Origin: Caecitellus pseudoparvulus
Lineage: Eukaryota > Protista > Bigyra: Bicosoecida
NCBI GenBank assembly: GCA_965644315.1
Contig: CBFFRQ010000064.1
Coordinates: forward strand, 62,001 to 126,000
Direction of reading: 5' to 3'
Length of the DNA stretch: 64,000 bases
The translations under genes were made by a program, and so were the position numbers. This document shows, one piece after another, positions 1 to 64,000 of the stretch; the first letter of the stretch is position 1; every line of letters begins with the position of its first letter. A model generated the notes under the pieces. That model saw only the letters and a program-made list of their open reading frames with translations, made no database searches and had not been told where the DNA came from.

Positions 1-269
1 CACCAGCTGCTGCACCACTTCCACTTGCAGCTGCAGCGCCGTCCCTGTCTCGAACGAGAGCGTGTCCGACGGCGGTGAAGTGCGTGACGTGTGGGCGTGC
101 GGAATATGCTGCACTGCACTCACGCTCCAGCAACGACTGGCGGAGGCACACGGGACTTGCCACCCGGTGCGCTGGGCTTGGCAAAGAAGAGGAAGTAAGC
201 GGCGACCAGGGCCGCGAGGACGACGAGGCCTGCCACTGGCAGAGGCACAGGGGTGTCCAGCACCTCCAT
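1..269 (-). CDS. 5' part of a gene running off the window edge; N-terminal membrane anchor, product unknown
   Basis: ATG at 269 gives MEVLDTPVPLPVAGLVVLAALVAAYFLFFAKPSAPGG..., followed by a gtgagt donor near 123 and a cag acceptor near 46; truncated by the window. Confidence 0.5.
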
Positions 270-558
270 GGCTGGTCAGGCGTTCGGTAGTGGATGCCGG
301 GCAGCGCAGCCAGGCACCTGTGCGAAAACCACGTGAGGGTGCACGTGAACAGGGCGCTTGAGAATGTGCAGAGTGCGAGGGAGTGCCACGCTGTGCCCTG
401 GCCCCTCTCGACGTCGACAGGGGATCTTTGCGCCAATCCAACACTTGACGTGCCAGCCCACAAATGACCCACTCTGCTTCCCTGCCCTTCAGTCTCTGCT
501 GCCCCCGGCACCAGCTTGCTCTGTGTCTTCTCCGCAGCGCACTTGCTTTCTTGCCGCC

Positions 559-1768
<1,210 letters not shown>

Positions 1769-2019
1769 GTGCAACTGCCTGACCCCTCGCAGCTCGCCGA
1801 GCGCCAGGATTGACTTCGCAAGCACTGTCGCTTGGCGAGCGGCGAGGGCTCCCCCCCCCATGCTCTGAGCCTGCCGCAAGTGCAGCCACCGAAGACTTCC
1901 AATTCACACTGCAGCGCATGCTCACCTCGCCTTGCATGAATCTCGCCCCCGTTCCATGGTGCAGCGCTGGTGCACGCGTGCACGGAGCTCAGCCAGTCCC
2001 ACCAGCCTTGGGCAGGGGC

Positions 2020-3604
2020 ATGGGCAAAGGCAAAAAGGGCAAAAAGGGAGGTGGGGCCTCCGCCTCGCATGCGACAGACAAGCGTGTTCGACAGGCCATT
2101 GCAAAGGCCCGGAAGAAGGTGAGGGTTAGGTCACCCGGCCCTACAGGAAGCGGGGCAGAGTGCTTTTGGCGTGTCGTCCATTTTCCGCAGACTGCCATGG
2201 CCACCTCACCCTGCCCTACCCTGGCCACAGACGAGCAAGACAGGCTACCATGACAGTCTCTCCAAGGACTTGATGTCCATTGGCTTGCGTGCGTGGATCG
2301 CTACCCCCCATTTCCTTCAGCAGGCCTGCCACACGACGCACCCCTGGCTCTCCTGTGCAGAGATTCGCAACGTGCGCTCCGACGGCAACTGCCTCTTCGG
2401 CGCGCTGGCAGACCAACTGTACGGTGACCAAAATCGCCACCCCGAGGTGCGGGAGGTGGTGGTCGCGCACATGACGCAGCACGCGGACGACTACCGGTTC
2501 TTCCTGGAGGAGGACGCGGTGTGGGAGGAGTACATTGACGACATGGCGTCTGCCGGTACGTGGGGGGGCAACGTCGAGATCCAGGCGGCCAGCATGGCCC
2601 TGCACTTGAACATCATCGTGCACCAGGCAGACGCGGCCCTGCCCCGCATGGCGGTGCGGAATTGGGGCCCAGACCCCGTCACACGCAAACGGCCACGGGA
2701 AGTGCACCTGGCGTATCACGGCGCTGAGCACTACAACTCAGTCCGACTGCGCAGCGACATTCTCCCGGGCACTCCCGCCTTGCCCTTCGATGTCGATGCC
2801 CTCATCGAGTCGGGTGGCTCGGACCCAGGCGTTCGCCCTGCTGACGTGCAGGGCATGACGGGGGGAGGTGTCGCGGCACTGAGTGGATCGGCCAAGGCTG
2901 CCGCGGCCAGCCAGGGCGCCGCTGCCCACGCACAGGCCGTGGCAGCCGCTGCTGCCGCACCTGACGCCGCCTCGTGGGGCGGTGCCGACCAGGCTGAGCT
3001 GTTCGTGCTGCGGAACACACCCTCCTTCCCGGAGAAGGGCACAGCCTATGTGCGTGAGGTGCTGCGCGCCGTGGCAGGGGACACCACTGCCGCAGTGGAC
3101 CTCATCACCACCTCTGTCTTCACAGCCGGCGAGGGGGACGGAGACGAACCTGCCCCTGCGGAGCCTGTGCCGTGGCAAGAGGTGGCGGGGGAGGCTGCCG
3201 CCAGCCGGAGTGAGGGAGTGCCCGACGCAGCCAGCGTCGGCAGCAGCACATCCTCCACGGCAGAGGCGAAACGCATGACGCCAGCCCAGCGCCGGAAGGC
3301 CAAGAAGGAGGCGGCCCTGGCCAAGGCGGCTGCCCGGGCCGCCGCCCGGGCCACTGCCGCTCCCCCTCCCCGCCGCAAGAAACTGAGCAACAAGGAGCGG
3401 CGGGCACTGCTGGCGGAAGCCAAGTTTGAAGAAAAACTTGCCCAGGCGGCAGCAGAGGGCGGCGATGGCAGTGGTCCCAGCCAGCAGGTCGCGGCTGGCG
3501 ACGCGTATGCCCAGGCTGTCGCCTCTGCTGCCGCCAGTGCGCTGCAAGTGGGGCTGGGCAAACCCACACGCTCGGTGCAGCGCAGTGCGACGGTGGACAT
3601 TTGA
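2020..3604 (+). CDS. OTU-domain deubiquitinase (OTUD3-like)
   Basis: Exons 2020-2118, 2231-2288 and 2361-3604; DGNCLF catalytic Cys motif, WGGNVEIQA, LAYHGAEHYNSV His motif; Lys/Ala-rich tail. Confidence 0.9.
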
Positions 3605-3621
3605 GCGGTTGGCGGGAGACG

Positions 3622-4780
3622 TCAGAACAGCATGGCCTTGATTTGGGAGTGGAAGGCCATGCACGCTGGCAGTGTGCGGAGCTTAGTCTGTGAACGAGGG
3701 CGGGCACACGTGCTGCGCTGGCCAGCGACGCACACATTCGCAGCGCCACGCACCTTCTCGAAGCACTTGCCGCCTGCACACAGAACGCAGTCGAAGTAAG
3801 CAAAGAGCGCCGCATCCACGGCGGAAGGGGCTGCCCCATGCGTGAACCAGGGCGCCCCGCTGGCCTCACTGGCAGCCATGGCGGTGGCCAGGGCCGCCTC
3901 CAACGCATCCAGGGCGCTGCCTGAAACGCAGCAGAGGTCGGCTTCGCACAGCTGCCCAGTGCCCTCCGTCCACAACCACTGCTGCAACGCAGCCTTCTTC
4001 CAAGGCAGCACGAAGGGCGCCTGCCAAGCTGGCACGTGGGGGAAGGCCCGTCGACAGTGCGCGCGCCAGGAGGCGGGTGACGCCACGGCACGCTGCAGAC
4101 GGGCGGCGTGCAGGGGCCCCCGCACCAAGGCCGTGAGGCCCGCAGACAGCGCCCGCTGAGCACCTGACAACTGGGCGTCTGGCAGCAGGAGCGGCACGGC
4201 GGGGTCGTCCTCCCCTGCCCTGAAGTGCTGTGCGCTGTCCATCACCGCCCCTCGCCCTCGCCGCACCGCGCCCATGCGCCCGCCCTCCTCGAAGTAGTTG
4301 CGCTGGAAGAAGTCCAAGATGATGGGAAGCGAGCCAAAGATGTCCTTGCCGTGCTGTACATACGGAAGGTCGCCTTTTGGGGACCAGAACGTTGACCCTG
4401 AGCGCGCAGGAGGGCGGTGTGCAGGTGCCTGGCGTGGTGCGGAAGTTGCTTTGAGTGCCCTCACCTTGTGCCAGCACGTGCGGCACGCCAGCGAAGCGCA
4501 GCCACGCCTCAAGCTCTGTACTGCCTTGGTGCACGCTGAATGCAGCCTTGCTGCCTGCTGGCTTGTGCAGCTGGACACACACCCGCACAGTCTCGCCTGG
4601 CAGGCCGTGCCTCGGACTGTCGTGCACCTTGCGTCGGCGGGGGCAGTATGCAGGCTGCAGCCACGTTACCACCAGCGCAAACACTGTCACCCATCCAGGG
4701 TCTGTCATGATGGGGTACAGCACCCGTCGCAACTGCAGGAGTTGTGTCAACATGGCTTGCCACAGCCAATCCACCTGCAT
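3622..4780 (-). CDS. Metaxin / failed-axon-connections (FAX)-like GST-fold protein
   Basis: Introns 4398-4464 and 3688-3753; LEAWLRFAGVPH...SPKGDLPYV...GSLPIILDF (GST-N) and WFTHGAAPSAVDAALFAYF (GST-C); hydrophobic N-terminus. Confidence 0.75.
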
Positions 4781-5116
4781 GGTGGCGTGGCCTCCAGCAG
4801 GTGGGAAAGGCGCAGATTTGAACAGGGGGCACTGCACCAGCGTCCTGCACGGGGCTGCAAGGGGAAGCAGAGCGCGCGCGGAGCATTGATTTGGCAGTAT
4901 TGTGTGCGCCGTGAAGGTGGGGTCTGTGTGCTGGGCGCATGGGGATGCCGCAAGTGCAAGCCAGCCCATCTCAAGCAGCTGCCATCGAGTGACACAACTC
5001 CAAAACAAACGCACGGGGGGAGCCCTGTTGGGAAACGTTCATTTCAGGGAGTTACATGTATTCTACTTTATTCTTTTCGTCGCTGAATACACTCGCAGTG
5101 ATCCCGGTGCTCAGCA

Positions 5117-7036
5117 ATGGCCGCTCACGTGTCAGGGCCGCGGGCGGAATTTGAACGGGCCGCTCGCCACGCGAGCAAATGCTCTGCCGCAGAGCTGACC
5201 AACGCGCTGCACAGCATGCAGCTCTTGCTGCATGTTCTAGGCCTGTCATCAGCGTCTTCGTGCCCTGTCTCGGTTGAGGACGCTGTCGTTTCGTGCGGGC
5301 TGGCTGTCACCGGATCAAGCTGCCATTCTCCTGGCAGCATCCACGGTGCCCTGCGCGCTTCCCTGCACCACCAGGCACCCTGCCTGCTGCTCATACACGA
5401 TGTCAAGGCCAGCGTGGGCCTACCACCAGCCTTGGCGCTCACCAACCTTCCACACAAGCTCTCCCTCGCCTGCGCACCACTAGGTCCATGGCACTTGTAC
5501 CTCGGCGCGGCGGGCGGCAGTGGCTGCAGCGCCAAGCCCAACCTGCTGCTCGCCCACGACCAGCACCTGCTGCAGTTAGACCAAGCAGCCGTACCAACAG
5601 CGCCTCCCAGCCTCGCTGCTTCGCCTGCCCAGGATCCACGGACACCAGCGCTTGGACCACACGCTCACGATCCGCGAGCGAGGGGAGAAACCGCCACTCC
5701 GCCTCCTGTAGCCGGGCAGAACGCACCAGGTGACACCAGCTCCAACACTTCATCGACTTCCTATCAAGAGAGTGGGGGCTCAGGTGGCTCCCAACAAGGC
5801 AGAACAGGCGCCTCTGGCGGCGCCGCTTCAAGCCAGAGCAGCGGCGGAGGCAGTGACGGGGCGTCGCCACAGAGACCCGGCCGGCCCCCACCTTCCCCAC
5901 CAGGACCTGCTGATCGCCTCTTGGTGTCCGATAAGTGTGTGGTGTGCCTGATGCCCATCACGACTGAGGAGACCCGGGCACACATGGATGGCTGCAGGCA
6001 CGTCAACATGCACTTTTCGTGCGCCGAGGCATGGGCGGTGCACAACAACTCCTGCCCAGTGTGCAAGGCCTCCTTCAACACACTGCGAGAGGTGCAGGTC
6101 AGCCAGCCAGAGGCTGCTGGGCTGTCCAGTCTGGGAACTGCCCCGCCAGCCCCGACGCTAGCCTCGTGCAAAGTGTTGCGGTCTCTTCCGGTTCGTGATG
6201 CCCAGCCCCAAAGGCACGGAGATTCTGACACAGGCGGATTTCCCACGGACATGTTGGATCCTTTGGAGGCTTTCAGGTGCTACGAGTGCGGGACTGGCGA
6301 GCGCGAGGACTTGCTCCTGATTTGTGACGGCTGCGATGAGATGGCGGCTCACACGTACTGCGTCGGCCTTGGCATGCACGTCCCCGAGGGAGACTGGCTG
6401 TGTGAGGGATGTCAGGCTATCCAGGAAAGCCAGGCCACTTCAAGGCGGCTTGCACGCCGTACCCGGAGTCCAGCGCCGCCACCGCGACTTGCGCTGGGTC
6501 CCAGGCGACTACAGTCAGCAAGAAACGATCGCCCGCGGCTGCTGACGACCGGCATGCGGCGCTTAAATGCCTCGGAACGCATGGCCCGTAGACAGCGGTT
6601 GGAAGACATGGCATGCCCGGGCTTTTCAGACGACTCCTACGAAGAAACCTCTGACACTGAACTCCCTGCGCACGCGGCACTGCAGACGCTCCTCGCGCAA
6701 CGCCGTGAACGGCAGCGAGCGGAGGCTGCCGCGCGAGCCACACAGCGCAGCCGTATCACAGACATGCTGCGACGCGCCCCAAGTGCTGCAGTGGCATTGC
6801 CGCCCCTCTTTCGGCCACGCGGAGGCGGCAGCCCAGGCATCCCACCGCCGCGCCCTGAGCCGGAACACAGACAGCCCACGCCTGCTCCAGCTCCACAAGG
6901 CAGCCCTGCACTCAGCCAAGACACACCTGCACTCGGGCGAGAAGCCCCCGCCCGCCAGCGCCGGAGAGCGCGCAAGCGAACCTTGAAGGTTTCAGACCAG
7001 TTGAGAAGACGCCTGTCGAAGGCCCCTCGCACGTGA
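5117..7036 (+). CDS. RING finger plus PHD finger protein (PHRF1-like)
   Basis: RING CVVC...CRH..HFSC...W....SCPVC followed by PHD CYEC...LLLICDGC...HTYC...VPEGDWLCEGC; start codon uncertain. Confidence 0.8.
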   Translation: MAAHVSGPRAEFERAARHASKCSAAELTNALHSMQLLLHVLGLSSASSCPVSVEDAVVSCGLAVTGSSCHSPGSIHGALRASLHHQAPCLLLIHDVKASVGLPPALALTNLPHKLSLACAPLGPWHLYLGAAGGSGCSAKPNLLLAHDQHLLQLDQAAVPTAPPSLAASPAQDPRTPALGPHAHDPRARGETATPPPVAGQNAPGDTSSNTSSTSYQESGGSGGSQQGRTGASGGAASSQSSGGGSDGASPQRPGRPPPSPPGPADRLLVSDKCVVCLMPITTEETRAHMDGCRHVNMHFSCAEAWAVHNNSCPVCKASFNTLREVQVSQPEAAGLSSLGTAPPAPTLASCKVLRSLPVRDAQPQRHGDSDTGGFPTDMLDPLEAFRCYECGTGEREDLLLICDGCDEMAAHTYCVGLGMHVPEGDWLCEGCQAIQESQATSRRLARRTRSPAPPPRLALGPRRLQSARNDRPRLLTTGMRRLNASERMARRQRLEDMACPGFSDDSYEETSDTELPAHAALQTLLAQRRERQRAEAAARATQRSRITDMLRRAPSAAVALPPLFRPRGGGSPGIPPPRPEPEHRQPTPAPAPQGSPALSQDTPALGREAPARQRRRARKRTLKVSDQLRRRLSKAPRT

Positions 7037-7232
7037 CCGTGTGGAAACCCGCCCCAAGTCACAACCATGCTGAGGGGACACATTAATGAACAGTACTGCC
7101 CTTTCCGGTCACGTTGCGAAGCTTCATGTCGCTTCACAACCGTCCGAACTCGGTCGTTTGAATCTGGCCGCAGTCCCTGCCGCTGGAGAAGGTGCAGGAA
7201 CTTGTTGACTTGCTGCCCCAAGCCACGCGTCA

Positions 7233-8246
7233 ATGGCGCAGCGCCCCAGCTGCGATAGGTCACCGTTCCAGGAAGCATCCACGCCGACATCTCAAAGCAC
7301 ACCTCAGGTTCGACGTGTGCGGTTCAAGAGCCCCGAAGTGATTGCCACAAGTGCTGCGCAGACGTTGGAAGAAACGTGCGCCGATGATGGACGCGCCGTG
7401 CCCCTGCCCGGGGGCACTCGGGCGACACCGCTGCAGCCAGCCGCACCGCCCCTTGCACCTGCGCCAAGGCAACGAAACGCACTCTCATCGAAGCCAGTGC
7501 TGCCCTTGTCTGTGCCACGCTGGGCCAATGCGGCTCGGCCTGGGCCCGCTTCGCCAGCCGTCGCCGGGCAGCCCCAGAAAAGCCCGGCAAGCTTGACGGC
7601 ACCCTTCGCAAATGCGCGCGTGCAAAGCCACGCACAAGTCGCTTCCCTGCGGCCACTTCAAGTAGCTGGCATTCCTGGTTTTTGGCCGGTGCCCGGCAGC
7701 ATGCGCCTTCCTCGGCAGTTCATTCTGTCCCCCAGCGGGGCAGGTCCCAGCGGCGGGGACACTCTCGGCGAGCAGGGGTTCATGGCGAACTTGTCTGCAT
7801 CGTCGGCCACAGAGGACGCTGACGCCTTGCATACGCAGCCATCGCGGCAGCCGCCCTCCACCCCTGAAGTGCGTGGCACAGCCCCCACGCCCATCTGCAC
7901 TCCTCGCACGCGGTGGCGAGGTCGCAAGAGTCCCCGGACACCGGCACCCCCGGCCTGGGAAACTGCCACGAACGCGCCACAATCTGCTGAAATGCTGCTG
8001 GAACCCACGCCGGCAAGTCCTATTGGGTCTCCCTTTGCCAAGAAGGCGCGGCGAGCGGCCACCATGCAGCACTACCTGGCTGCCGCCGTGGCAGCCGCGT
8101 TGCAGGCGCAGAGTGGCCCTGCTGCCCTCAGCAGCGAGCAGGCGTGCTCAATGAGCGCAGACAGCAGTTCTCCTGAAGGAGACGCTGCTGCAGCCCTCCT
8201 AGCCATGAGTTCCGCTCGCAGCCGCCGCCGCGCAATGCTGCAATGA
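7233..8246 (+). CDS. Hypothetical Pro/Ala/Ser-rich disordered protein
   Basis: 337-aa ORF filling the gap between genes; RRVRF motif, many SP/TP sites, C-terminal DAAAALLAMS; no globular domain seen. Confidence 0.5.
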   Translation: MAQRPSCDRSPFQEASTPTSQSTPQVRRVRFKSPEVIATSAAQTLEETCADDGRAVPLPGGTRATPLQPAAPPLAPAPRQRNALSSKPVLPLSVPRWANAARPGPASPAVAGQPQKSPASLTAPFANARVQSHAQVASLRPLQVAGIPGFWPVPGSMRLPRQFILSPSGAGPSGGDTLGEQGFMANLSASSATEDADALHTQPSRQPPSTPEVRGTAPTPICTPRTRWRGRKSPRTPAPPAWETATNAPQSAEMLLEPTPASPIGSPFAKKARRAATMQHYLAAAVAAALQAQSGPAALSSEQACSMSADSSSPEGDAAAALLAMSSARSRRRAMLQ

Positions 8247-8316
8247 ATTGTTGCCGCTCGCGTGGAAGCTGGCGTGCATTCTAATGAAACACTATTCTTG
8301 TGCGGGGCTAGGGGGT

Positions 8317-10458
8317 TCACTGGGGGGGTGGCGTGCTTGACTGGTTCACGTTGGGCAGAGCAGGGGGTGGTGGCATTTGCGGCACAGGCTGCATGGGGAG
8401 GGGCATGCCCCACATGCCAGGCTGCATGGCAATGCCGCCCGCTGGCGCGGGCTGGAAACCACCCGCCATCCACGGCTGGCCTTGCATGGGCATGAATGGC
8501 ATGCCCTGTGCTTGCATCACCTGCGATCCTGGGGCCAGCGGCGTGCCCGCTGGCTGGGCCTGTGGCATGGAGGAGGGGGGGGGCTGGCCCCACCCCCCCC
8601 CCAGGCCGGCAGGGAATCCTCCGTACATCGGCGGGGCCCCGCCCAGGCCCGGCTGCGGCTGGAACTGCCCGTACACTGCGCTAGACACAGTGGGCGTGCT
8701 GCCACCTTCTGACCACGGCGTGTGGGGGGCACCTGGCACATCCGCCTGTGGACCCCCCCCCGTGCCCAGCGTACCAGGCAGGGACTGTGTCACACTCGCC
8801 GCTTCACTGCGTTGGGACACCTGCGAGTCAGCGCGTGGCCGGCTGAATGGCAGCGCGCTGGTGGCAGACATGACACTGGCACTGCCCAAGCCACTCTCCA
8901 TGCTGTGCACAGACAGGGAGTCAGCCCCCACGGGTGTCGCCGCCCCCAGCGCCAGGCCACTGGGGCCCCACAGGTCGCTGCCACTGGACAGCTGCAGGCC
9001 AAGCGGAGGCAGGCCCATGGTGGTGGCCACCGTGGCGTCTTCAGGAATCGTGCCCCGCGTCATGCCCCCCGACGAGGACGGCGCCACTGCCTCAGCAGGG
9101 ACCTCCCCCGCATCCGGCACAGCTTCGGCGGCTTCATCTAGGACACTGCTGACGACGGAGGCGGTGACACTGTCCGCGCCGGAGAACAGGGTGGCTGCAT
9201 GCGCACTGTCCACAGCGTGGTTAGCCGAGGCCTTGCTAGAATCGGTGCCGGCGAGCACTGCCGCCCAAGACGCTGGTGCTGGTGCTGGTGCTGGTGCTGG
9301 CGCTGGTGCTGGTGCTGGTGCTGGTGCTGGAGCTGGAGTTGGCGCAGTGTTGTCTCCCCGCGGCGCTGGGGCTGGCTTGGGCGGCAGGCCGCTGGGAATC
9401 GCCTTGTTCTGGCTCAAGGCCTCGGGTGCGGACGAGGGGGCTGCGCTGGGCGCCCGTTCCGGTGCTGGTTTGGGCAGGGCCAGGGCCGGCGAGCCCTTGG
9501 GCACCGCCGCCTTCACCTCCACCATCTTGCCGTCGATGTTGTGCATGGCCTGGGCCAGCACGCCCGGCATGGAGGCGGCGGAGGCGAAGATGACGAAGCC
9601 GAAGCCGCGGCTCTTGCGCGTCTCCCGGTTGTACAGCACCTGGGCTGAGGCCACCTCCCCGAACTGGGCGAAGTATTCCCGCAGGCGCTCCTCGTCTGTG
9701 GAGTAGTGCAAGCCGCCGGCAAAGATCTTGCGCACGGAGTGCACAGAGGCATCCAGGGGCGCCACATGCCCGCTCGCACTCTGCACATCGGGCCCGTCGC
9801 CCCCTCCGCCAGACGCGCCGCCCTGCCGCTTGCCCCTGCCTGCCCTCCTGGCGGCCTTGCTGGGACTGCGAGAGCCGGACGCCGACGGCGGTGACCTGTG
9901 GCCGCCGCTGTCAGACCCTCGCGCCGTTGCTGGCTTGATCTCTACTTCTCTTCCATCTAAAACTATGTTCTTCTCGTCCAGTGCGCGTAAAGCGCAGCGC
10001 TTGTTGGCAAACCGCACGAACCTGAGGCGGGAGGCAAGGAGCGTTGCAGCGAGCACAGAGGGCAAGGCAGCGCTGTTGTACGCACCCGAAGCCACGGTGG
10101 CGCCCGTCCTCGGCGTTTCTCATTATGATTGCATCGGACACTTCTCCATAGCGCTGAAAGTACCGCTTGAGTCGGACTGGTGGCAAGGGAAACCAGGGGC
10201 GTGAAGGGCAGGTGCAGTGCAGCAAGCCAGCACTCTTTGTGCCGGGAGCAGAGGCGGCCCAGCCAGGGCCCTGCCGCTGGGCCAGGCACACCTGGCAACG
10301 CACCTTCATCTGTATCGTATGATAGGCCTCCCACAAACACTCTTCTGCGCGAGGAGGGGTGCGCCGGGCTGCAGGTGTTGGCGCTTGCAAGGCACGATCA
10401 CGATGCACCACGCCTGGCCACCACACATGCCGCACCTCGCATCCCGTTGATCTGCCAT
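8317..10458 (-). CDS. Two-RRM RNA-binding protein (Musashi/DAZAP1/hnRNP A-D-like)
   Basis: Four exons give MADQRDARRVFVGGLSYDTDE...RHRGFGFVRF (RRM1) and KIFAGGLHY...KSRGFGFVIF (RRM2), then a low-complexity Pro/Gly/Met/Gln tail. Confidence 0.9.
9272..9340. repeat. (GCTGGT)n hexanucleotide repeat encoding a poly(Pro-Ala) linker
   Basis: Visible gctggt tandem run; PAPAPAPA in the RRM protein. Confidence 0.85.
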
Positions 10459-10763
10459 GCCTGGAGCAAGGCTCAATTGCTGAACACCACTATCTGCTAA
10501 CGTAGGCAAGCCCCCTCCACATGCGCCCAGCAGACTTCTGCTGTCCCGTGTAACTGCTCAGCGCCCGCTAGGGCGTGGTGAAAAGGGAGCCACCCGCTCC
10601 ACAAAGACACCCTTCAAGGCAGAAACGAGGCGCTTGCATAAAACGCTTCAAACTGACTGCGGTACATTGCGCGTTTGTTGCAGTGGGTTGGATTTGGGCG
10701 CGCCTCGGAGCTGCGCCAGCCTGGCGCTTGCCAGGGAGCCTCATTCCCAGCACCGTTGAGAGC

Positions 10764-13700
10764 ATGCAGTACGCCAGTGTCGAGGATGAGGAAGGCGGCC
10801 AGGCAGCCGCCCCGCTCGCTGTTGCCGGCGGAATGCACCCCACTGAAAAGGTACGTAGCTGAAAACACCCAAATCTGTGTTATCCTTTGCACTGGCTTTC
10901 CCTTGCCGCAGTTTCGGGGCCTTTTAAAGCGGTTCCAGCAGCATTCAAAGTCCGCACATGACTTGCTGAGGCTGGCCCATACTGCCCGCAAATGGAGAGC
11001 TGTGCGTCCGCCCTGCCCGCACTTGAACCAATTCGTGATGAATTGCCCCCCCCTCGCTGCTCGTGCAGGGCGGCATTGCCTCGCAGCAGCTGGCGTGCGA
11101 TTGCTTGCTGCAGGCAGCATGTCTGGCCGAAGCAGACTCAGCTGCCGGCACGGCTGGAGCCCTTCGGGCATGCGCTGCATATGCGGCCTGCAGCAACCTG
11201 CTGCTGACACAAGGTGTATCTACTGCACCAGCTCAGGGGCTGCTGCACCCTGGAATGCCATCTGGCCCCGCAGCGCTGCGCCTGGCGCTGGCCGGCATCC
11301 TGCGCACGGCACAAGCTGGTTTGACTGCCCCAGGCACGCCACAAACACAGCGCCAGGAGCTGCAGAGTTTGGTTTCGTGTGCATCTGCGCACTGGGCGGC
11401 CTTGGGCAGCCCCTTGCTGCCTGCGCCCTCCACTGCACCCCCCACTACACCGGCAGCAAGCGCAGCATCGCCAGTTCAAGCTGCGTTGCCGCCCCCCCCC
11501 CCACAGCCCTCCAACACCCCTCGCCTGACCCGGCCACTGCCGCGCCCATCCTTGATCCTCAGCGTCCCTGCTGGACGTGCTGATGACGTACTGGCGGCAC
11601 TGGCGGGACAGGCAGCGGCAGCAGCTGCATTGATGTGGCGCACTGCGACGTCGGCGCAGCCCAGCCCCGAGGGACCACCTGCAAGCCTAGCTTGTAGCAT
11701 CCCGCCTGGCACATCCATACTGTCCTGTGTGGATGTGCAAGTGCGTGTGGTGGAAGGCGCCCAGCTGCCGGCGCTGCCCACCCCTGCCGAGAACACCGGT
11801 GTCACGGCAGACGCTGCAGTTCAGCAGCACTGCCTGGGCATGCCGCTCGCCGCCCCCACGCGCCACACCCTGTATTCTCTCTCGTTGCCGCCACACCCAT
11901 CATGCATGGCACGTGTGGCCGTGGGCCTGATGCAGCCTGAGCACGGTGGTCAGCCCCTTGCTCGGGCAATGGAGCTCAGTGGCGTGACCACAGGGCAAGT
12001 CATGCAAAGCTTGCAGAAGTGCGCTCCTAGTGCTGATGGTGATGCTCTGGCTCAAGCAGCCCCTGCAAGTTCTCTTGAGCGGCACTTGAGCAGCCGCTGG
12101 GGGTTCCCAGTGCAGAGGGCAGGGCATTCGCCGCAAAGCCAGCCAGGCCAGCCCCACGGTGCCTCTCAACCGACCGAACCCCAGGAAGACCACATTTCCG
12201 CCGCCTCTTCGCCGCGCTTCACACGAGATCTAGCAGTTGGAAGCCAGGAGCTGTCGCGCCCTCAGGCTGCGGCATTTGCTTGGCAGTTGCTCGGACAAGT
12301 CGGCATTCATCAAGCGCGCGGCAGGGACGCAGGCGCACCCACCCTCAAAGTACTGCTTGAAGGAGCTGCTGCCCTGCAGGCGGCAGGGTCCTTAGTGCCA
12401 GCATCAGAACCCACGCCCCTCTCAGCCGATCTGCTTGAGGGCTTCATCACCTCTGTCAACAAGCGTTCAGACAGCTTCCTGCTCGGCACCCCTACGCCCC
12501 TGCCTCGTCCGCCCCTCGCGTTCTTCGGCACAACCTCCAAACCAGCCCAGAGCAGGCAGCAGCGCCTTGAGGCAGCTCTGAGCGGCCTGTTGCTGGGCCA
12601 TGGCCTTGCAGCGGCGCGCTTTCGGGAGGCACTGCAGGCGCTCCCCCCACCGGCGACCCCCGCAGCCCTCCTGCACACTTGCCTCAAAGCAGACAGGCAC
12701 GCGGCGACAGGGAACAGGTTTGAGGGCCTCCCTGCAGTGCTTTCAGCTGGAGCACACGGTTTAATTCGGGCCGCATCGTCAGCCCTCCAGCAGGCAGGTG
12801 CGGCGCAAAGTCAAACCAGCCCAGATGCAGTGCAGGCGGCTCTGCTCAAGGCGTTCCCAGGCTGCGCTGAGAGGGCTATTACAGGTGCCACATTCGTCGT
12901 CATAAGGTGCCTTCTGCTGTACCAGTGGTGGTCCACCTTGGCCTCCGCGACGCAGGGCAACGTGCCGGCCGCCAGGCAAGCGCTGCGCCGCGCCATCAAC
13001 TCTGCCAGGGCGCTGGGCTCCCAAGAGCAGCACCCCGCAGCAGGACACGGCCTGTGGCTGAGTGAACCCCCAACCTTGCAGCAGTTGCTGGATGCTCTTG
13101 CACTTGCAGACACGCCACCTTCTCCCGATGTTGCCGTGGACTCCGTATTTGCTGCCAGCAGCCGAGCGACATTGCTGCTTAGCGCCGCCGCTAGCCAGGG
13201 GTTTGGCAGCACCACCCACCTCGGGGACACCCTGGCACACACATGCCCTCGTGCGCCATCTCCTGTGGCCTGTGCGCTGTCCATCCTGAAGGACGTGACG
13301 GGTGGCGTCAGCCCCTCACACAAGCCTCTGTCCGTTCTCGAAGCCTCGCTGGCCTCCGCAGCCAGGCCTGCTCCCAGCGCGAGCCTTCAGTTCCAAGAGG
13401 CCCTTCGGGCAAGCAAGACCCTTCCCTTCCTGCTGCGCAACGAGTGGCAAGCACTGCTTGCAGAGCAGGTTGCGGCGCACACGGCTGTGACGGCACACCA
13501 GCTGGCCGCGTCGCAATCTGCGCCCAGCGACACTTCCCCCACCCACCTCCCCATGCGCTTGGTCTTTCCACCCGTCGGACCACGCCTTGGCACCCGCTTT
13601 TGTGGACCTGCGTTTGCCTCTGCCCTGCGCGGCCTGCCGCCTTTGCCCGTCCAAACCCACGGCGAACAGCGCCCTGACGACATTCACGCGGACTGCCTGG

Positions 13701-16700
13701 GCTCCAATGCTGGCCCAGCCGCCAGCCATTGGGAGCCGTTTGTCGCAGCCATGTCTGCTGCATTCTCCCTGCAGCCGTCCTGGGGCTCCGCGCCTCCCCA
13801 TGCCGAGCCTGGCAGCACACACGAAGGAGCACGTGCTGAAGCCAGTGCCGGCATGTGGCTGCCTGCCATTCACAAACTGATCGCACGAAAGGCGTCTCCC
13901 GATCCCAGCGTCAAGGGCACTCATTCCTTGTCCTGCGCGGTTTCCGCAGGCACGCGGTTTGCAACGCTGAGCTCCGGTGCCCTGCCGTCCAAGACGAAGC
14001 TGCGCAAACAGGTCCAGGCCAGCCTGCTGGACGGGGGGGCGCCTGCCACCGTCTTTGCAGCAGGCGCCATGTCATTCTCTGCCCCTTCCATCCCCGCGTG
14101 TCGCTCCTCCCCCCTCCGTTTGCTGCAGCGCCTCGTCACGGTGGCTGGCAGCAGCGGCGTCAGCACTTGGCTGCAGAGCCTGGTGGGCTTGCTATCTGAC
14201 GCGATGCTGACTGCAGCTTTGCACCAACTTGATCAGTGCGAGTATGCTCTGCACATGTTTTCACGGCTCACACAGGGGGGTCGCATGCATGTTCTGTACG
14301 CGTCGTGCCTGCACGCTGTTCTACGGGACCTTGAGCCGTGGTTGCAGGACAGCGCTCAGCCGCATGTTTCACGGCTGTGCAGAGTCCTCGAGGCATCACC
14401 TTTACATGCTAGCGAGGACTCCACAATGCGTCTCTGCCTGTGTGACGCCTTCCTGGCCATGTCGGCCATCGGCACACTGATGCATTCTAGGGTTGCGATC
14501 GCACACTCCCTCGTGCACCACTTGGCAAGTGTCTCGGAGGTACACACTCCCGCAGCATGCCCACCCCCCCTGGTCCGTTTCGCGACATTCCTGTGCAAGT
14601 TACCACGCTTGCATGCGATGTGGGGGGCTGCTTTCCGCCGACAGAACATGTTTTCCCAGCCTTGCGGCTTCTGTGCAGCAAGTGTGCACGAGGCTGCAAG
14701 GCAGCAGGCGGCCGCCTCAGCTGCCGGAATCCTGAGTGGATTCAGCGAGGAAGCCCAAGCGGCCGCATCGCAGGAACTTGACCCGCTTCCTGGGCTCTTG
14801 AAAATCACAGCTGTCTTGCTCGACATGCCTGGCTGCTTGCCCCATGCGGCAACTGTGGCCTGCATTGCTCTCACCCTGGACCCGAGGGTCAGCCAAGAAG
14901 TCGCCCCCAGTGGGGAATGGGTCTTTGAGCTGCATCGGCTGAAACTTCACCCCGCTCTGAAGTCAGGCCCAGAAGGTGTCCTCGCCATGTCCACAGCCCA
15001 AATGGTGCTGCGCCGGGCAGAGCAGCTGCCAGGCGCCGCGCTGGGAACCATCGCAGGCCTCCTGGCCCAAGCTGTCGCCATTGGTGCCGCTGGAGTCGTG
15101 CACCGAAACGGAAGCACGCCCCAGCGCTGTGCCTCGTGGCTGCCCTTGCTTCAGCAGGCCTGGGAAGGCTGGCGTTCGGGTCCGCCCGCCCACGTGACAT
15201 CGCAGCCGATCAGCCTCCTCGGCCATGAGCACACCGGAGCACTCCTGCGCGACGCCCCTGTTTGGATGGCTGTCCATGAAAGGGGGGGGGACTTGGTCGT
15301 GCCTGATGCCCGCCGCTCTGCGCCTTCCCTAACCTTGCGGTATGGCGTACCGGAGTCTCACCCAGCCGCGGAGCTCGCTGACAAAGACGTGGCCACACTG
15401 CGCTTCGCAGCAGCAGCACTGAGCCTGGCAGGTGGGACGGCAGGTCATGATCAGCTACGCCTGCCCCAACGGCGAAGCAAGAAGAATGCCGACATGCACG
15501 ACCCCTCTCTGCAGCCGCTCTCAGCACCGCTGCCATGGGAGGTGCTGGGCGGCAAGGCGGGGCCACCGCCTGTGCTGCCCAGAAGTCGGCCAGTTGCCCG
15601 AGCACCCTTCGAGCATGTGGCGGCCAAGTCTGAGCTTGGGACTCGCCTGCGTGTCCTGCAGCCAGTGCCTGCCCTGGGTGAAGCCAAGACGCTTTCCGTG
15701 CCAGCCTTCAATGCTGTGGAGCTGGCGGTGACCGCTGCCTGCCACGTGGGCTGCCTGCAGGCTGCTTGCGACTCCATGGTCGGCTGGATTTCCAACCTTG
15801 ATCAACGTGCTGTCGTGGTGAGGGCGTTTCGGGAGGTGTCCCAAGCCATCGCCGTGCTGTACGCTGCACAGGGGCGTTTGGTGAAGCAGTCTGGGTGGAT
15901 GATGGCGACTCTGCGCCTGGCCCAGGGTGAGCCGGTCAGTCCCGAGAGGGGGCTTGTCTTTGCTGTGCTAAGTGCCGAGCACCGGCACAGCATCGTCTTG
16001 TCCAATGCCCAAGCAGCTGTGATGCAGTCGCTTGTCGACGTGCCGCAGGCAGCCAGCGGCAGCGGCCTCCACTTCCCTGGCAGTCTACCGGGAAGCGGCC
16101 TCCATGCCAGCGGCCCCAGCGGCCACAGCATGGCTGCCGTTCTGTCTGCACTGGCCTCTGCTCTGTACTGCAGGTGCCTAATGGTGGCAGGAGCCCCGGC
16201 CCACGTGCGTGCGTCCCAGCTGGCCACCCTGGCACACCACGTTGCCGAGTGCGGCTTCGGTGGGGTGTCTGTGGGGGGCCACAGCGCAGCAAGGGCACTG
16301 TTGAGTGCTTGTCAGCCAGCGCTTTCCCTGAACAACCAAGCCCTGCTTGCTGGCCCGCCACAGTTTAACTTTTCCGCCGCACTCTGGCCCCTTCTCTGCC
16401 GCAACGCGCCGGCGCCCCCAGAGTGGTCCCAGGCTGCCCTGGTGCTCGGACACCTCTTGTTTGCTGCGCTCATGAGCACATCCCTGGAGGACCTGCCCTT
16501 TGCTGTCATGCTGCCTTTCTTCTCCAGTTTTGGTGTGCCGGCACAGCACCCCTTGGCCAGCGAGCAGGGCGCTGGTGAGGAGCTCAAGCGCCTCCAGCTC
16601 AGCGCGGACCGCGAGGCAGGCAAGCAGCGTGACTGCGGGGTGCGCAACACGCTGCTCGCTGGTCTCCCCGTGCAAACCCTGCTGTCTCTTTCCACTGCGC

Positions 16701-19700
16701 ACATTTGCATGTTGGTGCTGGCGCGCATTCCCCCAGCAGAGCTGGGCGCGGTCAACTTCAGCCTGCTGGCGCAGGGTGCGGCTGCACTGGGCCAAGCGTG
16801 GGCCTACCTGGCTGTCCTGGGCACACAGGACCACCTTGCTGCGACAGCAAGCCTGTGGCTCCCAGCCATCTGCCCGAGCCCAATCGTTTCAGCCGCCAAC
16901 CCCGCAGGCGAACCCACTTCCACTAACGCCATGCTGGTGTCTCCCAGCATTGCCCCCTGGTTCAGGCCACATGCAACGCCCATCGCGCAACTTACCAGCA
17001 AGTGCTGGTCCATCCCAGCCCTTGCACCACGCCTGGCGCAGTCAGACCCCGCCTCGCAGTCGCAGACGTGCCCCCCCAACGGATTCGTGCCAGCCAGCTC
17101 CCACGCAATCAGTGACTTGGCAGCACAGGTGGCAGCACTTGCCGCCCACATTTCTACGGTAGCAGATGCTTCCCTTGCTAGCCGTCGAGCCGGGGAGTTC
17201 GTGAAGCTGTCCACCGGCCGTCTCTGTGCCGAGCACGCCGCCACAGGTGGGCCCACGCTTGCCCATATTCGGCACGCCGGGCAGGTGAATGACTTGCCCC
17301 CTGCCACCCCCCTTGCTGAGGGTGAGTGGAGCTTGCAGTTGCATCAGCAGGCCATGTGGAGCGCGGGGAAAAAGGGGGTACGTGCGGTTCTGGCGCAAGG
17401 CGTCTGTGGCGCGTCAGCGGACCCCGTGCCGGGGCTGACTGCACATGCTCTTTGGGCAGCCGCGTCAGGGTGTGGCCAGTGGGGCACCAGCCAAGAGAGT
17501 GGCAGCATTCCACCCCACCTGAACCCTGCCTTGCACCCCGATGTGCCCTTTCTCGGCGTGGGGGATGTGTGGCCAGAGCCTGCGGCTGTGGCGGTGTATT
17601 CCGAAACCATGCCAGCTGCCCATGCCAAAGCCATTGCCAGTCTTCCATTGACGAGTGCCACTGCTTTCGTCCATGGGACGTCTCAGCCAGTGGGCAAGGT
17701 GCGCCCTTCCAGCCGCGTGGATGCAGTGCTGCCGTACCAGCACCAGTGGTGCCGACTCGTGTTCACGCCGGCGCGGTCGGCAGCGCAGGCGGCCTTGGTC
17801 GGGCACGCAAGCCAGCTGGAAAAAATTGCTGGCACACCGTGTTCCAGCGATGCACACGCGGCAGCGGCAGCGCTGTACCACACACTGCACATCCTGTCCG
17901 CCGCTCGCGAGGTGCTGTGCTTGTACGTGGAGCCTGACCGAACCGCTCAAGGCGGCGAAACGGTGCCCTTTCCAGCCTTGGACGGCGGAGTGCACCAGCG
18001 GCAGGCGAGCCTGGCCCCGACTGAGGAGCTTCAGAGCTTCCTTTTCAGTGTTGGCGCTCAGGCAGTGTCTCCTTCTTCGAATCCCTCCCTGGAGCAGCTG
18101 CAGGAAACGGCCCTGGTGGCTCCCAGTGCAACCCAGCAGGGGGGACAATCCCCGAGCTTCATGCAGACTTGGGCTGAACTCCCATCCCTCATCGTGCACA
18201 TGGGGCTGTCAGAGGCCGCTGAGTTCGTCGCGGCCCTGGCAGCACGCCACACGCCTAGTTCAGACTTGCCTGCAGCACTCGCTGGGCTGATGGAAGGGGA
18301 CATCGTGGGTCTGCCCACCCACGATGGCGACGGCATCACAGCACTTCGCGTGGGCCCTGATGCAGAAGGAAAGCTTGCGTGCACTGTCGTTCCGCATGGT
18401 GCTGATGCTGCCAGCACCTTGATCCAGCGGTCTGGTGCAGAGATTGCACCTGATGAGATCCTTGCCCTGCCATGGCCGCTGGCAGATGAAACCACCTCTG
18501 ACTTTGCTGCCGATGCCGTGCGAGTCTTGGCAGAGCAGTTGGAGCAAGCAGTGCAGCGCTTGCGTGGGGCCAAGGCTGCAGTCACCAATGCTCAGGCAGC
18601 CCTGGACGCAGCGAGGGCCGAGGAACAAACCATCAGGGAAACTGGGGCAGCGTTAACACCAGTTGGGAGTGCAGTCGACGCCGCACCTGCTGCAGAACCG
18701 CTCTCCTCGCCTGTCAGCGTGGAAGACAACGCGCCCGACTCGCAGCCGGCCCTGCTGGTGACTCAAGGTAGCGAATCTGCAGCTGACACGCCAGCAGCCA
18801 GTCAGCGTGACACCACACCTGCTGACACTGACTCTGCGCGGAAGGCAGCCCTGCAGAGCGCCGCCAACGCAGTCAGCAAGGCCGAGACAGCTGCAACACA
18901 CGCATCCCGCGAGCTCCTGGCCTGTGAGGTGCACGCCATGTACCTGCGTGGTGCTGCCCAGGCGCTGCAACGCTGGGATGCTGAGGGGCAGCTGCAGAGG
19001 TCCATGCATCGCCTGCTGCGCGCGAGCCTGGAGCCGCACAAGAACCAACCAGCCACCCTCACCTTGCATGTGCGATCGCTGGACTATCTCAGAGAGCTGC
19101 ACCGGGTGACTTCTGACCGAGCCATTTCTCTGTGGATGCAAGACAGCACTCGTGCAGTCATCACTGGCACACCGGCTTCCGCCGCTCCGAACCAGGAGCA
19201 GCAAGCACGTGTCATGGCCTCACTCGGCCTGCTTGGCCTCGGCGAAGCTGCCGCGAGAATGCTGTGGAAGCACCTCTTGTCGCAGGGCTCGGCCGCCGCC
19301 GCACTGCAAGGCAGCCTCGCGAGCCACGTCGCAGCCACGGCACATGCTTTGGCCAAGGACGCCGCTGTGTCCCCTGCATCCCATCGAGGGGCGCTGCCGT
19401 GCGATGCCCCTTTGCAGGCGCCCTGTGCGCCCATGCGCTGGGGCAACGTGGGCTCTGGCTGCGGGCTGGGCTTCGTGCCTCAGCGGGGGGCGGTCCTGCA
19501 CCAGACCGTGCTCCTCCCTCGCTGGCTGCGACGCCTGTCTCTGACTGTGGCCTGTATCCGCATGTGTGCAGTGCTGGTGGGGCACGGGGGGGTGGTGCCT
19601 GTTCAGCAGGACGGGCCCACTGCACGAGCTGTGCAGGCAGGCACAGAAGTGCTCACTCTGGCCGCGGCTGCCATAACTGGCGACTTCGCCCCCGAGAGGC

Positions 19701-22024
19701 TGGATGCGACAGTGCAGGCCACTGCGTCTCTGTGCAGCTCGGTGCTCGCGACGCCAGGGGGTGTTTGGCACGCGTCGCTGTCCATGCACCAAGACACGTG
19801 GCACGTGACGCAGCTGCTGGCTCGAGCCTGCCGGCAGCTGGCGGTGCTGCTCACCGGTACCGCTGTCATCCCCGCCCTGCGCGACAAGCAGCAGCACTTT
19901 GGCAGCCTCGTTCCAGCACTGCATGGCTGCAGCGTGCGCGGCATGGCCAGGGCGGCACAGCTGTGTGCGGCCGCCTTCCATCGCCGTGGGGGGCGGGGGG
20001 CTCACGTACCACACCTGGAACCTGTGCGGTGTGGCTGGCCCAGTCACCTGGTGCGCCTGCCGCCGCTGCCGCCTGCCTCTGCGCCTTTGCGGCAGAAAGA
20101 AGCACTGTTGCCAAGCCTGTACAAAGCCCTGGCAGCTGTGAACAAGCTGGCGCTGGCTGCTGATGAGCTCCTGCAGGGGGCGACAGGGGTCCAGCAAGAT
20201 GTGCTGCGGGCCCTGTCGGAGTGCGAGACCAGCGTCTTGCAACTGCCCCAGCGCACACTGACAGCTGGCAGCGCCACCCCCCGCAGTGACTGCACGAGCC
20301 GCACTCCGGGCTTGTGGGCGTGGGCCCTGACTGGAGCAGGGCAGCCCCTTATCGCCACCGACTCGCCCACAGACACCTCTGTGCTGCTAGGCCCCTGCAC
20401 CAGTCTGTCCTGGACGACAACTGACGGCTCCACCACGGCGGTGTCCGTCGTGCCTGTGCTGTTCACCAAGCCGTTCCGGGCCTGTCGTGCTGTGCCCGTG
20501 TCAGTGCTGCTGTCTGGCACCAGTGTGTGGCAGGATTGGAGCCCACCCGCCGCGCTCTCAGATCTCGTCATCTCTCACTTCGACGCTGACAGAGCCCAAG
20601 CCAGCTCAACTGCAGCTGGCGAAAGCGATGCGGCGCACCTGCTGGAAGACCTCTCTGGCGCACTCTCGCTGCCGAAAGGGGCTTGGGGGGTGCTGGAGGT
20701 GCAGCTTCGCCTGCTGGCGGTGCACTACATGTGCGTCGCCGGCTTCACGGCGCTGCTGAGGTGTGCGCCGCACATGTTCGGAGCTCGGCGACGCCTGGCA
20801 GACACCCAGCAACGCCTGCCTGCCTTGCATCGCGCCTTGCACACGACGTTTCTTGACCTGCGGTCCCTGGCTGGCCAGCCCACACGCCTGGAACGGTGGC
20901 AGCCCACGCCACAGGCGACGCCTGCGACTGCCCCGGCTGGCGGAAGCAAGCGGTCTGCGTCTCGTGGCGCAAAGCGCGCGCCTGCACCAAAGCGCCGGCG
21001 CTCTTCACGCGTGGCGGGAAGTGCGTCGAGCGCTGTGACGGCCACTTCTGCGGAGACAGAGTCTGACTCCGAGTCAAAGGCCGCCCCCATCTCCCCGAGC
21101 AGCCTGCCGCTGAAACACCCACCCCGTCCCAGACTCGAAATCGTCGCACCACCCTCGACCAGCCAGGACACAGCTGTTGCCACACCGGCAAGCCACGAAG
21201 CAGTCGGCTGCACGGTCGGCGCGGCGGCTGCCTTCCGAACACTTCAGTATCCCTTTGCAGACAACAAGAAGATCGCCCAGCACCAGCTGGTGGCCGTGTG
21301 GCAAGAAGTCCCGGTCGCCATGCCACCGGACCTCGGTCTACTCAAGGCTGTCGCGGTGAGTGCCGCGCAGGCGCATGCAGGTGCCGGTGGTGCCGCCCAC
21401 CCAGCCCAACACCGCTTGCCCAACTGTGTGGAAGGGTTGTCCAGGGGCATGCAGCCGTACCAGCGCCAGCGGTACAGGGCCCTGCACTTCATGCTGGATG
21501 CCGCCAGTGCGGTCTTCCGGCAGAGGGATGGGTCCTCTCCTGCTGCGCAGCGGGGCCCGTGCCAAGCAGCTGTGGACACCCTGCAGCGCCTGGGCTCCTG
21601 GCTTCTCCAGCCTGAGGAGGGCGCAACGGCCTTCACCATCACTGCAGCTGTGCGCATCATCACGCTCACGTGTGAGCTGGTGGCTCCGGCCGCCTCACAC
21701 ATGGCCTGGCCGGCCCACGAGACCTCCCTCCCGCAAGTCAGCATTCCCAGAGGCTTCATCCACCTTGGCCGCCTGTGGCAGACGACTGAGCAGCTGGCGC
21801 AGCGGGAGTGGCTGGTCGGGCCATACTCGACGTCCCTGCACTCCCGCAACCCAATCCTGTGTGCGTCCTTGCAGAAGTTCGTGGCCAACTGCGCTGCCCA
21901 CGCACCCGAGCTTGACGACGGGAGCACAGACAGTGACTCGGATGCCGAGGTGGGCCTCGCTCTGCCACAAGTGGGGGGAGCATCAGCCCCAGGAGACCGA
22001 CGTGGCAGCGGCGAGGTGCCCTAA
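10764..22024 (+). CDS. Giant uncharacterised Ala/Leu-rich protein (~3,710 aa)
   Basis: Phase-consistent exons 10764-10850, 10912-11001 and 11069-22024 (GT-AG introns of 61 and 67 nt); final exon 10,956 nt with no internal stop; basic NLS-like KRAPAPKRRR near 20970-21001. Confidence 0.8.
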
Positions 22025-22077
22025 GCAATGCATGAGCACGCTGATCCGCAGTGCATTCCGGCGCCTGGCCTGCCAGC

Positions 22078-23071
22078 CTAGTCCTCCTCAGCAATGGCTG
22101 TCAGGTGTGCCTCCACCTCCTCCTCGCCCAGCAGCTTGAAGGGCTCCTCTGCAGTGGCCACAGCCACCTCCAGGTCACTGGCCTTGTAGTCGGTCCCATG
22201 CACGCTCTGAATGCACAGCAGCGCCCTGCGCAGCGCCGCCGTGACGTCAGCAGGGGCTCCCTTCTTCGCCTCCTTCTCAAGCCAGCTGGTGGCCTCAGCC
22301 GTCTTCGGGCCGGCGGCACACGCCTTGTACCCCGTCTTGACGCCAGCAGGGTCACAGAGGTACAGCTGCGGGCCAGCCTCGTCGTCCACGCCCCCCAGAA
22401 TCATGTAGGAAGCCAGTGTGCGCTTGGCGCTGTACTGTGTGTACACCTGGCTGTCGTCAGCGATCTTGGTGGCCAGGTACGAGACTGGGATGGGGTAGCC
22501 GTTGTCATACTCGAACTCTGCTGCGATCTGGCGTGCCTTCTGCGCCCAAGCCCGGCTGTCGGCTGCAGATGGCAGGTGGGTCTGGTGAAGAGAGAGCTGG
22601 CAGTGACGCTCGCCGCTGTCCCACTCACGAGCAATGCCGGTGAAAACGCTACCGATCTTGGGGGTAAGAGCATACATGTTGCTGACACTGCTGGCATCCA
22701 CCAGCTTGTCCTGTGGGAGTGGTGCACGGCGGGGCGAGTGAGCAGCGCGTGGAGGCAGCAAGGCAAGCTCGGCGTGGCGTTTTGCACTGGCGTTTCGTCA
22801 GCCTTGCCCTGTCAGCACCTGCGGCAGGCACGCACCTGAACCTTCTTCTGCGTCACAAACACCACACAGTCCTCCCCTCGCACTCCGATGCTGGTGTAGC
22901 CCGGGATGTCTGCCGCCTTCAACGCATACTCTGCGAACAGCCGCGGGCACAGTGCAGGCGTGGCGTGCTCAGGCACCACCCCTGCTCAGGGCACACACCG
23001 ATCTGGTACAGACTGCCCTCGGGTGAGAACACCGTCATGTTCCGGTCGTATCCTGACGCTGAGCCAGCCAT
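22078..23071 (-). CDS. PSMA6: 20S proteasome subunit alpha type-6 (alpha1)
   Basis: Four exons; GYDRNMTVFSPEGSLYQIEYA, TSIGVRG, TQKKVQDKL, AAEFEYDNGYPIP and LYLCDPAG motifs. Confidence 0.95.
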
Positions 23072-23312
23072 GGTGTGTCTTGCTCAGGGGATCGAGGCAG
23101 CCACACTGCGCGTGGCGGAGTGCGGCACTGGCGTGGAGCAGGCGCTGGAGCTGCGCTGCTGCACGTGCTGTGCTGCCGAACGAGCTGCTGACAGGGGGCT
23201 CACAGACTTGCAGTGCGCTGGAGCAACATGCATGAATTGAAATTGACCTCTGCCAGATGTTGCCAGGCAGGTCAGCAACTGCACTCGCGAACACGCCACC
23301 ACCCAGCTTGCG

Positions 23313-25023
23313 CTACAGCACCGTTTCGCCGCCCGCCTCGGGAGCCTTGCCAGCCACACCGCGTGCAACAACCGCCGCAGGGCGACTGTGGAATCCAGCG
23401 GCTGTGGCCAGGAGCTGCTGGAAGGGCGACAGGGCGTGCCACAGCGTGGCTGGTAGCTCGTGCCCGGTGGCTACGTTACCCGAAGTCACTGACGGCTGCG
23501 GTTGGATGCTGTCGTCACTTATGGGGGACCCGAGGGTGTCGCGGCGTGAAGGGTCGGTGGGGTGGCGCATGGAGTCGCGCAGCCAGCTTGGACGGGGCAG
23601 TGGGACGGTGCTGCCTGTGGGGGCCACGGGCGTGGGTAAACGTGCGTCGCCCCACCCCGCGCTTTCTTGCAGCTGTGTGGCGAGCCAAGAGCACAGCCGA
23701 TCTGAATCGGCGGCTTGGCGAGACAAGGTGTGCACCAGCTGTCGTCCATCCAGTGGCAGGTCGTCCTCTTCCTCGGAGCTGCTACCTTGCGCATCGGGAG
23801 AGTGTGCTGGCATGGGCCAGCCAGCAAACGCTGACGCTGCCGTGCGCCCACGAGGCCGGCGGACGTGGCGACGCACTTGCCGCATGTGCGAGGAGCGATC
23901 ACTGCTCAAGGTCGGCACTGCAGCCAGCATGTGCTGCAGGGCCAGGGCTTGCTGCTGCGCGATCTCCTTCACGTTCACTCCAAGGGACCACTTGTTCATG
24001 CTGCGCTCCGGGTGCGTGTCCTCCACCACTGTCACGGCAGCGATGCGGCCGTTGGGGTAAAACTGCAGGAACTGGTGCTCCAAGCGGCACTTCCAGTATC
24101 GCTCCGGGCCACCTGTGGGGGCAGTGAGCTCAGTGCATGCTTTGAGAGATGAAAGCCTGGGCTTCGGCACTCACTGCCAGTCTGCAGTCTCACAGCAACA
24201 TAGCAATGGCGCTGCTGCCTGCCGATGCTTGAGAAGAACGCCGCGCTGATGTCTGCCTTGTCATCAGGGTGCACGATGTCCAGCATGGAGCTGTCTTGAG
24301 CTTCGTACTCAGCCAAGTCAGTTGCTGTGAGCTCCCGCATGTGCTGATTCACGACCTGCAACACGAGCAAGAGAGGCGATAAATGACGCGAGGATGCAGC
24401 ACAGCCTGAGTAAGGGGCTGCCGGGGAAGGAGGGCGCCACGCACCAAGTGCATGGCAGTGTTTTTGTCTGGAGGAAACACGAAACGCGCCGCAGGCATTG
24501 GAGACAGGGCCACTCGGCGGTCCATAAGAGCTATGTCGTCTGCAGCCTTCACAGCGCTTGCAAGGTCCCCAGTGACGGCCTGGGACAGCATTTCCTCGGC
24601 TGCAGCCCGAACGTGTGGCTCCAAGCCGGCATGGGAAAGGTTGTCTGAGCTGGCAGCGACAGCTTCGACGCCACGCAAGGCGCTGGCACCCCGTGAGGGC
24701 AGCACCACCTCTCCGCACAGTGGCGCAGCCGCATTCAGTCCACGCTGGGCAAGGCGAGTTCGCAGCGCAGCAGCCCAGGCTTTCGCGGAAAGGATGGGCG
24801 TTTGGCCGCTGCTGCGTGGCCTGCTTTCGGGCTGGGAGCTTGGCAGGAGGAGAGATGGGGCAGTTGGCAGTGCAGCGCTGCCTGCATCTTGCTCCGCTGC
24901 CTTTGGCTGGTGCCCCTCGCCGTGCAGAGCCATGTTCACCTGGATGATGGCAGCAGCTCGTTCCCGCATGCCCAGGCCGTCTGCTGGCTGCTCCTGGGCC
25001 CGGCCGGGGCTCGCCGACGCCAT
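23313..25023 (-). CDS. PAS-domain protein with disordered termini
   Basis: Two introns (about 24357-24443 and 24113-24174) join VVNQHMRELT...MLDIVHPDDKADI...VRLQTGSG..RYW, a PAS-fold signature. Confidence 0.7.
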
Positions 25024-25264
25024 GGTGCGGGGCGAAAGTGTAGTGCGGAGCCACGCTGCTCCGCCGCAGCCGATTTGTTGAAGCCCAGCACCTCCTAACT
25101 CGAGAACTCTGACAGCAGGAAAGCACCGCAGGGGTGGCCTGGGACAGTGCATGCCAGGAAGAGACTGGTGCATTTTAATTCCGCGGATGCTTTGCGCTCA
25201 CACACCGCAACTGTGGAGCCGGCACAGGGTATAAACGGAGACGTGCCCGCATCCTGGCGGAGTC

Positions 25265-26569
25265 ATGCACTCCGCCGCACGTGCGTGGTTAAGGGCCGCA
25301 GCGCCGACCCCCCCAGTCTCCCGACGACTGTGTTCGTCCCATGCACTGCCCATCACGCATGAACACCGTGCTGCGGCGCTGTGCCGCTCGCTGTCCCCTG
25401 CGCTTGTGCGTGGCCTGACACAGAGCGTGAGTGGCGTTTCGAGCTGAAACGGCGCAAGCACGGCTGTCCACAGCCGCTTGCAGACCTTGCTGCCCCTGCA
25501 CAAGTGCATGAGCGCATTTTGCAGGAGATGGGGTTGGCAGTTGACGTGGACCTTGCCCTGAAGCAGCACGAAGCATACGTAGAGGTGCTGTGTGCAGCTG
25601 TGGGCCAGGTAGTCACCCTGTCGCCGCTGCCAGAGCATCCCGATGCTGTCTTTGTGGAAGACACGGCGGTCTTCTGTGGTGACAGGGCTGCACTGTGTGT
25701 CCCAGGTCACGAGTCTCGCCAGGGAGAGGTCCCATCCATCGCCAGGGCCCTGGCTGGCATGGGCGTCGGCATCGCCTGCCCGGCCTCGACCCCCGGCGAA
25801 GGCCATGTGACAGTCTGCAGTGCGAGCCACGAGGATGCCAGTGATCGAGCGGGTCTGGATGCCTTGCAAGACGCTGCGTGTGGCTCCACTTTGGCCAGCG
25901 GCAGGGCGGCAGGGGTGTGCGTCGACGGTGGGGACGTGCTGAACCTGGGCCGGGAGCTGCTGGTGGGCGTCTCCAGCCGCACGAGCCGCGGGGGTGTGGC
26001 CTACCTACACAGTGTCTTCCACGGCATGCTCCCTGTCTCCGGCGTGGACCTACGGCAGCTGCACTCTGCGCACGGCAGCCTGCACCTCAAGAGTCTGCTG
26101 TCAGTTGTGGGCGAGGACTGTGTAGCCGTGCCCGACTCGCCAGTGCGTGGTCCAGCCCCCCAGCCGCACTCGGCCAGCCACCATGCACGTACACACCACC
26201 ACCTCTCCCACTCCTTCGCAGGTCGGCGTGGCTGCCTTGCAGCAGCTGCTGCAAGCCTCCGCAGTGTACGGCGAGGCCGTGCCGGTCCTCGCTGGCGCCA
26301 CCCTAAACGCCGTGCTCGCGGGACCGGTGGACCAGAAGCGCACACTCTTCGTGGTGCCCGTGCCAGACTGGGAAGCAGCCAACGCTGTGTTCGCTAACGG
26401 CACCCTCATCATCAAGTGCGCGTCAGAGGCGCCCCGCAGCGCAGCTGTGTTCGAGGCGTATGCTCGCGCAGCAGGCTCACAGCTGGGCGTCTCTCAAGTG
26501 CTGCAAGTCGCCACGAGTGAGGTGTCCAAGGTGGACGGCGCGCTGACGTGCTGCAGCATTTTGCTGTGA
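25265..26569 (+). CDS. DDAH: Dimethylarginine dimethylaminohydrolase (amidinotransferase fold)
   Basis: Introns 25427-25524 and 26143-26221; motifs QHEAY, PDAVFVEDTA, RQGE, DGGDV, LHLKS and C-terminal DGALTCCS. Confidence 0.88.
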
Positions 26570-26867
26570 GATGGCGCAGGCCGCCACCTCCCCGCTGTCA
26601 CACCCGGGACCTTCTTTGGCACCTACAGACTGGCGCTTGACGAGGGGCCACGCGCACACCATGCATTGGATGGCCACCTTCTGCCTGAACCACGGCGGTG
26701 TGCCGTGGGCACGTGCTACAAGCTGGTACCGGCCCATCCGCGGCTGGCGACTCCACACCATAAACACAGCAAGCCTGCCAAGAGTCACTGCTGGAGCACA
26801 CCAAGCACTGCCTGCCAAGCTTATCGTGATAGCAGTTCTTGGCGCAAGACGCTCACGCCCTCTGCAC

Positions 26868-27228
26868 CTAGCTGCGATCTTTGGCTGCCGTTTCAATGTA
26901 CTTGGGTCCTCGAATCCTGTGCCAACGCCGTGAAAGCAGCCTTGCAGCGCGTGTGTGCGGGGGCAAGACGCGGCTGCCTACCTGGTCCTCATGTCAAGTT
27001 GCCCGCGCCGACACTCGAAGTACGCCTTGCGGTATTTCTGCGCACCAGGAAGTGGAGCTGGGCAACACCTCCATGCCGTTCTCGGCACAGCCTGCTTACA
27101 TCGCACTCTGGGACGTCATTTCCGTTGAAGCACTGCGCCACTGTGTTGCCTTCTTTGATGCAAGCAGAGTCCCGCATGCACCTTGCGATGGACTTGACCA
27201 CGTCACGACAGGCAGCTGGATCTGCCAT
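26868..27228 (-). CDS. COA5: Cytochrome c oxidase assembly factor 5 (PET191), 77 aa
   Basis: Exons 27100-27228, 26982-27037 and 26868-26916 give MADPAACRDVVKSIARCMRDSACIKEGNTVAQC...ECDKYRKAYFECRRGQLDMRTRIRG, the PET191 Cys pattern and DMRxRxRG motif. Confidence 0.88.
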
Positions 27229-27374
27229 GATGTCTAGGTGCAAATTCCGCGAGCGCACGAAACACGCCACGCCAAGATGCACACCACACGATGAGCCAAG
27301 AGAAGCCTGGGCAATGGCAGAGTCCTAAATGCACACTGTTCTGTTGAGTGTATTGGTATTCTAGTGCGGTTTAT

Positions 27375-27384
27375 TTTTGGCGCG
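27375..27384 (+). promoter_or_regulatory. E2F-like site (TTTTGGCGCG) in the divergent COA5/DHDPS intergenic region
   Basis: Matches the TTTSSCGC consensus in a locally AT-richer intergenic stretch; function is inference only. Confidence 0.25.
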
Positions 27385-27586
27385 CTCGGCGCTTGGGTGT
27401 GAGAGGGGGAGCTGCAAGCAAAGGAGCTCCTTTGCACTCTCTCGCCAGCACCACGCCCGAAACATGAAGGCTTGTTCAAGCGCCAAATCAAAACTTGGTC
27501 CAAACATGTACTAGTCTTTTTCGCTGTCTGTTGTCCCCTTGTTTAGCCGGTCCGCTGAGTTTCTCCCCCGCAAGTGATCCGCAGAC

Positions 27587-28892
27587 ATGGCTGCATCAGA
27601 TGCCGCTCCCTTCAAGCTTCCCGGCGGAGTGTACACTGCCATTGTCACCCCGCTGACTGAGGACGCAAAGGCCGTAGATTTTGAAGCCTTGGACGCGCTT
27701 GTGGAGGCTCAGATCAGTGGCGGCGTGACGGGGGTCGTGCCAGTGCGTCTTTATGCAGCGGCACAATGCGCCTGCGGAATCTGAGCTGCACGTGACGAGC
27801 CTGCCCTCCCCCCCCGCCCAGTGCGGCACGACTGGAGAATCCCCCACCCTAAGCAAGGAGGAGAAGAAGCAAGTGATCAAGGCAGTCCTTGACAAGGTAG
27901 CTGGGCGATGCCTTGTGGTGGCTGGAACAGGTACGCCAAGGTTCTGAGATTCAACGGATCACCCCGCCGTCGGACCTCACCCCCCACCCTGGCCTGCTCA
28001 GGCTCAAACAACACTGCCGAGACGCTGGACATGACGGCGTGGGCCAAGGAAACTGGAGTGGATGCCTGTCTGCTGGTGAACCCCTATTACAACAAACCCT
28101 CACAGAGCGGCATCATCGCCCACGCCACCGCCGTGGCGGACCTCGGCCTGCCGGTGCTGCTGTACAACATCCCGGGCCGATCAGGGGTGAAGATGACCCC
28201 ACAGACCATTGCCACTCTGGCTGAGCACCCCAGCATTGTCGGGGTCAAGGAAGCCTGTGGGAGCGTCGCCCAGGTGCGTGCAAGGGCCCACACTGCCGCC
28301 CCCCCAGAGCCAGCCACGGTTGCCAGTGCTCCCCCTCTCACAGGTCTCGGATGTCGCAGAGGCAGTGCACGCCAGCCGACCTGACTTTGCCATTCTCTCG
28401 GGAGACGACCTGCTGTGCGTGGGCCGCCGCAGCGCTTCAGTCGCCCGCCTGCCCTGCGCTGCACCTCGTCATCCCCACCCCCTGCGCAGCACCCTGCCCA
28501 TGCAAACTGTCGGCGCAATTGGCGTGGTATCAGTCTTGTCCAACATCCTGCCAGCCCCTCTGGTGGCCATGGTCAAAGCGGCCAATGAGGGAGACTTTGC
28601 GACGGCCAAGGACCTGCACTTCAAGCTGGCGCCCCTGTTCAAGGCGTGCTTCCTGGACAGCAACCCAGTGCCGGCCAAGGCGTGCGTTCCCACTGCAAAC
28701 ATTGCACATGGAGCTTCCTGCCACGCGCGCACCCCTTGTCGCGCTCCGCTTCACAGAGTTATGAAGGCAGCTGGCCAGATCCCCTTCGACGCTGTGCGGA
28801 TGCCCCTCGTGCCCATGCAGAGCGCCACGTCAGCGTCAGTCATGCAAGCCTTCAAGACGCATGGAAAGGCGCTCGGTCTGACCATCGCATGA
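27587..28892 (+). CDS. dapA: 4-hydroxy-tetrahydrodipicolinate synthase (DHDPS)
   Basis: Six exons; [43 protein letters not shown] (Schiff-base Lys), SGDD and NPVPAK motifs. Confidence 0.93.
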
Positions 28893-29955
28893 TCAGCACC
28901 AGCCGTGGGCCGCCATGACGTCGGCGCCAAACAATGCACGTTCCCCGCTGACTTCCCGGGCGATGCATCGCCCGGAGACCTCACCCTCCACTTCCTCTAT
29001 GGCAGCCGCCAAACCTCGCACTGCTGGTAGTGCCCGGGTGTGTTGGGCTAGACGTCGCATCCCACTCATTGGCTCTGCGAAGACACGGTGCAACCTGAGC
29101 TGCAACACCGGCGGCAGTGGCGCGTGACGAAAGGCTGCCCGAACCACCACCATCGTCTTCAGAACACTAGCAATCGCTTCGGTCGCAGTAGCCGCCATGC
29201 TTCGCATCACATCGCCTGGGCCTTCTACAACTGAACCCAACGCGCCCAGGAGACCGACCGCTGCGCAGCATGCACGAAGCAGCGCCAATGCCCGGTCACC
29301 TGCAAGCAACATGTCGAGCACAGCTCCCTGTGCCTCAGCTCTCCACCTTGGGTGTGAAGATACGTGTGCCACGAAGGTTTCACGGGCCGGCCCCACTCGC
29401 TCACACTCCTCGGCTGCATACCTGCGCAAGCTGCCTCCCACTGCTCTCGCCAGGTCCAGACCAACGATTGCCCCAGGCGAAAGAGACAGGCACAGGCCTT
29501 CGACGGCAGCCTTTGCTTTCCAGGGATCATAGGCATCGGTCTGTCCCCGCATTTCGTTCAAGGCAGCGCGAAATCCCTGCAGCAGCGCCAACATTGGAGG
29601 GTTTCGTGCAGCAACGCACCGGCACAAGCGCAGACAGGCTTGCGCCAAGCCTCACCTTCACGGCAGCCTGAACACCTCTCTCACATTTGCATGTCACTGG
29701 TGATGTGAGCTCTTCCATGGCTGGTGTTGCATGGTAGCCTGGTGTCGTGCAACGCAGCAGCCGCTGGTGCACTGCAGCTGCTGCCTCTTGCAACGCTTCC
29801 ACACTTGTGGCAGCAGCAGGCACGCCGGAAAGAGCCGGCTGGAGCGCATGCCAAGCCAATTTGCATATCTGCACTGCAATAGCTATCGGGAGCAGGGCGT
29901 CAGGCGGAGGGCGGCCGCCGCCGCATGGTTGTGCTGCGCTGGCGTCACCACTCAT
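28893..29955 (-). CDS. Hypothetical helical protein (~327 aa)
   Basis: Exons 29656-29955 and 28893-29576 joined in phase by a gtgagg...cag intron at 29577-29655; no recognised domain. Confidence 0.55.
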
Positions 29956-30251
29956 AGCTCTGCCGGTGCGTTCACGGAAAGGCAGCTGAAGGATGGGAGG
30001 GCAAACACTGTCTGAATCGGGCAGGAAGGACAAATCAAATTGAAATGTCTTTAGGATTCCGCTTTCCTTGTCCCTTGTCTCTCATCTGAGCCCCTGCCCT
30101 TTGCCGCGCCAGCGAAGGCTCGCTCCGTTGCTTTGCCCGGCTGCCCCTTCCTGCCAAGTTGGCAATCTGCAAGCTCCTACGCGCTTGCACGCGGCACGCT
30201 GCCTTCACAAGCCGCATCAGGTCACGTCCTTTGCACGTGTCACACTTCTCC

Positions 30252-31506
30252 ATGGCAGCTAGTGCCCCTGGTGAGCATGGATTGGCCGGCGAGGCAGAAC
30301 TGAGGTGCGGTAATTGATTGCCTGGCAGCTGTGCCAGCCGAGCGCGGCCGCTACACTGCATCGGCCAGCACGCTTGCAGGTTCTACGACATTGGTGGGAA
30401 CCTTGTAAGGTCGTGATGTGTCGCTCATGCTGGGCACCCATTCCTAACGACACTCCACGTTTCGCTTCTCAGCTGGATGACATGTACAAGGGCGAGTACC
30501 GAGGGAAACCTCGACACCCTGCAGACCTCCCAGGCGTGCTGGAGCGCGGGTGGGCAGCGGGGGTCAAGCGCATCATCATCACAGCTGGGAATCTGCAGGA
30601 GGCGAAGGCGGCTCTGGAGCTTGTGCGTGCGCCGTACTAGTCTTCCAGCGGCCGCACAGCAACAAGCGCCAAGCACTCCCCGACGCGGCGCTATTTTTGC
30701 AGGCGCGAACAGATCCCAGGCTGGTGTGCACTGTAGGCGTGCACCCTACGCGCTGCCTAGACTTCCTGCCGTCTGAAGATGCCGCTGGAGTGCTGGCTGC
30801 GCTGGAGGCGGCAGACGACACTGCGGAGTGGGCTCCCACAGAGGCGCAGCTGGAGCATGCAAAGCAGTACTTTGAAGAGCTGCAAGCCCTCGTGCTGCAA
30901 GGCAGCATGGAAGGCAAGGTCGTGGCCATTGGAGAGTGCGGCCTGGATTACGACCGACTGCAGTTCTGCCCTGCCGCCGTGCAGCGCTACTTCTTCGAGT
31001 GGCACTTTCAGCTGGCCGGCAGTGCTGGCCTGCCCATGTTCCTGCACAATCGCAATGCTGGGGGCGACTTCCTGGCCATGGTGCGACGGGCAGCAGAGTG
31101 CTTTCCGTATGCGGTGTCACACTCCTTCACTGGCTCGGCGGCGGAGGCAGCTGAGCTGGTGGAGGCTGGTCTGTACATTGGCGTGAATGGCTGCTCGCTG
31201 AAGACACAGGAGTCCTGTGATGTGGTCGCGAGCATCCCTCTGGATCGCCTCATGCTGGAGACAGACTGCCCGTGGTGCGACATCCGCCCCACCCACGCAG
31301 GGCACAAACACGTCCAGAGCACGTGGCCGACGAACAAAGAGAAGAAATGGGCGCCCGATGCCTGCGTGAAGAGCCGCAGTGAGCCGTGCCACATTGTGCA
31401 GGTGGCTGAGGTCGTAGCAGGCGTCAAGGGCTTGTCCGTGGCAGAGGTCGCTGAAGCTGCGTGGCAGAACACAGTGGCCGTCTTCGGCAAGCCAGTCAGT
31501 GCTTGA
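30252..31506 (+). CDS. TATDN1: TatD-family deoxyribonuclease
   Basis: Four exons; FYDIGGNLLDDMYKG, TVGVHPTR, AIGECGLDYDR, MFLHNR, HSFTG, LETDCPW and SEPCHI motifs. Confidence 0.93.
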
Positions 31507-31844
31507 CTGCGGCATTCCACGCTGACCACACAATGCAAAGCTGGAAAACGTGCCATTCTGAAGCTGTCAGGGGGATGTGGCCAAGCCGGCAGCACACGCC
31601 GAGGGCTTTGCCAGCAACACAAGGCAGGAACCCCATTCCTTCACTCATGGGCATTCAGAACATGCGGGCATATCTCACACCATGCAGGTCGACTCTATGT
31701 TGTTCTCAGCACCGCGAGTTCTTGCCTGCCAACCCTAGCCCCTTCGGGTGCGACCGTTGTACCGTTGGCAACGCCAGGCACCGAGGACGCTCGAGGCTGC
31801 CCACGTTTGACCTTACACGGCCCACTCCTCCGACCTCACTGGCG

Positions 31845-33905
31845 ATGGCTAGCAGCTCTTCGTTTAGCTGGACGCAATCTGAGGATGCAGTTGAGGTTCA
31901 AGTGCCCTTGATGGGCTGCAAAGCTAGCAATGTCGCCCTGCACGGTGCGTGCGCTGAGTGCGGAGTTTCAACACAACACCCTGTAAATGCGACTGCATGT
32001 TGAGCACAGTGACGGACGTGTACATCAAGCTGAACTATCCACCGCGAGTACTCGTGATTGATCTGCATGGTGAAGTGGACTTCCAGTCGGCCTCTGCAAA
32101 GGCCGAGTCTGGCACGCTTGTGCTGGCGCTGAGGAAACGCTCGCCAGGCACCTGGCCTGTGCTGCAAGCCGAGGGCTCCAAGCAAGAGCTGGGCGAACGC
32201 AGGGCTGCGGCAGATGCTAGAAAAGCTCAGGTGGATGCAGAGGTATGCCTACTGTGAAGCTGCTTGCTTGGCATTCAGCTGCCGCAGACATCTGCACACA
32301 CTCGCCGCCACAGGTTGCGAAGGCTGTCCATGAAGACAAGCGCGAGCGAGAGCAGTTGGCATTCAAGAAACAGATGCAGCTGGAGGAAGCGAGGAGACAA
32401 CGGCTGGATGATGAAAAGGCTGCAGTCAAATTGGCTGCTCAGGAGGACGTGCTGTCGTCCCTAGCCAGCGTCGCTGAAGCTGACGCGAAGTCCCGTGCCG
32501 CTGCTGCTGGAAGTCGTGTGGCAGGATACACGGCCCCTGCAGAAGACGAAGATGAAGACGCAGTGGAGTTCATTCCAGCGCCCCGCTCAGCATCCCAGCA
32601 GGGCGGCAACGTGCTGCGCGTTGACTTCAGCGACCGCCCGTTCCCCACACCTCTGCGCGAGTCAAGGAAAGGTGCGGCAAGAGCGATACGAACCAGGCTG
32701 GGCACGGTGCATTCTTCACACGCAGCCCCCCTTGTGATGCAGAAGAAGAAAGCACGTGGTTGGCCAAACACAAAGAGCAAATTGAAGCGCATGCACGACG
32801 CCAGCGGGAAGGGAGGGGGGAAGGTGCGAACAGTCTGCAAGCTCGAGACGTGTCTGAGAGGGACGCACAATGGTTGAAGGAGCGGGGGGACACATTCTAC
32901 GCTTCCCAGGATTTCTTGGGGGCAATCAACGCATACTCTGCAGCGTTGCTGCAGCAGAGCTCCCTGCTGGCTGCGCGGTCCAACCGAGCTGCGTGTCACT
33001 TGCAGAGGGGCCACGCCCACGTCGCCATCTTGGACTGCTCGCAGGCTCTGGCCGAAGTTCCGACAGTGTGGGACGGAGATGCACTCCCTGCAGAGGTGCC
33101 GGTGGGGGTTTGGACAGAGGCCCGATCTAGCCTGGCGGACGTGGCCGTGGTTGGAGCTGTGGCAATGGGCCGCGAAGCCCCTCCAGCTCCGCCTGCTGCG
33201 GGCTCATCACGGGCATCAACCCCCGCCGAGTATGCAGTGTTTCGCAGTGTCGTGCGGATCCTTTCACGCCGCGCTGCGGGGTTTTGCCAAAGTGGGCATT
33301 ACACCCTGGCGCGCAAGGACTTGGTATGTGGCGCAAGTGTGGCGGCCAAGGCATCCAAGCTGCCAGACGCGCCGGCCGCACCGGTGGAAAGCATGGATGC
33401 AGAGCTACTGCTGGAGGATGCAGACTTCATGCTGGAGCTGGAGTCAGCTTGGAAGGCCAAGTTGGAAGGGGACACAGCCTGCGGTGCAGGGCAGTGGGAC
33501 GAGGCGCTGGAGAAGTACACCCATGCGGTGGACGCATCGGATGGGCTCCTCATTTCCGCTCTGCTAAATAGATCTGCAGCTTATGTGGCCAAAGATGATT
33601 TCCCTTCTGCTGTTGATGACTGCACAGCCGCGATGAAAGTTCTCGTGGACCAGGGCACGGACTTGTTGTCGCCCGTTCCGCCTGCACCCAGCGACGCAGC
33701 ACGGCAGCTGAAAGGCGCTGTCCTTGCGCGGCGAGGGCTGCTCCTTGCGACCTTGCGCCTGTGGGATGATGCACTGTCAGACCTGCGAAGTGCGGTTGCC
33801 ATCTCCCCAAAAGACGCAGACCTGCGAGCAGACATGCAGCTGGTGGCTTCCAAGGTCGCTATCGTGGAGACATCTGCCGCTGTCCCAGGCGCCGCAGCAT
33901 CCTGA
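31845..33905 (+). CDS. DNAAF4: Dynein axonemal assembly factor 4 (DYX1C1): CS/p23 domain plus TPR repeats
   Basis: Spliced product has FSWTQS...YIKLNYPP (CS domain), FSDRPFPTPLRES, WLKERGDTFY...AINAYS...SNRAACHL (TPR) and a second TPR block. Confidence 0.88.
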
Positions 33906-33909
33906 GGCA

Positions 33910-36900
33910 CTATATTGCCAAGCTCACTTGAACCAACAAGCTCTGAACTGCTGCTGCTGTTCCTAGTCGTATGAGCAAGTCGTATTGTGCGACTTCGGGC
34001 GCTGAGGCGCTGCGCCGAGAATGCTGCTTCGACATCCCTCCCAGCGTGCCTTCGAAGTTACCTCGCTGCGCCTGACCTGGGGAATGTGGCTCTTTGCTTT
34101 TCATGTTGGACTCAAAGTGTTCTCTGGCTGACTGGATGGCACTTTCTCTGCTGGAGTGCTCGTCGGTGGACAAACCCAGGTCCCGCATTTTCGCGCGAAG
34201 GGTGTCTGAGAATTCACGGCGAAGAGATTTGGCATTGAGGAGGTCAGCCTGTTTCCACGCTTCACTGTCTGTGAGTCCTGTTCCATAGCGTTGGGAAGCA
34301 GCCCGCAGCTGCTGTGCCTCCTGAAAACGCAGGGCAAGCGCCAGGCGGCTCCGCATGCTACTCCGGCCCGCACCTGGACCATGCAGATCTCCAGTGCCAC
34401 CGGGATTTCCCAGCCACTGCTGCGCCTTCACCTTTTTGTGGTCCTTCGGCGTGTCTTGTTCCGTGTGTGGTGCTCGGTGCAAGTCGCGCGCTGTGTGGCG
34501 AGCTTGGGAGCGTACCCTTGCCGCCGTCCGCGGCGTCGCCACGCTCAAGAGTGCCTGTTTGTACCGCCTGGACGCTGCCGCCGCGTCACGAAGCAAGCGA
34601 GCATCGTACACAGTCCTCTTTACATCAGGGTCGATGGGGGGAATCCGCGGCCGGGCGTTCAAAGCCGCCTCTCCCACCTCCAAGCTGCGCGCGGAGAAGT
34701 CCAGCGGAGGGAGGGCGGCTGGGAGAACAAAAACCGGTCCAGAACGCAGCCCTTCCAGAGTGGGATCGGCGCTGAGAGTGTCCTTCTGTGTCACAGAGCT
34801 GCCGTGGACACTGCCCTCTTCGTTGCCCTGCACCTGGGCATGAGCCTGGGTAGGCGACACGATGCTCGTCGTCAACCCGCTCACTTTCTCGGCTGCCGCT
34901 AACCGCGACCTGAGAGCTCCTAAGTGCCCAGCAGCAGCCCGATTAAATGCTTTTAGGCTTTCAGCCGCTGTGCTCTGTTCCGAGGCTCGCTCCCCCAGAA
35001 ATACCTTGGCAGCCTTTGCAGCCTGAAACCTTGCAAGCTCGTCGCCAAGCGCCTCCTCATCCTCAGCGTGCAAAGCAGCTTCCCCCAACAACTTCTCCAT
35101 CACATTCCTGACATCAGGGTGAAGGTGAGCTCCAGGTTTCCTTTCTCTGTCATCCAGGTCAGCAAGACTGGGCACCTCTGAATAGCCCGCAGGGGTCACT
35201 GTTCCTTTAATTGCTGTCCGCATGAACGCCTCGTCGCTCCTGGCGGCAGAGATGCCGTCTGCTGCGTCACTCTCTACTTTTTGTTCCATGAGTTGAGACT
35301 GTAACATGGACGCCAGCTGAGCTGTCTCCTGGCGTGACAAGGAGGCAGACCAGAGACTTCCGGCGCTGCTGCTGAGAGCTGGCCCAACGCCTTCCCCTAG
35401 CCCATCGCCCCAGCCATGAAGAGGCAAGACAGCTGCCCCTGAGCTTTGCGAGGTGTTGGCGTTTGGAGGCTTTGGCTTAGGCACTGGCTTCATGTTCGTG
35501 CGCCATGGGCGACTCCGGCGAAGCTGGCTGTGAGCGGCTTTGACCGCTCGCGCCGACCGAGACACGACTGATGGACTCATGAAGGCAGCAGGGGTGTCTG
35601 GACCAAGCGCGTGATAATCGTAGGACTGCACAAATGACACACTCTGCAGTTCCTCCAGGGAGGCTGACCCCAAGCCTGCCAGCACTTCTGCACGGGTCAG
35701 ACTCCCAACACTGCCTCCAGGGGCAGAAGGTAGCAGACGCGGCAGCTGTGTGTGACGCTGCCCCTGCAGCGATGATCGGATTGGCGCTCCCCTCTTTGCC
35801 CCGTAGGGTGCGTCGGCCTCTTTCGACGTTCGTGAGTGAGAGGCGTGGATCTGGTGGAGTCGGGATGCGCTGGAGGTGGTCCACACGGCCACGCTGTCAT
35901 CCACCTCCGATGCCTTGGCCATAGTGGGTGTCCGCACAAACTGAAGCCGCCTCAAGGCAGCTGGAGTACCAATGCGACCAACGAGACTCTCTCCGCTGAT
36001 TGAATATCCTGAAACAGAAGAAAGCGGCTCTTCAGACACCACTGTGTCCCTGCCATCGCCGAAACTACCGGTGTCGCTGGATTCCACACCAGCCTCATCG
36101 GCCATGGATGACGACATGGGAGAAGGAACTCCGCCAAACACGAGCAGGGGTGATGTGCCCCCGGGTGCTCCACCTGTCTCACGCGCGAAATCAGATTCTG
36201 ATCCAAGCCCCAGCTTCGCAAGGTTGAGTGGAGAAGCTGCCTCCCCACGACGCCTGCTTGGGCTTGCGCCTGGTCGCTTGTCGCCCAGTGCGGCAGCATG
36301 GGCTGCAACAGAAGAAGACACAGACAGTCTCGAGGGACTGAAACTTGCGTCAGCGCCCTGAACCACGCTGCATGCCATTGGCGAACGAGACGGCCCAGGT
36401 GAGTCTGCGCCAGTGAATGACTCTGGCGAGGAAGCCCTGGCTTCTGCGGACCTCTCAAACTCGTGGCTTGCCCCTACGAGAGACATTCGACTTCGAACCT
36501 TTGCTTTGTGCCTCGCGAGATCCCTACCTTTCAGTCGCTTCTCTCGTGCAGCCACCCGCTCCTCTGGTTCATCGTGCGCTGCCGGGCCAGTCATGTCTTG
36601 AACCGGTGCAGGGCGTTCACCGGCAGCATCAGACCGAGGGACCAGCTCCCCGTGCTCGTTGAAAGCCAAGTCATGCTGTTCTACGCTGGCTTCCTGCGAC
36701 AGCTGGTCTTGGCTGAGCCGCCCAGCGGAGAAGTGCACGTTGGGAGCGATGTGACCAAGTCCAAATGCCCGCAGGCCCGCTGGTGGAACAATGCTGTTCC
36801 AGCGTGCAAGGCTCACAACGTCACCTTTCAAATTTAGCACAGGTGCAGTTCCTCGAAGAATTACAGAGTGAATGTAGCCTTCATCTGGCCAAGTCGCGTG

Positions 36901-38404
36901 TCGGCCGTGGAAGTCCCCCGCATGGGCTATGGAGGGCACGCCAAGATGCTGAAAGCTCAGCTTCCCACGACGGAAGCTGCGTGTTTCTTGCTTGGCTTGG
37001 CCGTCTGCCTGGGCCTTGTGGGCTTGGGCCACGACAATGGGCCCAGCTCGACGGTTCTGTCCGGACACTCGCAAGAGCTCGGCCGATGCCATTCTGGCAG
37101 AACTCGACTGCAGCCGGGGTGTCCAAGGCAAGTCCCCTTGCAAATGCATGTACCGCCTGAGGTCTTGGCACTCCCCATGCAGCTCAGCCAGGGCAGCTTG
37201 GAGCCGAAGGGTGTCCACAGCCAAGGCAGCCTTCGGGTGCATGCACACTGCCTGTGCTTCTGCCGGAGACAGTGGGCCCGCTGGAAACAGACACGGAAAC
37301 TGTTGAGATGTGGAGTGAGATGGATGGGAGGGCATGCTGTCTTGGCTGTGGGTGAGGTGAGTGGCAGCGGCAAAGGGCAATCCCCGAGGCCACACGTGCT
37401 GCCCTTTGGAGGTGGTGAAGCAGTGCTGCAGCAGCAGCGCACATTCGCGGCGCACAGCAGTCACCCGGCGTGCCTCTGAGTCGCTGTCTCCCGCCCCTGA
37501 CGGGGGGATGAAGTCACAAAACGCTTGCATGCGCTGAAGGGCCACCAGCTGGGTTTGCTCAGCGGACAAGTTCGGCACAGGGTGGTCTGCTTGCAGGTTG
37601 TTCGGAGCGAAGAAGGGATTGAACAGCAATTGGGGCCCCTCGATGCGCAGAAGTCGACACAGCGGGAGGCTTCCGGCCATGAAGTCAAGGTCGTGTAGCA
37701 TGCACTCCATGTAGTTCACGCCCTGGAAGAGGAAAGGCTGGTAGTCTGCCACGATGGCTTCCTCCAGAGCATTCGTCACCTGCACCTGCCTGCGAAGGAC
37801 ACTGAACCTGTGGGTCAGAAGCCCCTCTCCTGCAGCTTGAGCACATGCGGATGCCTCGCCGACATTCGTTGGGTGCTGCGCTGAGAGGCGCTGCAGCTCA
37901 GGCGGTTGCTGTGTGTCTTGCGACAGGATGTCCAGGTGGCTGGGCTTCTGGGGCAACCTTGCAGCCCGCCTCAGGCCTGCCCGCCAAGCAGCCACCGCCT
38001 CCACCACCTGCACTCCTGCTTGGCGAAGGGACAGTGCGAGCGCCACGATTCCACGGCAGGTTTCCTCGCATGCGAGGTCTACACGGTCTGCCTGCACCTG
38101 TTGCACGGTTTCGTACATCAAGCGTCGGTAGCCCTCTCGAAGTCGCATACTGCCCACACATGCGTAATGGAGGCAATCCAGCGCAGTGGGACTGCGGAAA
38201 GGGGTGAGTCGCGCAGGTGCCGGCGCTGCAGGGCACGTCCCTTGCCTGCTCAGGCTTGACTCACACATCCCCAAAGCGGGCCCGGCGGGCCTGCTCTGCA
38301 GGATCGCCTGAGTAGGCCAGCTCAACATCATGATGGGACTCTTGCGAGGCCGTCTCAGTTGCTGCGGCCGGTTGGCTTTCGCGCTCAGGGGCGCTGCTCT
38401 GCAT
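33910..38404 (-). CDS. Large uncharacterised protein (~1,473 aa) with a structured-looking N-terminal block
   Basis: Exons 38265-38404 and 33910-38191 (intron 38192-38264, in phase); N-terminal LR.AGV.VVEAV.AWR...PFLFQGVNY...DLDF...NPF block; remainder Ser-rich and disordered. Confidence 0.72.
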
Positions 38405-38674
38405 CCTGCGGAAATTGCGCGAGGACGCTGCGTTGCCTGCCACAGACTTGGCACTCCAAGCGGCTTGCAGAGAAGTTGCACTGTCAAATCAACGCGTGTA
38501 AGCTAGTTGAGCGGGTTTTGGGTGCTGCCTGCATTGCGAAACTTGATCGTTGGCGCTCTTGGGAGCCTGAAACCGACGTCGGCTGGCCCGGGCTTCGCTG
38601 TCTTCCGCTGGGGAGAGCGCACCGATATTCCTCGGAATCAGGAGGAAGACAGTCCTTTTGCTTCTACGAATTTT

Positions 38675-39327
38675 ATGGCGAAGGCATGTGCCCCAGTGCG
38701 CTTGCACACGGTGCTCTTCCGCCCGACGGTTCCAAACAACACTGGTGCGTGTGCGGAACTTGATCGCTCACAGCCAACAAGGGACGAGCACGCAGGGCCA
38801 GCCATGCTTCCACAGGCGCCATCGGGCGGCTGTGTCTGGGGTTCCACAGCTCCCTGCACATTGTCGGCCCCGCCGGCTTTGACTTGTCTGACGCCCGGGC
38901 CAAGCGGGCTGGCCTAGACTACTGGCCTCACGTGGACAAACACATGCACGCAGACGAGGCAGCCTTCGCCAGCACCTCCTTGCCCGACATGCACGTCATG
39001 CTCATGCTCAGCAAGGCGGCCAAGTTCGGAGCGCAGGGCCTGCACACCTTGGACCTGCCGCGCCTGGTGCGGCAGCAGGCGCCTTCGGGCCACTGCGGAC
39101 CAGTCAACGTTGCCGTGTGCTTGGGCAGTGAGACGGAAGGCATCACCTTCTTGCCACACAGCGCGGCGGGCCGGCGCATCCTGCAGCGGTGTGCATTCCT
39201 GTACGTGCCCATGGACCCCGGCATTCGCAGCCACAACCTCGCCAACACCGCCGCCATGGCCCTGTGGGAGGTGACCCGGCAGTGCGGGCACGCGGCAGCC
39301 CTGGACGCCATGACAGCCCGGGCCTGA
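38675..39327 (+). CDS. trmL: TrmL-like SPOUT tRNA 2'-O-methyltransferase
   Basis: Intron 38745-38815; VLFRPTVPNNTGAIGRLC, RAGLDYWPHV, GSETEG and VPMDPGIRSHNLAN...EVTRQ motifs. Confidence 0.85.
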
Positions 39328-39333
39328 CGCACT

Positions 39334-40054
39334 TCACGCGGGCTGCCCTGGGCCAGCTGCCGCCAGCGCCGCGTCGATGTCTGCGCCTAGACCCCCCTTG
39401 GCGCGGTAGCCCTGCACCACCTTCGCAATGCGTGTGGCGAGACCGGCGGCGTCGGAGCCGCCGACGATGGCGGCCACAGAGGCGCCTGTGTACGGCGGCG
39501 TGATGGCCACTGAATCCATGACGATGATATCGGCCTTGCGCCACGTGCAGTCGTACCTGGGGTGTGGCGGGGCGATGTGAAGGTGGGCGTGGCGTGCGGC
39601 GAGTGAAACACAGCACCTCACGTGTTGGCGATGCGGTCAAAGAGAGTCTGCACGGCAGTGGGCACATCAGCATTGGTGTTGCTGGCCTGCCGCTGCGCCA
39701 GGCGCATGGTGTGGGCCTCCCTCGCGCGAAGCTCGTGTTCGTTGACGGGGGGCAGCGGCCCTGCTGGCAGAATGTTGGTGGTGCCGGGGCCAAGGAACTG
39801 CGTGGCAGGGCGGCGGCAGTGCAGTGGGCGGCTAACCAGTCGAGCGATCACTCCCAGCACACCTTCAGGTCCTTGATGCTGGACTCCTTGATCATGTGCA
39901 GGCCTGCGTGCTGCCGCTCGTCGGCAACCTGGGACACCAGCACCACGACACGACTTTTCGCGTCGTACGCAAAGACGTCGCCCTCCATGGACTTCCCGGC
40001 GTCAGTCTCGATCGACACGCGGGCTCCGACGAGGGAGTCCACTGAAGCTGCCAT
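39334..40054 (-). CDS. LSM12: LSM12-like protein (Lsm fold plus anticodon-binding domain)
   Basis: Three exons; VGARVSIET...EGDVFAYD (Lsm) and QTLFDRIANTYDCTW...IIVMDSVAITPPY (AD domain). Confidence 0.85.
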
Positions 40055-40276
40055 GGTAATGGAGCGAAGGCCCCGCCTGCGCTGGCTCGCCGTGCAGCGT
40101 GCGGAGATGAAACGCCGACAGCACGCAGCACAGAAGCTGGCGTGCAGGGCTCGGCGGAGCTCGCAGGCGTTCGGAAAGGCGATAGATGGGATGGATTTGT
40201 GCTCGCCCGGTTGAGGCTTACCACTACACTGTGCAAGGCCACCCCCCCTGCATGGAGAGGGGCCGACGGGTGCCTG

Positions 40277-41465
40277 CTAGAGTGTAAAGGAGACTTGCAG
40301 GCCACCCACCCTCATGCAGATGGCATCTGACCACTGCACAGGGGTGATGCCTGTCATGGACCCCGTCGTAAATACCGTCCCGCTGGGAAACGTCACTGCC
40401 TCAGACTGCCCCGCGGTGCCTGACGTCGTCTGGAGAGCGCGCCTGCCCACCCCAGCCGCGATGTGACGCAGCATGAAGACGAGCGCTTGCACGGGCCCCC
40501 CCAGCACGTCAGCCGGCTTGCCTTGTGCCTGCACTGCCCCGTTCACGACCATTTCCGCTGGTGCCTCCGCGAAGCGTGCCTTCCAGTCGGCCACGGTCAT
40601 CGCCTGGCCTGAGTGGCTGACCAGGGCGCCGTGGCCGCCTTGGTCAGCAATGACACACGTTCCACGCCGGGCTGCAGCGGCTTGGTCTGGCGTCGCCGCG
40701 CCCATGTCAACACGGGAGGCGACGACCTCCACGGCAGGCACGACATGGTCCACGTGCTGCAGGACTGCTGCGCTGGTCAAGGCGGCTGAGGGCGAGCAAG
40801 GCACGGCGAGGTCTTGCCCCAGCACAAACGCCCACTCTGCCTCTACGCCTCGAATCGTCATCCCTGCAAGGCCGTGGAAATGCACAAGGGTGCGGCTGCA
40901 ACGTGTGTTGGGCGTGGAGGTGGGCTCCAAGTGGCTGCACTCACCACTCAAGTTTGAGTGCTGGCCCGGCTCAAGGTGCAGGCAGTCAGACTCAAGAATT
41001 GGGGCTGTGAAGGGCCCTTCCAGTCCCAAGGCTTCTGCAGCACCGAACGCTGCATGTGCAAGGACGACCCAAAAAGCGTGGTGAAACGGCAGCGAAACGC
41101 ACGCTGAGACCCTGGTGCCGTAGCGCCACACTTCCACCCTCCCACTCTGCGGCCGTGCCGCAGCATTGCTTCCAGACCATCCCTGTGACAAACGTGCGCG
41201 GTGGCGCAGGGGGTGCATGGAGTCCCACACGCCGGCGCTGTGACACTGGCTTGAGCCCAACTCACGCTTGGCACTGGTATGCTGAGTCTAGCGTCAGCTC
41301 CCGAACCGCGGCCTCATCCAGGGCTGAGCCAAAGGGAAGCAACGTATTCTTAAGCTTCGCTGCAGAAAACGCCTCGGCGAGGCTCTTCCCGTGTGCAGCG
41401 GCAGTGGCAAAGGCACGGCTACGTGCTAGTCGGCTGACCGCCATCGGGCACCGCTGCAGCAGCAT
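40277..41465 (-). CDS. 2-keto-4-pentenoate hydratase-like protein (MhpD / FAH superfamily) with a putative mitochondrial presequence
   Basis: Three exons; AYQCQ, GWKCGAT, VEAEWAFVLG, PAVEVVASR, IADQGGHG, VLGGP and TTGSMTG motifs; N-terminus MAVSRLARSRAFATAA. Confidence 0.8.
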
Positions 41466-41673
41466 GGTGCGTGCAAGACAAGCAGAGAAGTCGGTATGAT
41501 ATAAAATGGTGCACATGTGCGGTGGCTGGCCAGTCAGGTGCGGAATGAGGCGAGGCGTGCATTGCTGCGCACTGCAACCCCCCCCCCTTGTCAGGGCAGA
41601 GTGGACAGATGGGGCACACGGCCTCACCACCCACCGCCACGAACATGCATCACACACAAGTTTGCAGGGCCCA

Positions 41674-43476
41674 TCAGTGCTCCATGGTGCGCACAGGCGC
41701 ATAGCCGGCGCCCGGGCCCCCGCCCATGTTCATGACGGATGCCAGGCTCCAGCGGGAGGGGGCAGGTGGCACGTCGGGGTACATGCCCTGCTGCACGGTC
41801 TGGGCAGCGGGGGGGGGCGGCGCCGCAGATGCCCCGTAGAAGTACTGGGGGGCAGAGGAGGAGGGCGCCGAGGCAGCCACGGCGGCGGCTGCCGCTGCCT
41901 CCTGCGGCGTGGGCACAAAGGACTGGTGAGCTTCCCGCTGTTCGAAGGGGTGGGGCTCGTCCCTGTTGCGGCGGCAGCGGCGGCGCCTGGCGCGGCAGGC
42001 ACAGCGCAGGATGCAGGCGCTGACGAGCACTAGCATGAGGAGGCTGAAGAGGATGTCCCCCACGTCGTCGTCATGCTCGTCGTCGACATCGTCGAAGTGG
42101 CGCCAGTGGTGGCGGGGGTGGTCCGGTGGGGGCCCGCCGGGGGCCGGAGCGCCATGGTCGTCTTGCATGCCGGGCACCGCCCAGTCTTCAGGCCGCATGG
42201 GGCCGGAGGAGGGGGCTGCAGAGCGGGATGAGACGATGGAGGCGCCTTCGTGGCTCGCGGCTTCGGCAAGGGATGCAGAGCGGGAACCGTGGGCTGCAGT
42301 GGCCAGCCACGTCCTGGTGCTGTCCACGCAGGCATCCCCCGTGTCCGTTGGGGGCTGGGGGGCGTGCGCCTGGTGCCAGGGCATCCAGCTGGCGGCAGCA
42401 GGGGGCGGCCCCGCCAGCGCCAGCGCACAGGCAGCTGCGTCCTCCACAGAGGCGCCCAGGGCCTGCACGTCTTCAGGAGATGCCTGTGTGTGGGCAAGGA
42501 ACCAGGCCTTGGCGGCAGGTGGAGGGGGCAGGGGCTCCTCGGAGGGGGGGGGCGGTGCGTGGTGCGTGGAGTGGGAGCCCCAACGCAGCAGGCGCCAGCC
42601 GGGCTGGTTGGGGTGCATGCCGGGGTCACGGCCAGGCTTGCCGCCCTTGGGTGCACCACCAGGTTGCTGCTTGGGTGTGGTGGGGGGGCTGGAGGTCGTG
42701 CCGGGGCAGGCCGCCTGCACGGTGGCTGCGTCACATGCAGCTGCGGCGGAACGCAAGGCGGCGTCAGCCTTGGTGGCCAGCACCTCTTGCTGCGCCTCGA
42801 AGCCGCCCGTGGCGATGCTCTCAGCTGCTGTGTGCGCAGCGTGCACACATGCGGTGGACACTTGTGGGAACCGGTCGTGCAGGCAAGTCTGAGGCACGGG
42901 GTGTGAGTTTGCGTGAGTGTGATGTGGTCACGGCAGCGCGGTGCACGGCGCTGCGGACGCACCAACGCAGTGAGCATTGCAGTCCCACGAGCCTTGTCAC
43001 TGGGAATGGAGGCGCCAAACGTCACCTGGGCGAGCAAGGGCGCAGGGGGGTGAGGGACAGGGTTGTAACGCGACAGCGAAGGTTCAGGGAAAGCCCTGCT
43101 CCAACTTGCACACGCACCTGGCAGAGCTGCTCCACATCAGGGCCACAGGTGGTGAGCATGGCCTTCACTGGTGATGCAATCTGTGTGCAGGGCAGACATG
43201 CGTGCGGGCGGGCTGCCCTAGCCCCGGCTTCGTGGGCGAGACGCGGCGTGGCGTTGTGGCGTTTCACGGGCAACTCACGTTCTCAGGCAGCGAGGCAAGG
43301 GAGGCTGCAGCTGGCGCAAGGTGGGGGTACTTGAATACACTCAGCCCTTGCTTGGCTGTCATGGCTTCGAACCGCAGCAGCTGCTCCTCAAGGCCGGCAT
43401 CTGCCGTGCTGGCCCCGGGATCAGCTGCCATGACTGCTGCCGCAGCAGCAGCCAGAATGGCGCTGACCAAGCGCAT
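41674..43476 (-). CDS. Single-pass type I membrane protein with signal peptide and a Cys-rich (GLG1-repeat-like) segment
   Basis: Signal peptide MRLVSAILAAAAAAVMA; spliced CGPDVEQLC...CLHDRFPQVSTAC; TM ILFSLLMLVLVSACIL followed by RCACRARRRR. Confidence 0.65.
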
Positions 43477-43805
43477 CGTGAACTGCTTACAGCGCCGTAA
43501 ACAGTGAGAGAAGAAAAGGCAGTGATGATGGGATTGTCGCTTGGGTGAGGGATTTGCCAGGAGGCGGCCGATGAGGCCATGGCAGGTCCACTCTGCAGGT
43601 CTCCCAAGGGGCACTATTTCCGCAACGCAACATGGGGCGCAGGTCTTGCCCCCTGACGACACGCCTGAACCATCTCGCCGAGCAAAACGAAAAGGCGCGC
43701 TTGTGCATGTGGTTTCTCTTCTAGCGCTTGGCCTGCAGCTCCACTGCAAATGGCACAGCGCCACGCTGGGCCAGGCGACCAGCTCAAACGTGGTCTGCGC
43801 AAGGC

Positions 43806-46023
43806 ATGGCTGTGCACTGGCGGCGGGTGCACGGCATCGGCGCGCCGAGCCAGCGCGAATGCCACCAGTTCACAGCGATAGGGGACAAGATCTACTGCTT
43901 CGGTGGCAACGACAGCTCCGCCCACTTCCAGCATGTCAGCGTGTGGGAGCCTGCAACGTTGCGCTGGTCTCAGCTGAGCCAGCCAGCACAAGGTGTGGTG
44001 AGCAGCAGCCCAGGCCCACGGTCGGCCCATGGGCAGGCAGTGCTGCCCGGAAACAAGCTGTTCATCTTTGGGGGGCTAGATGGCCGCGTGGACCGCAACG
44101 ACATCTTTGTCTTGGACGTCGGTGAGTTGGCACGCGCAGCACCGTGCGGAAATCGACGCAGCCTTGGGCAGACCTGAGCGCCCTTCCCTCACAGCCAAAC
44201 GAGCATGGGAGCAGTGGCCCAGTGAGCAGGCCCCCCCTCCGCGGCATTTTCATGTCTCCGTCTACTTGCGTGGCTGTGTGTACATGTTTGGCGGGTTCCG
44301 GGATGGTGAGTGGCTGAATGACTTGTGGGCCTACAGCCTTCGCCTGAAGCAATGGCAGCAGCTGACATGGGAGGGGCCTTGGCCCTGTGAGCGCGCCAGC
44401 TGTGTTGCTTTCACAGTGGACAACAGCCGCATCGTCCTGCACGGCGGGTACCGCTGGGGCGTCTTCCTGGATGACCTGTGGACACTACACGTGGGGGAGG
44501 ATGGCGAGGGCCACCCCACCTTCTCCTGGCAGCAGCACAGCCGCCCAGCACACGGCACGCCGCAGCAAGCAGGCGGGCAGATGACGCCGACTTGGCCACG
44601 GGCCCGCTCGGGCCACTCTGGCGTGCGCCTGGGGCCGCTGCTGGTCATGTTTGGTGGGCGGCACGAAGGCGGTCGCTTCGACGACCTGTTCGTGCTGAAC
44701 ACCTTCACCATGCGGTGGCACTTCCTGGAGTCCAGCGCAGACACGCCGCCGCCCCGTAAGACCCACGCCTCGGCGCGGGTGGGCACCACCATGTACGTTT
44801 TCGGCGGCAACGGCGACGCCGGGTGGCTGGGAGACATGTGGGAACTGGACCTGCGAGCCGTGCTGCCTGCCCTGGGCCACACCCTCGCCGTGCCCCGTCC
44901 GCCGCCGTCCCTGGCCACCGACCTGGCTGGCCTGCTGCCGCGGCGCCTGGCCAAGGGTCACAGGGCGGAGGCAGCATGCTCCCATGCTGGTAGTGCCCTG
45001 CCCAGCACCGCCCTGCCCCACACCGCCACGACGTGCCCTGGCCTGCTGCTGGAAGCGCTGGCAGGGGTGGCCCGTGGGAGCGCCACGATGCAGGCGTGCC
45101 CCGTGGCGACGGCTGTCGCTGCCCATGCGGCGCTGGACCAGCTCCTGCTGCAGAGGTACGGGCTGGACCAGGAGGTGACCAGCAGCACCGACGGTGGGAC
45201 GCGAGTCATTGACCCAGTGCAGGGGGGGGCGCAAGCCTCAGATCAGCAAGGAGACGGCGCGGCAGCATGTGCCGCTCCTTCGCACAGCCCTGCAGCTGGC
45301 GCTGGGAGCGGTGGTGAGGCGGTGACACCAGCCCAGTCAGAGGAGGGGGACGGCGGCCAGCTCATCACGGATTTTGGCTTCCACACTGAGCGCAGCACAG
45401 ACGAGCCAAGTGCCCCGGCGGACCTGGAGGTGGTGGTGGGTGGTGAGGTGTTCCCGCTTCATGGAAGTGTTCTTGCTGCCCGTTCGGCATACTTCGCCAC
45501 ACTCATGCAGGGGCGGTGGGCAGAGACAGCGCGGGGAGAGGGGGGTGAGTGGACCCCACATCGCGTGGAGCTGGGGGAGCTCCTGCCGCGCACCTTCACC
45601 GCCGTCGTGCAGTGGGTGTACACCGACAACGTGCCGGGCCTGGGCATGGACACAGGGCACTTGCGTCGAGTTCTAGCGGCCGCGGACAGGCTGGGGTGCG
45701 CCGGGCTCGCCCAGCTCTGCCAGCGCTTCTTCGAAGTGCGGTTGAGTGTTGACAGTGCTGTGAGCACGCTGTTGATGGCAGACAGCCTGAACGTCCAGCC
45801 GTTGCGGGATGTTGCCATGCGCTTCGTACAGACGCACTTCAGCGACGTGACGTCCACGCCGGGCTTCTCGCAACTGCCAGAGGCGCTGCTGCGGGAGGTG
45901 CTGGTGCAGCGCACGCACGCTGCTTCAGGCACTGCGGGTGGGGGCATGCCAGGTGGCGATGGGCACCAGACTCGCCCTCGTGCCCGTGGCACGAAGCGGC
46001 CCCGCGAAGCTGCTGAGCCTTGA
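43806..46023 (+). CDS. Kelch-repeat plus BTB/POZ protein (LZTR1-like)
   Basis: Intron 44122-44194; six Kelch GG blades (CFGG, IFGG, MFGG, LHGG, MFGG, VFGG), then BTB DLEVVVGGEVFPLHGSVLAARSAYF and a BACK-like region. Confidence 0.88.
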
Positions 46024-46053
46024 CGCATGCATTTGGGCGCGAGGCGTGAGGCA

Positions 46054-47389
46054 TCAGCCCCCCGTCGCGCCAAAGTACTCCTCCAGCTGCGAGCAGCTCG
46101 GCATTTGCATGTTCTGCGCCTGCTTGTGCAGCGCCTCGGCCCGGTGCCCCGTCTCGCGCCGAGCTCTGTACTTGTACTGCAGTTGCTGCTGCCGCTCGCG
46201 ATTGCACTGCCGCCGGAGGTGGCGGTGCATCTCAGCCTGCACATCCATTTCCACGACGCGCAGTCTTTGCTTGCTGCCTTTTATGTTTGTCCAGAAGTCT
46301 GACTTGACGTAGTAGGGAATGCCTGGCACCACGCCATGGCTGGCCGTGCGCCGGGGGATGCGGTACACAGCAGACCGGTTGAGGTGAAAGGAGGTGTCGG
46401 GGTCGGAGGAGAAGGAGGTCAGGGCGAAGAGCAGCATGAGGATGAGGGGCAGCAGCTGCATGAACTGCATGATGCGCACCTGCTCTGGGCTGCGGCCGCC
46501 GTCGTCCCCGCCGCCGCCTCCCCCGCCGCCGCCGCCACCGTTGCTGTCCATGTACACGAAGTTGCCGTCCCGCGTGCGGTACACCCGGCGCTGTCGGACG
46601 CCTGGGCCGAAGTTGCCAAACTGGCCGAACATCTGCGCGAAGAGCATCTCCTCTGGCGTCATGCCGTGGTGGGCTGCGTGGCCTGCATGCCCGCCACCCC
46701 GCCCACCGCCCCCAGATGGTGTCCCAGGCTCTTCCTCGCCGAATTGATCGTAGTGCTCGCGCTTGGCGGCGTCGCTGAGCACAGCAAAGGCGTGCCCCAC
46801 CTCTGCGAACGGCAATGCAGACCAACGCCAGTGCGGCGACGCGACCACGCCCGGCTGGCGCGGCAACACGCACTCTTGAACACCTCGTCCGCGCCAGGGG
46901 ACTTGTTCTTGTCCGGGTGGTACTTCAATGCGAGCTGCAGGGGGCGAGGTCGTTCATGGTGTGCCCAAACCAGCAGCTGAGGCCACGTGGGCAGCGGCGC
47001 CCGAAACTCCGCACAAGCCTCACCTTCCGGTACGCCTTCTTGACCTGGGCACTGGACGCCGTGCGGCTGATGCCAAGGACGTCGTACAGGTCTTGTGCAC
47101 GCAAAATGCGCTGTGTGGTCGCTGCGTCGGCCGTTGGTGTGCCTTTCCCCGAGCTGGCAGCTGAAGCTGGCGTCGACGTGCCGCCTCCGGAATTTGGAGT
47201 GGAAGGGGCTGGCCGCTGTGCGCGCTGCGCCTTTGCCTGCAGGCTTGCGAGCAGACTCCGAGCCTCTGTGGACTCATGAAGGCGCAGGGAACGCTCTAGC
47301 AGCCTGGTGGCCTTGCCTACGTCTCCGCTGCGAAGGGCAGCCTTGGCCTTGTCAAGGCACTGGTGTGCGGCATCCACGTTCACGTTCAT
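46054..47389 (-). CDS. DNAJB12: DnaJ subfamily B member 12/14-like ER membrane J-protein
   Basis: Three exons; N-terminal TPR-like helix, J domain (LYDVLG...KKAYRK-LALKYHPDKN), G/F-rich region, TM QLLPLILMLLFAL and DUF1977-like C-terminus. Confidence 0.88.
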
Positions 47390-47602
47390 GGCTGCTGTGA
47401 AGGGGGGCAAGAGACCCTGGGAGGGGGGGCAAAGCACTGCCGCACACTGGCTGCCGCCTCGGCACAATGCGCACGCCTCAAGATCAATGCAAGTGAAAGG
47501 ATTGAACCTGTGCAATTTTTGCCCTCCCTGCTGAATGCTGAGCGCGACTTCAAACGCTTCCGTGAGTGCCGCGCCCACAGTGCTGGCAAGAGACTGTGAC
47601 TC

Positions 47603-47622
47603 CGCGAAAAGTCGCGCCAAAA
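47603..47622 (-). promoter_or_regulatory. Two adjacent E2F-like sites in a divergent promoter
   Basis: cgcgaaaa and cgcgccaaaa (reverse TTTTCGCG and TTTTGGCGCG) between the DNAJB12 gene and the CaaX gene. Confidence 0.25.
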
Positions 47623-47713
47623 TCCGCTTGCACCCTCCAATGCATGCCACGTGATGCCTCTGTCCACTCCCAACCATAGGCTTTTGACGGATTTCTCAGG
47701 ACCAACCCCAAAC

Positions 47714-49084
47714 ATGTCGACTGTCGAGGTGAGCAAACGCGCTAAACGTGTCAGAAGGCTGCGTCTCGTCTCGCGCGATTGCTGCTGCCGCTCACTGGTA
47801 CCATGGCAGTCCTTACGCAATGCCACGCTGATCAAGGTTCGTTCTTCCCTCCCACCGTGCCTGCAGGAAGCCCAAACTGCAGTCGAAACGCAAACCCCCG
47901 AGGTGGCTCAGGCAGACTCTGAGACGGTGCCCGAGCAAGCAACCAGCGACGCGCAACCTGCTGGTGCAACGCCTGCCGAGAAAACTGCGACGGAGGGAGA
48001 AACTAGTGCGGGAGATGCTTCAGTAGCAGCTGAGCCAGAGGACGCACAAGCAACTGAGGGAAGTGGTGAGGCCGCACCTGCAGAAGGTGAGGCAGGCCAG
48101 GCTCCGCCTGCTGCAACTGAGGATTCAGGCCCGCAGGCAGACTCAGAGCAAGGCGAGGCAGCTGGAAGCGGGGACGATACAACTGCTGCAACGTCTGAGC
48201 AGCCTATTGAGCCTGCTGGGGCGCCAGCACCAGGCGCCTCCGCCTCTGAAGCGACGGCAGGTGACGAAGCTGACGAAGCCGGTGACGCTTCGAAGGCAGG
48301 CGATGCACCCAAGCCGGCAGGTGAGGATACCCCGGCTGAAGGGCAAGCTGAGAAGCCTGAAACTTCAGCTGCAGATACGCAAGAGGGGTCTGACGCAGCC
48401 TCTGATGGTGCAGCTGGTGCAGGACAAGCAAAAGACGAAGCCGCCGAAGCAGAGGCACCCCCCGCACCAGACTCTGCGGCGGCGGAGGCGCAGGAAGCAT
48501 CTCCAGAACCCGCAGGCGGGGAAGGTGCTCCCTCAGCTGAAGCGATTCAGGTTGAGGCAGTCGAGGCACCGCAAGCGTCAGAGACACAGCAGGCAGGCGA
48601 AGGTGGTGGCGGCGACCAGGAGGCAAGCGGGGAGGAGGACAAGAAAACAGCGGAGCTTGTGGCCACCCTGCGCGCTGCATCGGCTGACTTGCTCACCATT
48701 TCGCCTGACGATATTTCAGAAGTGTGTGCTGTGGAAGAGCCCTCTCCGCTTGTGCTGCACGCAGCGAAGCTCACCATGAGCGTCATTGGGGAAGATGCCA
48801 GCACATGGCCTGAGATTCAAAAAGTCATGACACAAGAAGCGTTCCCCAAGCGGGTGTTCCAAGTGAAGCCGACCGAGGTGTCTGAAGGGGCCACCGCGGG
48901 CTTGGCTGCAGCTCGTGGGAGTGACGCATTGGAGCCCAAACTGGCAGGAAAGGACTTTGCCAGTGTTGGCAAACTTTCTGCTTGGCTCAATGCCTTGGAC
49001 AAAGCTCTTGAAGTCGGCCCTGTCGCATTGCCAGAGTCGGCAGGCGCCGAAGATGCTGAGTCACAAGCGTGCATCATCATGTAA
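47714..49084 (+). CDS. Acidic disordered protein with a C-terminal dynein MTBD-like domain and CaaX box
   Basis: Exons 47714-47728 and 47867-49084; ISPDDISEV..VEEPSPLV...VIG....TWPEIQKVM...FPKRV...VGKLSAWLNA; ends CIIM-stop. Confidence 0.7.
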   Translation: MSTVEVSKRAKRVRRLRLVSRDCCCRSLVPWQSLRNATLIKVRSSLPPCLQEAQTAVETQTPEVAQADSETVPEQATSDAQPAGATPAEKTATEGETSAGDASVAAEPEDAQATEGSGEAAPAEGEAGQAPPAATEDSGPQADSEQGEAAGSGDDTTAATSEQPIEPAGAPAPGASASEATAGDEADEAGDASKAGDAPKPAGEDTPAEGQAEKPETSAADTQEGSDAASDGAAGAGQAKDEAAEAEAPPAPDSAAAEAQEASPEPAGGEGAPSAEAIQVEAVEAPQASETQQAGEGGGGDQEASGEEDKKTAELVATLRAASADLLTISPDDISEVCAVEEPSPLVLHAAKLTMSVIGEDASTWPEIQKVMTQEAFPKRVFQVKPTEVSEGATAGLAAARGSDALEPKLAGKDFASVGKLSAWLNALDKALEVGPVALPESAGAEDAESQACIIM

Positions 49085-49408
49085 GGCTGCGGCTGGCAGC
49101 ATGGTCACGCCAGTAGGTCTGCCAGGGCGATTCTTGGCTGTTCCAGACAAAGGTGCCAGTGGAACCTACTTGGTGCGATCAAAGTGAGCAGTTACAAGGG
49201 GACGGTGGCCTTGCATCCGACGCAGTTGCAGTTCACAGAGTGACCTCCCCTGGCCCCCATACCAACCACAGCAATGAACAAAAAAAATCTCCCATACCAC
49301 TGACGCCGCCTCTCACATGCTATAGTGTGCAGCCTTGCTCTCACCTCCCCCCCTCAAGGCGATTGCGCTGCGTTGTCATCGGAGCCCGCGTGTGTAGCTC
49401 AGACAAAC

Positions 49409-50345
49409 ATGCTGAGGGTCGCATCGCTGCTCCTGGCAGCGGCCTCGGTGGTCACGGTGACCGCTACCACCTTGCGAGGCCATGTGGCAGATGCCGCGGC
49501 ATCTCCTCCGACTCCTGTGTGGCCAGACACCTGGCAGGCCCCTTTCAATGGTGTGGGCCGCGCACTGGAGCAGTGACGTGCGCAGAATCGCACACCACGC
49601 CAACCACCTTGCCCCTGACATGTTTCACAGAGACGGCCGGCATCCTGTCTAAAGGCAACACTACTGGCTACACATGGTACAACTGGCCAACAAAAGAGAC
49701 CCGCACTGACCGGGCATCAGTGCGTGATGAGCCCCCATTGGCAGCGTGCGGGTCGGTGCGGAAAATGAACGCTTCACTGGTCGCGTTGCTCAGGGCAAGT
49801 TTGACCGGTATTGTGGCAGTGTTGAGAACTCGGATACACCGTGCTCGTAAGTGCCTGGCGCTGCCCTGCAGTTTGGTCAAGTGATCTCACGTTCCAATTC
49901 CACGGCTCACAGCCACATCGTGACTGGTGGCAAGCGATACCTGTGGTACCCCCAGCTCCAGCACTGCTGCTTTTGCTGCGACGACGCGGCAGGCTGCGGC
50001 ACGCTCGTCCCTGATTGGATTGGAAACTCAGATGGCTCATACCAAGGCCAGGTTCGCACCCCGACCGGAGTGCTGGCTGACAAGTGGCTTGTGAAGGGCC
50101 TGCAGAGCAACTACTGGTACCAGACCCCCGTCACAGGCGCAGCTGTGGGCTTGGACCAGCAGCCAAACGACGTCCAGTGGTGGAACCCTGAGCGGTGGAC
50201 AACTCAACCCATCCCCTCTTCTATCTTTGCCTTGCCCTCCTCCACTTGCAGTCAGAAGTGCGCACTCTTTTCCATCTGCACTGTGGCGCAGAAATACGGC
50301 GCACAGTCGGCGGAAGCTGCCGCGTTCAAGTCCAAGTGGGACTGA
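49409..50345 (+). CDS. Secreted Cys-rich protein, possibly ependymin-related (EPDR/LolA fold)
   Basis: Signal peptide; four exons give PVWPDTWQAPFNE...YNW...RTDRASGKFDRYCGSV...TPCSHIV..GKRYL.YP...CCFCC...GCG.L.PDW. Confidence 0.7.
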
Positions 50346-50395
50346 TCCTACCACGATCCAAATACACTTCAATACACGCATTGGCCGCACACTCA

Positions 50396-53003
50396 TCAAA
50401 ACATGTCAAACGGATTTGCTTGATCATCTTCTTGGGTGGCAGCTTCGGCAAACGGATCCGTCGCGCTCGCTGGCGCAGGCGCAGGCGCCCCCACACTCCC
50501 CTGTGCAGCAGGCGATGCAGACCCCAAACTGTCAAACGGATCCGCCGCGCTCGCTGGCGCAGGCGCAGGCGCCCCCACACTCCCCTGTGCAGCAGGCGAT
50601 GCAGACCCCAAACTGTCAAACGGATCCGTCGCGCTCGCTGGCGCAGGCGCAGGCGCCCCCACACTCCCCTGTGCAGCAGGCGATGCAGACCCCAAACTGC
50701 CAAACGGATCCGCCGCGCTCGCTGGCGCAGGCGCCCCCACACTCCCCTGTCCAGCAGGCGATGCAGACCCCAAACTGCCAAACGGATCCGCCGCGCTCGC
50801 TGGCGCAGGCGCCCCCACACTCCCCTGTCCAGCAGGCGATGCAGACCCCAAACTGCCAAACGGATCCGCCGCGCTCGCTGGCGCAGGCGCCCCCACACTC
50901 CCCTGTCCAGCAGGCGATGCAGACCCCAAACTGCCAAACGGACCCGCAGCACCAACATGAGAAGGCTTCGGTTCCACTAGTCCTGCAGGTGGCTCTGATG
51001 TCGGTCCCATCCTGGCGTAGGAACCTGCCCCATCCGAAGCTTGGGCAGAAGACCCTCCGCTGGGAGAGCTGGCAAACCCATACGCATCTTGGAAGTCAGC
51101 CGAGCCTGTTGGAGACGTACCGACGCTGGAGCTGGCTTGCGCCACTGGTGACGGCTCTGGCGCTGGCGCTCTGCTCGCGGAAGCTCTGTGGCGGGGAACA
51201 GGTGCCACGTTGCTCCCCTTCAAAGACACAATGCCAGAGAAAGGGTCGGCGGGGGCTGGAGCAGGCTCAGGCTCGGGAGCCGCAGCTTGTGTTGGGGGCG
51301 CCCCATACCCTGGATGCTGTGCATAGCCCTGTCCGTGGTAGGAGGCGTACGGCACTTGCCCTGGGTTGGGTCCTGGGTGCTGCTGTGGCACGTACTGACC
51401 ATGTGGCACTTGGCTTGGGTAGCCTTGGGCCCCAGGCACTGGGCCGGGAGCGTGCACATGCCCCGGGTGCCCTTGCTGCTGCATGTGTGGGTACTGGTGC
51501 TGGGCGTGCTGCAGATAGCCAGCATGGTGTGGCGGGGGCATGCCTGGGTGGCCGTGCCCGGGAGGCAGCTGCAGAGACCCCAATCCGCCGCTGGCGCCCC
51601 GAGCCCTGGCTGTTACGTCAGCAGGGTGACTTCCACGGGAAGGATCTGGCGGGGCGCTCGCCATGTCTGCCACCAGAGCGTCAAACACGCCGAACGAGGA
51701 GGCTCGCTCGCGGTCGCTGGCCATACTTCCCGCCTGGGACATGGTGGACTGGTCCGGCGCCGACCCTGCCATCGCAGGAGTGTACTGCATGTTCAGTGCC
51801 TTCACGTCGGCAAAAGACGGCTTGGGAGCACCTGCTGGTGCCGGTGCTGGTGCCGGTGCTGGTGCACCAAACGGATCCACAGATGCGGCCGGAGCTGGTG
51901 CCGGTGCCGGTGCACCAAACGGATCCACAGATGCGGCCGGAGCTGGTGCCGGTGCCGGTGCACCAAACGGATCCACAGATGCAGCCGGAGCTGGAGCTGG
52001 TGCCGGTGCTGGAGCTGGTGCCGGTGCCGGTGCACCAAACGGATCCACAGATGCGGCCGGAGCTGGTGCCGGTGCTGGTGCACCAAACGGATCCACAGAT
52101 GCAGCCGGAGCTGGTGCCGGTGCCGGTGCACCAAACGGATCCACAGATGCAGCCGGAGCTGGTGCCGGTGCTGGTGCACCAAACGGATCCACAGATGCAG
52201 CTGGAGCTGGTGCCGGCGCTGGTGCACCAAACGGATCCACAGATGCAGCCGGAGCTGGTGCCGGCGCTGGTGCACCGAACGGATCCACAGATGAAGCAAA
52301 AGGATCGCTGGTCACTGCTTCTGTCTGATGGTGGCCGCTGTTGTTGTTGCGAGGGGGGCCAGTGACGGGGATGCCAGGGCTGGATGCAGTGGCTGCTGCT
52401 GCTGTTGACGCAGCCGAGGAGCCTGTGGGGGTCCTGCGGGTAGGGCGCAGCACAGCAGCAGGGCCTTTCTCTCTCAATGCCGCCATGATGTTTTTGTCAA
52501 ACCACTGGCGCCGAGTGTACTTGGCTTCCATGTGGGCCCGAACCTTCGCAGGTTCAGCGGCAGAGGGCTTCGGGTGTGCGGCAGGGTCCCAGGTAGCGTA
52601 CCAAGCCTTGGCTGCAGCTTTGTTGCCAAAGATTTTCTTCATGTGCTGGTCCGAGAAGTCACTCATGCCGACGCCCATGCACCGCGCCCCGAAATCCCGC
52701 CTGCGCACCACGCCGGTGACGTGAGGCGTGTTGACCTGCTAAGCACGAGGCCTCCTCGGCGACCTGCAGGGCGCCCAGCGGCGGGGAACTCACAGGATCC
52801 CAGCACACTGCTCACAGACAAAGGATCCCACGGTGATGTTGGCATAGCGCGTGCCCTGCAGGAGGACGGGGCATGGTGAGGAACTCAGTGCTTGGCGTGT
52901 GAACGCTTCCGGTACGCACCTTTGCCGTGCAATCAAAGCAAGTGTTGTTGCTCTTCTTCCGCATCATGGCCCTCAGTGTAGCTTCATTCTTTTCCGCTGC
53001 CAT
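50396..53003 (-). CDS. ArfGAP-domain endocytic adaptor (AGFG/HRB-like) with DPF repeats and terminal NPF
   Basis: Three exons; zinc finger NNTCFDC...FVCEQCAGILR, GNKAAAKAW, KYTRRQW; about 17 DPF motifs; C-terminal ANPFDMF. Confidence 0.88.
50449..50945. repeat. Coding tandem repeat: 3 x 84 bp plus 3 x 78 bp
   Basis: Unit starts at 50449, 50533, 50617, 50701, 50779 and 50857, with a partial unit at 50935; encodes DPF(D/G)SLGSASPA(A/G)QGSVGAPAP(AP)ASA. Confidence 0.93.
51830..52292. repeat. Coding tandem repeat: nine copies, 48-bp period (one 72-bp interval)
   Basis: cacc(a/g)aacggatcc core at 51865, 51913, 51961, 52033, 52081, 52129, 52177, 52225 and 52273; encodes SVDPFGAPAPAPAPAA. Confidence 0.93.
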
Positions 53004-53319
53004 GGTGAGAGACAAATAGGCTCTAGGCACCAGGAAGCAGGGATCCGAGAGGTGCTTCTCAAGGCGCTGGAGGACGTTGGCGGGCCTTGCGTCGAACCGG
53101 CTCCGGCAAGGGGGGGGGGAGGGGGAGGTCAGACGAGCATCGGCACAGGTCTATCTTTGGTTAAAAGTGTTGAGATCTAAGACAATGTGCGGGACCTGAA
53201 CCACTCACTGAGCGCCCCCTGAGAGTGAAGCTGTTGGGTGGTGCTGGCCATCATTTTCCGCACCTTGTCTGTGGCTGGATCTGGACAGCCAGCGCTGCTT
53301 CTCCACTTTGCCCTGCACA

Positions 53320-54172
53320 ATGGAGCACGTGCTGTTATGGCTGGATAGTAGCGGTGGCAAGAACAAGGTGCTCAAGACTGTGCAGTACTTGCTGAAACTT
53401 GGCTTGGCCCTGAAAGCCGTGCAAGGTGGCACTGCCAAGCGCTGGAAGCGTGTGGCGAGTGCCCTGTCAGCTGCCAGGGCCATCTCAACCTGGGGCGATT
53501 CCCTCGGGGAGCTCCACGATGCCAAGGCGCTTGCCCTCCACCCATCTGCTCTGCTGACTCCATCTGGCTTCCACCAAGCCGTGGACACACTGTCTGACAC
53601 CCGTGCGTAGCTTCGCTGCATGCCCTGCGCTTCACCAGCAAACTGCACTGGCACCTCCCACTCAAACCCCAGTGACCGACATTTCGACCTTGGAACGCGC
53701 GCATGCATTGGAATCGCTTCCTGCTTGGTTCCACCGTGCCAACGACACCTTGTGGGCGTTGGCGGCGGTGCTGGCCTGGCTCAAAGCAGTGCGCCACGCG
53801 TCAGCAGCAGTGCAGGCTTGGCGCGCTGAAGTGCACACGGCAGCAGAAATCATGCGCCAAGTACCTAGCACTCCGCCACGCGGGAGTGGGGCCGCTGCAG
53901 CGGACACCCCACACTCTGCCATGTATGCGGAGCTGGGGGGGACGCCGGCTCAGAACCTGAGCGACCCCTTGCCCAGTCAGCACCGGGAGGCAGTGGATGC
54001 GGCGGGGCAGGTGGCTGTTCTGGCTGTGCTGGGATTCTTGAAGGCCACCTGTGATGCGGCGCAGGCCCTGCCAGGTGTGCTGGATGCAGACCTCCCCCCC
54101 GCGCTGGATGCTGGCGTGGGACTGGCCTCTGCTCTGCTCAGCCTGGCGAAGCTGTCCATGGAGTCAGGGTGA
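53320..54172 (+). CDS. PEX11: Peroxisomal membrane protein PEX11 family
   Basis: LDSSGGKNKVLKTVQY, ASALSAARAI and LKATCDAAQA...GLASALLS; one intron (gtgcgt...cccag, about 53603-53672). Confidence 0.75.
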
Positions 54173-54182
54173 GTGCTTGGAG

Positions 54183-57100
54183 TCAGGGTGAAGGTCGTGC
54201 AGTGGGGCGCTTGGCCAGGCGCAGCACCGTCCCGGCAGACGTTATGGCGAGGGCGCCCAGAGTGGAAGCCAGGCTGCCCGACTCCCATGTCGCGCCCGTG
54301 GGCGGGGGAGCGCTCACATCCAGCACGGGCAAGCCCTCCATGGCACCCTGAACGAGTGCCTCCACATGCACGGCAGACCCCGTTGCGTCGTTCCGGAACA
54401 TGTCCAGAATGTTGTTGAACAATGCAGCATCCGTGGACCGGGACACATACAGCTCCCGCCCTCCCCCTAAGTGCATCCCGTAGCGCCAGGCGATGGAATC
54501 AGGCATGCCTGCAACGGCCGCCACAGACCTGCTCCGATGCAAGGCTGCCGCGTACGCTCGGACCTGGTCGTCCCCATCACCGTCTGCCGTGGCGTATGCG
54601 ATGTCTCCGAGAGGCCCGGCGAACGCCGCTCGGGTCACGTCCACGCCCGGCAGGGCGTTCTTGTGGAGGGGTGAGAAGGTGTTAGGCTTGCCGTGGCGTG
54701 TGGGCAGCACATGCCGCAGGAGGGAGGGGAGGTGCAGTGCCTGCACCAGCCCCCGTCGCGGCGCCAGCAGCACATCCGGACCAGCGAAGCAAGGTCCAGT
54801 GATGAGGCCCAGGGCAGAGGGGGGACACCACAGGGAAACTAAGCAGGTGTTCACCACGGATGTGCCCAGCGCCACTGGCCGCCGTGGACCCCACCAGGCG
54901 CACAAGCCTTCGTACGTCGCACTGGCTGGGTGCAGCATGAGGTTCAGAGCGGCGGTCAGACGCAACAGCTGCGCGGTGAGCACGGCACCTCGCGGCCTCG
55001 TGCCGGGTGCAGGCGCCTCAGCAGGTGGAGCAGCTGATGGCCGGGTGGTCTTGGGCAGTGCTGCATCCAGCATGTGTTTCTCCACGCCAGCTGCGAGGCA
55101 GGCGTGCCACTGGGAGGTGGTGAAGTCGCCGTCGCCGAGGCCAGGGTACAGGCGCCGGAAGGGCAGCCGCTGCATCAGCGAAAGGGTGTTGTCTTCACTC
55201 TCCAGCAACTCCTCGTCCGTGGCCGTGCCCACAGTCAGTTCATACGGGGGCGTGGGGGAGCCTTCTTCCAGAAGGCCAAAGCGGAAGACACTGGGCATAG
55301 CCGGGTCGAAGCCCATGCCCAGAGCCTGCACGCCTCGCCACCCCAGCGCATGCACAGGGCTCAAGGAGTGCACGGCTCGTGCGGCAGGGCCGCTCACAGC
55401 ATGCAAGCTGGTGAAGCCGCTCCTGCCGCTCCCTGCCTGGCGCAAGGAGGAGGCGGCGTGGCGGGACGATGGCAGGCAGGGCAGGGCATTCTGCGCCCAC
55501 GGGTCGTCTGGTGTCAGGTTCAGCCGCCGCAAGAGCTCCGCGTCTTGTCCGTTCGTCGCCCCAGGGGGGCCGGTGCTCGTGGTGCAGCCTTGTGCAGCTA
55601 GGAATTGGCCGCTGGGGTCAAAACGCAACGCCTGCGCTCGGGAGAGCGGACTGCCCCACAACCTACGCACGAGGTTGTCTGTGGTGTTAACAGTGTAGGT
55701 GGACCGGGAGGTGCGCGCGCTGGCTTCAAAGAGCGCCGCCAAACCCTTCAACTTGTCGGAGACTGGGTTGCGGCCAAGCAACCCGACCGCTGCCACGGCG
55801 CCGGTGGCCGAGAGCTTCCCTGTGCAGCGCCCCACGCGGTACCGCAAGGCAGGCGTACCAGAGGTCAAGCACTGCATGATGGGTGCCCAGGCAGGCAGCA
55901 GGCCGTCGCAGTCTAGGGCGGGCGGGCCAACGGCAGGCATGCCTGCCACTGCCCGCAGTAGGGCATGCTTTGCTGCGGCAACCGCTTCTTCAGGTTGGAG
56001 GGAATAGTCGAAGGCATCACTGGCATCAATTCGAGAGGGGGTTGAGAGGAACAGCTGCCAGTGGGGCGGCGGCAGGGGGCCTTCCACGGGGAGCGGAATT
56101 GTGCCTGTTCGGTGCGTTTCCTTGAGCACCTCCGTCAGCGCCAGCACCAACGGGTGGGGGGCCGGTTGGCGTGGGACATGCTGGATCAGCATTCTAAATA
56201 TAACCTGAGCCCCCCAAGTAAGTTCGTCTTCATCTAGCCCCTGCTGTGCGCTCAACGCCGCCTCCGCTCCGCCCCCGAGTGACTCCTCAGCTTGGGCCTC
56301 GGGGGGTGCGTAGTGCTGCTCTCCGGGGCATGATGGCAGCTCTGTCTTCAGGCCATCTTCCAGTAGCCGACCATAACTCACACGGCCTGGTTCCATCTGC
56401 ACGGTTCCGAACTTCCAACCTGGCACCAAGGCACCCGCCTCCTCAAGAGACCGAGCCAGCGTGAAGACATTCAGCTTGCGCACCAAGAGCACACAGTTGC
56501 CAATAGACAGGGCCAGGGTGGTGGTGCCCTGTCCGTCCCCCTCCACAGGCCAGCGTGGCGCATGCCCGGAGCTTGTGTCTGCATGGGGCCGGTGCAGGGG
56601 GGAGAGCTGGGCAGTGGGCGTGAAGGGGCGCCCCCGAGCCACCCAGTCATCCACACCCCCACGATGGAGGGCAATGCGCTGCAGGTCAAGGTGGTAGAAC
56701 AAGGTGTTCGCGCTGAGCCTCCGGCCCGGCAGGTTGTACACCTGTGCTGGAGAGACACCAGGCACTCCTTCGGGCCAGTATGGCGGCTGGGCGTACCGAT
56801 CCCACAAGCGCAGGCAACCATCAAAGGCGCAGGACAAGAAGTACCGCTCGTTCACCACCTCCACGTTCTTCACCTGCACGTCATGCCCCCTGTAGTGCCG
56901 CAGCGCCTTGGACGTGTCGGCCAGCGACCAGTGGGAAATGTCCCCGCCGGCGTCCCCCACCAACAACTCGTCGTTGCCCCAGAAACGGCAAACATTCACG
57001 CCTTCCTCTGATGCGGTGAAGGAAGACAGCGCTTTCCCCGTGGCTCCGTCTAGCACGTGCACGGTGCCAGAGGCGGCCGTGGCAATGGCCAGCGAGCTGT

Positions 57101-57262
57101 GAATGGCAGGGTTGGCAAGTGCCCCACCGCAGCCGCCTCCACAGCACCAGTGACTTACCCATCTGGAGAGTGGATGATCGAGAACAGTTCCCCTTCCTCT
57201 AGATCTTCTGCATGCTTGTGCTCCAGGCGCCTCAAGTAATACTTGATGTCTTTTGCAGCCAT
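54183..57262 (-). CDS. DCAF10: WD40-repeat protein, DCAF10-like N-terminus with long insertions
   Basis: Intron 57097-57158; LFSIIHSPDGS...GVNVCRF...GHDVQVKNVE...SCAFDGCLRLWD resembles the DCAF10 WD blades. Confidence 0.65.
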
Positions 57263-57496
57263 GAGCGGAAATTGGTTGGCAGCTCGCAATCGTTCACGGG
57301 CGCAGCGCCGGGGAGGGCCACAGATGGCAAAGCGCCTATGAGGACAATTTATATTCGTGGCTCCGTTTTGTGGTTAGACATTTTCCTGTCTATGCCCAAC
57401 GCCTCCCCTTTCCCCCGATCTCAGCCGTGCCCAGCATCAGGCGCCGCTCAGGCGTTGCCGGCCTTGCCGCCACCTGCCGGCCCCCAGTGCGCCACG

Positions 57497-57968
57497 ATGG
57501 CTGACAAAGGCCATGCAGTGGCGGTGGGCAAAGATGAGAGTCGTGGTGTCCGGCTGCGCGTGTCCAACTTTCTGGAAGAGGTGAGCTCGCGCCCTCCACA
57601 TGCGTGGCCCGTATTTCCGCACGACACGCCACGCATCTCGCCGCGCTTCACAGCAAGTGCGGAAGGAGTGGCTGGGCATGGCTCGCAAAGCATGCGACCC
57701 CCTCGTGCGTTCCTACTGGCTGTGCCGGAATGAGAGTGGTCTGGGCGTCATTTTCAACTGCCGGCAGCAGCTGGCCAACATGAATGCGTGCCTGGCGAAC
57801 TGGAACGAGGAGCCTGAATTGTACGCCAAGTACAGCGCCAAGCGCCTGCCGGAAGTGCAGGCCAACTTCGCTCAGGGCAAGCCCAACCCCAAGTTCTACG
57901 CTGAGGACGGCACGCCCATCATCCCCAAGGAGTACGAGAAGCTGCACAAGAAGAAGGCGCAGCATTGA
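57497..57968 (+). CDS. CMC1: COX assembly twin-CX9C protein (CMC1-like)
   Basis: Intron 57581-57653; ARKACDPLVRSYWLC....GLGVIFNCRQQLANMNACL twin CX9C. Confidence 0.82.
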
Positions 57969-57996
57969 AGGGGGGGGGTCACACGCCCGCCTGTCC

Positions 57997-59835
57997 TCAG
58001 CGCCCCTCGCCTTCGAAGTACAGGCCGCCCACAGCGGCGTGGCCGCCAGTGACCTGTCCGTCTGCCGCCTGTGCCTGCAGCAGCATGGTCTGCACGAACC
58101 GGAGGGGGGTGGCGCCACCCAGACCCGCTGCCGCCCGAGCCACCTCAGGGGGGGGCTCCACCCCCCCTCGCGCCGGATCCCCCTCGTGGAAGGCGGGAGC
58201 ACCTGCCAACCACCGCGTCATCTGCGCCTGGGCGTCGGCGTACGCCTGTGCCAGGTGCGGGGTGTCGGCACCGTTGGCGGGCGCCAGCAAGGGAACATGG
58301 GGGGGGAAGGCCCCCCCTCCCCCCGCTGGGGCCCCCTGCGCAATCCACCACGCACCCCAATCCACGCTTGCGCCAGAGGACAAGGCGCCCCACGGCGCTG
58401 GTCGGGAGATGAGCGCATTCACCCAGCCCACACTTCGCACCGCCTCGGCCACTGCTGCATCAGGCGAGACCCCCCCCTCTTCCCCCCCTCCCAGCGCCAT
58501 GCTGCGGTGCCAAGCCTCCACATCCAGCAGGCCAGACAGCACCCCCTGCAGCCAGGGTGTGGAGGAGGCCTGCAGGCTCGTGCAGACTGGCGGGCTGGCC
58601 ACAGCTGCCACCGCCATCTCAGCCAGGGGGGACGGCAGCACGTGTAGAATGGCCCGCTCGGGGTCACCGCCCACAGGCTTGCGCAGCGCTTCCAGAGCAG
58701 GGGCGCTGCGCCGTGGAGTCGCTTCCATGCTGCGTTGCAGAGAGGCCAAGGCGGTGGGCGGGTTGGCGAGGGAGAGTTGCCCTGCGCCGTCCTGCGTTGC
58801 TGCAAGGGCGTGTGACTCGCCGGCCCCCCGCGGTGGCAACGCCGCCACGCTCGTTTGCAGGCTGCCTGACGCGACAACAGCTTCCTGGGCGTCTGCCAGC
58901 GCAGAGTAGGCTGCCCTGACGCCGTGCAGGTGCAGGTGTGGCACGATGGCCAGCACTGGCCCTGGGCTGGTCAGCTCTGCGTGGCGTAGGACGTGAGCGA
59001 AGTACACGTGCCTCGCAGCTGCCAGCAGGGGGTGCAGAGCGGACAGGGCGTGCAGCTCTGGGGGAGTCGTGGCTGGGCCGCGCAGGTGAGGCGCCACTAG
59101 CGGCTGGACAGAGGAGTCGGCACTGTGCAGTGCAGTGTGGGTGGCGTGCAGCAGGCGGCAAAGCTGCGGCAGCGTCGTGGACTGCACGACATGGCTCACT
59201 TGTGCCCACAGAGGCAAGTCGCCCAGGAGCACAGATACGTCGCCTGAGCGGCGCTGGGCGGCTGCCACGGCCGTCAGGCAGTCGTGCGCCACGCCGGCCT
59301 CGCCGTCCCACAGCACCACTTGCCCATCACTCTGCCGGCACTGCACGCGGGCGGCGGCCAAGGGGCCTGATAGGATGGCCTCGCGGGCCTCCCATGACAG
59401 GGCTATGTCCTCTGCATGACGACACCGAAGGTCGGTGAAGGTGCGGAGGCTGGGGGCAGGACCGGAGGCATCGAACCAGGCATCGAAATCCGCACCCGGC
59501 TCGGCGCTGGACGTGGACAGCCCCTGCGTCGCCAGGGAGCCATCGGGAGGAGAGAACAGCACAATGCATGCTGGCTTCGTGCGTTGAATGACCTTGTTGG
59601 CCACCTCCACGGCTGGAACCATGCCTGGCTGCGTCCCCAGCACTGTAAGGGTGGGCGAGGCTTGCAGCATCACTGGCGCATAGGCATGGTTGCTTGTGCG
59701 CTGCACCTTCCCTCGCAAGGCCTGCCCAGCGTGGGCCTGTGGCGCGCCCAGACGTGCAGCATAGCCTGAGAACCACCAGCCGTTCTGACCCTGCTTTGCC
59801 GCTGAAGCCGCGGTGGAGGACGCCCCCGCCCCCAT
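57997..59835 (-). CDS. Degenerate TraB-domain-like protein
   Basis: LTVLGTQP...KVIQRTKPACIVL, AVAAAQ...VLLGDLP and ARHVYFAHVL...VLAIVPHLHLHGV follow TraB motif order. Confidence 0.55.
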   Translation of the reverse strand: MGAGASSTAASAAKQGQNGWWFSGYAARLGAPQAHAGQALRGKVQRTSNHAYAPVMLQASPTLTVLGTQPGMVPAVEVANKVIQRTKPACIVLFSPPDGSLATQGLSTSSAEPGADFDAWFDASGPAPSLRTFTDLRCRHAEDIALSWEAREAILSGPLAAARVQCRQSDGQVVLWDGEAGVAHDCLTAVAAAQRRSGDVSVLLGDLPLWAQVSHVVQSTTLPQLCRLLHATHTALHSADSSVQPLVAPHLRGPATTPPELHALSALHPLLAAARHVYFAHVLRHAELTSPGPVLAIVPHLHLHGVRAAYSALADAQEAVVASGSLQTSVAALPPRGAGESHALAATQDGAGQLSLANPPTALASLQRSMEATPRRSAPALEALRKPVGGDPERAILHVLPSPLAEMAVAAVASPPVCTSLQASSTPWLQGVLSGLLDVEAWHRSMALGGGEEGGVSPDAAVAEAVRSVGWVNALISRPAPWGALSSGASVDWGAWWIAQGAPAGGGGAFPPHVPLLAPANGADTPHLAQAYADAQAQMTRWLAGAPAFHEGDPARGGVEPPPEVARAAAGLGGATPLRFVQTMLLQAQAADGQVTGGHAAVGGLYFEGEGR

Positions 59836-60005
59836 GTCGCAGTTCCTGCTATCTCGCACAGCTCGGCGTGCTTCCCAACACGGCAGGCCGGGCTGGTGAG
59901 CCCGGCGGGAATCTTGGGGTGCAAGAAGATGAATTGGTGGCGGGGGTGGAACTGCAGCAGCCCTCTATGGGGTGCAGGGGGGGGGCGGCAGCGCAGCAGC
60001 CTGCT

Positions 60006-62763
60006 TCAAACTGCCCGGCGCAAGCCCCCACGTCCTCGTCGCGAGCTGTCAACACCAGGCCCGCCTGCAAAGTTTGAAATGGTGCCCGGCAGTGGCGATG
60101 TCGTCCGCGAAATGCCGCCGCCAGGCATGGCCAGGTTGCTGCCGTGGCGTGGCGGCATTTGCTCTGGCTCCACACTTGCAAGGCTGCTGCCGAGGCGCGC
60201 TGCCGGGACGCCTGACAACTCCCCCCGCAGCCGAAGCAGGGACGAGCGCACAAGGCTGCCTTGTCTCATGACTGGGGAGGACGCCCTGGCCGTGGCACTG
60301 CCCCAGCCGCCTTGGCGGTCCTGTGACGGCGGCACCATGGCGATGCCGGGCGGACTGACGAACGAGCCGAGGCTGGACAGGGTTGGCGGGCGAGGGGGGG
60401 ATGCCGGCCCCCGACCGCCAGACATGGGCCGGATGGCTAGTGGGCTGGAGCCAGCGTCGTGTGGGCCAGATGGCGGGCGCTGGGCAGGTGCACTGCCCCC
60501 CTCGTCACTGCTGCTGCCGGTGCTGTCCAGGCCAAACTCCACACCAGGGCGCTGTGCCGAGACGAGGGGAGAGGGTGGGCCCAGAAGGGCAATGGCGGCG
60601 TTGCGCATGGGCACGACAAAGCCCTCGTGCAGCAGCAACGCCAGCACCAGGGACAGTGCGCTGGCAGGCAGGAACACCTGCGCCACGTGCAGAGGGCTGT
60701 ACGAGAAGAATTCGTAGCTGGAGAGGGTCATGGCAGGGGCGACGAGGTGCAGGAGGAGCAGGGACGCGCCCACCAGGTGAGCTGTGAGGGACCATAGGGG
60801 GGAGTGCAGAAGGTGGGTGAGGGGGCCCAACCCGCCATGCACGGTGAGCAGCAGAATGGGCACCAGCGCCACACTCCACACGGTGTGGGAGAGAGCTGTG
60901 AACCACACTCGGTCTGTGGAGGTCAGCGTGATGCTGGACCAGCTGGGGTTGTACTGCAGCGCAGCGCAGGCCAGGATGGCGGCTTGGCCTGCCACCGCGG
61001 CCAGCATGACCAGCAGGCTGCGCCAGTGGGTGCTGCCTCGGCGGCTGCGCTTGACTCGCCCTGGCACAAAAGCGCGAATGCCCACGACCAGCAGGTGAGA
61101 AATGAAGCCTGGGGCTGGGGTGGATGAGGCCGGGTCGGTGGTGCCTTGGGGAGTGCCGCCCCACTCGTGCCAGAACGCAGCAGCAACTGCCCCCGCCATC
61201 CACGCCACCCCTCGCGTGTAGGGCATGTCCACGAAGTGCGCCATGTACGGCTCAGAAAACACGTCCAGCGTGCTTTGGGGGACGTTGGAGGTCAGGATGG
61301 AGCTGTCCACTTCGTTCAGGCGCGTGGCAGCGAGGGCGCCGGCTGCCAGCACGGCCCACGCTGTCAGCGACAGAGGCACCGCTGCACGGCGCGAGAAACG
61401 CAGCGCGACGATCAGCACCATGCCGAGGACGAGGGCGCACTGCGCGGCAACGGCAGGCAAAAACGCAAGGGGAAGGCACTGTGCACTCCAAGGCGCCTCC
61501 AGAGGCAGGAAGTTGCCCAGCAGTGCCAGTTGCGGCCAGGGGTTTGAGGCGCAGTTTTGAGCCTGCCGCAGTGCGTGGAACCACAGCGGGCCTTCCGACG
61601 CACTGGGCAGCAGGAAGGCCATGAACAGCACGGCAGCCAGCAGCAGCAACCACCATCGGAGGATGAACCACCCAATCACTCGCAGGGCGGCGCCAGCAGC
61701 CTGCCATGTGTTGCCCGCTTTCTCAGCGGCCCGGCGTGCCAGGGTCATGACCAAGAAACCGTTGATGGCAAGGAGTGTGTCGACGCTCCAGTCGCCCCCC
61801 GCGATGAAATTGAACAGGACACCCCCAACAAAGCCATCAGGCGGGCGCAGGGTGTAAATGCTGTCGAAGCCTGTGGCTCGCATGTACAGCAGCGTGATGC
61901 TGAGGCCCACGTGCAGGCCGGCCAGGGCCCGCAGCGCATCCAGCCCAGGAATGTGCAGGTGCCGGCGGTGTGTGGAGTTGGCTCGCAGGCGCCACAGGAC
62001 ACTGCAGTAGGCTGGGCAGGAGGGCGGCGTGGCAGGCGTGACTGGCGCCGCCGCGGGCCCGCCGCGCTCTGCCTGAGGCGGCGCCTCTGGCCCAGGCGCT
62101 GTGTTGATGGAGCCGCTGCCCAGGCCGGGCGGTGTGTTGCCCAGCAGGGCCACGCGGCTGTCCACTTGCCACGACTCCTCTGTCAGCGTCGGCGTCGGCG
62201 TCGTGGCGGGGCGGGAGGCAGTGGCGGGGCGGCGGCAGCCCAGGGACCGCGCCGACAGTGGCACACACACTGCCAGCGTGGCGAGTCCGACGAGGGCCAT
62301 GATCAGGCCGCCCGGCACGCCCAGCGCCTGGGCGTGGTTGCCGCAGGTCACTTTGCCGCTCTGGAAGTTCAGCTCCGCCACCAGCACGAGGGAGGACTGG
62401 GACACGACGTAGCTGAAGATGGGGCTGCTGATGTTGGTCACGTCTGCCGGGCCACAGGAGTCTGGGACGCACACTGAGAAAGTGAGGTCTGCCACGTCAA
62501 TGATGCAGATGTGCGCATGTGGAGCGACGGCACACTGTGAAACTTTGCCCAGCGCATTCATGTTGTGTCCTGAGCGGCCGGGAACGGGGGAAGGGTGCCT
62601 GCGCTGGGGGAGCAAAATCCGCTCGCGCCCACGCACCATTGGCGTCCCACGCCGGGATCCAGTCCACATTAAAGGCGCTGGGGTCGTAGCAAGCACTTGC
62701 ACACTGCCATGCTGCTGCGATCGCCAAACATGCCAGCAGCAAGGCTGGCCTGGGCGCTAGCAT
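60006..62763 (-). CDS. NRF-6 / O-acyltransferase-like multipass membrane protein (acyltransferase-3)
   Basis: Signal peptide; intron 62570-62636; NRF-like WDANG...LGKVSQC...VCVPDSC; GLDALRAL, SVDTLLAINGFL and MPYTR motifs; many TM helices. Confidence 0.82.
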
Positions 62764-62935
62764 GGTGCTTGTTGCAGCTGGGCCCTGGCCCAGCAATGCT
62801 GCGTGGAGCCTGGCTGCAGCTGGGTGGAGAGTGCTGGGGAGGGTGTAGCGTGGGTGGCCGAGCCGGCGCGGCAGGGAGCCCTGGGCAGGCCGTTGCATTT
62901 GATCTGGGCAGGCCGACACAGTGCTGGCCGGGGTG

Positions 62936-64000
62936 TTAGCGCTGGGCGCCCTTGCCAGCCCGGATGGCAGACAGCGACTTGGCCAGGGTGGAGCTGTACA
63001 CATCCACGCGCTGGTACACCTGCAGCTCCCCCTCCAGTCGGGCGATGGTGTCGGCCTGGGCCGTGCTGCGCCGCCGCAGCTCCGCGTTCTCCCCCTGTAG
63101 GCGCTGACACCCCGCCCGCATGTCCTGCACCTCCGCCTCCGCCTCTTGCGCCCGCTCACGCGCCGCCTCCCACGCCGCCTGCGCCTCGTACACTGCCCGC
63201 CGGAAGCCCTGCACGTCCTCCAGCGCCGCCGTGCGCACGGCCCGGAAGGTCTGCAAGTCAGCTGCCGCCAGCCGGTCCTCCAGCTCCGCCACCCGCCGCC
63301 GCATGCCCTCCAGCGCCGAGCCTGAGGCCTTGACGTCAGCCCGGGCAGCAGCCGCCTCCGCCTCAAGAGACGTCACTGTCGCGTCCAGCGCGCCAGAGGA
63401 GGCACGCAGCGTGGCAGACTCGCTCAGGGCGTCCTCTGCCAGCGCACTGCGCTCCAGGAGCTGCTCTTGGGTCTGGGCCAGGGCGGCGGCGGCGGCCGCC
63501 TCCCGCTGGCGACTGGCATCCGCCGCCACACGCGTGTGCTCCAACTCCTGCTGTGTGGCTTGGTGCTGCGTGCGCAGCAAGGCCAGTGCAGAGCGCGTGC
63601 TGTGCAGCTCAGCCTCCGCCACCGCCAGCTGCTCCTGCACGCTGGCAGCGGCAGCGGCAGGCACAGTGCTGTCAGCCAGGGTCTGCACTGTGGCTTTCAC
63701 GGTGGCCAGCTCAGCAGCCACGGAGTCAGCGTACTCCTGCAGGGTGGTGTTGGCACTCTGCAGGCGCCGAGCGGAGGCGCGAGCCTCTGACAGCTGCTGC
63801 TGTGCGGCGTCCCGCTCGCGAGTCAACCGAGTCACCTGGGCGCTGAGCTCGGAGGTGGAGGAGGCGCTGGCGCTGGCTCCTTGCCTGGCCGCCTCAGCCT
63901 CTCCCTCGGCTTCTGCCCGCCGTGACTCGGCAGCTGCCACCGCCCGGCGCAAGTCCTTCACCTCAGCACTCGCCTCTCGCAGCTGTGTGGCCAGGTCCTG
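62936..64000 (-). CDS. Long coiled-coil protein, 3' part (truncated by the window)
   Basis: Continuous A/E/L/Q/R-rich heptad sequence, open to the window edge. Confidence 0.75.
   Translation of the reverse strand, partial: QDLATQLREASAEVKDLRRAVAAAESRRAEAEGEAEAARQGASASASSTSELSAQVTRLTRERDAAQQQLSEARASARRLQSANTTLQEYADSVAAELATVKATVQTLADSTVPAAAAASVQEQLAVAEAELHSTRSALALLRTQHQATQQELEHTRVAADASRQREAAAAAALAQTQEQLLERSALAEDALSESATLRASSGALDATVTSLEAEAAAARADVKASGSALEGMRRRVAELEDRLAAADLQTFRAVRTAALEDVQGFRRAVYEAQAAWEAARERAQEAEAEVQDMRAGCQRLQGENAELRRRSTAQADTIARLEGELQVYQRVDVYSSTLAKSLSAIRAGKGAQR

Follow-up and report, generated by a model that had tools for sequence, protein, structure and literature searches.

A gene on the forward strand of the window, the whole stretch of 64,000 nucleotides analysed here from the bicosoecid flagellate Caecitellus pseudoparvulus, encodes what is, judged from its sequence, a true homolog of the dynein microtubule-binding domain (MTBD) that stands in front of a CaaX box. 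Usually the MTBD is regarded as one component of the dynein motor, whereas in this gene it appears as a portable module with a putative lipid anchor, kept across diverged species. We give roughly even chances to an adaptor role, in which a prenylated pseudo-MTBD would bind a putative partner protein.

The reading frame at 47714–49084 (+) is open throughout and terminates in ESQACIIM-stop (Table 1). The first-pass annotation had reported this frame with its CIIM-stop, of which the open frame and the terminus stand but the length probably does not: codons 6–51, with a basic, Cys-rich translation, coincide with an in-frame, stop-free stretch that is probably an intron. In the ortholog L024 a 104-nt phase-0 intron follows codon 5, as in the C. 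pseudoparvulus gene, and both splice sites of the latter are intact in a 98%-identical sibling contig, L003. Because the L024 intron lies at the same place and in the same phase, the stretch at 47729–47866 is taken as an intron, whose removal would probably leave a protein of ~410 aa. The predicted spliced product of 410 aa has a pI of 4.05 and a net charge of −67, with −55 across its first 260 residues; the joined exons served for this calculation of length and charge only, and exon 2 or parts of it were the query in database searches. The long Ala/Glu/Gly/Pro-rich arm previously described ahead of the domain was recovered at about 255–260 aa and is predicted to be disordered. A search for tandem repeats in the arm DNA gave nothing beyond one 9-bp doublet, and the arms of the orthologs are similar in make-up and shorter.

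Table 1. Features of the MTBD–CaaX gene, in window coordinates
Feature	Position	Strand	Basis or remark
Exon 1 (MSTVE, start codon)	47714–47728	+	sequence; five-codon first exon MASAQ in ortholog L024
Probable intron, 138 nt, GTGAGC...CTGCAG, pyrimidine tract	47729–47866	+	sequence, L024 and L003
Acidic Ala/Glu/Gly/Pro-rich low-complexity arm, ~255 aa, predicted disordered	47867–48631	+	charge, composition
Dynein MTBD-fold domain with short stalk-helix stubs	about 48632–49027	+	phmmer, profile, ESM Atlas, AlphaFold/structure searches
CC1 stub	about 48635–48691	+	
Helix 1 to helix 3, acidic part of microtubule face	48695–48838	+	net charge
Helix 5, helix 6 and CC2, best-conserved part of the family; Lys at R3382 and E3378 positions	48884–49012	+	
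CC2 stub	about 48959–49012	+	
Flexible unconserved linker, ~15 aa	49013–49057	+	mean pairwise identity 0.17; low pLDDT
Conserved tail ESQ-A/S-C-x-I-M-stop	49058–49084	+	CaaX box 49070–49081

The neighbours of the gene are a DnaJ gene on one side and, downstream, a small gene. A homolog of the latter (window 49409–50345) also lies downstream of the ortholog of another species (L024/L027; tblastx 58–62%), and gene order is, by this sequence comparison, conserved between the two loci. The sibling contig L003 comes from an assembly labelled Symbiodinium sp. KB8 (GCA_905221625.1) and is 98% identical to window 44494–50490; therefore, the KB8 assembly probably holds kin of the source flagellate. The KB8 gene model P0001, a fusion with the next gene, was rejected, as the CIIM-stop is retained in the underlying DNA. 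A dynein fragment or pseudogene was likewise rejected, the neighbouring genes being unrelated and the layout being kept in orthologs. The source genome (G000) is compact (64% GC, 30.6 Mb), and its matches to the dynein heavy-chain stalk, at least 20 in number, mark it as that of a flagellate. Two stalk matches, at C54 381354–382424 and C45 6892–7962, have near-equal scores and the same sequence in the parts compared, and reflect either a recent duplication or redundant contigs. The 18S rRNA of the genome, part of a tandem array at C81 462535–464231, is short (1,697 nt). Another full-length small-subunit match, weaker and 1,496 nt long, lies at C213 27842–29337 and belongs to an organelle or bacterium.

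Homology to the MTBD was detected by several sequence methods. Among PDB sequences, phmmer aligned the last 150 residues without gaps, over their residues 10–146, to a trypanosome dynein heavy chain (E = 3e-7); the top PDB match, a designed TIM barrel, was rejected as a sum of weak repeats. The HMMER comparison with the dynein MT family that had been suggested at first pass gave a divided answer. The Pfam scan including MT/PF12777 returned no match at E up to 10 for the protein or its orthologs, whereas a profile of dynein MTBDs only (n = 17) scored the domain at 31.7 bits, against a maximum of 8.8 in 2000 shuffles and −1.1 for the reversed sequence, and orthologs at 31.7 and 35.1 bits. In the ESM Atlas, 28 of the 30 feature matches were PF12777 clusters, with a low recognition value for the query. 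Metagenome assemblies, searched exhaustively, contained three orthologs with domain identities of 34–43%, so that the family comprises four independent sequences, each ortholog consisting of an acidic arm, an MTBD-fold domain, an unconserved linker and ESQSC(C/S/V)IM-stop. Word-based protein searches returned nothing besides the sibling and these three, a metagenome DNA scan gave a single locus, from the P0002 species, and viral contigs gave no match. In a tree the CaaX family forms one clade on a long branch, from which the parent dynein cannot be named. The AAA+ ring is absent from this 410-aa gene, which has no Pfam match and no motor nearby, and the antiparallel coiled-coil stalk is absent as well, the stubs of ~19 and ~18 residues having disordered flanks and no CC1 proline.

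The AlphaFold model, made from a five-row family alignment containing no dynein sequences, has a pLDDT of 74, falling under 50 from residue 131 on, and predicts helices H1–H6 between CC1 and CC2. It matches the mouse MTBD 3err with a Z of 17.7 and an rmsd of 2.2 Å over 131 residues, and Foldseek gave a TM of 0.77. The AlphaFold and Foldseek comparison proposed in the first-pass annotation thus agrees with its claim of MTBD homology, as do the profile score and the orthologs, and the short stubs and motor-free locus bear out its statement that AAA ring and stalk coiled coil are lacking.

The CaaX end, pointed out from the start, is conserved in four species beside an unconserved linker: the termini before the stop are CIIM, CCIM, CSIM and CVIM, and the box is also present in the sibling strain. 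Invariant columns across the four species number 6/8 in the tail and 0/15 in the linker (p = 0.0003), with mean pairwise identities of 0.81 and 0.17, and the MTBD-fold domain stands 15–20 residues ahead of the box. C-x-I-M-stop occurs 19 times in the source genome, and the full pattern gave 29 matches against 4 in a reversed control. Three prenyltransferase beta genes are present (RabGGT beta, GGTase-I beta and a third with FTase-like motifs), together with genes for ICMT and PDE-delta. Neither a polybasic stretch nor an upstream palmitoyl Cys was found near the CaaX box of the C. pseudoparvulus protein, where the tail before the Cys is acidic; a second Cys beside the CaaX Cys occurs in P0002 only (CCIM). 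High-affinity ciliary cargo of PDE-delta has Ser at −3 and a large hydrophobic residue at −1; the family has an invariant Ser at −3 but Ala or Ser at −1, as in low-affinity cargo (PMC5512577).

It is very improbable that CIIM is not the true end and that ATG-TAA-G is a splice donor (GTAAG) from which the transcript runs into a further exon. Donor-like sequences are indeed found at the stop, where the window reads GTAAGG, the sibling GTAAGT and two orthologs GTGAGC. However, the donor-like GTAAG is largely forced, because the Met codon and stop give GTR, which arises from any Met-stop, and a G follows the stop in three lineages out of four, for which p is about 0.11 at the local rate of 19/58. 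Moreover, ortholog L026 has GTAGAC, with a gene called on the opposite strand about 110 nt further on, similarity between species beyond the stop lies, among the matches listed, only in the next gene, and C-x-I-M-stop is a common terminus in this genome.

The microtubule-facing helices differ in charge from those of dyneins. Summed over the sequence segments H1+H3+H6, net charge is −6 in the C. pseudoparvulus protein and −6, −2 and −7 in the orthologs, whereas the 17 dyneins compared range from −1 to +8, with a mean of +2.8; H1 alone is −5 and H3 −1, while dynein H1 averages +1.4. One dynein of the source genome is slightly negative (−1), and a second stand-alone MTBD of the genome, C43, reaches +5. 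The register to mouse numbering combines the structural alignment (model 1–132 to 3275–3407) with the mouse MTBD sequence, and R3306, K3334 and R3342 are presumed positions of interest. In this register, S, P and C occupy the positions of K3298, K3299 and R3306, and P, Q and Q those of K3334, R3337 and R3342. Helix 6 is the exception: every one of the four family members has Lys at the E3378 position, and three of them have it at the R3382 position as well. In mouse dynein, E3378K leads to longer runs, and the microtubule-binding face of dynein is described as strongly positive (PMC4987762). Invariant columns are more frequent in helix 5–helix 6–CC2 (17/43) than in the first half (15/80; Fisher p = 0.017 for a segment chosen post hoc). 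The earlier caveat that helix 1 is acidic is therefore true and can be widened, since loss of basic residues extends beyond helix 1 and is common to the whole family; weak or repurposed binding, raised there as a possibility, is judged the likelier case, with the face acidic in all four members.

The fold also matches chains outside dynein motors. Structure searches with two independent models returned the same non-dynein chains, ranked below dyneins: 9fqr_Xl from the bovine sperm axoneme (1337–1493; Z 9.6, 9.7), 9ya2_L from the Toxoplasma intraconoidal microtubule (about 120 residues; Z 9.6, 9.0), 9e5c_2e from the T. brucei doublet (138–416; Z 7.1, 6.6), and 7jrj_I (Z 6.9, 6.1) and 7jtk_C (453–591; Z 10.2) from the Chlamydomonas radial spoke. 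Unrelated chains reached Z ≤ 5.6, and Z values of 6–10 are leads and no proof, as helical folds can match by arrangement. RSP2 and EFCAB5 are our guessed names for 7jtk_C, 7jrj_I and 9fqr_Xl. The five chains, which belong to microtubule assemblies, share with the CaaX protein a motor-free MTBD-like fold; unlike it, they are large and multidomain, with 8–15% identity. From its length and range, 9ya2_L is probably ICMAP2, of which about 10% of 1,678 residues were resolved, in the form of a dimer bound to the intraconoidal microtubule; the text of that paper does not mention the MTBD fold and names dynein only in a reference (PMC12819142). Because of the matches to 9ya2_L and the radial-spoke chains, the fold may have roles on microtubules as well as within the radial spoke, and the radial-spoke and conoid matches suggest that MTBD reuse is widespread and missed by Pfam.

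The source genome itself encodes at least four further motorless MTBD proteins (C43, C57, C68 and C69). C43 (about 566040–566570; L052:1354–1890) is a small stand-alone protein of pI 9.7 with the MTBD fold and a poly-Glu tail, and is a better candidate than the CaaX protein for real microtubule binding. Long frames with 2–4 MTBD-like repeats lie at about 1267000–1271000 of C69, 1074000–1076000 of C68 and 84500–86100 of C57, with IQ motifs in those of C69 and C68. P0005 (L066:3001–5685), an 894-aa metagenome protein, has six MTBD repeats, some basic and others acidic, without a motor, and its gene adjoins a hybrid histidine kinase gene. All these share the lack of a motor with the CaaX protein but differ from it, C43 in its basic MTBD and the others in their tandem copies, and neither C43 nor P0005 has a CaaX end.

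The comparisons above show a dynein stalk-tip domain that has been freed from motor and stalk, with its fold retained, and that stands before a conserved CaaX box. In the mechanism we propose, the Cys of CIIM would, by known biochemistry, be farnesylated, trimmed and methylated, and the lipid would give the domain a weak, reversible membrane anchor on its stalk side that no ATP-linked switch controls. The domain may mainly bind a flagellar or cortical cytoskeleton partner and bring it to the membrane, microtubule contact being weak or indirect and the acidic arm a spacer. Two features point us to partner-protein binding, the acidity of helices 1 and 3 and the conservation of the helix 5–helix 6–CC2 half, and, because most of the gripping charges are lost, the protein more likely holds another protein than a microtubule at the membrane. 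The homology and fold, the conserved CaaX box beside an unconserved linker, the encoded prenyltransferase beta subunits, ICMT and PDE-delta, the face charges relative to the dyneins and C43, and the fold matches in 7jtk_C (Z 10.2) and other non-dynein chains are all consistent with such an adaptor. In its favour, too, the light chain LC1 covers an acidic patch on the outer-arm gamma MTBD (PMC10295483). Against this stand the number of independent sequences (n = 4), a charge summed by segment that is also −1 in one dynein of the genome, and the helix-6 Lys at the R3382 (3/4) and E3378 (4/4) positions.

Those lysines favour a direct hold on the lattice, in which helix 6 and what is left of the interface would bind, the prenyl group would lie opposite, and the microtubule would be kept no more than about 10 nm from the membrane; many copies could strengthen this hold. 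In the known MTBD layout, and in the model, the tail leaves towards the stalk and the binding face lies at the other end of the domain, and the Toxoplasma chain 9ya2_L (probably ICMAP2; Z 9.0–9.6) forms a dimer on a microtubule. We nevertheless consider direct binding doubtful, since H1 and H3 are acidic in 4/4 and the protein has a pI of 4.05 where the dynein face is described as strongly positive (PMC4987762), and since polybasic or palmitoylation signals are absent, barring the second Cys in one ortholog. The interpretation in the first-pass annotation survives in part: MTBD homology, the loss of motor and stalk and the conserved CaaX box are borne out by profile, structure and orthologs, but the acidic microtubule face in 4/4, the loss of the K3298, K3299 and R3306 equivalents in the C. 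pseudoparvulus protein and the absence of a second membrane signal beside the CaaX box weaken the membrane–microtubule tether. It is put forward only tentatively that a motor-free, prenylated, lattice-binding MTBD acts as a single-protein tether at flagellar roots or cortex, as one of an unrecognised class of reused tips (radial spokes, ICMAP2). Alternatively, the lipid may be a handle for a protein; the product, either soluble or carried by PDE-delta, would then serve LC1 or other factors that bind MTBDs as a decoy or chaperone, which seems unlikely. Spindly and CENP-F, known for farnesyl-dependent protein binding, the encoded PDE-delta and the acidic residues ahead of the CaaX box agree with such a role. 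The invariant Ser at −3 also recalls high-affinity ciliary cargo, but Ala or Ser at −1 is of the low-affinity type (PMC5512577).

Either outcome for the MTBD–CaaX protein would be informative, giving a new membrane–microtubule link or a second, protein-binding use of the MTBD fold, and the protein is small enough for a direct test to be easy. A literature search that covered few subscription papers, and not those on radial-spoke structures, turned up no account of a CaaX-terminated MTBD. The protein resembles the mouse DYNC1H1 MTBD (3275–3407; PDB 3err, 6rzb; PF12777 core) in its six-helix fold between two stalk stubs, retaining the core Trp and Phe and a short H2–H3 loop (no flap). It differs from the dynein heavy chain in lacking the AAA ring and coiled-coil stalk and in falling below Pfam detection, and from the dynein MTBD in its acidic H1 and H3, CaaX tail and acidic disordered arm. 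Lipid-anchored linkers of microtubules or cortex are known in trypanosome CAP5.5, plant PCaP2/MAP18 and paralemmin, which, like the present protein, combine a lipid anchor with an acidic low-complexity or cytoskeleton-binding part. Their folds, however, are unrelated to the MTBD, and CAP5.5 and PCaP2/MAP18 are anchored through N-terminal acylation.
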